Assembly: GCF_009834535.1 (NCBI RefSeq)
Contig: NC_045696.1
Span: 6,760,001 to 6,824,000 of the forward strand
Origin: Camelus ferus
Lineage: Eukaryota
Length of the DNA: 64,000 nt
Direction: 5' to 3'
Shown: in pieces, positions 1-64,000 of the stretch
How positions within the stretch are numbered: position 1 is the stretch's first letter
Layout of the letters: every line of letters starts with the position of its first letter
The notes under the pieces: model-generated
Told to the model about the DNA's origin: nothing
The model's input: only the letters and a program-made list of their open reading frames with translations
Database searches by the model: none
Position numbers and translations under genes: made by a program

Positions 1-480
1 ATAAAAATTAATGAAATCTTGCCATTTATGACAGCATAGATGGATCTAGAGGGTATTATACTAAATGAAGTAAGTCAGACAGAGAAGGACAAATTCTGTA
101 TAATTTCACTTATGTGTGGAATCTAAAAAACAAAACAAACAAATAAAGCAAAGTAAAACAGAAACGAATTCATAGATGCAGAAACAAACTGGTAATTGCC
201 AGAGTGGGGGGAGGTAGGTTTTGGGATAAATAGGTAAGGAGGATTAAGAGGTACAAACTTTGAGTTATGTAATAAATGCCATGGGGACATAATAGAAAGC
301 CCAAGGAGTACGGTCAATAATACTGCATACAATAACAACTTTGTATGGTGACAGAGCATTATAAGACTTATAGTGGTGTTCATTTTGTTAAGTATTTAAA
401 TGTAATTAAATGAATCACTATGTTGTACACATGAAACTAACATAATATTGTACTTCAACTATATTTCAATAATGTTTTAA
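1..480 (+). mobile_element. LINE-1 3' end (L1MA/artiodactyl-type 3' UTR), runs off the window start
   Basis: Typical L1 3' sequence 'gaaatcttgccatttatgacagcatagatggatctagagggtattatactaaatgaagtaagtcagacagagaaggacaaa' through to the terminus 'tgttgtacacatgaaactaacataatattgtacttcaactatatttcaataa'. Confidence 0.9.
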
Positions 481-719
481 TTTTAAAAATTATTGTACTC
501 ATGTAAGCTTTTTGGTGTTTCTGTGTCAGAATCAGCACTCAGATTGTAAGCTTCCTAAAGCAAGGACTAGGATCTACATCTATTTGCACACCCTGGAGCA
601 TCTAGCCCTCTACCTTCATCATAGTAATGGGCCCTGCGGTCACTTACTTTTGGATTTGCTCCCCATCTTTGGCTCCTCTCTCTCAGTCTTCCCAGTAGGG
701 TAACAGCACAGTCCATTCC

Positions 720-2460
720 CCAACCCCCCACAGCCACTAAGTCAGCAAAACTCTGCTCTGCTATGAAATGAACCTAAAATCCTAGTTCTCCTCACTTCCA
801 CCGCTGGCACTGTGATCCAGCCCCCGTCATCTCAGCACCTGGGTTGATGTAACAGTCCCCCTGCTGGCATTCTTGCTCCTGTTTGCATCCCGGTAGAAGG
901 TTCTGCACAGAGCAGCCATAGGGGTCCTTCTTATCTGTGTGCTTTGAATGGCTTTACAAAGACAACATTTACATATTATAAAACTCACCCAAAGTACACA
1001 ATTCCAGTGCTTTTTAATGCATTCACAGAGTTGTGCAACCACAACCACAATCAATTTTAGAAACTTTTCATTGCCCTAAAATGAAACCTGCCACCCCTTA
1101 GTCATCAACCACTTTCTCCCTTCCCCTGAGGCCCTGACAACCACTAATCTACTTCCTGTCTCTGGATTTGCCTGTCCTGGACATTTCCTATAAATGGAAT
1201 TGTATAGTATGTGACCTTTTGTGTCTGGCTTCCTTCATTTAGCAAAATGTCTTTAAGATTCATTCATGTTGAAACATTTAACCATTCCTCATTACTTTTT
1301 ATTGCCAATTAGTATTCCATTACATGGACATACCACATTTTATTTATCCATTCATCAGTTGATGGCCATTTGGGCTGTTACCACAAATAATCCTGACTAC
1401 TATGAATAATGCCGCTATGAACATTTGTGTACAAGTTTCTATGTGGGCCTTTGGTCTCATTTCTCCTGAATATATACTGAGGAGTGCACTTGTTGGATCA
1501 TGTGGTAATTCTATGTTTAACATTTTAAGCAACTTCCAAACTGTTTTCTAAAGCAGCTGCATCATTTTACATTCTCAACAACAATCCATGAAAGTTCCAG
1601 TTTCTCCACATCATCACCAACACTTGTTATTGTCTGTCATCTAACCATCCTAGTGAGTATAAAGTTGTATTTCATTGTGGTTTTGATTTGTATTTCCTTA
1701 ACAGATAAGGATGTTGAACATCTTTTCATGCTTAACATCATTAGCTATTAGGGAAATGCAATTTGCATTAACCATTTATAGATCTTCTTTGTAGAAATGT
1801 CTATTTGAATCTCATTTTAATTGGATTATTCATCACTTTATTATTCACTTGTAAGTCTCCTTTTTGTATTGCAAATATAAGTCCCTTATCAGGTACATGA
1901 TTTGCAAATATTTTCACCCATTCTGTCTTTTCACAGTCCTTTTAAATATGTCTTGTCTCTCCTCTGACATTCCTTCTCACCAGAAAAGGCTCTTCTGAGA
2001 ACTTAGATTCAGTGAGCACCTGTTTGTTGTGTCCCCTCCCATTATCAGTCTGACCTCATCTCTTACTACTCAGCTCACTCACTCTGCTCCAACCACATAG
2101 GCCTCCTGGTCAGTCCTCCTGCCTTGGGGCCTTTGTGCCTGCTATTCTGTTCTCTCCCGGATATCTGCATGGCTCCCTCACCTCCTCCAGGTCTTTAAGG
2201 CAGATGGTAAATAAAGGACAGTGTCTCAGGGGAGCCTTCCCTGTCCACCTCACTTAATTGGCAACCACCCCTCTACCCTGGATCACCTCATGAACATCTT
2301 TGCTTTGTTTTCCTCTGTAGAGCTCATCATCTTGTCTTTCTACATTACACTTATTTATCTGTTTATTTCCTGTCTCCCCCAACTGGGCTATAGTGCCATA
2401 AAGTTGAGTTTTTATCTGTTTTGTTCACTGCTCTAGCCTCATCACCTGTAACAAGCAGGT
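720..2460 (+). mobile_element. L2 (LINE2) 3' region interrupted by an L1 insertion at ~940-1935
   Basis: L2-like motifs on both sides of the L1: 'catctcagcacctgggttgatgtaacagtcccc...cacagagcagccataggggtcctt' and 'cactcactctgctccaaccacataggcctcctg...cctttgtgcctgctattc...ttttgttcactgctctagcc'. 'gtcctt' flanks both ends of the L1. Confidence 0.7.
940..1935 (-). mobile_element. Old LINE-1 (L1MB-like) 3' UTR plus ORF2 C-terminal end
   Basis: Reverse-strand L1 hallmarks 'cattcacagagttgtgcaaccacaaccacaatcaattttagaaac' and 'catcagttgatggccatttgggc'. ORF 1344..1532(-) 'IELPHDPTSALLSIYS...TCTQMFIAALF' matches the ORF2 C-terminus. Confidence 0.9.
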
Positions 2461-3199
2461 GGGACTTGAAGGAATAATTCTGCTCCTGAAAACCTACAAG
2501 GAAATCAAAGTTTCGACAATCAAAACACTTTAAATTCAATCAAAGAGCACATTTCCTAAAGTAAATATGTCCTTTTTATTACATATCCTTAGAAAAAGAG
2601 GTGCTTCCAGATGTATCCATTTTATGCTTTCTCATGGATTTTTTTTGGCTTTATTTTCCACAGAGGACAATTGAACCACCCAAATGGGGGAAATTATTAA
2701 AATTGCAAAATGTGGAGGAGGAAGGAAATGAACATATAAGACAGAAAAGGAATCCATTTTTTTTTCAGGCTATTAAAGAGAATAGTGGTGTTATATTCTC
2801 GGCCAATCCAGAAAAACAATTATGAAAGTAAACACAAATGGTTTTCTGCCTCATGGTTCAGAAGCACCTCTGTGTGTTTGTTCACTAAACTGATGTGGTG
2901 TTTCTCTTCCCATGATTTGGAACCCAAACCAACAAAGCAATTTTATCCTCTCAACTTACTTATGTTGCTTTCTGCCATCACTTATAATGAACTCAGCAAC
3001 TGGATTCATTCTGTAATTTTATGCTAGATGGACAGCTGCAATCCTTTGATAAGGACGCCAGCCATTTCCCTCTGCTGTGTATTAAGACACAGAATCTTGT
3101 ATCTCCTTTCAATGTTTCTTGGTTGATCTTGATTTTACTCACCCAGATTCTCTTTAACTCTAGAGCAAAACCTCACTATCACTTCATCCACCCCCACTC

Positions 3200-3895
3200 T
3201 TCCAAGGGCACTGGGAGAAATCCTTCACGTCATCACCTCCAATGTGATCACCTGGTCCGAGATGTTATTATTTCTCCCTGGATTATTGCAACAGCCTCTT
3301 AACTGGCCTCCCTGATTTCCCCTTGGTCCTGAGAATCAGTGAGTAAGCAGCTCATCCTCCACAAAATACGGGGATCCTTCTAAAGCCCAAGTCACATCAT
3401 GTCACTCCTCTGCCTCAAACTTTCCAGGTCTCCCCATTTCATTCAGCTAAAAAGTCATCATCACCCTCACAGCAGCTGCACCCACCCACACACCCACTCG
3501 TATCCAGGTCTTGCTGCCCCTGGGATGGGCCAGGCATAATGCCATCTCAGGGTCACTACACTTGAGGTCCCTTTGTCTTAAACATTGTCCTTCCAGAAAT
3601 CTGTCTGACTCTCTCCCACTCCTTCCGGTCTTCATTCAAACTATACCTTTTCCAGTAAAGCCTTCCCTGATGATCATATGTAAAATTACAGTATCTCCCT
3701 TGACCCAGAACCTCTGTCTAATTCAGTACATATTCTACTTCTGCAGTTAATAGTCTGTGTCCTTCTCCCCACTGGCTTGTGATGTAAATGAGGGCAAGGC
3801 TTTGATCTATTTTGTTCACTACTGTTTCCCAGTACCTGACATGCATAGGAGACACTCAACATTTGTTGAATGAATGAATTACATGAATAAATGCA
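3200..3895 (+). mobile_element. L2 3' end
   Basis: 'ctggattattgcaacagcctcttaactggcctccctg', 'catgtcactcctctgcctcaaactttcca' and the terminal 'ctcaacatttgttgaatgaatgaat' repeat typical of L2. Confidence 0.85.
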
Positions 3896-3964
3896 TGTTG
3901 GCTGCCTTATGGGTAACAGCTGTAGCAGCTTCTAAATAGCTTTTCCAGCATGTAGAAGGGACTT

Positions 3965-4222
3965 GCTCTCATTTCTCTTAGGTAAATACCTGGGAGTGGA
4001 ATTGTTGGATTGTATGGAAACTCAATGTTTAACCTTTTGAGGAACTTCTGAACTGTTTTCTAAAGCAGCTGCTCTGTTTTATATTCCCACCAGAAGTCTG
4101 TTAGGGTCCATATTTATCCACACCCTTGTCCAACATTTGTTACCATCTGTCATTTTGATTGTTGCCATCTTAGTGGGTATGAAGTCATATCTCATTGTGA
4201 TTTTGATCTGCGTCTCCCTATG
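3965..4222 (-). mobile_element. LINE-1 ORF2 C-terminal fragment
   Basis: 'atttctcttaggtaaatacctgggagtggaattgttggattgtatgg...ttttatattcccaccagaag...ctcattgtgattttgat'. Confidence 0.85.
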
Positions 4223-5869
4223 GACAGACATCCGCTAGGCAGACATCAAAGAGACATAAGGAGATAATTAGAAGAGCCTCTAGGATCCTGGGCTCACCTC
4301 CAAGTGTCCCTCAACCAGAGGGGAGCATAGGAAAGATGGCCATGAAGGGGCCAAAAGGTTCAGCCCCTGGTTCTCTTTTTGGCATCATCAGAAAACATCA
4401 GTGGGAGATAAAGGAGACTGAGCAGGTGACAGCCCCATATCCTGTTTATTTCGATCTTCACCTTCAGCAGTGAGGTGGTTCAAATGCACCAGTTTCTTTA
4501 AGGGTGTTAAACCAGGGAACAGCTCCTATCTGAATGGTGGGAATGGTGAAAATTTTATTGGAGACACCTGTCTTACAAATATTTTTTAAATCTCTGCATC
4601 TATAAAAGTCCAGTTTGCCAGTTGTATTTTGGTCTCACGATTCTTGTTATCTTTCAGAGATGTTCTTCAAAGAGCATTTAGAAGCCCAAACTGGGCTTCA
4701 AAGTTAAGATGACAAGGAACTGAAATGGAAACGGCTTGTGTTAATATCCCTGTTGTGCCCCTCAGTTGCTTCCCCTTTGAAAGGCACCATCAAGATTACC
4801 TACAACCTCTGCTGATTAAGGGCAGCTTTGCCTTCGCCTTCCCGGTTGAGAGGTGGCGCTGATGTCCTTCTGCTCCATTGATGCCTGACCTTGGGGAAGC
4901 ACCTTCCAGCCAAGATGGTAAACTGACTGTCCCGAAGTGGGGCTTTCCAGTGGGGTTGGAAGGAGAGCTCCCTGGATGAGCAGCTGACACCGTTAACAGT
5001 TGGTGCCTCCTCCCAGCTTTCCCTCAGCCTCTCCACCACCCTCTGTGAGAGGACAAGAGCTGAGAAAGGGGGACGAATGGTCGGGATGAGCATGAGCATT
5101 ATGGGTCTTACTGGACACTTATTCTGAAGGTCAGTACAACCTGCTAAGGTGTTGTGAGCCAGACCAGTGTGACAGCACTCCCCCATCCTGGTAACTGCGT
5201 GCCCGTCCCTTCACTTTATGACCATACAACCCACTGTGTTTTTTATTTCACCATGCCTGGGCAGGCATCATCTCCCCATAGTGAGCTTGGAAACTCTTCA
5301 AGGTATTTGTGTCATACAGACATCTTGTCGTTCTCTGTTTTTTCTTTTAGAGTGCCCACCAGGCCCTGTGCCAGCTTCCCAGGGAGGGTGCCTGCAGATG
5401 GTTGATGAATTAAACCCGCCAGTGCCAACCACCCACCTCTGCATACTCCCTAGTCTTTCAGACACACCCATGACATGTCCTAGAAATGCGTGACAGTGTA
5501 TGTAGACTTAAGGAACAGCATCTTTTCAAGTGAAACCTATAAAACGAATGGGAAGCTGCGGTAGTGGTTCATTCCATCCTGGAAGGGTTTCCACGTGGCT
5601 GTCTTCCAGACACCTCTAAGCCTCCCACTGCTTCCAGAGAGTAACACAAGGCAAGCCCCCATATTCTTGTCTTTGAAGAAGCTGAGATTCACAAAACCAT
5701 ATTATTGGCTTAATCTCAAAAAACAAAACAAAACAAAAACGTGGTTTTGAAGATGAGACCAGGTGTTTAGCCTCCTCACTTCTAGCCTAGTTCTCTTGGC
5801 CACATTAAAGTTTTTTTTGTTTTGTTTTGTTTTTAACAGCCATATCCACTCTTTCAAAAATCTAACTTG

Positions 5870-6760
5870 GTACCCAACAACAACAAAAAAACAAACACTC
5901 CAAGTCAAAAATGGGCAAAGGCCTTGAATGGACATTTCTTTTAAAAAAAGATATACTGAATGGCCAATTAGTACATAAAAGATGCTCAACATCACTCATT
6001 ATTAGGGAAATGCAAACGAAAATCACAATGATATACCACTGAGCCGTTAGAATGGCTACTGTTTTTAAAAATCAGAAGATAACAGAGGAGATGGATAAAT
6101 TGGAATCCCTGTGCACCATTGTGGGGAACGTAAAATGGAAAAGCCATTGTGGAAAACAGTATGGCGTTTCCCCAAAAAACTTATAAATAGAATTACCACG
6201 TGATGAAGCATGCAATCCAGGTACATACACAAAAGATTTGAAAGCAAGGTCTTGAAGAGATATTTGTACAACCATGTTCATAACAGCATTATTCACAATA
6301 GCTAAAGTGTGGATGCAATCCAAGTGTCTATCAACCGATGAACAGATAAATAAAAGGTAGTAAATCCATTCAGTGGAGTATTATTCAGCCTTTAGAAAGA
6401 AGGAAATTCTGCAGTATGCTACAACATGGCCGAACCTTGAACACATTAGGCTAAGTGGAATAAACCCAGACACAAAAGGACAAAAACTGTCTGATTGCAC
6501 GTATATGAGGTCCCTAGAGTACTCAGATTCATAGAGACAGAAGGTAGAATGGCAGGTGCCGGGGACTGGAGAAGGTGGCACAGGGAGCTGTTGTTTAAAA
6601 GGAGTGGTTTCCTACAGAGAAGAGTTTTACAAGATGCAAAGAGTTACGAGGGTGGATGATGGTCATGGTTGCACAACAACGTGAAATGTACTTAATACCA
6701 CTGAACTGTAGACTTAAACGTGGTTAAGATGGTAAATTTTACATGCGTATTTTTTTAGAA
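5870..6760 (+). mobile_element. LINE-1 (L1MB-like) ORF2 end and 3' UTR
   Basis: 'aaaaatgggcaaaggccttgaatggacatttc', 'catgttcataacagcattattcacaatagctaaag', and the terminus 'gtacttaataccactgaactgtagacttaaacgtggttaagatggtaaattttacatg'. Confidence 0.9.
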
Positions 6761-8084
6761 GGAGAAAAAGAATCAAATTGGATCTTCAAGGGACTATCTC
6801 TTTCCCATTCACACTAACATCCCTTCACCTTATGGTCTGCAGTCTGTTCGTTAGACCCATGGAGGGAACTTAATAAAAGTGATGGTCACACAAAAGCTGC
6901 TGGAGATGTGGCAGAGCCGGAGTCCTGCGTGAATTCAGAGATTATTCATGACGGGTAAGCACTGCACCCCCTGGGCCCCTGACAGTGAGCTGGGCCCTCA
7001 GCAGGTCAGACAAAGCAGCTGCCCTCATGACCTGCTCGTCTCCTCCAGGGTCCTTCAATTTAATTCTCCTCTGCTAGTGGACATTCTTCCTTTTACACTC
7101 GATTTTGTTTCCTGGGGAATCAAACCGCTCTTTGGTCCTTGAACTGACCACCTGCCAAGTCATAAACATTTTTAAATTTTTCAGCCAAGTATGATATTGC
7201 TGAAAACCTGCTGTTAATAGATAGTCAGTCTGGGTCTGACAAGAGGCTGGTGGTGGACTCCAGAAGCCAGCTGGCAGCCATTCTGTTTTTATATTCAGTC
7301 AAGTCCGTCTGCAGGCCCCTCACCTTGGCCAGTCCCTGCCCCTGTGCAGTGGTCCTGTGTCCCCAGGCATGACGTGTGCAAAGGAGCAGGTCAACCAGAA
7401 GGGACGTCAACAGCCATATTTGGAGGAGTGATTTCCCAAGTGGAAGTTCATGTTATGGTGGCCTCATCTTATCACCCGGAAAAACAGGGTCCCACCACTC
7501 AAACAAATAAACTGCATCCTTACTTATGAATTTGACATCAGTTCAAACATTGTGCAAAAAAAAACAACAAACAAAAAAAACCAGTCACTTGGGTCTGAGA
7601 TCGTAGGGCAAGAGGCATTTTCAGATCACAGTTCTGTCTTTTCCGAACCAGGAGTACAAGCATCGTTAACCTGGGCAAGGTTCATTATGGTTAAGCTGCA
7701 TCCTGAGGACCGGCTCGACGAGGCACCAGCATCTCTCTGAACCTTCCAAGCTCCCAGGCTGGCTGTCCTGACAGCCTCAGAGGCCACTTGCCTCTAACCC
7801 AGCTCATCTTAATGAGAATGCGCTCTCCGGCCTACAAACTAATTCTCTGATTCTGTCTGCTCAGCCTGCCAGTAAGTTACCTATTCTATTCAGCTCTGAG
7901 AGCAACTTGTTCTTTCTTTTTGTAATTACTGGCAAGAAGCTTACTGAGAAGAACAGGTTCAAAGAGCTCGATGCCATTAGCAGTGAGCTTTCCTCTGATT
8001 TATGACCCCCAGCACTCACACGGAGGGAGGCCCTGAGCTGGAGCTCGGCCCACGCTCGGTCCTGGGGAATGTGTCTCACCGTTG

Positions 8085-8300
8085 GTCTGCCCTCGTACCA
8101 GGCACTCTCACTGGGACTATCTCCTTTCTTCTTAACAACACTGTGAGGGAGAGACTAATTTTTACCCACCTTTTTGGAGATGACACTGAGGCACAGAGAG
8201 TTTAAGAAACATGCCCAAGGTCACACAGCGAGTGATTGACAGAATCTGGATTCAGCCTCTGTCTCCTTAATCTGAAAGCTTCTGCTTCTGGTCACTAGGA
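8085..8300 (-). mobile_element. MIR SINE
   Basis: Reverse MIR core 'gatgacactgaggcacagagagtttaagaaacatgcccaaggtcacacagc'. Confidence 0.8.
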
Positions 8301-8391
8301 CACCTGCTTCCCACTAGCTCGCAGGTCATAGGTAGTAGCCACAGGCACAGGGTGGCTTTTCACAGGTACTTCATCAGTGGCCGGGGTGCTG

Positions 8392-8680
8392 GTATCCATG
8401 TCCTAGGGAGCAATAACAAACCACCACAAACGTGGTGGCTCAAAACAATGAGGACTGATGCTCTTACAGTCCTGGAGGCCAGAAGTTGGCGATCAAGGTG
8501 TGGGCAGTGTTGCGCTCCCTCCAGGCACTCTAGGGGAGGGTCCTTCTTTGCTTTTTCCAGGAACTGGTGGTTCTTGGATGCCCTTGGCTTGTGGCAGCAC
8601 AACTTACTCTGTGCCTTCACCTCCTCATGGGTCTTCACATGGTCTTTCCTGTGTCTCTGCCCCTGTGTCCCCCACCCCAA
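8392..8680 (-). mobile_element. MaLR LTR (MLT1C-like), partial
   Basis: 'taacaaaccaccacaaacgtggtggctcaaaacaa...cttacagtcctggaggccagaagt...atcaaggtgtgggcag...ccttggcttgtggcagcac' is the reverse of the MLT1 3' half. Confidence 0.85.
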
Positions 8681-8699
8681 TCTCATCTCATTTACTCAT

Positions 8700-9138
8700 T
8701 TTTAAATTTAAAATTTTTTTATTTCTGTTGAGGTATAGTTGATTACCATTGTTTCAGATGTGCTGTAAAGTGATTCAGTTACACATACAAATATATATCT
8801 ATATATCCATTCCTTTTCAAATTCTTTTCCATTATAGGTTGTTACGAGATATTGAGCATAGTTCCCTGTGCTCTACAGTGGGTCCTCGTTGTTCATCTCC
8901 TTGATATGTAGTAGTGTGCACCTGTTCATCCCAAATTCCTCATTTATCCCTTCCCATCCTTCCCCCTTTGGTAACCACAAATGTGTTTTCTATGTCTGTG
9001 AGTCTGTTTCTGTTTTGTAAATAAGTTTATTTGTATCATTTTTTTAGATTCCACATAGAAGTGGTATCATATGATATTTGTCTTTCTCTGTCTGACTTAC
9101 TTCACTTACTATGGTCACCTCTTTGTCCATCCATGTTG
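8700..9138 (-). mobile_element. LINE-1 3' end (artiodactyl-type), 5'-truncated
   Basis: T-rich tail, then 'gaggtatagttgattac...tgattcagttacacatac...attcttttccattataggttgttacgagatattgagcatagttccctgtgct...tttagattccacatagaagtg'. Confidence 0.9.
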
Positions 9139-9299
9139 AAAGCGACCTGGTCTTGATGTTAGGTTCCCTCCACGACACATGTCCATGGAAGAAACAGCCA
9201 CTGCAGCTCAGTGAAGCCTCTCACTGGATGGGTTGTTTGAAACCACAGTACCAGTGGCTTCACTGCATCTGAATTTGGGCTGTATGCGCTAGAAGAGGC

Positions 9300-10880
9300 A
9301 AAATTCAAAATTTCTGGTAAAGGAGTAAAAATAATTCAATAGAAAAAGGATGATCTTTTCAACAACTGTTGTCGGAACAGCTGGGTATCCATCCACAGGC
9401 AAAAGGAAATAAGCCCAACTAAGATCACACCTTCTACAAAAGTGGACCAAAGATTTAAAAGTGAAGCGCAAAACTATCAAACTTTTAGAAGATGAGAACT
9501 TCACGAACTAGGATTGGCTAAGAGTTGTAGACATGATGTCAAAAACATAATCATAAAATAATAAATCAATAAATTTTACCTTATTGAAATTCAAAATGTT
9601 TACTTTGTGAAATGTCCTGTTAAAAGGATGAAAAGACAAGATGTAGTCTGGGAGAAAATATTTGCAAACCATGTATCGGATCAAGGACCCACGTTTAGAA
9701 TATATCGTGAACTCTCAAAAATCAAACCATCCAATTAGAAAATAGACAAAAGACATGAAGGGACATTTCACCAAAGAAACTATACGGATGGCAAATAAGC
9801 CAATGACAAAACGTTCAATATCATCAGCCAGCAGAGAATGTGAATTAAGACCGTGATGAGAGATCCCTGCACACTTCCCAGAGCAGCTGAAAGAAAAGTC
9901 AGGACACGGACAGACTGCTGGCCTGGCGAGGAGGTGGGGACGCTGGGTTGCTCATACACCTAAGGTGGGGTGTGAAATGGTACTGCCATCCTAAAAAGTA
10001 ATTTAGCAGTTTATTAAAAATTGAACATACGCTTTCCGCACAACCCAGCAGTTGCACTCCTGGGCATTTATCCCAGAGAAATGAAGAGTTATGTCCCCAC
10101 AGAAGCCTGTGCTTGAATTTTCATGGCAGTTTTATCTATAATAGCCCCAAACTGGAAACAACCAAAATGCCCCTCAATCTGTGGATGGTTAAACTGTGGT
10201 AAATCCACAGCAAGGGACATTCAGCAATTAAAAGGGGTTGAAATTTTGATACATGTCAGGACTCATATGTATCTCAAGGGCACTTTGCTGAATGAAAAAA
10301 GCCGATCTCAAAAGGTCATATACTATGGTTTCATTCCTATGACATTGTTGATATATGCATTTATTTATGTATTTATTTACCGAGGGAGTAGGTTTATTTA
10401 TTTATTTTTATTGGAGGTACTGGGGATTGAACCCAGGATCTCATGCATGCCGAGCACACACTCTGCCACTGAGCTATGCCCTCCACCCTCATTCATGGAA
10501 CATTCTCGAAATGACAAAATCACAGAGACGGAGGACAGATTAGTGTTTGCTGGGGTTACAAACAGTGGAGACGCTATAGGGGGTGTGAGTGTGATGGAGC
10601 AGTGTGAGGGAGGTCCTTGTGTGGATGGGACAACTCTGCATGTTGATTACGGTTGTTGTTACGAGAAATCTACACGTGATAAAATGACACAGAGCTTGAC
10701 ACACGTTGTATCAATGTCAGGATCCTGGATTCGATGTTGAACTATAGTTACACAAAATGTAACCACTGGGGGAAACTGGGTGATGGGTACGTGGGCTCTC
10801 TCTACACTATCTTAACAACTTCCTGTGGGTCTATAATTATTTAAACATAAAAACTTTAAAAATTGTTAAAAATAATAAAA
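9300..10880 (+). mobile_element. Old LINE-1 (L1MC-like) ORF2 3' part and 3' UTR, interrupted by a SINE
   Basis: 'tcttttcaacaactgttg', 'gggagaaaatatttgcaaaccatgtatc', 'gcactcctgggcatttatcccagagaaatgaag'. ORF 10123 begins 'MAVLSIIAPNWKQPKCPS' (ORF2 C-terminus). Terminus 'caacttcctgtgggtctataattatttaaacataaaa'. Confidence 0.9.
10347..10490 (-). mobile_element. tRNA-derived camelid SINE (vic-1 type)
   Basis: Reverse complement reads gagggtggagggcaTAGCTCAGTGGcagagtgtgtgctcggcatgcatgagatcctgGGTTCAATCCccagtacctcca followed by an (aaat)n tail. Pol III A and B boxes are present. Degenerate flanking duplication attcctatgacatt / attcatggaacatt. Confidence 0.9.
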
Positions 10881-11979
10881 ACTTAGAAACGAATCACCCC
10901 CCTCTTAGTGTTTAGTTAATCTGGAAGCTTGAAGGATCCTTGAATAAAGGCAGGACCATGTGAGGATGCTGTCACTGCTTCCAATGCCTTAGCAGAGAGC
11001 TGGAACACCAAAGTGGAGGAACCCTTCTGCTTGGAGTCACACAAATTCTGAAAACACAGTTCTGCCCTATTACAGAATGTCAGAGGATGTAGAGTTTTGA
11101 TGTATGGTGTTCATAAATCCAGCTCTCATTTTAACAGCTGTGAGCTGCAGGCTCACCACGGTGGGTGGTTAACAGGCTTCCCTGACCCCGCCCAGGTTTC
11201 CAGCACCCCTGCAGCCTCTGAGGGGGTGTAACCCCAGGTAGGGCCACCTCCTCGCAGAGCCACACAAAGTGGCAGTCCAGCTGGGGAGCCTTGCGGAACT
11301 CTGGTCCCTGAGGAGCACTAAACACCATGGGAGGCAAACATCTCTGGAAAAGAGGAAAAGGAAGAAAAGTGAACTTATCAGAATTCAACTCAAAATGAGT
11401 GGCACGCCTGGCCGAAAGGAGTTCTTACATAGATGCCAAGGGGACAGGGAGGTGGTTGTGACACACCAGGTGCAGGTAAACGAAATCCCACCAAGAGGCC
11501 GGGTCCTTCATCCACAGGTTTCCTTGTACAGATGTGGGAGTGTTTGGAACTGGATAGGATCCCTCAAGACCACCGAGCGGACGCTGAAGGCTCAAGCAGG
11601 TGACCTTCCTCTTCCTTCCTTTCCTGACACTGCACTGAGGCCCCCCAAAGACACACCCACTGATCAGAGGCCACTGATTAAGCCCAGCACTGACTTCACG
11701 GGGGAGGGGCAGAATCCAGAGGGGCACCAGTGTGTCCGGCTGGTTCTCTGTATTATTTACAGAAGGAATGAGTTTGTGGTGAGGATCAAGAGGTGAACTG
11801 CAGGAGTCAAAAGCCAGTCAGACTTCCAAGTCAGTTATGATTCTTACAACACACACTTGACGTCTGCTATCATCCCCTTCAATACTTGTAGTTTTGCACT
11901 GTTTCAGGACCTGCACTATGTAAGTCATTGCAGGACTGGGTTGTGGCTCCTCATCCTTTATGCTTCCGCAGTGAGTTCC

Positions 11980-12445
11980 TGTGTTAGGTTCCTGCAGCTG
12001 CTGAAACAAATTACCACAAACCTAGAGATGCAAAACAACACAAACTTATTATCTGATAGTTCTAGAGATCAGAAGTCCTCAAATCAAGGTGTCAGTCAGG
12101 CTGTGTGCCTTCTGGAGGCTTCAGGAAATGATCCAAGTCTTTGTCTTTTCCAGCTTCTGGAAGCCTCTACATCTTTGCCTTATGGCCTCTTCCTCCATCT
12201 TCAAAGCCAGCAAGATATCCGCGTCTTCCAATCTCTCTCTGCATTGTCCCACCTCCACCTGGGACTCTGACCCTTCGGCCTCCTTCTTATAAAGATCCTT
12301 GTGAATATATCGGGCTCACCCTGATAACCCTGGACAATCTCTCATCTCAAGATCTTTACTTGAATCATGTTTGAAAAGTCTGTTTTCCCATGTCCAGGGA
12401 TTAGGGTGTGGACATCTCTGGGAGGCGGAGACGGTCCTTATTCAT
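11980..12445 (-). mobile_element. MaLR solo LTR (MLT1D-like)
   Basis: 'gctgctgaaacaaattaccacaaacc...aaatcaaggtgtcagtcaggctgtgtgccttctggaggct...cttcctccatcttcaaagccagc...gggattagggtgtggacatct'. Confidence 0.9.
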
Positions 12446-12759
12446 TATCTTATTGTTAGTGGTAGTTTAACAAAAACCTGGGTGAGGGGGATGAATGAGA
12501 CAATAATTAAGACAATAGTGTTTCTGAGGACAGCTCTACCTAAAAACAGAAACACATCATATAGTGGAGAATCTGTAAGGTTCCAACTTCGTTCATATTT
12601 AACAGAAGAGCAGGAATTATTCTTTTTATCTTGTCAGTAAAGAGTAAGATATCTTAAAGGGAAACATGTGACACAGAAGAAATTTATAAAGTCTACTCCT
12701 TTCCCATGTATCATTAACAACCAATTCAAAACATGTTTCAGAAAAGATTTCAATCACAA

Positions 12760-13355
12760 GAGCAAAAGAAGAAACTTAAAAACCAGTTAAGGAATGAGAA
12801 ATCCATCAGTATAAATTAATAAAGCACGTATGAGGCTCACATGAGAACAACTTAAAAACTTTATGGACTGACATAAAAATACTTAGCTATACAGATTCTT
12901 CATATTCCTGGATTGAAAGACTCCATATAGTAAAGATGTCAATTCTCTCTCCAGATTAATCTGGGGGGAAAAGTTTAAATGGAACTTAAAAACTCATTCT
13001 CACGTTCAAGTGGAAAAATAACAGTAGTTTTTGAAAAATAAAAATAGGGAAAAATAATTCATGTATTCTGATATTGGAGGATATTTATAAAGTTATAACT
13101 TAATGAAGAATGGTTCTGGTTGAAGAAACAGCAGACGAATGAGACAAAATAGACATTCTTAAGCAGTTCTGAATACATAAAGAAGAATTCAGTACATTAT
13201 ATAAGATGGCATTAAAATCATTACAGAAAGGCAAATAATTATTTGATGAGGTAGCTTAGAAAAATAAGTATTTAAATTTAGAAGGGAAAAAAAAAAAACA
13301 TAGAGGCCCAACCTTATATTGTACTCCAAAAGAAATTTCCAGTGGATCCAAAAAA
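12760..13355 (+). mobile_element. Highly decayed LINE-1 (L1ME-like) ORF2 fragment
   Basis: 'catattcctggattgaaagactccatatagtaaagatgtcaattctc' and 'ctccaaaagaaatttccagtggatccaaa' are recognisable ORF2 motifs in A-rich sequence. Confidence 0.75.
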
Positions 13356-13845
13356 AAAAAGTCCTTTTGTTCACTCCCTGAATGCCTCACGTAAAGAGCC
13401 CACTGATGGCTTGGTGTCTATCCGGACACCACGCTGGAGTGACCACAGGGTCTGGGACACTCAGCACACGCTCACTGCAAGGGCCTCTCCTCCCAGCTTC
13501 CTTTATCCTCTTTCTGACCCCAAGTGCGGAAACCCAAACACACGCTTTGACAGGAGACATTGCACTAGACTTTCTGCCACCACCCAAAATATCCTCTTTT
13601 AATTTTTGCAAAATATAGACCTCAACCCATGGGGTAAATGCTCCTGGGTTTCTGACCAGACCAATGACCCATCCCTCTGGAGGAAAGAGTGAGGCAGAGA
13701 ATGTCACACAGGGACTTCCCAGACCATGCTGGGTCCCAGAAGCACAAACGTGCATAGCAAGTGATGTGCGTATGGCAGCTGCAGAAACTGTAGGAGAAAT
13801 TACCCAACTCACCAGCATAGATCTTCCTGACAAAGCCATGCTAAG

Positions 13846-14311
13846 AGTAGTGAGTAGAACTGTGTCCCAAAAAGAGACATGTTCAAGTCCTCACCCCAAT
13901 ACCTGTGCATGTGACCTTATTTGTAAATAGCCTTTGCAGGTGTAATCAAGTTAAGACAAGTTCAGACTGGATTAGGGTGGTCCCCACTCCATTGACTGGT
14001 GTCCTTGTAAGGGGAGGGAAATTTGGATAGAGGCCCAGACCTGGAGGGGAGAACGTCACATGAAGACAGAAGTACATACTGCAGGGATGCAGGTATAAGC
14101 CAAGGAGTTCCAAGGACTGCTGCCAACCACCAGAAGCTGAGAGTGAGGCATGGATGTCAGCTCTCCCACAGAACCTCCAAAACAGAACCAACCCCACTGA
14201 CAGCTTGATTTTTGACTTCTAGTCTCCAGAACTGTAAGAGAATGCGTCTCTGTTATTTTGAGCCATCCAGGATGTGATACCTTGTTACAGCAGTTCTAGG
14301 AAACTAGGACA
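13846..14311 (+). mobile_element. MaLR solo LTR (MLT1C-like), full length
   Basis: 'atgtgaccttatttgtaaatagcctttgcaggtgtaatcaagttaag...aagccaaggagttccaaggactgctgccaaccaccagaagct...ctaggaaactaggaca'. 5-bp TSD-like ctaag (13841-45) / ctatg (14312-16). Confidence 0.92.
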
Positions 14312-15464
14312 CTATGAGTTAGGTCTACTCCAACAGTCACCTTCCAGCACAGGGTGATGCTGGTGATGAGCCAAGGTGTATCTATACCTTCTTGCGAAAA
14401 GATCAGTGTATCTGGACAATTCAGTCCACTGCTAAAGGTTTAGTCCAGAGCCAGCAAATTGAATGAACCCACACCCCTCCTCCATCCCTGTCAGGACTGT
14501 GAGAAAATCTACAGCTAAATCTTCTAAGACAGGTGGCTGTGATCCTGTTTTGAGAGAAATTTAATTCTTCTGCAACCATCCTTACATACCCTGTCCAGAG
14601 AGACATTGCCCTTTAGGCAAGTTCTTTCTTAAACCCATCAACTCATGCCCGTCACCAGACAGCAGGGTTTCATCAGACAGCAGAAGGTAGGAGTAAGGCA
14701 TTTCTTTTCAGCCTGACAAGCCCTGGCTTCAGAGCCCTACTAAACAACCCTTCTATCGAGGTAGTTGAAGTCTCTGAAACCTTTGTTTGGTCAGACTCCC
14801 TTTTAAACTTACATATTTTGTTAATATCCAGCATAATGCAAAATGCGTGACCATAAGAGATGATTTATGAATGACTTTAAGGGAAGAAAAATCACTTTGT
14901 TTTGGAGTTTACCATCAGACTCATTTTTTAAGCAGTAGCAAATGAAAATCACTACTCTTTTTTCATAGGGGAAAAAGAAAGCTGAAAAGTAATAGCATAC
15001 AGATTTGGGAACTAGGTCGTTTTTATTAGACTAAATGTGTGTGAGGGATGAGAGCTTCTTGGAAATGTTCACTGTTCTCCAGTAAAGGCAAAATAGGATG
15101 ACCTGCCTTATGACTCAAAACCTATTTCCAAGAAAGTGCCTCAAAACTCCTTCCTCTGTTTGGGCTCCAGATTGACACAGATTTAAAACCTAAAACACTT
15201 ACTACCATTTGATGGTGTTTTTGTTGTATGTTTTTCATTAGTCCCAGAGTATTCATCACAATGGTAATTAGACATGTATCTCTTCTCTTAACTCGGAATA
15301 AAGTTGAATGCATTGGAAACAACACATTCCAAGAAAAGCGTAATTTGCTTTGGACTGAGATTTATAGAAGCCAAAGATAATGGGGAAGTCTTTTGTCATC
15401 TAGGAAATTGAGTGACTCTAATCATACCAATTTTTATTCCAGATCCCATGAATTTTACCTAAAC

Positions 15465-15580
15465 CAGGGGTTAGCAAACACTTTTGGTAAAGGCCAGATA
15501 GAAAGTACTTCAGGAGTGACAGCCGTATGATCTCTGCAGTAACAACTCAACTCTGCCACTGTAACAGGAAACAAGCCCTA
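15465..15580 (-). mobile_element. hAT-Charlie DNA transposon relic (MER58A-like), partial
   Basis: Terminal 'caggggttagcaaacacttttggtaaaggccagatag' and 'caactcaactctgccactgt'. Confidence 0.75.
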
Positions 15581-16774
15581 AAGAGAGGTTGTAGCGTGAG
15601 AAGGAGTTAAAACGAGGCAGGAATGAGCTGGCTGCAGAGACTAACGATTTGCTGGGGAATAGTAAGTTCAATGCAGAGAGCAATTCTTCAGGAGAAAGGG
15701 TATCATGCAGTGATTTGAGAAAATTGAAAATCATCAGCTTGCTGCCCAAGCAGTGCTTTGAACGATATGATGTCATCACAGGCAACCACAGCCTAATCGG
15801 TCTTTATGTGACGGTAATCAGTGTAGGAAATATTCATGTCCAGCATCTTTATGGATGAATCATAATGGCAGCTAAAAGAGGCTATTATGCTGTTGTAATT
15901 CATGACTCTTTATAGGCAGCCAAAAATGTTAATTCTAACAAAAGAATTTGAACACCAATGGAGGAGATCCAAAAACAAATCAAAGAAATCATATACCACT
16001 TCATCTGTTTATCTACCTCTTATACTGAAAATATTTTTGATTTTGAGAAGAAACTATCCTCTGGTATTAACTAATTATCAACATTAATTTAAAATATTCT
16101 ACTAAGAATAAATCACATTATGTAATTATTAAAAGACTGAACAGATAAATAATGACTAGCAGTTAGGTTCAATTTAAAACATTTTAATATATTTGACTGT
16201 AAGCAGACATAAAACTATTTAAATGATGAGAAATTTAACCACATGAAAATACTCAAAGCCTCTGCACCTTCTAAAAGACAAGGCATCCATGTTTCTTGGG
16301 TAAAAAGCAGGAGGGTCAGACACCAGATCTTAGAAGATGTGGCCTAGAATTGACATCCATTACTTCCTCCTCCAGCATATTGGTCGGGCGCTCTGTCTAA
16401 ATGAGCACATGGACGATTGGTGAGCAGTCGTTACAAAATGTGATGTTGCAGGTACCAAATGGAAAGACAGAGGAAGCTGTTAGTTTAGCAGGTGAATCTG
16501 AGTCTGGAGCACAGGAGAGAGATCACAGGAGAAACCAGCTAAAGGGAGAGAGAGAGTGAGACTGGGAGTTGGAAAACAATGTCCTTTGCCTAAGTCTAAA
16601 GCCCAGCTATCTCCCTAAATTTCATTTGGGAGACATGACTTAACAGCAGCAAAAAGGATTTAAAAAGCAAAACTTAAGGCCTTACGAGATCATAGACATA
16701 ATACGGAGCATCTAAGAATACATTTTAAATCAAGTTGTTTGAACAGAATTTTGTTTTTAAGAAAAGGAACATGA

Positions 16775-17124
16775 TGGGTTGCCTCCATGTCTTGGCTTTT
16801 GTAAATAACGCTGCCACGAGCATTGGGGTGCACGTCTTTTCGAATTAGCATTTTCGTCTTCTTTGGATATATATCCAGCAGTGGAATTGATGGATCAGAT
16901 GGTAGTTCTATTTTTGGTTTTTTGAGGAACCTCCAAACTGTTTTCCATAGTGACTGCAATGAAAAAGCAACGAGGGTATATTGCACAGCACAGGGAAATG
17001 TAGCCATTATTTTATAATAACGTTAGAGAGAGTATAAGCTATAAAAATACTGAATCACTATGTTGTACATCTGAAACTAATATAATATTGTAAATCAACT
17101 ATACTTCAAAAAAGGAAGAAAAAA
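16775..17124 (+). mobile_element. Short LINE-1 insertion with 5' inversion (twin priming)
   Basis: 16775-~16958 is antisense ORF2 C-terminus (ORF 16690..17007(-) '[32 protein letters not shown]'). ~16959-17124 is the sense L1 3' end with A tail. TSD aagaaaaggaacatga (16759-74) / aagaaaagcgagatga (17125-40). Confidence 0.85.
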
Positions 17125-17309
17125 AAGAAAAGCGAGATGAGAGTTCTGTTCTCTTCCAATCTGTCCAAGTTACAGTTGGGTTACTATATTCGGATCTGAG
17201 TAACGCGGGGAAGAGAAGCTGGATAAATTTAGGATGTATTCAAACTGAATACATCAGACCAACCAGAGTATTACTCTTCCCTTTGGTGGCTTGGAACATG
17301 GTGAGAGAC

Positions 17310-17378
17310 GAAGTGTCTGAGTGTGTAAGAGTGTGTGCATGTGGGTGTTGTGTGAGTGCGTGTGTGTGTCGTGTGTGA
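17310..17378. repeat. Degenerate (TG)n microsatellite
   Basis: 'gagtgtgtgcatgtgggtgttgtgtgagtgcgtgtgtgtgtcgtgtgtg'. Confidence 0.75.
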
Positions 17379-18799
17379 TTCCTAGGTTACCACTGTTTTC
17401 ATTTTAGTTCTTTGGAGAGGCTATGACACCTTCTTTCATCTTCTCTTGTAAGAAACACAGCCATTTGCCAAGGATGATGTAAATAAACCTAGTGATCTGC
17501 GTGCACTTGTGATCACCTGTCAAAGAACAGGGAAGCTCAAATACCCTCAAGTTAAAGAACCATTCTGAGCCCCCTCTGACAGAAATCTATCTGGTGAATT
17601 ATTTCATTGTGATAGGGAGACACAGGTCCCACTTACACAGTATGATATTTTAATTGCTAGATGCTAATCTTGGGTTAGTGAACTGACCTTAGCTATAAGC
17701 AGAACTCTGCTGCCATGAAAAAAAAAAGTGTATCCTTGCATTGGTTTTGTAAGCTCGGAGCCCAGAAGGACTGCAGCCAGCCTGGATTACTTTCAGAAGA
17801 GTAATTGTGTCAGCACAGTTTCCATCAATACTGGGTTCTTCTGTCAGAGGAGTAACTTTTCCTCATGTAATTTTCAGTGTAGTACAAATTAAATTGGAAC
17901 GGGTAATCAAATTTAGTATTGTTGAGCTATGGATGAAAAGTAATGAATTTTTCTAAAACTGACATACAAACATAGACTTTATTGAAAGAACCCATCTGTT
18001 ACTGTTAATATCAGCAATATGCAGAAGTGATGTTGATTACCTGCACAACGCTACTTCTCTGTCCCTTCCCCGTTCTGGCAACCCTGCCTCCCATATAGAG
18101 GCTAGGGGGCCGGAGCCTCACCTTCTCAGCAAGGATCGAATTTATAACCCAGTTGGTCTAGCCAAGGAGAACTAAGGGAAATTCTGCAGGAGAGGTTTCT
18201 AGAAAAGATTGTTCCCCCTAAGGGGAGAGAGAACATGATACGGGGGAGAGATTATGCCCTTCTGTTGGTTTTTATTCATTTTATCCTAAACGTGCATACA
18301 AGATGTTCTGGGTCAGACTCAGATTCTTATGAAGTACCTTGTAGTAAAGAATGTGTGTCCACCTCCTTGCCCCAGTGCTTACCCAAGAGGCAGCATGTTA
18401 AGAGCCAACAGGAATGTTTCCTACACAGATGATACCCCATAGGCATGGAACAGAGAGAAATAATATTTTTCTGCTTATGCAGAAAAGGAGGCAGATCTCC
18501 TCCTTAAAGTGTCCCCCTTACTCCAACCCTTTGGTATATAAATAAAATCTCTGCTGGAAGCCAGAGATCCCCAGGTGTGACACAGTATTTAAGACCTGGA
18601 GGTATGCCAAGCTTCATTCCCCCTTGAAATGTCAACATCAGGTAGCCTCTCCAGTCTTCCTAGCACTGCAGGGGCTTAATCTAGGTTCTGATGCTGGGCT
18701 TGTAACCACCTGGACCTTTGAGGGGGATGAGGGAATTTTCAATCTCCTTTTGAATTTTTTCATTCTTGTTTTTGTTTTTTCATCAAAATTATCACATGT

Positions 18800-19130
18800 A
18801 CCTACAAGAATGATCCTAATAGTGCTACTTGAAGTAGCCAAAATCTGGAAACAACCTAAATATCTATCAACAGTGGGAAGTATAAAGTTTGGTGGATTCA
18901 TACAATGGAATAGTATACAGCAGTGAGAATGAATCACCCACATATGAGTATGGATGGTCTCATGTATACAACATTGAACAACATTATGTCAAAGACAGAT
19001 ATGAAAGAGTATATTTTTTGTAATTATTTGCATGCAAAGGCCAAAAGGAGAAAAAAAATAATTTATGGTTACAAGACATTGGGGAAGTATTGACTGGAAA
19101 AGGACATGAAGTTTGCTTCTAGAATTCTAG
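18800..19130 (+). mobile_element. Old LINE-1 (L1ME-like) 3' fragment
   Basis: 'gtagccaaaatctggaaacaacctaaatatctatcaacagtggg...tacaatggaatagtatacagcagtgagaatgaat'. Confidence 0.8.
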
Positions 19131-19136
19131 AAAGTG

Positions 19137-19588
19137 TTTTTTTTTTTTTTCTTTTTATTGTGGTAAGAACACTTAATATGAGGTCCACATTCCTAAAACA
19201 CTGTCCAGTGCACAGGAGAGTGCTGTCAACTGTAAGCACTGTGCAGTGCAGCAGACCTTCAGAGCCCAGTCATCCTGCATAACTAAAATTTTACACCTAC
19301 TGAACAGCAGCTCCCCATCTCCTCCTCCCCCGGGCCCTGGTAATCACTGTTCTACTCTCAGTTTCTATGAGTCTGACTACTTTAGATACCTCACAGACAT
19401 GGCATCATGCAGTATTTGTCCTTTGGGGACTGGCTTATTTCACTTAGCATAAAGTCCTCGGAGTTCGTATGTTATAGCCTATGGTCCAATTTCCTTCTTT
19501 ATTTGAGGGTAAGTAATATTCTATTGTGGGTGTGTGTGTGCATGTGTATCACATTTCCTTTATCCGTTCATCCATCAATGGACATTAG
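19137..19588 (-). mobile_element. LINE-1 (L1MA/MB-like) 3' end with poly(T) tail
   Basis: Poly-T, then 'tttattgtggtaagaacacttaatatgagg...ccctggtaatcactgttctactctcagtttctatgagt...tggcttatttcacttagcataaagtcctc'. Confidence 0.9.
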
Positions 19589-19599
19589 CCAGACAGCTA

Positions 19600-19890
19600 T
19601 AGGTCTGATTCTCTTGGCTTGTGAACAGTCTTCGGAGGCGAGGGCTTTTCATAGGAACACTGAGAAGTCCAGGGGAGTCTTACTTCCCCGTGTCTACCCT
19701 GCTCCTATCAGACAGTTGTCTGAGGACATGCTACTCAGGCTGGAGCAGCCATGTGGCAATCACGGTGGGTGATGGTCCTGGCGTGCACGAGCTCCTACTG
19801 CCAGAGACGGTCAGTGTCCTTATTTGTTGAAGCCACTTTTCATTGGAGGTGAGTCATCCACAGCCTATAAAAAGCACCCTAATTCATATA
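19600..19890 (+). mobile_element. Ancient MaLR/ERVL LTR fragment (MLT1J/K-like 3' end)
   Basis: Ends 'ttatttgttgaagccacttttcattgg...cacagcctataaaaagcaccctaattcatata', resembling the old MLT1 3' terminus. Confidence 0.5.
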
Positions 19891-21128
19891 AAATTACAGA
19901 AGAACGTTACTCTTTCTTTTCTTTCATTCTGTTGGTTGTTGTTGTAAATGAGTGTTCAGGGAGTCATTAATAAATCATTTAATGTCTATGAAAAATGTCA
20001 CTGAAAGTGCCCCCCCCCGAAATTTTCTGACTTAAAGAGAGTCCTGGGTCACAGGGATGAAGATTCAGCTGTCAGTGGTTACTGACTCACGCCCCCTCTG
20101 AGGCCACTGAGACCACAGTGGAAACGGGAGAATGAGCTCCACCCCGTCCCCATGTGGCCAGCGTCCAAATGAGATCAGACCTCAGCTGATCTAGACAGAC
20201 CACGCTGCCCCCAAACGTGACCTCAGACCACAATAAACATATGGTACCATGGTGCCCCAGCCCACCTCAGGCCTTCAGTCCTCAATGCCACGAGGGGATG
20301 AGAGATGCACGTGCAGAAGTTCTAAGGACATTGGAGGCACCTGAAGGTCCTACCAACCATTATCTAGACAGAATTATCAATGATCAGATAATACTTTGAA
20401 CCATACACATTTTTTATTCCCCTGTTCTCTGACGTGCTCTCTGTTGCAAGATTAACTCATTGGCATGCAAATCATAAACTCCTCTCAGTGGTTAATACTG
20501 TCCATGAGTTCTCTGAGATCTCGCCAAGAGAAGCTCACCTACGTCTGCCCATCCTGGAGAAGAGACGTGTCCTGTCAGGCTCTAGCATCCAGACCCACTG
20601 TCCTGTACTTCAGAGGCGAGTTCCACTGCGCTGACGTGGGATCCTCATGCCACTGTGTGTCCGTAGTACTTCTGTTTCCTTTGGGCTGTTTGGTTTTTTT
20701 GCCTGTGGTGCCTTCCATCACTTTTGTCTCCTCTGCCTGAGTCTCTGCGTGCATGTGGGGCAGAGGGTCTGGTCCTGCCTTGGCCTTGTGTTCTTTCTGC
20801 AGTTCCCTTCTAAGGCCCCCATCCACCGTTACAGTGTGAAGCTTTTCCCTACTTTTCGCACACTAGCCTACCTCTGAAATGTCCTGGAGGAAAATCTGAA
20901 TTCCAGGTGTCTTTGCTTCTTCTTGGGTCTTTGAGAAAACTGGTGCTCGCTTCATCCCCGTCGATTTGACCAGCAGGAATGGCTGTGGGGCATCCTTGAC
21001 TTACGATCAAGGAAATCCCGGGCAGCCCCAGAAGCCCAGTTTTGTGGTGATCCCTTCAGATATTTCCGGGAGCACCTCCACCTTCAGAGTCCATCTTTAC
21101 TGGTGAGGATGGATTCCAAGTGGGATGT

Positions 21129-21494
21129 TGCTATGGGCTGAACTGTGTTCCTCCCAAATTCACATGTTGAAATCCTAACCCCCAGTAGCTCACAATGTAA
21201 CTGTATTTGGAGAAAGGGTCCTGAAGAGGAAAATAAGGTAAAACAAAGTCGTTAGAGTGGGTCCTAACCCAATACGACTAGTGTCTTTATGAGGAAAGGA
21301 GGCTAGGACACAGACACGCACAGACACAGAGGAAAGACCGTGTGGGAACGCAGCGAGGAGGGCAGGTACCAGGGAGAGATGCCTCGGAAGAAGGACCTGC
21401 TCAGGCCTTGGTCTTGAACTTCCAGCCTCTAGAACTATGAGGAAAATTAGTTCTGCTGTGATGTTTTCTCACGGCAGCCCTAGCGAACTGGCAC
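21129..21494 (+). mobile_element. MaLR solo LTR (MLT1A/B-like)
   Basis: 'tgctatgggctgaactgtgttcctcccaaattcacatgttgaaatcctaacccccag...gaacttccagcctctagaactatgagg...cacggcagccctagcgaact'. Confidence 0.92.
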
Positions 21495-22529
21495 GTGTCC
21501 ACGGGATTCCTACAGAGAACAGGTTGTCACGAAAAGAGCACGCTTTGGCCCGCTCATGATTTTATTGAACATGTATTCTGCTCTGTCCCTTCTCTAGAAA
21601 TGAACCTGTGAACGAGAGTAGGAATGTGTCAAATTCTGAGTAGGCAAAGGAAGCTTTCAGCTGTGTTTTCACGTAGAATCCATCATGATAGTGCTGGGAA
21701 GACTGATGAGGGTGGTGTTGTCCTTGAAAACTACAAAAGAATTGGATAGAGGAAGGGCTTGCTATTTAGAGAGGGTCTTACGAGAAAGAAAAACTATTAG
21801 CTGTGACTTATTCCAGAATACATAGTCACTGCCTTCGGCAACCTGGAAGGCAGCCACAGGCTAGTCATCCACCCCGTAAACAAGTTACACAGTAAGTGAC
21901 TGCCCCGCTCCTGCCTGGGGGGCCGGGCCAGAGAGCAGAGAAAGGCCCACATCTAAATAAAATGCTCATTACAGGGAGAAATGAGCGAGAAGCTGTCTAA
22001 ACACACAGGAGCGGGTAGTCATGAGTTGCACAAATGTTAGCTACCAAATATTCAGCTACAGGCATGAAGCTGTTCACCACAGTTAATTTAGATGATGTTT
22101 TATGGTGCCGTATACCTGGAAATGGTTCTTAGGGGTTGTGTTCTGATGCAGGTAATTTGGAAAGTCGTAAGACTGGCAGGGATCCAACAGTCAGTGTGTA
22201 ATTAAAGATTCTTCCCACTACAGGGAGATAACGTTTGTGACATCTGTGAACCAAGTCAGGCGTCCTGGCGCTCCCAGCTGCCTGCCTACCCCACAGGGAG
22301 GGTAACGAGCACTTGGACAGCAATGGGAAACCTGGTCAGGAGAGACAGTATTCTTCAGAAAGTGAGATGCACGAGGTACTGAAACAGTAGCTCAACCCAC
22401 TTTTGTGTAATAACGTCACTCTTGTAAATACACGAAGTATACTCGCTGCCCTTAACATTCTTAAGGCAATTTGAGAGAGTACGTTTCCATGCTTTATCTT
22501 GAGAGGATAAACTATTACCTTAACACATA

Positions 22530-23203
22530 CATATCAGTTATCTATTGTTGCTTAACAAGTGATCACGGCTCTAAACAACACATATTTGTGAGCTCACATT
22601 TCTGTGGATCAAGACTTCAGGCACGGCTGAGTTGGGTCTTCTGCACAGGGGTCTCATCAGGCGGAAACCAAGATGCCAGCTGGGGTGGATCCTCATCAGG
22701 AGGCTTGGCTGGGAAGAATCCACTTCCACGTTCACCAGCTTGTTGGCAAAACTATCTCCGTGCAGCTGTAGGGCCGAGCTCCCTAATTTCCTGCTGAAGT
22801 TCTGCCGGGGGCAGCCTCAGCTCCACGCTCCCACAGCCCGCCCTGCCTGGCTCCCTGGATGGGCGGTCCTCTCCAGCAACTCTCTCACAACAGGGCATCT
22901 TACTTCGTCCAGCCAGCGAGGGGAGGCGCCTTCTCTCCCGGGAAGGGCTTAACCTCTCTTTTAAGTGTTTCCACTGATTGTCAGACTCACTAATGATAAA
23001 CTCCCTTTCGATTAACTCACAATCAAAATTTTTATTTGATTTTATTTATTTGCAGATTTTAAAGGCGTCTGCAAAGTACTTTGACCTTTGCCATTTTCTA
23101 GAGGTTGTAGGTTCCACTTACAACTCAGGAGAATGGGATCATACAAAGGGCATGAATACCAGAAAGCAGGTCAATGGGGGTCCCCCTAGGGTCTGTACAC
23201 CAC
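22530..23203 (-). mobile_element. MaLR solo LTR (MLT1E/F-like)
   Basis: 'atcagttatctattgttgcttaacaag...gctcacatttctgtggatcaag...ggaggcttggctgggaagaatccacttcca...catacaaagggcatgaataccag'. Confidence 0.85.
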
Positions 23204-23393
23204 GGCAGTTTAGTGGTTCGTTTTTATAATTAGTACTACGTACTAGTGTTCCTACTGAGTTCTTATGAATGTTGAGTATAACAACTTTTAATGCCTGTCT
23301 TCCCTCAGTGCCTTTTGCATGTGTAGGTAGAGTCCTCATGGGGTTCTTCAGAAGCTGAAGGGGAGAGGTGGGGGGAACGGGAATGAGTAGGGG

Positions 23394-23791
23394 TGTAATA
23401 TAGAATCTGACTCCATTTTTGGCATTTGACTCTTGACAGAGTTTAAGCCCCATCACACCCCCTCTCCCTTCTGCCCCACATCTGGGCAGCTAAGAAGTCC
23501 CAGGGTTCCGTTCTCTGGCACCAGGGGGAAGTTCAAACCAGGCAAGTCCTAGCTCATCAAAGGGCACCCTCACTCCAGCCCCAGCCCCCAACCACCATCA
23601 CAGCCATGGGCACGCTTTGCTTTCCTAAGCCTTTGTCAGACCTGCTTGGAAGGCTGCTCTCTGTCCCCAGAGAGCCTCCCTATGTGCGTAATAAACCCTT
23701 CATACCCTCTCGGTGTGTGGGGTCTCACCAGTCTCAACACCCAAACCAAATTCTGGCTGCAAGTCCACCCTGCGTGTGCAGGGAGACCACA
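23394..23791 (+). mobile_element. ERV solo LTR (ERV1 class, subfamily uncertain)
   Basis: Starts TGT ('tgtaatatagaatctgactccatttttg'), has an AATAAA ('gtaataaaccc') followed by U5-like sequence, and ends ...CA. Confidence 0.65.
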
Positions 23792-24409
23792 GAGAGGGGT
23801 TCACACTGTACCCGCTGAGTCCTGACTCCCCCCAGGCATCACCAAACAGCCTGCTAAGAACACAAAGCTGAGTGTGTCGCTTACAGCATCACAACAGGGT
23901 CTGAGCAGAATTTAGGAGAGGAGACAGCAAAGTCAGGGATACTGATGAGATGTAGTGTTGGTGTGAGGGAAACCTTTAAAGGCAGGGGAGTGTTAATTAG
24001 GACTGGGGAAATGACCATCATAGGAGAGTTTAGGATCAGTTGCCACAGCAAAGGGATGGTTTTGAAAGGAGGATTTCATAAGGTCTCGGAGAGTAAAGAG
24101 TTGTTTGAGGCTATCTATGAAAAAGTCTAAGAGTTTCATGTCAATTTAGATGTTTTTTAAAAGAAGTTTCTGAACTTCTTGCAAATAGAGTTATTTGCGA
24201 TGTTTGGTTTCCTGGGGAAGAATTTCCTGGAACGGCGAGCACACTGATGAAAACAGCAGAAGAGAAAAGGCAGGTCAAGGTCCACACGGATGGTGGCAGG
24301 TGGGCGTAGATGTTTTGGGTATGCATGTTTTGAGCTCCCAAACCTGAGGGCATTTTAAGTAATCAACACTGAAGGAATTTCAAGAAAGTGAGACTCAGTG
24401 TGAAGAGAA

Positions 24410-24830
24410 GCTATGAGGAAAGGCTTTCCAAGCAAAGGGAATCTGGGGCCAAAGCTTTGGTGAGAGGACAGGGCGCGTGTGGCTCGAAGGCACTCCAGGA
24501 GCGGAAGAGTGTGACGGACGTCTGGACTTAGACATGTCCTTGGGGGCGAGAGCAGTGTGGACCCCCTCCTCCTTCAGGACAGCTTTGCAGCAGATTAGAC
24601 AAGGATGTGGGAGTCTGTCATTGCAAGTCTTAGACAGAAAGGAAGACTTCAGACTTTGCCCTTTAAGTAGTGAGGATTCCCCTGAAGGAGGCTTTGAGAT
24701 TTTCATAAAACTGATCATTTAGGCAATGTAACACTGCTGTGAGCTTGCTGACTCACAGGGCAGGAAAACCGACGGCAGGGATATCAGATGAGGAAGCCAG
24801 TGTGCTGACCCAGCTGCGAGGTCACAGAAT
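24410..24830 (-). mobile_element. Decayed L2 fragment
   Basis: 'ggaaaggctttccaagcaaagggaatctggggccaaagctttgg' and 'ggaagacttcagactttgccctttaagtagtgaggattcccctgaagg' resemble reverse L2. Confidence 0.55.
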
Positions 24831-27110
24831 GGCACCGCATGAGTCAGTTTCTGCATGTAAGCAATACAATTCTTGACAGGTAATGCCTCCATCTAAAATG
24901 ATGAGTAATACCTGAAACCCTCCTGGGCGGTTCAGTATTTTATCTGAAATATATATCTAACTCTTTCTGAAAAACAAATGTAGAAGGAGGCAGGACGGGG
25001 TGGAGGAAGAAAAAGAAAGGAAGGTGAGAGTAAAGAGAAAAAGCTCACATTTTACGAACCAGTAGCTGACACTGATCCACAACTGGTCTGGTGTTAATAA
25101 CAATATCTAACACTAGAGGAATCACTTTATTTCATTAATAGTGTTTCCTTCTGTAACAATAGTTTCAGCTTCCAGCTAATACAAAGTACAAATCTAAACT
25201 TCACTCGAGAAAAATAACACGAAGAGGCACACATGTAAGGAAGAATAAACTTTTATTGCCCCTGTAAGGCATGAATTTGATCTTTTCTTAAGGACTAGAG
25301 GTCAGGCAAGCATGTAAATGAGTCCTAGGCTGATAGTTTACGCAAGACAGAAAGCACACTCCTAATTCATAGCTCCTTTCTTCCAAGATTCTATAAAAGG
25401 GACATTGTAAATTTGCTGAAAGGTGTTTTGGCTAAAGAGATGAGAAAATAAATTTAGCATCATAGAGGGCTGCAGAGGAATGGCCCCTGAGTGTGCATAA
25501 GGAAGAGTGACTAGAGATTTGCTCCGGAATACCTGAGCCCAGTGTGCTGGGTTAAATATTTGCCGTCCCTGCACTCCTAAGGGGCCACCACGTGAGACAT
25601 CAACACAGACACAGACGCTGTAAAGCAACGAACCCCTATGTGCGCCAGCAGGAGGGGGTCTGCAGGAGTGATGGCTGGTTGTGTGCTTTGCTTTATGTCG
25701 GGCACAGTTACGAGCAGAGACAAAGAACTTGAGGAAAAATTGCTGTTTCCTCATACAGTGGGAATTCCTCTCTCCCATCCAGCCCCTCCCCAAGTGACCA
25801 TCTGTATCGAGATACCTTCACTGATGTTCAAGGAGCTAAAAACAGGATCTCAATCACGAAAAGGATAGCACACACATGTTCTCTTAAAGTACGTGATTCA
25901 AAGACAAGGGCTGTGGCCACAAATGACACTTTCCCTAAGGGGAAAAATAAAGACACACAGAGAAAAAAAAGTGATGCGTGAGGAGGAGCAAAAGGAGGGG
26001 GAGAGAGGGAGAGACAGAGACAGAGAGGGGAGGTGGGGGAGAGAGGGAGACAGAGGTCTGCCTAGGCCTGAGGCTTCAAGCTTGAGCAGACAACTGAAAT
26101 TTTGATTCAGTATCCCATCGTGTGGAGCTCATTAGTGTCCAAGTTTTATTCCATAAATAGAATTGCCTCCAGACCCCAGCTTTTGATAGAAAAAAAGTAT
26201 CGTATCCCACCCCGGCTTGAGATGCAAAGCAGAAAGGAATTGCTGTCTGATTCTTAGGGAGTAAGGAGGTGCGACTGAAAAGCAAAACATCCTTTTGGGG
26301 TGTCAGGGAACTAAGGTCCGGCTGTTAGTTTATCTTAGTCTGTTCCGTCTACTCTCACCAAGTTTTATTTTAGCCCCAGGTGGGAGGGGTCGCCTTCTTT
26401 TGGCCCACGTTGTGACTAAGCGGAACGTGGGGCTAGGACTGGTCACAGCCTTATTCTCCCTCAGTCACCTGTCCCCTCTCCGAGGTTGAAAGTCCTGCTA
26501 CAACCTGGCTTTCAGCAGGCAGGGAATTCCCTGCAGTGGACAAGCTCAGAGACCCCACCTTCCAAACCGCAAGGTGTAAGTTACACAAGAGATGTCAGGA
26601 ATTCATTAAATGTACAATAAAATACCATCCTAAAAAGTAACTGGCTTGCTTGGCTCCCTGTGTACTAAAAGGAAATCTTTCACTGATTTTTAGATTCAAA
26701 TCAATCAATATCCACAGGAATCCATTTGGTTCTCCACCTACATTGATCACCCCATTCGTGCTTTTATTAATTTCAGCCACTTCCCCGTGGAGCTGAGGCT
26801 ACAGCTCTCCAGGACTGTGTTCCAACCAAGTTCCTTTTAACAGTGGCTTTGGGAAATGAATGTCTCGACCTCAAGGACTACCTGTGACTTTAGGCATTCC
26901 AGCAGAGGTGAGGACAGGAATCTCAGTCCACTGTGTGAGGACCCTTCCTCCCTCATAATGCAGGACCTAACCCAAGTGCGTTCTCAGAACGAGCACCTCT
27001 CAGTCCATGGTTGGCTCTGAAGGATTCCCAAGGTCCCCCGGAAGGCAGGCCATTTCTACAAAGACAGGCTTTTACTGAATCAAGATCACTGCAGGTAAAT
27101 CTATCTGTAC

Positions 27111-27586
27111 TGTGATGGCGAATTTTGTGTGTCAACCTGACTGGGCCATGGGATTCCCAGATAGCTGGTTAAAGTTATTCCTGAGGGTGTCAGTAAGGGT
27201 GTTCTGAATGAGGTGAGCATTTGAATCAGCAGACTAAGTAAAACATTTGCCCTTCCCTATGTGGGTGGGTGTTATGTCATCCTTGCAGGCCTGAAGAGAC
27301 CAAGAAGACAGAGGAAGAAAGAATTCTCTCTTTCTCCCTGATTGATGAGCTGGGACATCCATCTTCTGCCCACAGACTGGGACTGGGACTTACACCACTG
27401 GCTCCCTGGTTCTCAGACCTCTGAGCTCAGGCTGGAACTATGCCACTGGTTTTCCTGAGCCCCCAGCTTGCAGACCATGGGACTGCTAAACTTCTGTGAC
27501 TATATGAGTCAATTCCTTGTAACAGATCTCTCGAGATACATATGTGTCTTATGATTCTGCTTCTCTGGAGAACCCTGACTGACACA
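27111..27586 (+). mobile_element. ERVL solo LTR (MLT2B/D-like), full length
   Basis: 'tgtgatggcgaattttgtgtgtcaacctgactgggcc...catttgaatcagcagactaagtaaa...gcttctctggagaaccctgactgacaca'. Confidence 0.93.
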
Positions 27587-28004
27587 AGGACAAACGCACC
27601 CTGATGCACCTGGCTCTGCTCTGTGAGCAGGGAAAGAGCTGTCTTCCCTCACAGGCGGATCGCCCACCTCGGGGCGGCCCCCTGTAGTCCAAGGTCATCC
27701 CTGTGAACACTGATCACCATGAAGAGGAGGTGAGGACAGATGAGACGGAGCCAACTTTTCCCACCTAAGACCTGCCTTCTCTCAGAGTTAACGCATTTTG
27801 GAGGAAGACGTTCTGAGTCCTGACAAGAAGGCAGAAGCCGCCCACACCAGCTGCTCTGCTTGGCAAGCAAGCCTCCCACAGATGGGAAGGGAATTACCAA
27901 CCCCAGAAGCTTTGTCCAATGATAATTCTCAGTTCAATCAATGGAAACTGCCAAAATTCAATGACTTTTGACTTAGAGAAACAGCAAGTCGAAGTGGTTC
28001 AGCC

Positions 28005-28200
28005 TAATAACAGCTGACATGCATTGAGCGCTGTGCTCCGGGCTTGCCTGTGTTCTCACACTCAACCCTTGAAACATCCATGATAATTAATAACTGCTGT
28101 TAGTCTCCCCATTTACGAATAAGGACTGAGGCACAGAGAGCTTGGACATCGTGCCCCTGGCCCCGCAGCCAGCAGGTGCAGAGCGGACTCAAGCAGGCCC
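28005..28200 (-). mobile_element. MIR SINE
   Basis: 'taataacagctgacatgcattgagcgct...ccccatttacgaataaggactgaggcacagagag'. Confidence 0.75.
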
Positions 28201-29422
28201 GAGATGGAAGTGGCAGGTGGGAGCCTCACTTTCCCTAAACCCGGGTGTGAGTGTCAGTTCCCTCCCGTTGCAAACTTGGCAGAGAAGCGTGAGAGAACGT
28301 GCCTACCTGGGCCTGGTCCCGGGAGCAGAACAACTCTCTGGAGAAGAGGCCACCAGCCCTGCCTGAAGGACGGAGCTGCCAACAGCCGGGGCTCAGCCAC
28401 AGCCTGATCCTGACCAACCCCGTGGGACTGAACACACAAGAAGGCCACCGGGATTTGTGGTCTGCGGGCCGGGGCTCTCTGCCGCCCACCTGCTGGGAAG
28501 CCTGTGAGAGGCTGGAGGGGGCAGAGAGGCTGGCCCAGGAAGCACCTCCAGCCTGTGGGCACATGGCCCCTCCTCTGTTTCCCTCTGGCCACCCTTTGTG
28601 GCCAGCATCTGAAAAACGTAGATATTTAATGAAAAAAAGCTCTGTGTTTTCAAAGAAGGAGACCGAAGCCCCAAGAAGCAGACCAGGGCAGCCCCTGGAA
28701 GGCCCCCCGCGGACCTCCAGCTGCAGGGAGACTTTGACCAAGGCCTTCAGGTGATGCACTTTGAAATCCATCATCACCATGTTTGCACGAGGCTGCGCTT
28801 GCCCTGGGCTGCTCCAGCCAACGACCCAGGCAGGCTTGTTCCTAGGATACACAGGGGGAACCTTCCAGAGACTGCCACAGTGCAGCCCAGGATGCATCCT
28901 CCCAGCTTGCACAGATTCCCTCTCCATTCTCTCTCACACTGTAGTTTCCCCTAAGAAAATCCGTGTGCCTTTAACCCCATCTTGACACATGCTGCTCCGA
29001 GGACCCAGACCATACAGGACGTGGCTTGGTGAGCCAGGAGACCCTCGCTCCGTTCCTTTCCTCGTTCCAAACCTCCTGAATCTTTGTAGCACAAGTGGTG
29101 AGTGTTTTCCTCTCTCTGTTACCAGCAAACTGTCGGGGTTGTACTGAAGTGACCCCGAGATGTGTGAGTCCTTTCTTCTGAAGATAATCGACACACTCTG
29201 CAATATGGAAACACATAAGGTTTCCGGGATGCTTAAGAAGGAGGTGCTGGCGTTTCCCTTATTAAGACAGAGCATCCCGAAGAACGGAGAAGGCTCTGCG
29301 GCGCAACCAGCTGACAAAGGATAATGGAGCTGTAGGACCAGGTTCAAAGCAAAACATCAGGGCATCTCCCATTTGAAGCAGCCACCGTCGTGGGGGGGGG
29401 GGAGGGGGATGGACAAAACCAT

Positions 29423-29936
29423 TGTCAGCTGAAATAAAATGCACAATCTAAAAGTTGAGAGTTATGTTTTATTTGGCAGATTTCCTTGGGACCCGAGCCC
29501 GGGACACAGCATCTCAGATCACTCTAAGAGGCTGTTTCAAAGTGGCAAGGTAGAAACCAGGATATGTGAGTTTTTGCAACCAAGACCAGGTAGTTGGAAC
29601 ATCAAAAGATTACTGCTAATTAAATAAAACCAGGTACATAAATTTAAGGAATTCAGCGCTTTTCTATGCATGGGAAGGAGCAAAGCTCTGGGCTCTATGA
29701 AATCACTCCTTTGATGTGCACCTGGCTGTCGAGGACCAGTGTCCTGTTCCTCCACATTCTGAGTCCCCTGGGGAGGGGGGGACACAGTTGGCGGTGGCTG
29801 CAGAGGCCGGCTGCCTGCTTGTCGGCGTCCTGAGTTCCCTCCGCTCACTGTCAAGGGGATAGTGGTAGCGGTGGATGACTTGATGGCCGCAGCATCCTTT
29901 GTTTACTGATATGGTTGGCAATATTTTTCATTCACA
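29423..29936 (-). mobile_element. Cetartiodactyl-type ERV1 solo LTR, full length
   Basis: TG...CA ends; 4-bp TSD ccat (29419-22) / ccac (29937-40); minus-strand AATAAA at 29468-73. The minus strand begins 'tgtgaatgaaaaatattgccaaccatatcagtaaacaaaggatgctgcggccatcaag', resembling artiodactyl ERV1 LTRs. Confidence 0.88.
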
Positions 29937-31449
29937 CCACCTACATCCACCATCCCAAAACTGTAGGAGGGCTACCGATACCCAGCCAAACACTTGAGAA
30001 ATACGGTGAAATGCAGAAGACTCATTTCTCAAGCTTAGGACTGCAATGAATGTAGCCACATCTGAATGTTGAATTATATTATTTAGAGTAGAGAACATTC
30101 TCACCGTTGCCTAGACTCGGTGTACTGGAAATTCTACTAAGGTTTTTTTTTTTTTTTTTTAACAATTTTAGGCTTAAAAATAATCAGGTACAGCCCAGAA
30201 GAAGTGTGTGGGCACCTAATGCTAGGCTGAGGCCACCAGGCTGCACGTTAACCGGCTTTCTGGGTTCAAAGTGCCGGCTGGGGACGAAGGCATGATACCC
30301 TGTCCAGCTCACTCTGAAGGGCTTTTCCAAAGTCAGAGGCCACAGCAAGATCAAGATGGTTTAAACCTGTTTCTCCCTGACAGTTCTCCTATCCCATGGA
30401 CACACCAGCCCCTCTGCCACCAGACCAAGGATCAGATGCTGATGGTTATCGCACAGGAAATAGGACTTGTGCCTGAGCCCTTTATCAGTCTGTCAACACA
30501 TCCTGAATAAAGAATGCTTCTTACAATCCCTGTGATGAGGTTTTGAATAAAATTATTCACCTCCAACCTAAGTTTACGATTCAGGCCATTAGAAGTAATT
30601 CTGCCTGAAGCCCACGGCATTTGAACCAACGGCTGAGATATAGGCTTATTAACATTCATTTTCTTGGCCAAGGCAGTGATCACACGGTATTTGGGATGGC
30701 TTTACAGCAGAGTCTTGCTGATGCTCTGTGTTTTAAAAAGCTGAATTTACAGCCAGAGGCACTTATTCCTATTATGACAGCAATGGCAAAGGAGAATGAG
30801 TCTAATAACTTCTCTGAGGGTGTTAAATTGATGTTAAGAATGAAAAAGAGGAGCCTGGACCATTAGAGCCTCACAGATTTCAACTTTTGTTATGAATATT
30901 AACACTGGTAACTTCGCACTGATTTTTTTTTTAACACTCATAGACACAAACAAGAAGACAGTATTTTGAGCAAAAATGAGAGGACAACTTTTCCCAAATT
31001 CAGCCTCTGTTAACCTCTTGAATTCCAAAATCCAGCCCAAGCTAGATCTAGCTTTAAATTTCTTAATCCCCTTCACAGCCACCCTCAGTTCTTCCAGTCC
31101 CTCCCCACCAAAACCCATTTCTTCACCATGAAATAGAACAAAAGGAGTGTGCCTCAGAGAGAGCACAACAGGGCTTTCTTGTGTTGCGTTTCTGCTATGC
31201 ACCCACCTCTGCTGCACAAAACTCACCTGTTAGGTCCTCCTCTTGTTCTGGTTCAGTGTATTTGAACTGGTTCTAACCCAGCCAGGTGGTGACATCCTGG
31301 ACCATCCTTGGGACGTCACTTGCAGGAGGACTCAGGAGAACAGGCTGTCTGAGCAGGCCTATCACGTGGGTGATGCCCTCACCCAGTCTCCTCCCAAGCA
31401 CAAGGGGCTGTGCTTTTCAAACAAGCTGGATCAAGATCATAGGACAAAT

Positions 31450-31680
31450 CATGGACGTTGGAGTCAGATGAACCTGAGTTCCAATTCTGCCTCTGCTGCT
31501 TATTGTGTAACCCTGGGCGAGTTCCTTAACCTCTCTAAGCCTCTGTTTCTACATCTCTTCAATGAGATACTACAATTACCTACCTTGCAAGGTTGCTGTG
31601 AAGACTAAGAGAGAAAATGGATTGGAAGCACTTAGCATAATGACTACCACAGAAGTGCTATTATAATAGTATTATAGTTG
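31450..31680 (+). mobile_element. MIR SINE, near full length
   Basis: 'ggagtcagatgaacctgagttccaattctgcctctgc...tgtgtaaccctgggcgagttccttaacctctctaagcctctgtttctacatct...aagcacttagca'. Confidence 0.9.
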
Positions 31681-34535
31681 ATTCTGAATCTCCTTCAGTT
31701 GGGGTTGAGGACAAAAGCACTGAAGGTAGGAATCGGCTGGATCTCACAACACAACACTGGAAAAAGGTGCGAGGGTGAAGTGAGCCACTCCTCCCACGCC
31801 AGCCACAGCAGAGTGATAACCTCCTAACCTGAACTTAAGCCAGCTCCATGACCTTCTCTCCATAAAAAATGAGAACAGCTCTGGAGGCAAAGGATGTTCT
31901 AGGAAAAAGAACAATTGGCAGGAATAAGATGTTCAACAAACCATGCTCCCCACACTGAAAAAGTATCTACTGACAATTAATGGTTCAAACGCTATAGCCC
32001 AAGGAGCCATTGCAAGCCAACATTTTTTAAAAAGTCAACTCCTGCCTATTCAAATCTTGTCATCACCTTCTCCAGAACAGAAGGTGGCAGGTGGATTTTA
32101 TTACAATCAACAGGAAGTGGCTGCCCAGAGTTTTCTGTTGATAAAGTTTCCGAGGCTGAGTCAGAGTGATATCACCATTTAGTCACGTCATCCAGATGAC
32201 TATAAGAACAGGGGATGTGATGCCACAGACTTGTCATGACCTCCCTAGACAATCCAGAAAAAAAAAAAAAAAACAGCTACACAAACACATAATTCTTAGA
32301 AATGTAATATCTTGATCAACAAAGAGTACAGCATCATCATCAAACAGAATAGACAGTATGATTCTTCCCTAAAGCTTCAGCTAATTCTCAGTGCTGAGAA
32401 AATGCTGAGGACATCAGCTCCGGGCTCTGCAGCAACGTACTGAGATGGAAAAGAGGTGCAGAAACCAGTGTCTGCTTGATCATTGACCCATGACTGGCAG
32501 AAGTGTCAGCTGGAGTCCCAGGATGGCTCCCATCAGAATTGTGAGAAGACCTGGGAAGTTTGATTCCCCTGGAACCTGAGAATGTGTGCATAACCCTTCG
32601 AATCTTAGCCACCCTTGGATGAGTTAATGGCCTGCTGATTTCACTATCTAGCCTTGCATCAGTCAGGTTCACCTTGGGAAGCAGCCCCCCTGCTCCACTC
32701 TTAGAAGCCACCCATGGTGGGCCATTGCTAGTGGCCCTCAGAGCGCACTGCTGGGCTCCCCCTCAAGCACACTTCTTCCTGACGGTTCTCTGATCCTTTG
32801 GCTCATGAACCCAGATACTGTAGATGTAAAGCAGTGCCTTGTTCCTTTCTGCCCAGTTTCCCCAGACTCATACTTCTAGCATTGTCTGGTTCCCAATCTC
32901 TGACTTGCCTGAGGTCTGCTTATTATAATACTGGAGCCTACCTCATAAGGGTGTTCATTAAATAAAATTAAATTATTAAATCAGAGTATTAAATAAGACT
33001 AAAATATAAAGAGCTTATACAGAGTTGTCATAATTATTCCAGCCCAGCTATTTAGACTTTAAGTCCAAACTTGACCCTTTTGTCCAACCCAGTCCCAGTG
33101 TCCCCCTTATACTGAGGCATCAACCACATCAAGGAACAACGGGACTTGGAGTGAAGAGCTGGGAGATGCAGGATGTCCTCCCAACTTCTGGCTTCACGTG
33201 ACTTGTCTCCTGATCAGACATTTGGTGCCTGAGAAGACAGCTAGCACAGTGGGTGCTGAATACTCCTGCCCCAGCCACTCAGTAAAGTTCAGGTTGATCA
33301 GCTGTGTGTGCTCAGTAAATGCAAAAGGAGGAGGAAAGTCAGTTTCAGGGTGGACACTCTGGAAACCGAAAATGACGTGCAGGACTCTGGACACACTTAA
33401 GGAAAGACGATGGGAAGAAAACCCAGCAGTTTCAAGACAATGTGACATGGTTGCTGTTATGCCTCAAGCACATGCCACATGTGAGTGTTTGACATTAACA
33501 CGACCACGTTTGAGAATCACCAGACGTGAGCTGATATTCACACGATCATACCTAACATATACTTACGTTCTTCTCAGTAACTGGTCTCCTTGCATAGCTT
33601 TTTGGGTAACAGGCCTTCCACCTGGCCTCATGCTGGGATGATGAGAATCGTGGACACTCAGGTTATTTTGAATTGTGTCACACCCAGTCAACTCCAAAAT
33701 TAGCTCTTTAGCTGTGAATGTAAATGGTAGCAACTGAGTAAATAGGAAAAATAAAATATTTAGATTTTCATTTTCTATACTGTAGTAAAATCCATCAAAT
33801 TTACATCAGGGTTTGAGAATAATAAAAGAATTGGGGCCTAGGTGTCCTGATGGAGGCCATGGCCATGGAACATGCCAGAAAGTCTCTGGGATGGAGAGCA
33901 GCAGCCTGTGGCCGCCCCACAGACACTTCCCTCTGCCCTCACACAGACCAAATTTCATGGCTATTTTTGAACAAGGACAGATGTTTCCAGCATAAAGAAG
34001 GACTTTGAGGTTACAAACTATTTTTTTTTCTTACCTTCTTTCAAACTCTCAAATGAATAAATGTAGCTACCAAAGAGGCAAGGGGTAAACATGAGAGAAG
34101 GACAGAGCAGAAAAAGGGAATATGAGAGGTACATAAGGAAAAGAAAGGGGAAGAATGAAGGGAAGAGGACAAACCTGGAGAAGAGGGGAGGCCTGACGAG
34201 GAATCACGGCCCCGGCCCCGGGCCCTGCAACACGGCCTGGGATTCCCGCGCGCGTGCGTGTGAGCGCCCACAACCACAGCAGCTTCAGCCAGGACACCGT
34301 CCTTTTCTCACTTCCTGTCGTTAGCAAAGTGTCCGGTTTTATGTCCACAGTGAGTTAACTTAAGACAGGCTTCTGTCCTTGACAAGTATTTTTCAGGAAG
34401 GAAAGACAGCCCCTTTTCATGGTTAAAGAAAAGTCATTTTTCAATGTATAATTTCTTTTAAAGTTTGGACAAATGTCTACTGTCTACATGCAAAATAGAT
34501 TCATTCTACTTTCATTACAAATGCACTTCACCACT

Positions 34536-34680
34536 ATATATATGTATGTATGTATATATAGATACACTTGCATACACAATATATAATAAACGTGCATGTA
34601 TGTGTATGTATTTACTTGCATATGTAATATACGATATACATGCATGTATCTGTAAGTGTACATACATGTAATATGTAAAT
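34536..34680. repeat. Degenerate (TA/TG/CA)n low-complexity repeat
   Basis: 'tatatatatgtatgtatgtatatatagatacac...gtatgtgtatgta...gtacatacatgtaatatg'. Confidence 0.8.
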
Positions 34681-34734
34681 ATATTTTGAGCCCTCAGAAT
34701 GGATCCAAACCATCTCATGCTTTAATTAGTACCA

Positions 34735-34900
34735 TCTTATTTAATCCTCTCAACAGCTCGATGAAAGCCATACCATGAAATTCACCAAGATACACATGAG
34801 GAGACTGAGTTAACAGTTTAGTTTGAGTTCCCTGCCTGAGGTTCCGAAGCTGCTGAGCACTGTTGGGAGCCAGTGTCAGCCTCGGCTGGTGTGTCTCTGG
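34735..34900 (-). mobile_element. MIR fragment
   Basis: 'atttaatcctctcaacagctcgatga...acacatgaggagactgag...tgcctgaggttccgaagctg'. Confidence 0.55.
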
Positions 34901-34922
34901 AATTTAATTGCACAATAACCTT

Positions 34923-35119
34923 CATTTTATTTTTTTAATTGAAATGTAATCAGTTACAATGTGTCCATTTCTGGTGTACAGCATCGTATCCCAGTCACAC
35001 ATACACATACATATATTCATTTTCATATTCTTTTTCACTGAAGGTTATTAAAAGGTACTGAATATAGTTCCCTGTGTTACACAGAAGAAATTTGTTTTTT
35101 ATCTATTTTTATATATAGT
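34923..35119 (-). mobile_element. Very short 5'-truncated young LINE-1 3' end with TSD
   Basis: T-rich tail, then 'aattgaaatgtaatcagttacaatgtgtccatttctggtgtacagcat...'. TSD acaataacctt (34912-22) / acaatgacctt (35120-30), followed by aaa. Confidence 0.9.
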
Positions 35120-35839
35120 ACAATGACCTTAAATAGATATCCTTTCTCCTCCTGAAAGCGTGATTGGCTGCCGTCTTCTGCAGTTCTTGCCCACCACCCC
35201 TATGATTTTTTAAATCAGGATCCCACCCCTGCTCTTAGCTGGGCTCTGCCTTCCCTTTACTAGCTCCCCTGTTGTGGAGTGAATTTAAATTATGTCTTGA
35301 GAATGCCTGCGGAGTCCATCTCTGTTTCACCAAGCCGTGGTTTTTGCCTCCCCCCCCCCCCCCCCGCACTGGCCTAGAGCTTTAGGACCCTCCCATGGAG
35401 GAATCCGCACACCTCAGCAGGTGGCGGTCCCTCGCAGGGGGGGGCTACAAACGTTGGTGCAGGGCAGCCTCAAGCGCACACGCCCACTCCAGGTTCCCTG
35501 AAGTGTCACAGCAAGTGTCCTGCAGAAGCCAGCAGAGGAAAGGGGTGAAGCCAGGAGACGCTCACACAGGCGCCAGCACGCCAAGCGCCAGCAAGGCGCT
35601 TACGCCACCCCGTGCACACGCGGAGGGCAGCCCGCTTCTTGGGGCCAAGACGGTCTGGGCGTGAGCCTTCCAGCTGTGGTTCCCACATTCTCACTGGACT
35701 TCTATGAGGAGAAAGTGCAACCCACCATCACCTGAAGGAGAACAGTCTCCAACTTGGCTGGATTTTCTTACTCAGACAAGGTAAGGCGTCCAGCTCCAGG
35801 CCACAGTCCTATGTGTGCTGTTGCAGGTCATATGTAGGC

Positions 35840-36100
35840 TCTCTGCCTGCCTGTCTTCGCGCTGGGACTCTGGCTTCTCCTGCCTTTGGACTCAGCCTTT
35901 GACTGATACCCCCAACATCAGCTCTCCTGGTTCTCAGGCCTTCAGACTTGGGCTGGAATTGTATCATTGGTTCTCCCGGGTCTGGCCTTCTCAGCGTTCA
36001 TAATTACATGAGCCAATTCCTTATAATAATCCTCATCTGTCTGTCTATCTATCCACACACCCTATGGGTTCTGTTTCTCTGGAGAACCCTGGCTGATACA
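35840..36100 (+). mobile_element. ERVL LTR (MLT2-like) 3' half
   Basis: 'cagctctcctggttctcaggccttcagacttgggctggaa...cataattacatgagccaattccttataataa...gttctgtttctctggagaaccctggctgataca'. Confidence 0.88.
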
Positions 36101-37024
36101 AGGCACTGCCCCACAGAATTCATGCTGGGAGCTCCCGTCCCCGCATCAGACTTGATGCCCAGCAGTGTGCTGCCCTTTTCCTGAGGGGGTTTCCATCAAG
36201 GACTGAGCCCCCCAGGCCAGCCAGGCTGACACACAAGTCCACATTCCTAGCCCAGGAGCCTCCACCAAGACTAGCTCCACAAGGTCCTTGGTTAAGGGAG
36301 GAACTTTTCTCCACTCTGAGTGAGTCCTTTCCCACTCCTGGCTTTCTCCTCTTGGCAAATACCATCACCCTCTGTCTAACTGACCCCCGTCTGGTGCCGT
36401 CCTGTGGAGGAGATGGAACCCTGGGGAGTTTTTCTGTCTCTTGCTGGGACTGTCGCAGTAGGAGAACCAGTACTTGATTGCTTCTTTCAGTTTAGCTCGT
36501 TGTCCTAACTGACCGCCTCGATGCCTGGCACCTGGACAGATGCCTCAGCCATGAAGTTTTCCAGTGTCTCCGCTCTTGGTCTGATGCTGGGACTGACATT
36601 GGACTTGGGGGAGGCAATAACTCCAGCATGTTATGGGACACCTTCCTTCATGACAACAATTTGCATTTTCATGTTGTATTATAATCCATAAAATGCCCAT
36701 GTTGGGAAGGTGCTGACCTCTTACTGGACAATCCCAGTCTCCCAGGGAGCTCAGTTTCAAGAAGAACCAGATTCACTGGCACCAAGTGCCTGTCTACTTC
36801 TTGTCCCCTGTGCTGCCATCCCCAACAAAGCCTACAGAAGCTAAATTTCAGCAGCAAAAGAGAAACCTGTGTCTTCATCTTCCCCTCTCCTGCTAAACCA
36901 CGTGTAAGTGTCTGTCTCAGCTCATCTGCACAGCAGCTCACTTCCATCTAGAGTGTTAATGACAGCCTGAGGTCTCCAAACCTGGGACCCGGGTTTACTC
37001 ATCAATGCTTAGCAGCTTCCTGAA

Positions 37025-37850
37025 TTTTTAAAAACTCTGCATTTCATAATAGTATTGAATTTACAAAAATATTGCAAGAATAATTCAGAGCATTCCCATG
37101 GGCCATTTACTCAGATTCATCCATTTTTAACATTTTGCTACATTAGTCTCATTATATTCTCTCTCCCAGAGTCTCGTGGTAAATGGCTTTGTACACACAC
37201 AAGTTTCTCTGGAACTTTTGAAAGTAGATTTCGTACATCATTCCTCTTTACCTCCTAATGCTTCAATGTGTGTTTCCTATGAACAAGGATATTCTTTCTA
37301 AAATAAACACAGTTCAGTTATCAGTTCAGGAAATTCACATGGATAAAATCCTTTGATTTAAATATAGACTATATTCTAATGTTCTCCATTGTCCAAAAAT
37401 GCCCTTTGTACAATTTTCCCTTCCAGGAGAGGATCCAGTTTAGGATCACGTGTTGCACTCATTGACCACGTCTCTAAACTGTTTCACTGGAACATTTTCT
37501 CAGGCTTTCTTTATCATGGCTTTCCCATTTTTAGAAAATATAAGTCATTTGTTTTTTAAACAGTTGATCAAAGTGGGTGTCTTTGATGTTTCCTTGTGCT
37601 TAGATTGAGATAATACATCTCTGGCTTAAATTCTACACAGTGGTGATTTCTCCTTCTCAGGGTGCCTCATCCAGAAGCACAGAATGTTCACTGCTGCTCG
37701 TTGGGGATGGTTATTTTGTCCACCCAGGCAAGGAGCTCTCTAATATTCCTGTCGTGCAATTCCCATTTTCACCGTTGCAAGTAAAAAGTAATCAATGCTT
37801 CTCAGTTTTTCTTAACGTGGAAATCCAGCGATGTCAGATATTTTAAAAAG
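37025..37850 (-). mobile_element. Old LINE-1 (L1MC4/5-like) 3' UTR
   Basis: 'gaatttacaaaaatattgcaagaataattcagagcattccc', 'ttcctatgaacaaggatattc', 'ggatccagtttaggatcacgtgttgca'. Confidence 0.8.
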
Positions 37851-37857
37851 CACTTTC

Positions 37858-38876
37858 TTCCCATTTACAATGGCATTGAAAACAATAAAATATTTAGGAA
37901 TAAATTTAACCAAGGAGGTGAAAGCTCTCCAGTTTCAAAACTACAAGACGTTGGTGAAAGAAATCAAAGAAGACACACATCAATGGCAAGGTACTCATGT
38001 TCACGAGTTGGAAGAATTAATATCACTAAAATTTCAGTGCAACCAAAAGCCATCTATATATTCAACACAATCTCTATCAAAACTCCAACAGCGTTTTTAC
38101 AGAATAAGGAAACACACTCCTAAAATGTATATGGAACCACAAAAGACTCCAAATAATTTAAGAAATCCTGAGGAGAAGAACAAAGCAGGAAATAGCACAC
38201 TCCCTGATTTCAAGTTACCCTATAAAGCTGAAGTAATCAAAACAGTGAAGCGCAAACATAGAGACAGACGCATGGATCCATGGAACGTAACTGAGAGCCA
38301 GCCCAGAAAGGAACCAAAGCGTATATGGTCGACTAACTTCTGATGAGGGAGCCAAGGATGCTCAGTAGAGAAAAGACGATCTCTTCAAAAGGTGATTCTG
38401 GGAAAACTGCATATTCACATGTAAAAGAGTGAAACTGGACCCCTATCTTAGTCCACTCACAAATATTGACTTAAAATTGAGCAAAGACTTAAGTGTTAGA
38501 CCTGAAACCATGAGACTCCTAGAAGAAAACATATGACTTAAACTCCCGCACATGAATTTTGGCAAATGATTTTTTTTTAATATGTCACCTAAAGTACGAG
38601 TAATAAAATAAAACAAACCAGCAGAACTACATCAAACTAATAATTTTCTTGCAGTGAAAGAAACCATCAACAAAGTGACATAAAAACCTATAGAACAAGT
38701 AAAAACTATTTGCCAACCATATATTTCATAAGGGCTTAATATCCACCTTTTGCAATAATCACTTTTCAGTATATGTGCGTAAATCAAGCCGCCATGCTGT
38801 ACACCTTAAAATTACACAGTGTGTATGTCAAATATTTCTCCATAAAACTGGGAGAAGAGTAAATACATGAATAATT
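37858..38876 (+). mobile_element. LINE-1 ORF2 fragment fused directly to an L1 3' terminus (internal deletion)
   Basis: ORF 37831..38343 'PFTMALKTIKYLGINLTKEVK...NYKTLVKEIKED...KNKAGNSTLPDFKLPYKAEVIKTV' is L1 ORF2 at the end of and after the RT domain. 3' terminus 'gctgtacaccttaaaattacacagtgtgtatgtcaaatatttctccataaaactggg'. Confidence 0.9.
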
Positions 38877-39694
38877 AAGCACCCTCAAGTGTTAACATTC
38901 GTTATTTTTAAGAGGAATTTGGGAGTAAATGTTATTTTCCATGCCCTTTACCTGTAGATGACCAGACATCTCAGTCTTCTCCAGATAGTCATGGTCTGTG
39001 CAGGTTGTCCTGGTGAAATTAGTGACAGCACCTTTCCAAAAGTGACCTCCCTAGAAGACAAATTACATAATCACCTCTTCTTATATACCTGTTTTTCAAA
39101 CAAATATCTAAGTACTTACCCCAGGCCTGCAGCGTCTGTTTCTGAAATGGAAATTACTTTACATTTTTTTTTCCTGATTATGGGGATAATTCATCTTCTT
39201 TGTGAAAAAGAAATTAGAAAATACAGAGGCATAAAGAAGCAAAACAATTCCATTTACTGGCTTGTTTCCACTTGTGATATTGCTTTAGCTTACGTATGCA
39301 TTCACAGTTGATTTCCATAAACATACTGCAATATAGCTGAGCCCAGATTATTATATTTCCTTGTTTTATAGCTGAAGACACTGCAGGTGAAGCACCTGCA
39401 GCCCAGATCCTCTGCCTTGAAATCTCATTCTCTCTCCACTGCATCACATTGCCTGGGAGACACAGATGAAGAGAAAGGCACAGCGATGGCGGTGACAGCA
39501 ATAAGGGACATTAGGGTTGAGCTCCTGCTGGGCAGATGTCTTTAAAGGTCTAAGCAATCTTAAGAGGTGGGCATTAAGGGGGAAAGTGACACTTGGTGAG
39601 GAGCAGCAGTTGTCCAATACCCATCTCACAGCTCGCAGGTGATGCCTGGCTTCCATGCCTCAGCTCACGGCCATTAGGTTTTCACCATCTTATA

Positions 39695-40830
39695 TTTTTC
39701 AGAATCAATTTTACTGAGATACAGTTGCAAGCAGTCAAATGCTGCCATTCTAAGTGCATAGTTCCATGAATTTGGGAAAACGTATATACAATGCAACTAT
39801 CACCACAATCAAGATTTTGAATTTTGATTTTGTCACCCTCAAAAGTTTCCTTATGCCCTTGGACAGTCAGTCCTCATGCCCACCACTGCCGCCAGGCAGC
39901 CACTCATCTACCACTGTAGCTTAGTTTTGCCTCTTCTAGAATTTCATAGAAATAGAATGATACTCTTTAATATAGCAAGGCTGAAATTTACCGGAGCTCT
40001 GTGCTCCTGGAAAACAGCAAATTTTCCAGGAACACCCCTCTTCTACCTTTTTGTGCTCCAGGAAACATCTTACAGCAAAAGGCACACTTCCCCCTGCAAG
40101 TTAGTAAGACTCCAAGGTGCCCTCCTTGTTTATGTGATGAGAGAGCCAGACACTGAGCCTGCAAACTCCCTTCCTTTGCCTCATAAGTGATTCGCTGGAC
40201 TGCTGGTGCCCACTAATCAATCAGAACAAAATGTTTGTTAACCAAACTGGGGTTAAGGGTCTCCCCTTCCCCAGGCCAGTGAACTATGGCTCACAGTCCT
40301 CCAGTGCCAGCAGACAGCCCCTCCCAGAAAAAGAGCCCCACCTTCACTGCACCTCAGGGTAAAACCTTCCAGATCTTCTGTCCCATCACCTCTGCTCTCA
40401 CCCTTCTTCCCCTACTGCTTCTTCCTAGCCTTATTCACTCCTCTCTGCAGAGAACAACCCCTCACCCTAGCCTTTGAGAGCCTTGCTGATCTGATGGTCA
40501 GACCCGTCTCCCCCATTGTGAATAAAATCTCTCCACGTGAAGTCCAGATTTGTTTTTTATTTGACACACATCTGGCTTCACTTGCTCAACATGATGCTTT
40601 TAAGATCCAACCACGTTTCTCCCCATGTATCAGGAGGCTTTTTTCATTGCAGATTAATATTCCACTATGTGAATACACAAGTTGTTTGTCCATTCCCCAG
40701 TGGATGGCCATTTGAGTTGGTTCTTGGGTTTTGGATGCTGTGAATATTCTTGGGCAAGTCTTTCTGTGGACATGTGCTTTCAATACTCTGGGTAAATATC
40801 CGGGAGTGGAATTGCTGGGTCCCCACATTT
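39695..40830 (-). mobile_element. Old LINE-1 3' end interrupted by an LTR
   Basis: 'tgcaactatcaccacaatcaagattttgaa...ctagaatttcatagaaatagaatgatac' resumes after the LTR as 'tggcttcacttgctcaacatgatgcttttaagatcc...gggagtggaattgctgggtc'. Confidence 0.85.
39971..40566 (+). mobile_element. ERV1 solo LTR (MER34/MER39-like)
   Basis: Interrupts the L1. 'tgtttgttaaccaaactggggttaagggtctccccttccccaggcc', AATAAA at 40521 and terminus 'gtccagatttgttttttatttgaca'. Confidence 0.8.
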
Positions 40831-41004
40831 TAAAGGAAAGTGTCCTCTCCTCTTCTTTGATTACAGTGTTCCCACTACGAGACAGGTATAGAACAGCATT
40901 TTCTGATTAAAAATCTTCTAGAAGTGAGATGTTGCATGGTTTCCTCACTTGCATTTCACTCATGTATGAGCACATAGGATGTTTCCTTTAAAAACACAAG
41001 CTTC

Positions 41005-41142
41005 TTCACAGTGAAAAAAAAGTGACAATGAATATATGTATGTTCATGTATAACTGAAAAATTGTGTGCTACACTGGAATTTGACACAACATTGTAAAAT
41101 GACTATAACTCAATTTTAAAAATTATTTCTCAATAAAAAAAT
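41005..41142 (+). mobile_element. Very short young LINE-1 3' end with TSD
   Basis: 'gacaatgaatatatgtatgttcatgtataactgaaaaattgtg...cattgtaaaatgactataactcaat'. Exact TSD aacacaagcttc (40993-41004 / 41143-54), preceded by a ttt/aaaa endonuclease site. Confidence 0.9.
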
Positions 41143-42529
41143 AACACAAGCTTCACATCAAGCTTCTCCCATCACCAAAGTAGCTCAGCATTCTGCACAA
41201 TTCCAAAGAAGAGATTGGAACATGTGGATTCAAGTTTGAGCAACACATATGTCCTTTCTGCTAAAAGATTGTTTTAATTTGCCCATTCTTAATGTTTCAT
41301 TCACAATGTTATAAATATTATGCCCTTTTTCTCTGCATCTTCCACTTACCCTCCACTCCTCTCCCCAGTAAGGCTTGGTTTATTGTGTTCATAAACAAGA
41401 ATTGGCTAACATTTGTTCTTTTTAAGAGAACAAAGCCCTCCTTTTTCTATTCCATCAAATTAAGTTCAGCGATTCTGCTAGTTAAAATTACATTAGACAA
41501 TTTCAGTTCAGAAGAAAAAAAATCAGCAATAAAAACAGAATCCCCATTTGAATAGGGAGGGAAGAGAATAGTTGAGGATAAAATGCAAGGTTTCCTTTGT
41601 GAATTTTTATTTCCATCTTCAATGGCTCCTGCTCAGATGCCCATTTAACTTTCCAGCCTAGTTGGTTTCCTCCCATCCTGTGACCTGAGCAGAGGGCTGA
41701 GTTCCAGGGAATGGGCAGTCCCAGCTCGGAGGTAGGAGGGAGGAGATGAGGAAAGGATGCCAGGAGAGTGGGAGAGAGCTGGCCTTAGATCTCTTGCTCT
41801 GATGGGCTTACAGTTCTGGAAAAAGAACTTGTCCCAACGCTATCTGCACTCCGAGCATTTCCACCTACAGAAATCAAATGCTTCCCTACTTCCCAGCCCC
41901 CCAGTGACTGCTTGTCAGGAGCACTGACTACCGCCATCAGTAATTGACAGCCTTTAAATGTTTAAACACTGCTGTTCCTGGAACACAGGCTTACCTGGAA
42001 GCAGTGGCTTTTCACCAGAAGCCCATATTCTCAGGTTAATTAAGTAGTGCTCAAGGCTCCAATTAATGCCATTAAATCCCCACATAAAAATCCTGCAATT
42101 TTATCATCATTGCACCACAGTTACTTGTAATTACAGATTTATAAACAGAACATCTAGCCCCATATTAAGACATTTCAGAGGACTAAATAAATACACTTCT
42201 GGTTAAATGTATCTGTGGGCTTGTTTTGTTGGTGGTATGTTTTGTTTCTTTTTTTTCTTTCTTTCTTTCTTTCTTTCTTTATCTCCCAAAACAAAGCAGC
42301 CTATTTCCTTGCTTTTGGTTCCAGCAGGAGTAAGCCAAACTGCAGTCACTTTTAACAGGTCCCTTAACTACTGTGTTCTTTTCAATCTCTCTCTCTGTTG
42401 TTTCATAACACGTAGTTGAGTATTATAAAAGGGCAACAGAGCGAGGGCTCTTCTGCTAGTGTCTGGTCATGCTACCTCTTTCTAGGCAACATAAACACAT
42501 CCCCACCCGAAAAGCAAACAGGCAGGAGC

Positions 42530-42704
42530 TAGAATCAATTTAGGAGTCCTTCCTCCACTATGGAGCCAATTCTTTCTGCCGAAACAGTTACTGCTGTCCA
42601 AGCTAGTAGCGGTTGCAGCTGAGTTCAGTCTCTCTCCCCGGTTACAATAGTCTTAAATAAAGTCTTATCACTGTAACAAGTGTCAGGATAATTTCTCTTT
42701 AACA
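42530..42704 (+). mobile_element. ERV1 LTR 3' portion (MER31/MER34-group-like)
   Basis: 'gagttcagtctctctccccggttacaatagtcttaaataaagtctt...aatttctctttaaca'. Confidence 0.6.
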
Positions 42705-43784
42705 GTAACCAAACTCAGGTTTGGTAAATGGCTCCCCTCCTCCCACCCACACCCTCGTGGATTAGGGACAGGAAAGCCTTGTCTAAGCACCATGCCAACA
42801 TCAGACGGAAGAGAGTTTCAGGGTATTGCTGGCTTCTCAGGTACAGGTTTTATTAATTCAAGCCCATCTTAAATTTGAAACTATTTTTTAAGACTTCGGT
42901 TAAAAACAATGTCTGCTTTCTATCTGGAATGTTACGGAAGTGATTTTTGGCATAGAACCTATGGCAAAAAAAATCAGTAAGCTAAGAATTTAGTAATCCA
43001 AAATGGAGCTGAGAAATATTCTGCAAAAAAATCATAGTACTGTTATTGAGGGTGTTTATTATGTTAAAGGAAGTTTTCTCAATGAAAGCAATTAACATCA
43101 AATTAATTTAACCCTAATTTCTAGAACTGCTCAAGGAATTTATAAAAATACTGTGTACTGTGAGTAGATGCTGTTGGTGTCCTGCCCAGATACCCATCGC
43201 CAGCCAGTGCACCCATCCCCTTAGGTGCCAACCAGTAAGCACGCACAGCTGACCCTTCTCTGGAGAACGGGCCTCGGCCACAAATGCATCCTCTCGCCAT
43301 CCCCACCCCCAGAGACCAACTGATACCAGGAGCAAAAGGACGCCCACTTTTCAGGAGGCAGAACGGGCTCTGTGATGCAGTCTCACTACAGAATCGGGCT
43401 GAGGCAGAGCCTCGGCTGAGCGCGCAGCCTTGCTTAGCCCCTACCGTATCCCGCATCTGTCTCCTGAGAGCGTGGCCTCTTTAAGCCAGGACTCCCGGAT
43501 CCCTGCCTCAGGCTCTGCCTCTGGGGAACCCAAACTATTCCAAAGGTGTAAGAGGCTACCCGTCCTGACCTGCTCCCATCACACATCTCACTCCGTGAAG
43601 ATTATCAAGAGAGTCCCTGGAAGGAAAACCCAAAGCCGGTCTCCTCAGTGTGTTGCTCGAGGACCCCCCAGACCTGGCTCCACCCTCATCGTGCTGCCCT
43701 CCTTGCACTTGACCTTTCAGAAGTGTGGAATTCTTTGTATTCCCTGCCCTCACCCCTCCTTTGCCAATTCCACCACATAGCCAC

Positions 43785-44000
43785 GCATAAGCTCACACAC
43801 ACGTGCCCATGCATGTGTAAACACTCACACATGGGCTCACATGCATCCACACACCTGCACATGCAGAAACAGAAAACATGTGTACATGCATGAACACACA
43901 GATACACATGCACGCGCACACGTGTATACACATACGTATACATGAACACACAAATGCACGCATGCATATACACACAAATATACATGCACACACACACGTA
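43785..44000. repeat. Long degenerate (CA)n/(CATG)n alternating purine-pyrimidine tract
   Basis: About 215 bp of 'cacacacgtgcccatgcatgtgtaaacactcacacatg...catgcatatacacacaaatatacatgcacacacacacg'. Confidence 0.85.
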
Positions 44001-44360
44001 CCAGCCACACTGCTGGTTCTTGCCTTTACGGCTTTGTTCATGCTTTTTCCCTCTTCCTGGAATGCCTTGCTCCCGTTGTGGACCAGCTAACCCTATTCAT
44101 ACTTCCTGGCTAATCTCAGAAGCCACCTTCTTCAGGAAGCCTTCCTGTGTGGGTTAGATTTCCCTCTGTGCTCCTGGAGCGCCCTGAACTTACTTCTGTC
44201 ATAGCTCCTGCCTATTACAGTGACATTATCTGACCATGCCCAGCTCTCTGGGCAGACTGTGCACTCCCTGAGCTGCCTGAGGTCACAGACTTTTTTATTG
44301 ATCTTCTAACACAGTGTCCAGTATCTAGGAGACACTCATTAAGTGCTTCCTGAATGAACT
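44001..44360 (+). mobile_element. L2 3' end
   Basis: 'ctttgttcatgctttttccctcttcctggaatgccttg...caccttcttcaggaagccttcctg...gacactcattaagtgcttcctgaatgaa'. Confidence 0.75.
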
Positions 44361-45363
44361 GGGAAAGAATTGAAAAATTTAAAGGTTGCAAGTTATCCGG
44401 AACAGTGGCCTGGGTTGACTTTTGTTGGCAGAGTAAAAGAAATTTTCTTTTTAAGTATATATAGAATCAGCACTCTCTATAACAAAAGGTCTAGTATCTC
44501 CTTTGAGAGATTTTCAGCATCTCACTAGGTAGAAGGCAAATGGGGATCTGGTAGCCAGTTCATAAAAGCAGGAGCAGGTGGTGTCTGTGCTGGAAAGGGA
44601 GCAAGCCAAGCACAGCATTACGGCCCAGGTGGCAGGTCTGGGGGCCTGCGTGTCGTCCTCCTTGGTGAGAACTGCCAGACACAAGGAGACTCCAGAGGCT
44701 GGGCCAAGGTCCTCACCCCTGCTTCCCACCCGGACTAAGTGCTCTGGGGACTCCCCTGCCTGGGGGTGGGGTCTACCCTCTCTGTGGGAGCAAGAACCAG
44801 ATGCCACAACCAAGGCAGCAGGGCATAACAACTGCTAAGAACCCAGGCCAGTCCTCTGAGGTCTCCATGCTGGAAGAAGGGGTCCAGCTGTCTCCCAGTG
44901 CTGGGGCTTCCTCCCCTGACACCAGGGGCTCAGAGGGGGCGGGGGCACGGATGGGCCATTTTATTTTCTTACACCAGCCACCAACTGGGTGGCCATGAGA
45001 TTCCTGCAGTAACAAAGAACCAAGTTTGCAAGCTCAGCACCACATCTTTTATTTACAGTCTCAAGACCCATCCTGCATACTCTGCTGACTCTCACTCAAG
45101 CCCCTGCCAAGGCCTCCTGCAAGGCGGCTGGAGGAGGCTGCTCCACGCCTTTTTGCTGCTCACGCCATGGGACACAGGCTTTTCTCATTGTGTTATCACA
45201 AAAGGGGCCAAGAGAGAGCCCATGGTAACCATGGTGACCACGCGTGAAGCCTGCACAGGTTCGCCTCCTGGAGACATTGTTCCACAGGTACGCCTGGTTT
45301 GTGAGAGTCTGTGTCCTCAGGGATGTGGCAGTTTTGCAGGCTTTTCTTCCTTGCCTTGTAAGG

Positions 45364-45474
45364 CCACACCCCAGACATGATGAATCAGAAATTCTGGGGG
45401 CAGGACCAGCAATCCATGTCTCAGCAAGCCTTTCAGCCGATTCTGATGGCCACTGACGTGTGAGAACCGACTGG
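45364..45474 (+). mobile_element. hAT-Charlie MER5A-like half element
   Basis: 'ccacaccccagacatgatgaatcagaaattctgggggcaggaccagcaatc...gattctgatggccactgacgtgtgagaacc'. Confidence 0.75.
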
Positions 45475-45739
45475 ATTACAAGGTAACCACTCACAATGCC
45501 CCTGTCGCCTGCTGACCATCATATTGATTGATGGGGAGAGTCCTTGAAAAGGGCAATTGCTGCCAATGAAGATAACAAGACAGGCAAAAAAAAGCTCATT
45601 TGTTCACCTTCTCTTCAAGGCCAGCCACCCTCCTGCAGACTAAGTAGAGCAGATAAAAATATTAGTTGGCTTCCTTCTTGCCTTTTCAGAGTAACCAAGA
45701 TTCATGATCCTCCAGGATAGTGGATTCCAAAGTAAGGAA

Positions 45740-46308
45740 GCTCACATTAAAAAGACAGAACATTGTGATGAAGTGATCTCAAGAATGCAGATTGATTTAA
45801 TATTCAAAAAACATGTAATTCACCACATTAACAAACTAGAAAAAGAAAAACCATATGATCATCTCAATAGCCACAGAAAATGCATTCAACACTCTAACAT
45901 CCATTCCCTATTTTAAAAATCTCAGCAAACTAGGAACAGAAGAAGACTTCCACTGCTGACTGAAATCAAAGACACAAGGAATGGAAAAATAGGCATCTTT
46001 TTATTCAGTATTGTTAAAATGTAAATTTTATCCAAATGGATCTATAGATTCAATGCAATCCCAATCAAAATCCCAGAAAGCTTTTTTGAATTCATTGATG
46101 AACTGATCCTGAAATTCGTGTGGGAACACAAAGAACCTGGAATACTCAAAACAACTTAGAAAACGTTAGAGGGCTGACAGTATCTGATTTCAAGATTCAC
46201 TATGAAACTGTAGTAATCAAAACCAATGTGGTGCTGGTGTAAAGACAGAAAAATAATGCAACAGAACAGAGCAGAGAATTGAGGATGAGATCCATGCATA
46301 CATGGATA
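45740..46308 (+). mobile_element. Old LINE-1 ORF2 fragments
   Basis: ORF 45704 'VIHHINKLEKEKPYDHLN' (RT region) and 'gatctatagattcaatgcaatcccaatcaaaatcccag'. Confidence 0.85.
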
Positions 46309-46329
46309 CGCCCCGCCGTGCAGTGGGTG

Positions 46330-46545
46330 TTAATTCTACGCCACACATTGGCCTAAGTACTTGAATATGCTAAAAATATCTTTTCTAATCTCACACAGCA
46401 AACGTGTAAGAGGTACTATTATTACGGACCACATTTTATAAATGAGTCTACTGGAATCAGAGGTAAACTTGCACTTGCCGAGTCACCCAACTGCAGTGGC
46501 AGAGCTTGGATCTGATTGTAAGATCTATGTTTTTAACCACCTGTG
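46330..46545 (-). mobile_element. MIR SINE
   Basis: 'taatctcacacagcaaac...ggtactattatt...cattttataaatgagtctactgg...gtggcagagcttggatctga...ttttaaccac'. Confidence 0.65.
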
Positions 46546-48406
46546 GAAGGAAATGGACCATGTTTGATGACCAGCTAAATGACCATGACATATACCCTGT
46601 CTCATTGGGCCCCTGCCTCACTCTTTGGTCTTACAATGTGGGAATATATACATGCAGATAGTTCTTACCTGTTCTCAGAGACTGGAGAGGGCTGGGCCGG
46701 TTGAGCACTCACTTCCACTCTGCCCACACCTGGCTGGATTGCAGAATTGAATCTGAAATCCACCAGCGGGTTTTACGCCCTGGGTGTTTCTCTCTGCTGC
46801 TAGTGGTCACATTTCAGTGATCTTGTTCCCAGCAGAAATGCAGCCAGCCTAAACCATGAACTTCTTCCTTTTGTTGTTGGCTTTTTGGATTTTGGTTATT
46901 TTGGTTTGTTTTTTACTTTCACAGGAGTCCAAGGCCAGGGCTCTGAGCGCCCCACGGCACCACTGAAGTTGCTTTTCTGCAACAGGACAGGTGTGATTTG
47001 CTGCCTTGCTCAACAAACTGGCAACCCAGCTTGCAGATTTTAACACAGAGGACTCAGGGCTAATGATAAATTGTCTCTCACACATTACCTTGGTGGATAG
47101 AGTGTCCAACCACATCAAGGCTGATGATTCCAATTGGCATTTATGATCGCCCTTGTGTTTCTTGAACGAAAGCCCTTCTCTGACTGGAATTTTGTAATCA
47201 GAAGCAACAATTAATGTCTTCTATGAACCCTTTCATTTCAAAATCCACGTAGTGTCTGAGGGAGTTCTCTGCAGACCTAAAGGCACTTGTTATTATAAAA
47301 AATGCTTCCCAGAATCTCGACTCTAAAGGCAGATATATTATGCAAAGAAATTGAACAGCATGAATAAAATGTTTACAGAGGAGAAGATAAAAAGAGGCAC
47401 ACGTCCCACATAAATGTCTTGGTCACTTGGCATCATCAGCTGCTGTTACACATGCGTTATCTCCAGATATCCAAGACTTCCTCATCTAGCATCAGAATTA
47501 ATTTAAATAATTGAGCTATTTTAATGGAAATTATTCTAAGATGCACAGCACGGTTTCCTTCTTTCTAAAAAGAGAACAATAAACATAATTTAAAATTTTC
47601 TTGATGAATCATGGTTATTTAATACAGTATGTTAAATAAATACAGTGCTGGCTTTTTATCAGCAGTATTTCTCCTGCTAGTGGGTATTCTCCCAGGTCTT
47701 CATGCTGTGGATAAATAATCAAGTTTGTTAGGATTGTATATAAAGTAAAAGTCAATAAGAAATAAGTAGTGAAGTGTATGACTTGTACACCAAAGTCTTT
47801 GGGAAAATTATTCTTTATATTAAAGGGCTTTTTATTTGCACCTTGTGATGTGTGTGGAAGGAACATTGCCACCAGATAAATGGGTTATAGGGACTATAAC
47901 AACCATAGTCATTCTCCCAGAATTTTATAAGAAAAATGCTTTTCATACAGTGGTTTCTTTAATTCTCAGTCTGAGTCCTGAGGCAAGTAAGTGATTCTTT
48001 AAAGTCAGACTTTCACTACTGAGTGTTAGAACTCTGACTCAAAGCCTATATATTTATGAGAAAGAAACCAAAGGCTTGTAAATAATGAAATTTCAGATAC
48101 TTACGAAGTAAAACAAGTTTGCAGAGAAGGTCTTGGATTCAGTGTTGATTTAGATCCATTGCTACCCCTTTACATCTGTTGCATCTATATTCATTGTATT
48201 TTGCAGTGAGACCTTTAGTGCAGGGAGGAGGTGAAGCTAGGGTACCTTATGAACCACCAGATAAACTACACTTACGTATAATTATGATGACAAGTTGACT
48301 TTGTTATACTCTAGTACCTTGTCTGTACTAATTTACATGGTGGCCAGATGATTCGTTAACAAAACATCCCTCAACTATAGCCACTCTAGGTGAAGAGAGC
48401 TTTATG

Positions 48407-48612
48407 CAGGATGGGCAAACTATAGCCCATGGGCTAGTCTCCTGATTTTATAAATTGAGTTTTACTACAACACAGACACACTCAATGATTCACATTGTAT
48501 CTGTGATTATTTTTGCCCTCCAATGACAGAGTTGAGTGATCGAGACTGTAAGGTGCACAGAGCTGAAAATACTCACTACCTGGCCCTTTAAGGAAAATTT
48601 GGCCAACTCCTC
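48407..48612 (+). mobile_element. hAT-Charlie MER58A-like MITE, near complete
   Basis: 'caggatgggcaaactatagcccatgggc...tttataaattgagttttact...cagagttgagt...ctacctggccctttaaggaaaatttggccaactcct' with degenerate terminal inverted repeats. Confidence 0.85.
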
Positions 48613-48701
48613 TTTCATGGTATAAATCATGACAATATTTTCCAAGCTGACATTTGGAACACATGGTCTGACAAATATCACAGCATTCCCAGGATAATAC
48701 T

Positions 48702-48810
48702 TCATTTATTCATTCAGCAAATATTTATGGAGTGTGTTCTCCAGTTCAAGCACAAGATGAGGGGCAGTAATGAGTGAAGAAAATAATGTCCCTGCCCTTC
48801 AAATCAATCA
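48702..48810 (-). mobile_element. L2 3' terminus
   Basis: 'ttcatttattcattcagcaaatatttatggagtg...gtccctgcccttca'. Confidence 0.65.
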
Positions 48811-48884
48811 TGAGTCGCATAATCAAAAATCAAAGTGAAACGATAGCCCTGGTAAGTTTCATGGAACAAAATAGTAGTACATTT

Positions 48885-49231
48885 GGAATTTATTGTAAGG
48901 AATCAGTTTATACGATTGTGGAGACAGGCTAGAGTTTTCGTAGAGGAGGCTGTTGGGGAGTGGGCTGGAACCCTCTACCTGGCTGAAGCTGCCGGTCACA
49001 GGACGACTCTCTCCTCATTTCAGGGAAGGCTCATCTCTGCACTTAAAATTTTTCAGCTGATTGAGTCAGGCCCTCCTAGACTGTCTAGGAAAAATCTCCC
49101 TTACTTAAAGTCAGCTGATTATGAATTTTCATCACATCTACGAATGCCTTCCCAGCAACACTTAGATTAGAGCTTGATTGAGTAAGTCGGGACTTCACCC
49201 AGTCAGGCTGACACATCAAAAGACCATCACA
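48885..49231 (-). mobile_element. ERVL LTR (MLT2C-like)
   Basis: 'tttcagctgattgagtcaggccc...aatctcccttacttaaagtcagctgattatg...cagcaacacttagattag...gctgacacatcaaaagaccatcaca'. Confidence 0.8.
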
Positions 49232-49339
49232 ATGCTGAATTGTTTTATTTACTTTTGTTTATTTTATTTCATTAGGGATGCTTATATTTTTAACAGCCCT
49301 ATTGAGGCATAGTTTTCATACAAGAAAATTCACCCATTT

Positions 49340-49514
49340 AATTTCTTCCAGTTTTGAGATAGAATTGAAATATAACATTGTATTAGCTTAAAGTGTACAA
49401 CATAGTAATTCGATATCTATATATTTTAGAAAATGATTACCACACAAGTTTAGTTAACATTCATCGCCTCATATGGATGCAATCTTTTTTCTTGTGAAAT
49501 TTTTAAGATCTTTT
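49340..49514 (-). mobile_element. Short L1 3' end nested in the older L1
   Basis: Perfect 15-bp TSD aaaattcacccattt (49325-39 / 49515-29) around 'gagatagaattgaaatataacattgtattagcttaaagtgtacaacat...'. Confidence 0.9.
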
Positions 49515-51052
49515 AAAATTCACCCATTTTGAATATACAGATTGACGAGATTTGGTAAATGCGTAAAGGTGTGCAGATGTCACTACAGTCAATGTTAAAA
49601 CATTTTATTGCCCCAGAGAGTTTCCCTGGGTTCTTTTTCAGTTAATTCCTGTCCCCAACCCAAGCCCTAGGTAACAAATGATCTGCTTTTTCTAACACTC
49701 TAGTTTGGCTTTTCTGGATTTCACGTGAGTGGAATTATACACTTTCATGCCTGACCCTTTCACTTAGCATAACGTTCTCGAGGCTCGTCCACGTTGTTGC
49801 ATGCATCAGTTGGTCATTCCCTTTTATAGCTAAAGAGTATCCCTTTGTATGCCTACTGCACTTTAATTTTTCATCACTTGACGGACATTGATGCTGCTTC
49901 CATTTGGGGGGTATTATGAATAATGCTGCAGCGAACACTTACGTGCAAGTCTTTGTGTGGATATATGTTTTAATTTCTATTAGGTAAGGAACTAGGAGTG
50001 AAATTGCTGTATGTATATGTTTAACTCAAAAAACACACCATGAAATGTTTTCTAAATTGGTTGTACCATTTCACATTCCCACTAGTAATATCTAAGAGTT
50101 CCAAATGTTCCACACCATACTTGGTTTCTTGAGTCTTTTTAATTTTAGCTACTTATCTCTTTGTGGTTTTAAATTATTTCCTTAATGACCAAGGAGGATC
50201 ACATCCATTCATGTTCTTGTTAGTATTTGCATCTATTCTTTTGTGAAGCATCCACTCAAACCTTTTGCTCCTTTTTTCTACTTGGATTGTGTGTCTCACT
50301 ATTGAGTTATAAACTTTCTTAATATGTTCTTGGTACAAGTCTCTTCTCAAATGTATGGCTGAAGTTTGTCTTTTCATTTTTCATAGTGTCTTTAGATGAG
50401 CAAAAGTTTTTCTTTTAATTAAGTCCAATTTTTCAATATTTTCTAAAATGATTTGTGCTTTTTGCATCCTAAGAAATCAATTACCCAACTGAAGATCATA
50501 TGAATGATCGTCTCCTAGGTTTTCTTCTAGAAGTTTCCAGGTTTTGTATCTTAGAGAATAGATATATAATGCATTTTGTATTAATTTTCATGTATGTGAA
50601 ATAAGGCCCATACAGGTATCCAGTTATTGCAGCATTATTTATTGAAAAGATCAGCATATCCCTTGACACTTCTGTCAAAACATCAGTAGACTATGTAAGT
50701 TTAGTGGGTCTATTTCTAACATTCTCAATTCCATTCCAATTAGTCTATTTGATCGTACTTTCTTGATTAATGTAGCTTCAAAGTACACTATGCAAAATAA
50801 AGCAGTGTAATTCTTCTTGTTTTTTGTAAAATCATTTTGTCTATTATTTTAGGTATTTTATGGTATAAAGTATTACATAAGCTTTAGAATCACCTTGTCA
50901 ATTTCTAAAAACAGTTGCTGGAATTCTCATTGAGATTACATGAAATTTATAAGTCAATTTGAGCAGTGTTACATCTTTACAATATTGAGTCTCCCAACCC
51001 ATGGACACAATTCACTCTGGATTTACTTTGGTCTTTGTAAATTTCCCCCAGC

Positions 51053-52150
51053 TCCATCTTCTAAGGTAAAGGAAATAAAAGTAAAAACAAATAAATATGA
51101 TCTAATTAAATATAAAAGATTTTGCAGAGCAAAGGAAACCATCAACAAAACAAAAAGACCACCTATTGAATGGGAGAAAATATTTGAAAATGACATGACC
51201 AATAAGGGATTAATATCCAACATATATAAAAAGCTCAAACACCCCAACTTCAAAAAACTAAACAACCCAACTAAAACAATGGGCAGAAGTACTGAACAGG
51301 CATTTTTCCAAAGAGGAAATACAGGTGGCCAACATGCATGTGAAAAGATGCTCAGCATCACTAATCATCAAGGAAATGCAAATCAAAACCACAATGAGAT
51401 ATCATCTCACAACTGTCATAAAAGCTATCATCAAAAACGCAAATAACAAATGTTGGCAAGGATGTGGAGGAAAGGGAACCCTTGTACACTGCTGGTGGGA
51501 ATGTAAATTGGTGCAGGCACTAGTGGAAAACAGTATGGAGATTTCTCAAAAAACTAAAAATAGAGCTGCCATACAACCTAGCAATTCCACTTCTGGATAT
51601 ATATCTGAAAAAACAAAACAAAACACTAATTTGAAAAGATACATGAACCCCAATGTTCATAACAGCATTATTTATAATTGCCAAGATATAGAAGCATCCA
51701 TCAACAGATGAATGGATAAAGAAGATGTGGTATATTTATTTAATGAAATACTACTCAGCCATAAAAAATGAAATTTTGCTATTTGCAGCAACATGGATAG
51801 ACTTGGAGGGTATTATGCTAAGTGAAATAAGTCAGACAGAGAAAGATAAATACTGCATGATGTCACATATATGGAATCTAAAAAATACAACAAACTAGTG
51901 AATATAACAAAAAAGAAGCAGACTCACAGATATAAAGAACAAACTAGTGCTTACTAGTAGGGAGAAGGAGGAGGGAAAATATACAAGTGGAGGGGTGGGA
52001 GGAACTAACTATTGGCTGTAAGATAGGCTATAAGGATGTCTTGTACAACACAGGGAATATAGCCAATATTCTGTAATAACTATAAATGGAGTGTAACCTT
52101 TCAAAACTGTATAAAAAATTTAAAACAAGAAAATAAAAATAAAAATAAAA
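51053..52150 (+). mobile_element. Younger 5'-truncated LINE-1 (~1.1 kb) inserted antisense into the older L1
   Basis: ORF2 C-terminus 'RFCRAKETINKTKRPPIEWEKIF' and the cysteine-rich '[23 protein letters not shown]'; (aaaat)n tail; TSD taaatttcccccagc (51038-52) / taaatttaccccagc (52151-65). Confidence 0.95.
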
Positions 52151-52762
52151 TAAATTTACCCCAGCAATGGTTTGTAATTTTCAGTGTATTAGTCTTGCAC
52201 ATCTTTTGTTAAGCTGAATTCGGAGTATTTTGTTTTTTATGTTCTTACCAATGAAAATGTTTTGATTCTATGTTCAAGTTACTGTTGTTAGCATGTAGAG
52301 ATAAAACTGATTTCTGTTTATTACTCTAGTATCCTGCAGCCTTGCTAACGGTACCTGATAGTTCTGGTAGATTTTTTTTATAGTCTTGGGATTTTCTACA
52401 AACCCAATCAGGCTTTGCGCAAATAGGACACCTAAACTTCTCTCTCAATGTGCAGGCCTTCCATTGCATATTGCACTAGTTAGGACGCCTTCAGGATAAT
52501 GTCAAAGAGAAGTAGTAAGTGGGCACCCTTGTCTCATTACCAGTCTGGGGTAGAAGACCTTCAGTCTCCCACTACTAAATATCATGCTGACTGTAGGCTT
52601 CTGGAAGACGCTGTTTATCAGGCTCAGGAAGTTCCCTTCTATAACTAGTTTCCTGAAAGTTTTTTTTTTTAACATGAAAGTGTGTAGAATTTTATCGAAT
52701 CTTTTCCCCCCTGTATCTGTGGAGATGAGTATCTGGTTATCATCTTTATTTCTTTAATATGA

Positions 52763-53270
52763 TGTGTTGCTGCTGTAATAAATTACCACAAGCTTAGTAG
52801 CTTAAAACAACACTAATTTCTTACAGTTCTGTTGTTCAGAAGTTTGAAAATCAAGGTGTCAGAAGGATGCCTCTCTCTTCTGGAGGCTCTAGGAGAAAAT
52901 TCTTTTTTTTTTTTTTTTTTGCCATTTCCAGCTTCTTGAGTCTCCTACATTCATTCCTTGGCGGATGACCCTCTTCCTCCAGCATAAAAGCCAGTAAGAG
53001 TGGGTCAAGCCCTTCGCACATGGAATCACGTAGACCTCCTCCTCAGTAGTCATCTCTCCCTCTGCCTTCCTCCGTCACTTATGAGGACCCAAGGACTACT
53101 CTGGACTCACCAAGATAATCCAGGATAATCTCTCCACATTAAGGTGTTTAGTCTGAATCGTATTTGCAACATCCCTCTTGCCATGTAAGGTAACAGATTC
53201 ACAGATCTGAGGAATTTAGGATATGAACATATTTAGTGGGGGGGGGGGGTTCATCATTCTGCCTGCCACA
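52763..53270 (-). mobile_element. MaLR solo LTR (MLT1C/D-like) nested in L1
   Basis: 'gctgctgtaataaattaccacaagcttagtagcttaaaacaac...aaatcaaggtgtcag...ctcttgccatgtaaggtaaca...cattctgcctgccaca'. TSD tatga (52758-62) / tatgg (53271-75). Confidence 0.92.
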
Positions 53271-55264
53271 TATGGTGTACTATATCCATTGATTTTAGGA
53301 TTTTAAAACCAACCTTGCTTTCCTGAGATAAAAGCCAGTTGGTCATGGTGTATTATTTTTATATACTTTTGGGTTCAGTTGGCTAAAATTCTGTTAAGCA
53401 CCACCAAACTCATGTTCATTTTTTGCTAAGGATATTTTAAATTATTAATTCAGTTATTTTACTTTAAACAGAAATATTCAAATTTGTGTTTTTTCTTGAG
53501 TCATCAAGATAGTGTGTATTTTTCAAGGAATTTATCTATTTCATATATGTGACCAATTCTGTTGACATCAAGTTGCTTATGATTTTTTATCACTATGTAA
53601 ATGTCTGTAGGATCTGTAGTGATCTTCATCATCCAGGTACTGATAAGGTTGGTATTTTTTCTTCTTCTTTTTTTTCTTTTTGATCAATGAGCTAAAGGTT
53701 ATCCTACCCAATTAATCTTTTTTTTTTTAAATCAGCTTTGATATTATTTTTTCTGTTGTTTATTTATTTCTTATTTCATTGATTTCCATTCTGATTTTTT
53801 TTCTTTTTTCCACTCTGATTTAATTCGGTCTTACCTTTCTAGCTTCCTAAAGTGGAAACTTCAAGCACTGGATTTGGATCTTTCTTCATTTCTAAAGCTA
53901 CACTTTCCCTCTGAAGATCTACTCTAGCTGCATCCCACGAATTTTGTATGTTATGTTTACATAATCATTTATTATTTCTAACACTTCGGTCTTTCCCAGA
54001 TCTCTCTTTCTCTTCTTGATTTCTAACTTATCTTGTAATCACAGATTATCTGCTGTATAATACAAAATTTCTTTAAAAATTGTGACCCCGTGTTATTATT
54101 GAGCACCTGGTCTACCCTGATGAGTGTTCTATGTGCTTGGAAGAATGCATGTTCTGTTGTTTTTTGGTGAAGTGTTCTATAGTTGTCATGTAGATCAAAT
54201 TGGTTGACAGTGCTGTTCAAGTGATCAATACCCTCACTGATTTTCTGTCTATATGTTCCATCAATTACTGGCAGGAGAATAGTGAAATCGCCAACTATAA
54301 TTGTGATTTGTCTATTTCTCTTTTCAATGCTGTCAGTATCTGCTTCATATATTTTGTAGCTCATTGTCAGATACATCAACACTTATGATTGTTGTTTCTT
54401 CCCATTGTATGTGGTAAATGTCCCTCTTTATCCTTATATTGATTAAAGTTTATTTTGTTTGACACAACCACTCAAGCCCTCTTATGCTTTTGTTTGTATA
54501 GTATGCTTTTTTCTATTCTTTTTACTTTCAATCAACATGTACCTTTGAATCTAATGTGCATCTTGAACAGGCAGCATATAGTTGGATCTTGATTTTTTTT
54601 TCTCACTTAGTCTGACAATGTCTACCTTTGGATTTCTGTATCTATTGTATTCACTTTTAATATGATTATTAGTATGCATACAATTTTCCCTGCCAATTTG
54701 CTAATAACTTTTTATTTGCTCTCATCTTCTGCCCTATTCTTCTTTTACTACTTTCTTTGGTGCTAAACAAATATTTCTTATACAATTTTAAGTTTTTTAA
54801 TGACATCTTAGTCATATTTCTCTGCTTTTTTTCTTTTCAGTTGTCAATCTCATGATTAAAATATTTATTTTTAACATAGTAATCTTCTTCCTTAAGTTTA
54901 TATTAACTTACTCCTAATAGAACATAGAAACTTTGAACCAGCATATTGGCTCAAACAGTATCCCATGTTATTGTAGTCATATATATAACACATACATGTG
55001 GTATAGACCCCGAAATATAGTTGTGTCTTATAACTTAAGAAGATAAAATACATAAGGACATACACAAACACACACACACACACATTTACTATTTCCAATT
55101 CTATTGATTCCTGTAGATCTGAGTTGCCATCTGGTGTCATTTTCTTTCAGCTTGAAGGACTTCCTTTAGCACTATAGCACAGGTTTGCTACCAGTAATTT
55201 ATTTCAAGGGTTTTTCTTTATCTGGAAAGTATTTTAATTTTGCCCTCTTATTTTAAGTCTGGTT

Positions 55265-57450
55265 ATCTGAGTTGTAATTCACATACATTTTAAATTATTA
55301 TTATTTTTTTTTTAGTTGACAGACACAAAGTCCTGTAACAACTGCCAAAATCAATATATAGAACTGTTACATTACCCCTAATTTTCTCTGGTGCCTCTTT
55401 GTAGGAAATCTCCCCTCCAACCCCCAGGCACTGGCAATTGCTGGTCCATTTTCAGTTTCCATAGTTTCACCTCTTAGAGAATGTCACATAAAGGGAATCG
55501 TATGGTACGTAGCCAACTGAACGTTGCTTTTCTCACCACAATACTCTTGAGATTCATTCATGTTGCTGCACATGTCACAGGTTGTTCCATTTTATTGCTA
55601 AGTAGTGTTCTATGGTATGGATGAAAACAGTTACCTATTATTCACCTACTGATGGACATTTGGATCGTTCCCAGCTTTTGACCATTATGAATAAGGCTGC
55701 TCTAAACATCTCCATACGGATTCTTGTGTGAACATCAGTTTTCGTTTCCTTTGAGCAAATACCACCAGTGTGATTGCTGGGTCTTATGGCGAGAATATGT
55801 TTAACGAATAAAAATGGCCAAACCGTTGCCAAACTCGTTATATTTTTTGCATTCCTACAAAAATATATGAGTGTTTTAATTTCTCCACTTGGTTTTCTCA
55901 GCTTTTTTTTTCCATTTGAATAGATATATAGGTGTGTCTCACTGAAGTTTTAATTTGCGTTTACCTAATGACTAATGATGTGAGATTATTTTTTGTGAAT
56001 TTACCATTCATATATATACTTTGGTGAAGTTTCTATTTAAAAATTGTCCCTTTCTTTAAAAAAAAATTGTTAGTTTTCTTACTATTGTTTTGAGAATTTC
56101 TTACATATTCTGGATTCAGAATTTTATCATACATACACACTTTGCAAGAATTTTTCCCAGGCTCCGGCTTGTCTTTTTACTTCCACAGTGTGGGCAAAGA
56201 TTTTAATTTTAATGAATTCAAATATTGATCAATAGTTTCTTTTATGCCTCATGTTTCTGGGCATCCTATTTAAAAATATTTTGCTTAATCCAAAGTCACG
56301 AACACTTTCTTCTGTTTTCTTCTGGAAGCTTCACAGTTTGAGATTTCAGATTTATGCCTGTAGTCTGAGTTAATTTTTGTATATGGCACAAGATTGAAAT
56401 AAAGGAGTTTTTTTTAACAGATAAATATTTGTTGAGAAAGTCAGTCTCATGAGTGCAATTGTTCCCCCACTCAGCTGCCTAAGAATGGGCCTCGGACATG
56501 GAAGACTTCCTTAGCAAGAGGTGAAAAGCCCGCACAGCCTGTATTGGGGTTACCACCTTGTGTGGGAATATCTTTCCTTGTTTCAGGCCCAGTGAGTGCT
56601 CTTTGTCTTTGCTTCAAGTGTGGGTGCCATATGGCACGTGGCCAGTCCCACCGCTATATCTGTCTTCCAGGGAGAGCGAGCAGGGTTCCTTCCACTGCAG
56701 CACCAGAGAGGTGCCTTCAGGCCAAACTTCCATTATTATCCACAAGGTGAGACCCGTTGGCTGTCACAAGATGTCAAAAGAAGATAGAGCAAGCAAACGT
56801 TTCCATGGGGAACTGATGCCCACTTTTGCAGCTGGCCTTTCTCATCTCTCCTCTAGGGAAGTAAAGCACTGCTCCTCCCAGTGCTGGACTGCCTTGTGCT
56901 TTCTTTGGCGACTCAGACACCAAGGTGCAATGGGTTAGATATGCTTCAAGTTCTCCCCTGGGACTGGTAACTGCTGCACAGACCTTGCTCCCCTGGGATT
57001 GATAACCAGCACATGACACTCTGCTCAATAATATTCAGTTATTCCAATGAGCATTTGTTAACAAGATTATGCTTTCTTTGTTTACCTGCCTTTGCATCTT
57101 TGTCAAAAATCAATTGGCCATAAATGTGTGGTCCATTTCAGGATTCTGTATTCTGTTTCATGGATGTATATGTCATTTCTTAGACAATTCCACATTGTCT
57201 AGATTACTGTAGCCTTACAGTAAGTCTTGGAATCAGATTGTGTACCTATTCCATCTTTTCCCTTTTTTCTCAGTATTTTTTTAGGTGTTCTAGTCCCTTT
57301 GACTTGCCAACTAGTTAATTTCTACAAAAACTCCTGCTGAAATTTTACTTACAATTGCATGGAGTCTATGGATCAATTTGATGAGCATAGACGTGTTAAA
57401 ATATTGAACATTCCAATCCACAAACTATAGATGTAGATATTGATTTATTT
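55265..57450 (-). mobile_element. Second old LINE-1 (3' UTR and ORF2 3' part), interrupted by an LTR
   Basis: 'ccccaggcactggcaattgctgg...tattcacctactgatggacatttggatcgttcccagcttttg'; ORF 55638..55832(-) 'MFRAALFIMVKSWERSKCPSVGE'; resumes after 57035 'cagttattccaatgagcatttgtt...gtcaaaaatcaattggcc'. Confidence 0.85.
56430..57030 (+). mobile_element. ERVL-class solo LTR (MER54/MER74-like)
   Basis: Cleanly interrupts the L1 with a perfect 5-bp TSD atatt (56425-29 / 57031-35). Ends tgttgag...ctcaata are an inverted repeat. TATA-like at 56655, AGTAAA at 56860. Confidence 0.85.
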
Positions 57451-57454
57451 AGGT

Positions 57455-57690
57455 TAGGAGTCACCAAACTTTATCAGCAAAGAACTAAACAGAAATATTG
57501 TGTGCCTTGAGGGCTAAGAGGTAAAATCAAAGATGCTGTACTGGTACTTGTATAAGAGAGAAAACAAATTTTCACAAGTTTTATTGACAAAATATTACAC
57601 TAATAATTGAGAATAATATTCTGCAGTAAGCATATGCTAATGAGAAGAATGGAATTCTATTTAGAAAGGGTAGCATTTCACTTAATTGAG
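57455..57690 (-). mobile_element. hAT-Charlie relic (MER58B/Cheshire-like)
   Basis: 'taggagtcaccaaactttatcagcaaag...aagaggtaaaatcaaagatg...gagagaaaacaaattttcacaag...ctaatgagaagaatggaattct'. Confidence 0.65.
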
Positions 57691-58132
57691 TGCTTAGCTT
57701 GGTGATTCTGATGGATACTGTATTCTCTGGGCACAGCTATATTCACTGTATTTAAAAGAAAAAATACATACAATGTTTTGCCATCTAACTCAATAACAAA
57801 AAAAATTCACACTCAAATTTAACGTTTCCCTCCATTTCTTATTTTGACATGATGATTATGTACTGGTAATAACAATATATGCATAAAATGTTGCAGTTAC
57901 ACCTCATATTTTCACAAGTCTGTAAATATGTCCAATTAAATTTTTTTCTGATCCACACACCTATTTATCCCCATCAGTTAGTGTCTTATGCAACAACAGC
58001 AGACTGACTTAGTTACCCTAGATTTAACCCAAACATCCGCCAACCTACTTTCCACTCTCAACTCCTTTCAAAGATCATTTTTTCATATGTCTTCATATGA
58101 AGTCCTGGCTGGGTTGCAGAAGGATAAGTCTT

Positions 58133-58222
58133 TTGGGGACGGGGGAGGTATTGGAGATTGAACCCAGAACCTCGTGCATGCTAAGCACACACTCTACCAC
58201 TGAGCTAAACCCATGCTCCCCA
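58133..58222 (-). mobile_element. tRNA-derived camelid SINE (vic-1 type) with perfect TSD
   Basis: Reverse complement has A box TAGCTCAGTGG and B box GGTTCAATCT. 15-bp exact TSD agaaggataagtctt (58118-32 / 58223-37). Confidence 0.93.
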
Positions 58223-59010
58223 AGAAGGATAAGTCTTGAATCTTCTTGAGCTGTCCACTTGAAAGATGTCCTTCAATACTACAAGTTCACTCCTCAAGGC
58301 CTCTGGGCTGCCGTCACCATGAGAATTCTGGGATCCAGAGAACAGTCTGCAATTGGGAACTTCTCCCTCCTCCTCCACAGATGTCAAGAAATGATAGAGC
58401 AAGCAAATATTTCCATGACCAAACTGCCACTTCATCTGTCTAACACTGAAATGCCAGCATGTATGACTCTCCGCTGAAAGGCTGGGATGATTTACAAAAG
58501 AAAACACAACACGTGAGGGAGAAGGGGGAAGGGGAAGGTAGGTGCTACATAGGATGTTTCCCAGAATTTTCAGGGAAGGCACCTACAATCTGCTCACAAA
58601 AATGTCCTCTGCTGTGAGTATCAACTAGCTTATTTGCCTTCAGAAAAGTACCTCACTCCAAAAATTCTTGTCAAACTTCCCCTCTTGACTCTCCACCCAC
58701 CTTTTGGAGAATCACCCCTACCCAGAGGGAATCACTTAACATACAAAGCACCATAGGCCACCAATTCTTCTAGTACCATGAGTGCATTTCCTGAATTTGA
58801 ATTATTCAGCCTGAGATTCAGTACTAGCCAAATGTTAGCCCTGATCCTCAGCCTTCCCAGTTCCATAGATGGTCTGGTGGAAGGGGCTTAGGCTGCCAAG
58901 GAGAGACCTCGGGGTGGGGTCTATCAGGGATGGGCTTAGGGCGGTTTCAGCTCAAGTTGCAGACACATGTGCCTCTATCATTGACATCTCTCTATTGCAG
59001 CACTAGCAGG

Positions 59011-59050
59011 CACACACACGTGCACACACACACACATGCACACACACACG

Positions 59051-59082
<32 letters not shown>
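59011..59082. repeat. (CA)n microsatellite
   Basis: About 72 bp of near-pure CA repeat with few interruptions. Confidence 0.95.
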
Positions 59083-59083
<1 letters not shown>

Positions 59084-60719
59084 CCCACCCCGAGGCAAAC
59101 AGTTGTTCTCAGGGATAACACTAATTACACAGTAAAAAAGGAGACCCTCTAGCAATTTGAATGACTCCCTTATCTGAAATCACTAGGTTGGTTTCCATAC
59201 AGGATTTTACACAGTGAAACTGGCTCTACGTGCACGGGAAACAGCTGCTCCCCTGGTGCACAGGAGGCTCCCTGAAGGCCCTTTCTCATCATACGCTGAT
59301 TACATTCTCATCCAGGAGCCTCAGTTCTCCATAGCCATGACTGGAGGAAAGGAGAAAGTGGAACCTGTTATTCCAGTTAAAAATATAACATTATAATCAC
59401 ACCTAAATTTCACCTGAAGGTATTGCTTAATAGATTGCAGTCAATTACTTCCGAGGAGTGGGGAATTCTCTTTTACATCTGTGTGTTTTTCTTTACAAAC
59501 TGCATTGCTTTTTTGATTACTTGGAAAACAGAGGTGCTTAAAAACACATCTCCCAAGTATAGTTTTTCATCCTACAATACCATGAATATTTCAGCAGACC
59601 AATTAATAACCCTAACTCCTTTGCTGTCCTGACAGAATATATCATTAAAGGTAAAAGAATGCTATATGATTTGTTTCATTTCAAGGAAAAGAAAGTATAA
59701 ACTAGAATTCCTCATTTCTGCAAATCCAATGACTTATGGCTAACACTGTCTGAAATTGTATCATACAACCTTGACTGTGAAGTCAGTGTGTAAAGACAAA
59801 ACATAAATCAGAAGAGAAATAAAAATGTAGAAAGATACTTTTATGATTCTTTCAGGAGTTGGACAGTCAGGATCTGTGCCGCTGTGACAGTGACAACCTG
59901 GAGCCTGAGGTCTCCAACTGTGATGCATTGCAGCTGACTTAGTCCTAGCTTCTGGACCCTTGAAAGCCAGGGATGGGCGAAGCCATTCAGGGATGTGAGC
60001 CTGAGTCCACTGGGCACTTCACTCTCCAGCAATTTATTTCACATTTTGTTCGATTTATAAACAAGTTACGTAAAAGAGGAGGGTTTTTTTTTTCCTCCTC
60101 ACTTTCCTTCAAATCTATATGGTCTAAAATTATTTCAGTTATTATAATGTATTCCCACTTGTTTGAATGTATTAGTTAATAGTGATGGTTTGCGTACCCT
60201 TTGACATCGCACTCTGAGCTCTGAGTTAAGAACTGTGGTCGCAGAAGAGAAGCAGCAGGCGGACCCTGTTCCCATCCATTCTCAAGTACAAAGGCCAACA
60301 AGGTAAAGTGGAATGAATATAAACGTGAGCAAACAAGTAGGAAAGCAGACTTTTGAAGACTACCCTATTGTAAGGAAAGGTCTAGCTGCCTTCGCAGCTG
60401 CATGAGTCTAACATCCCCAAACTTTCATTGTTTCCAATGTGACTTGAATAGAATTCATTACAGAGTATCTCCAGGTATTTGTAACTCTCTCTTTGTCTAC
60501 TGAGTTAGTCATTTCATAATTAGGAATTGATTGCTCCTGAGATAGTCAGGTTATCTAGAGTTCCCAGAATCCACCAATAGCAAGAACCTAAAATAAAACA
60601 AATAGAAAATCTAAATAAAGCCTACATCTAAATAACAGTGCTTTGGTTATAGTTTCCAAATTCTCAAAATACATTCTAAACATTGTTGTCAGGGCCTCCT
60701 AGGGACAGGAAGTTCCATG

Positions 60720-61445
60720 ATTATAGCCCAGTTCTGCCCCTGGGCAATTCTTCATGCCTCTGGGCTCCTTTCTTTAAGGGTCCTAGCTTTGCCTTCTCAG
60801 AGATCTTTCCTTCCCATAAGAAAGGCCCCATCTTTGCACATAAGCAGCTTTCCCAGCCTGTTTCCTGCCCATAGAAAGTCATGGGATCCAGAGCTTCCTT
60901 GCATTTTGAATTGACTCTGTCTCTTTTAGTTCAAGTTGGCAAAACCCTTAGAATATACCATGAGCTTCCTACAGTGATTGGGATTCACCCTGTGCCCCAA
61001 AGCTAAAACCGCCTTTCAAGACAGAGCACTCTCTGCTTTGGGACTCACAGAGAACTTCTGGATAACAATGCTCTTAAGATTCTTGAAAGCCCTTTTGTCT
61101 GTTGAGGAAGTGACCTGGCACCACTTGAATCTTTTGGAGGTCTTACAGTCACATCTTTCATTTGATTCTTATCCTGTCACTTGTCCTTAGCTTGAGATTC
61201 ATTTGTTGGTAGAAAAACCAAGAGATGAGAAATAATTTTATTCTTCAAATAGCAAGTTCTATCTCTTTTATATCTCCCCTAAATTCTACTTACAAATGGA
61301 ACACTTCTCTTGCTTACTAGTGAACAATTTCTTACTATATGCAGCTATAAAAAGCTGCATTTGGTAATTTCAACATTCTATCCAGAAACCTCCTTAGCAG
61401 ACCCATAAGGGTAGGTGCATATTCTATTATCCAAGACACATAAGG
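60720..61445 (-). mobile_element. MaLR internal sequence (MLT1-int-like) fragment
   Basis: 'gcagctttcccagcctgtttcctgcccatagaaag', 'aatgctcttaagattcttgaaagcccttttgtct', 'ttcaacattctatccagaaacctccttagcagacc'. Confidence 0.65.
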
Positions 61446-62814
61446 GCTTGGACACCGAGAGGCATGATTCTTTGGGGGTCATTAGTGGGACAACCTGGCA
61501 TAGGCATATAGAACTTGAGGTCCAAGCAGAATGGACAATCCAAGTAAACTGCACAAGACAGTTGACTAGATTTCCGTGTTCCCTGATCCTACTTCTCTCC
61601 CTCTTCTCCATCAACACATGTTTATGGCTTAAAAGGAAATTTCTTGTGACCTGTTAAAAAAGAAAGAAAAAATCAAGAAAAGGAGAAGTTATCCCAGGGG
61701 ATCAAAAGTGAGAAATAAGCTAAAGACACAAGAGTTAGTGTCAATGGCTTCAATGTAGTAAAACAGAGCAGCTGACCCAGGAGTTGGAAAGTGGGAACAA
61801 ATCAACATGTTTAGGTGGTAAAGGCAGCCCAGTGTGTTTTGAAAAGGGGCCAGCAAATCTCTAAGGTGAGTGATTTCCAAGTTCTATATAGTCTGCGGTT
61901 CTATCATCTTTATATTGGCTTTTTTCCCTCTGTTCTCCTTCCTGACACTTAGAGGGTTTTGTGTCCCCAAATAAATACAAGTAGTGATAACCACGAGGGG
62001 ACTTGAGGCTGCAAATTAGATCTGTTCTTTGTCTGCCACAAGCAATCAATTTCATGGATCTCAGTGTTAAATTGCAACCTCACTATACTTTCCAGGCTGG
62101 GAAGCTTATTTCCCTTGTAGACTCTGGAACTTTTTGACTCTGTATTCCATTTCTTCCACTTTAGTTCAAAAGAAAAAAAAAAAATTTCAGGAAAGAGCTA
62201 ACTAAATAAATCACTGAGTTTTGAGAATTCCTACAGCGAAGGAAAGTGAACCCATTGTCTATGGTTACCAAAGCCTCCTATGAGCCTACAACAAGGTGAT
62301 TCTTACCACTATCTATTTTCAAGAAAGAGAGAAGCAGACTTCCTTGTGTTGTAATTAGAGGGTTGTATAACATTTACTGAATATTTACTACTCTCTAGAC
62401 CTCTTCCCTTTCAGACTAAAGATAAAGCAGTTAATGCCAGAGCCTTGGGTTCCTCCTGTTCTGCAGAGGGGCATCCTGACTTCTGCCCTGCTATTAAATC
62501 CCTTTCTGAACAATAACCACTGTGCCCCGTTCCTGAGTCAGGGAACCAGACGTGGGCAGGAAGAGTTGCTAGGTACTAACAGACTATGTCCAGCACTACA
62601 TCCTCCCGGTCACAGTAATTGATTCAGGGATTGGGCTCACTGACTAGTCAGAGACAATAGGAAGCATATTCAGCATCTTATTAGAGCCTGAAGGGGAATT
62701 TGAAATGGGGTTGAAGTCCCAGTGGACTTGAAACGGGGTGGACAGAAATCTGGAGCCACTAGAAAACACATGATCCTGAGTTTGCTTAATCATAAAAGTG
62801 ATAAGTATCATCCA

Positions 62815-63460
62815 TTAATAAGTATCTGACATTTATTAAGCAGTTACTCTATTCCAGACCCTGTGCTCCACTTTTTATATGGATTATGTCATATAGTAGT
62901 GACAGGAACTACATGCAGTAGGTAATGTTACCATCACCATTTGCAGTAAACATGGAGATGTGTCACCAAGATCCCCCTTCAAGAAAGGACTTGGCCTTCC
63001 TGCCATAGGCTGTCAGCAGATAGCTTTTAGCCATCAAATGGAGAGTGCCTAGACCGCACACCTGAGAAGCGATCAGGCAGGGGCTCTTTTGACTCAATGC
63101 AAGAGAACTCTAATGGTCCATTTTAGCTTCAAAGCTCCCTGTGGGATCAGCCAAGGCTGGCATCAGCACTGATCCCCCCTCTGCCCACTCACACTTCCTT
63201 TCTCTCCCTTCCACAGATGTTGATCCCATGGACATAACATCCCTTAGAAATGTCTCTAATAAACATCCAGCACACTTGATTCCATCTCAGAGTCTGCTTC
63301 CCCAAAAACACACCTGCAACATCATTTTACAGATAAAATAACAAAGCAGGAGACCCCCAGGTAAACCCAGATCTTGGCATGGACACTGGGGCTTAGGTGT
63401 ATGAATCTTGCTTAAGATCACCAAGGCTGATCTGGAATTTGAAATTGAACTCTGTACTGT
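62815..63460 (-). mobile_element. MIR split by an LTR16-like insertion
   Basis: 'gacatttattaagcagttactctattccagaccctgtgct...gtaggtaatgttaccatcaccat' continues after 63321 as 'tcattttacagata...ttgcttaagatcacc'. Confidence 0.65.
62942..63321 (+). mobile_element. ERVL solo LTR (LTR16C-like)
   Basis: 'ccaagatcccccttcaag...ctccctgtgggatcagccaaggctg...cccttccacagatgttgatccc...ctaataaacatcc...catctcagagtctgcttccc...cctgcaaca'. TSD-like ccatt / tcatt. Confidence 0.85.
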
Positions 63461-64000
63461 ATCTCTAGGAAGGAAGGCTGATAAGGCTCCTTTGGGAGAG
63501 CTGAGGAAGCCTGAGAATTTTGGACAAAACCTCTATCTCTACTGAAAGCAAACAAAGTCTGGACCATTAACTACTGCCTGGTGTGCAGGGTGAAGATAGG
63601 AGATGACCCAGACAGGCGCAGTTCCACACAGAAGAAGGAACTCCATTTCAGTCTCTCCAACTCACAGTCTCCATTAAAAATGCCAGTAAGAAACAAAGAA
63701 TCTGGACATCCTAGCAAATGGTTAATAATGCAGAAAGAGCATCTTATAAATTCAATTCCTTTGTTTAAGCCTTCAGTGTTTCCGCTGTGCAGATTTCATG
63801 TTAATTAAAATTATTTCCAGGAAGAGGTACAAGAAGACTAATTTATGCAATTGTTTGTAATCATCACCTCCTGTGGCCTTTTGAAATATTATATCTGAAG
63901 TTATTATGATTTTTTAAATTGCATTTTGATGGATTCCTTGGAGGGTACACCATGATTAAAAAGAATAATACCTTCCAAATGATGAACTAATAAAGCATTC

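Follow-up and report, generated by a model that had tools for sequence, protein, structure and literature searches.

A private 42-nt insertion in an old solo LTR, with its sole homologue 1.6 kb downstream, as a templated-repair scar

The class 2 templated sequence insertions (TSI/TSIP) of Onozawa and Aplan are described, in the available part of PMC5110952, as 73-414 bp long or longer, as coming from distant loci, often on other chromosomes, and as largely RNA-derived. The same part of that source reports RNA-derived patches with NHEJ-type junctions, some of them from spliced cDNAs, in human cells and among polymorphisms. In templated insertions of the kind treated in PMC8421209, as far as its accessible text goes, the template lies less than 100 bp away in yeast, and human events are larger. 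The signature of transcript-RNA-templated double-strand-break repair (RT-DSBR), according to the portion of PMC12065846 at hand, is the precise deletion of a whole intron via homology on both sides.

The locus compared here with these systems lies in a window of 64,000 nt of Camelus ferus DNA, the whole stretch that was analysed. Within it, segment 56769-56807 matched segment 58379-58417 at 34/39 positions, ungapped, on the same strand and at an offset of 1610 nt. The first-pass annotation had claimed this match, 1.6 kb apart in the same orientation, together with CACAAG|GTGAGA at 56741-52, CACAAG at 56765-70 and a pyrimidine run TTCTCCCTCCTCCTCCACAG|ATGTC ending at 58380, and all these coordinates and strings were found in the sequence as given. 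Local alignment of the two segments extended the match to the left over CAC(A)AG with one 1-nt gap. When the window was compared with itself by BLAST (57 rows), this was the sole pair of at most 80 nt, with at least 82% identity and less than 5 kb apart (E 7e-5), and the match is far beyond chance level.

The core of the match was searched for in the 2.09 Gb genome as a 25-mer with two degenerate positions and at most three mismatches. The query recovered the LTR site and the downstream site, plus one match with three mismatches, while the reversed-pattern control also gave one match. The additional match, on C4 (L034), was dismissed as chance: when aligned with the LTR and with the region downstream, it scored alike on both strands and resembled noise. 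Both 56735-56835 and 58240-58700 returned the self-match alone when queried genome-wide, and a metagenome scan with the 25-mer gave 0 matches. Beyond these two sites the core has no counterpart in the genome, and the downstream site is the sole homologue of the insertion.

The recipient of the insertion is an old repeat with the following features:

56430..57029, + strand: old solo LTR-like repeat, recipient of the insertion, in sense orientation (genome matches and family alignment)
56654..56664, + strand: TATA-like motif CTATATCTGTC, not canonical TATAAA, common to most family copies (alignment block 56640-56680)
56741..56752, + strand: splice-donor-like CACAAG|GTGAGA, its GT private to the window copy
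56861..56866, + strand: AGTAAA, downstream of both donor and insertion; possible variant poly(A) signal of the LTR

Relatives of the LTR elsewhere in the genome amounted to at least 46 matches at E<=0.001, with 66-79% identity (86 candidates, 40 scored), and among the listed matches none stood at proviral spacing. In the alignment of 29 family copies the repeat starts with TGTTG at 56430 and ends at about 57027, the median identity between it and the copies being 67%. The copies begin with TGTTG and the window copy closes with GCTCA at 57027, as in a dispersed family of the TG...CA type. The LTR is flanked on both sides by AATATT (56424-29 and 57030-35), which is AT-rich, and the LTR end is placed to +/- 2 nt, so no secure target-site duplication can be assigned. 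The TATA-like motif is a putative promoter element; the regular expression for a canonical TATA matched 1/29 family copies. Sequence similar to AAGTAAAG is common in the family copies, AATAAA or ATTAAA occurs in 1/29, and AGTAAA at 56861-56866 could presumably serve as a variant poly(A) signal. At the position of the donor the family copies mostly carry GGAGAG, with GGTAGG in L029 and TGTGAG in L005. Donors of the form MAG|GTRAG number 11 in 128 kb (both strands of the window).

Alignment of the window LTR with the 29 family copies resolved the inserted sequence into these parts:

56761..56802, + strand: private LTR insertion, 42 nt (empty columns in all 29 aligned family copies)
56761..56764, + strand: CTGT, fitting neither template, maybe filler or a later change (direct comparison)
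56765..56770, + strand: CACAAG, the same hexamer as precedes the LTR donor GT (56741-46)
56771..56802, + strand: unambiguous templated core, 27/32 positions equal to 58381-58412
56803..56807, + strand: CCATG, junctional microhomology, LTR-native and also closing the template

The insertion site is spanned by 26 of the 29 copies, the other three (L015, L019 and L028) being too gapped beside it, and 56761-56802 is missing from all 26. The first-pass annotation had raised the question whether 56762-56802 is foreign to the LTR family, and the answer is that it is: with 26/26 empty copies and a core unique genome-wide, the insertion is neither family sequence nor a dispersed repeat. Because it is private to this copy and its core has no other homologue, the objection that the segment belongs to the LTR consensus or to a dispersed repeat is removed. 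An LTR subfamily segment or a repeat at both sites would conflict with these results and a chance match with the BLAST E value, while a mis-join in the assembly is not expected to give copies that differ at five positions. Sixteen sequencing runs from two organisms also carry at least 94% (0.94-0.97) of the sampled words of the stretch, although such word shares cannot reveal 42 nt; altogether 20 rows held words of it, including one declared RNA run with a word share of 0.11. Nothing was found in favour of explanations of this group, which are very improbable.

The core differs from the template at 5/32 positions, two of these being ACGT in the insertion versus ATAT in the template, and the insertion event is old. 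The insertion is bordered by ...CCCGTTGG on the left and CCATGGGG... on the right. Duplicated target bases and an A-run or poly(A) were looked for at its edges and a TTTT/A target at the site, and none was present; the family alignment showed no loss of LTR bases at the junction. At the position of CCATG, 10/29 family copies have CCATG, 4/29 have CCGTG and 4/29 have CTGTG. Because CCATG belongs to the LTR family, it counts as junctional microhomology, as had been suggested earlier. The likeness of the right flanks beyond CCATG (AACTG..CCACTT) is weak, its score being reached by 57/2000 shuffles. On the left the score was reached by 1099/2000 shuffles, and microhomology is not visible at that junction.

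In a control on local templates, 27 non-redundant family rows contained eight private insertions of at least 15 nt, and a template within 1.5 kb was found for the insertion in the window and for a 15-nt tandem duplication in L013 alone. Some of the remaining six may be alignment artefacts.

In a reverse course, the 42 nt would have reached the LTR from a source since lost and would later have been transferred to 58371-58417; alternatively, both sites would derive from a lost third sequence. The weak likeness that runs past CCATG into LTR-native sequence would fit a copy derived from the LTR, and the nativeness of the downstream copy to its site rests on no outgroup. These possibilities, however, require two events rather than one, no third copy was found in the 2.09 Gb genome, and the likeness of the right flanks, spotted post hoc, is marginal. 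They are considered distinctly improbable.

The downstream site consists of the following features:

58361..58380, + strand: polypyrimidine run plus CAG, acceptor-like, possibly a triplex-forming or stalling tract (motif count)
58381..58417, + strand: template, with core 58381-58412 and shared CCATG 58413-58417, single-copy in the genome
58381..58512, + strand: candidate exon-like interval of 132 nt, from the acceptor-like AG to donor-like CAC|GTGAGG at 58513

The acceptor-like site has 16/17 pyrimidines and C at -3, and 14 equally strong sites occur in 128 kb (both strands). The exon-like interval is without a long open frame. For the protein-coding context, a Pfam scan of 34/100 listed ORFs of at least 90 aa (mainly at least about 120 aa) gave no match at the cut-off and one PIF1-like match below the threshold. 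The idea that the downstream site is a diverged relative of the LTR was rejected, as there is no BLAST-level likeness and the marginal right-flank likeness is the sole hint. The intronic sequence before 58381 (...CTCCTCCACAG / ...CTCCACAG) would be a telling mark of a DNA template if present in the ancestral insertion.

The 42-nt patch is a templated-repair scar, either a class 2 templated sequence insertion or one of MMBIR or polymerase-theta type, and it has no evident function. The main reading, which stands at about an even chance, is that break repair copying the genomic DNA 1.6 kb downstream explains the patch. The insertion itself, its uniqueness and age, its sole homologue and the microhomology are established; what we infer is a break, a direction of synthesis, a polymerase and DNA as the template. 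The break would have occurred in the R-like part of the old solo LTR, between 56760 and 56761, and the right-hand 3' end (complement of CCATGGGG) would have annealed via the 5-nt microhomology to CCATG at 58413-17 on the same chromosome. Leftward extension of some 32-40 nt on genomic DNA would then have crossed ATGTC and entered ...CACAG, and synthesis would have halted at the border of the 16-nt polypyrimidine run, after which the new end would have been connected to the left flank, a few unassigned bases being included. The outcome is a direct copy of 42 nt that cost no LTR sequence and brought neither target duplication nor poly(A). The exact CACAAG would stem from the gain of one A, either while the patch was synthesised or afterwards, and would match the donor flank by coincidence.

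A DNA template is favoured by the privacy of the insertion, by the position of its sole homologue, itself single-copy, 1.6 kb downstream, by the LTR-native CCATG at the junction followed by weak further likeness, and by the absence of a target-site duplication, an A-tract or target loss. The genomic reading, kept as possible by the first-pass annotation, needs one 1-nt indel (CACAG vs CACAAG), and this holds: CACAAG (56765-70) equals genomic CACAG (58376-80) with one inserted A. Polypyrimidine tracts stall polymerases and expose single strands, and the run adjoining the left edge of the template could set the boundary without splicing. The intron is also kept, although transcript-templated repair of an intronic break is expected to delete it (PMC12065846, in its available part), and germline insertions templated by nearby DNA, with stretches of microhomology or microhomeology 2-12 nt long, form a class described in the accessible text of PMC8421209.

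Several points nevertheless speak against a DNA template. The left boundary falls on a strong acceptor-like site (one of the 14 in 128 kb), and the hexamer in front of it recurs in front of a strong donor-like GT (one of the 11 in 128 kb) that lies 14 nt upstream of where the insertion entered. Under a pure DNA model the joint chance of the two coincidences is of the order of 1e-6 to 1e-4, as inferred from these densities with thresholds set post hoc. In addition, the left junction lacks visible microhomology, and 1.6 kb exceeds the typical distance of flank-derived polymerase-theta or yeast MMBIR templates (in yeast below 100 bp according to the part of PMC8421209 available).

A + strand transcript driven by the LTR and spliced 56746^58381, the leading idea of the first-pass annotation, is a tentative candidate for the repair template, less probable than genomic DNA. 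The break would lie 14 nt inside the intron, and the right-hand 3' end would prime on CCAUG of exon 2 in the spliced RNA. Reverse transcription would pass the exon-exon junction and run 6 nt into exon 1, and the product would be end-joined with 4 nt of filler and without annealing to exon-1 DNA; because it would be end-joined rather than annealed, the intron would be left in place. CACAAG|ATGTC is exactly the predicted exon-exon junction over 6 nt, although the unspliced genomic reading differs from it by a single base. Both the acceptor (16/17 pyrimidines and CAG) and the MAG|GTRAG donor are strong and rare, the donor stands in sense between the TATA-like motif of the family upstream and AGTAAA downstream, and the segment after the acceptor is exon-like for 132 nt up to GTGAGG. 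RNA-derived patches with NHEJ-type junctions are documented (PMC5110952, available part), and transcript-templated break repair occurs in human cells (PMC12065846; PMC11390984, both in their accessible portions).

On the other hand, the left 4 nt of the insertion read CTGT versus TATC in exon 1 (0/4 positions) and CCTC in the genomic reading, the donor GT is private to this copy and may or may not predate the insertion, and the transcript itself is hypothetical. The genome-wide searches with the core and the downstream region found no retrocopy of such an RNA elsewhere, and it is presumably improbable a priori that an LTR transcript of weak expression would template repair in the germline. Only 6 nt of exon 1 would have been copied with the intron kept, unlike the signature published in the available part of PMC12065846. 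That the patch is the germline fossil of an abortive transcript-templated break repair, in which a spliced LTR RNA was reverse-transcribed in cis from the 5-nt microhomology across its exon-exon junction and then end-joined, is less likely than not.

Upstream exons other than the LTR one were also considered. An exon ending in CTGTCACAAG|GTRAG had nine exact matches in the genome versus 13 in the reversed control, none of them on the contig, and with at most three mismatches the window held five matches versus 4.1 expected, none convincing. The power of this search is limited, as the event is old and the genome-wide pass took exact matches alone.

A more complex course, counted within the share of the DNA template, would involve several switches between DNA templates. 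CACAAG would first be copied from 20 nt upstream in a loop-out step of synthesis-dependent microhomology-mediated end joining (SD-MMEJ). The likeness of CACA(A)G would then steer a second switch, to 58381, before a third one led back to the LTR at CCATG. Complex multi-switch templated-insertion events have reportedly been described. CCACAAG (56740-46) and CCACAG (58375-80) provide 5-6 nt of microhomeology, and iterative short copies derived from the flank are described for the class (PMC8421209, in the text available). Yet three switches are required, CTGT is left unexplained, and so are the end of the flank copy right before GTGAG and the start of the distal copy right after a strong acceptor-like AG. 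This course is improbable.

With priors for which the frequency of DNA-templated insertions at a given distance and orientation had to be guessed, the template was judged to be DNA with roughly balanced confidence, a spliced RNA with appreciably less and some other source with little. If the repair was DNA-templated, the patch is an ordinary neutral scar, useful as a clean example where an old repeat family supplies 26 independent "empty site" references without other species. A spliced-RNA template would make it a rare natural case of transcripts templating break repair in the mammalian germline, with a new kind of outcome, in which part of a cDNA is patched in and the intron stays, as against the whole-intron deletion known so far; an ancient splicing event from an LTR promoter would then also be preserved in the patch. 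As a general approach, family alignments can reveal private short insertions in repeat copies genome-wide. Asking whether the boundaries of their templates fall on exon-exon junctions more often than by chance would make germline scars of RNA-templated repair a testable question.

Among the known systems, the patch resembles a LINE-1-mediated retrocopy (class 1 TSIP or processed pseudogene) in being a copy of sequence present elsewhere, but the marks that define such copies, namely poly(A), a target-site duplication and a TTTT/A target, are all absent. If the RNA template is right, the locus is similar to RT-DSBR (PMC12065846) and RNA-mediated end joining (PMC11390984), as these are described in the portions available, in that an intronic break would have been repaired from the locus's own spliced transcript in cis and an exon-exon junction would have been written into DNA. 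It differs from RT-DSBR in that the intron 56747-58380 is retained, 42 nt have been added by microhomology and end joining, and the transcript is hypothetical.

With MMB-TI/MMBIR events (PMC8421209, accessible part) and polymerase-theta insertions it shares a short copy of nearby DNA, a 5-nt microhomology at one junction with possible microhomeology beyond it, and an occurrence as germline variants. It departs from both in that the template is direct and 1.6 kb off, where tens to hundreds of bp and often an inverted orientation are typical, and in that the left junction is without visible microhomology. With the class 2 TSI/TSIP it shares the copy of genomic sequence patched into a break with the donor 58381-58417 intact, the absence of a target-site duplication, of poly(A), of any cryptic poly(A) signal where the insert ends and of a LINE-1 target motif, junctions of NHEJ type, with CCATG microhomology on the right and the unassigned CTGT on the left, and fixation in the germline. 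It differs from them in its length of 42 nt and in its template, which lies in cis 1610 nt downstream rather than at a distant locus.

All coordinates and strings of the first-pass annotation were found in the window sequence. The claimed pair, 56769-56807 and 58379-58417, showed 34 ungapped identities in 39 positions in the same orientation at a distance of 1610 nt, and local alignment extended the match leftwards by CAC(A)AG through a single 1-nt gap. Self-BLAST of the 64-kb window produced 57 rows, among which this was the sole pair of at most 80 nt, at least 82% identity and at most 5 kb separation (E value 7e-5), so chance origin is excluded. Genome-wide (2.09 Gb, 2043 contigs), the 25-nt core (two positions degenerate, at most 3 mismatches allowed) was detected only at the two known sites and in one 3-mismatch match, the reversed control pattern giving 1 match. 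Segments 58240-58700 and 56735-56835 both matched only themselves genome-wide. Based on these searches, neither the inserted segment nor the template is part of a dispersed repeat. A metagenome scan for the 25-mer gave no match. In a second organism, 0.94-0.96 of the words of the stretch were present, a share that applies to the stretch as a whole and not to the 42 nt described below.

The recipient is an LTR-like repeat, and 56430-57030 had 46 genomic matches elsewhere (E ≤ 0.001, 66-79% identity; 86 candidates, 40 scored). These broke off near query position 285-295 and restarted at 374. When the window LTR was aligned with 29 copies (L002-L030; 26 distinct copies, as L007/L008/L027 and L020/L021 form near-identical sets), the window copy alone had residues in one cleanly delimited 42-column block, 56761-56802. 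The block was absent from 26/26 copies spanning the site, L015, L019 and L028 being too gapped beside it, which bears out the earlier suspicion that the segment is missing from the LTR family. The 42-nt insertion is real and private to the window copy: L011 reads ...ACCCGCTGG and then directly CCATGGGGGACTGATGCCCAC, and the window copy ...ACCCGTTGG, the 42 nt and then CCATGGGGAACTGATGCCCAC. In the family alignment no LTR bases were lost at the site, which has neither a target-base duplication nor an A-tract. The 27 non-redundant rows included eight private insertions of at least 15 nt; only two of them had a template within 1.5 kb, the window insertion and the one in L013, which is a 15-nt tandem duplication. 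This comparison gives a rough base rate only.

The L013 insertion (G000:C8:36445267-36448464), GCCACATAAGAATGG, duplicates exactly the adjoining 15 nt. Copy L005 (G000:C1:28779388-28782624) has a private 20-nt insertion, TTCCATTCAGTGGAAAGTTA, at the column near window 56880; together with the neighbouring bases it makes up a near-palindrome, TTTCCA...TGGAAA, resembling the product of a snap-back template switch, and no separate local template was found for it (26 of 100 shuffles attained the score). Within the sets L007/L008/L027 (contig C37) and L020/L021 (C139, C2) the copies are identical or nearly so, L007 and L008 lying 81 kb apart in opposite orientation; the sets look like recent segmental duplications, the C139/C2 pair alternatively perhaps reflecting a redundant contig. 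In the 3' part of the window LTR (56953-57006), a 19-nt motif is repeated after 35 nt (CTCCCCTGGGACTGGTAAC / CTCCCCTGGGATTGATAAC, 89%), which may be a small tandem duplication, since family copies differ in length there.

The insertion and its right edge are composed as follows (forward strand):
56761-56764, CTGT, left edge of the insertion
56765-56770, CACAAG, within the insertion directly before the core
56771-56802, core, 27/32 positions identical to 58381-58412
next five bases after the core, CCATG, the LTR's own

At the position of CCATG, the family has CCATG in 10/29 copies and CCGTG and CTGTG in 4/29 each. Because CCATG is native to the LTR and also closes the downstream homology, it constitutes a junctional microhomology of 5 nt. 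A faint likeness beyond it (AACTG..CCACTT), spotted post hoc, is marginal, as 57 of 2000 shuffles reached its score. No likeness was found between the left flanks of the LTR and the downstream site (1099/2000 shuffles).

At the left junction, a spliced RNA would give ...CACAAG/ATGTC and genomic DNA ...CACAG/ATGTC, one base apart; CACAAG/ATGTC is observed. CTGT fits neither template, exon 1 having TATC and the genome CCTC; reverse copying, or a third source since lost, appears very improbable. DNA, a multi-switch variant included, has about an even chance of being the template, and a spliced RNA (putative splice 56746^58381) is a live minority possibility, a small remainder being left unassigned. 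The left boundary of the homology coincides with an acceptor-like site (16/17 pyrimidines and CAG) of a strength found only 14 times in 128 kb (both strands). Furthermore, the same hexamer CACAAG precedes a MAG/GTRAG donor-like site lying just 14 nt before the insertion point, such donors numbering 11 in 128 kb, and this site is in sense orientation, with the family TATA-like motif upstream and AGTAAA downstream. Under a pure DNA model the joint chance would be ~1e-6 to 1e-4, as estimated from these densities with thresholds set after seeing the data. However, the DNA reading requires the gain of one A only. Polypyrimidine tracts stall polymerases and expose single strands, and the run adjoining the template could account for the boundary without splicing. 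Also the exon 1 copied under the spliced-RNA reading is only 6 nt, and the donor GT is a private change that may be older or younger than the insertion, most family copies having GGAGAG. The putative intron is still present, whereas whole-intron deletion is the signature reported for spliced-RNA repair at an intron break (PMC12065846). Neither another upstream exon ending in CTGTCACAAG before GT (genome-wide and window searches) nor a retrocopy of the supposed RNA in the genome was found, and local DNA-templated insertions are judged far commoner than RNA-templated ones. DNA is ranked before spliced RNA on balancing two estimates, a likelihood ratio favouring RNA by perhaps 1e2-1e4 and a prior put at perhaps 1e-2-1e-4. 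A spliced-RNA template would be notable if true.

The median identity of the window LTR to the other copies was 67%, and the family is therefore very old. Mismatches between insertion and template number 5/32 in the core (Jukes-Cantor 0.175), or 5/39 with the shared ends included (0.141); two of them fall where the insertion has ACGT and the template ATAT. At mammalian neutral rates of about 1-2e-9 changes per site and year, this divergence points to an age of tens of millions of years, with wide error; a lower age would apply if some changes were introduced during synthesis by an error-prone polymerase. Because of this age, present-day RNA data could support the spliced-RNA idea but not refute it.

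Between LTR and template, inside the putative intron, lies a tRNA-derived SINE (58118-58237) with a tRNA-Ala-like fold on the minus strand (58142-58213; ARAGORN). Identical 15-nt direct repeats, AGAAGGATAAGTCTT, flank the element (58118-32 and 58223-37), which is thus a fairly young insertion. A (CA)n microsatellite of ~36 units, with CACACG-type variants alongside, is present at 59011-59083. None of the 34 ORFs scanned (mainly ~120 aa and longer, from 100 listed of at least 90 aa) reached the Pfam cut-off; a 119-aa open frame on the minus strand (54026-54382) gave a sub-threshold PIF1-like helicase match (E 0.005; 16.8 bits, cut-off 25.9) and may be a decayed Helitron-type fragment.

The insertion is a templated patch from repair of a break or stalled fork: a short stretch was copied from a unique sequence close by, which itself remains intact, one edge shows microhomology and the other carries a few unassigned bases, and neither a TSD nor poly(A) is present. 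It probably has no function. Such patches are an already known kind, of which this is a further member. The two closest kinds are class 2 templated sequence insertions (PMC5110952), which have a distant template whereas that of the window insertion is nearby, and MMBIR or polymerase-theta microhomology-mediated templated insertions (PMC8421209), compared with which the window template is farther off than usual and left-junction microhomology is not visible.
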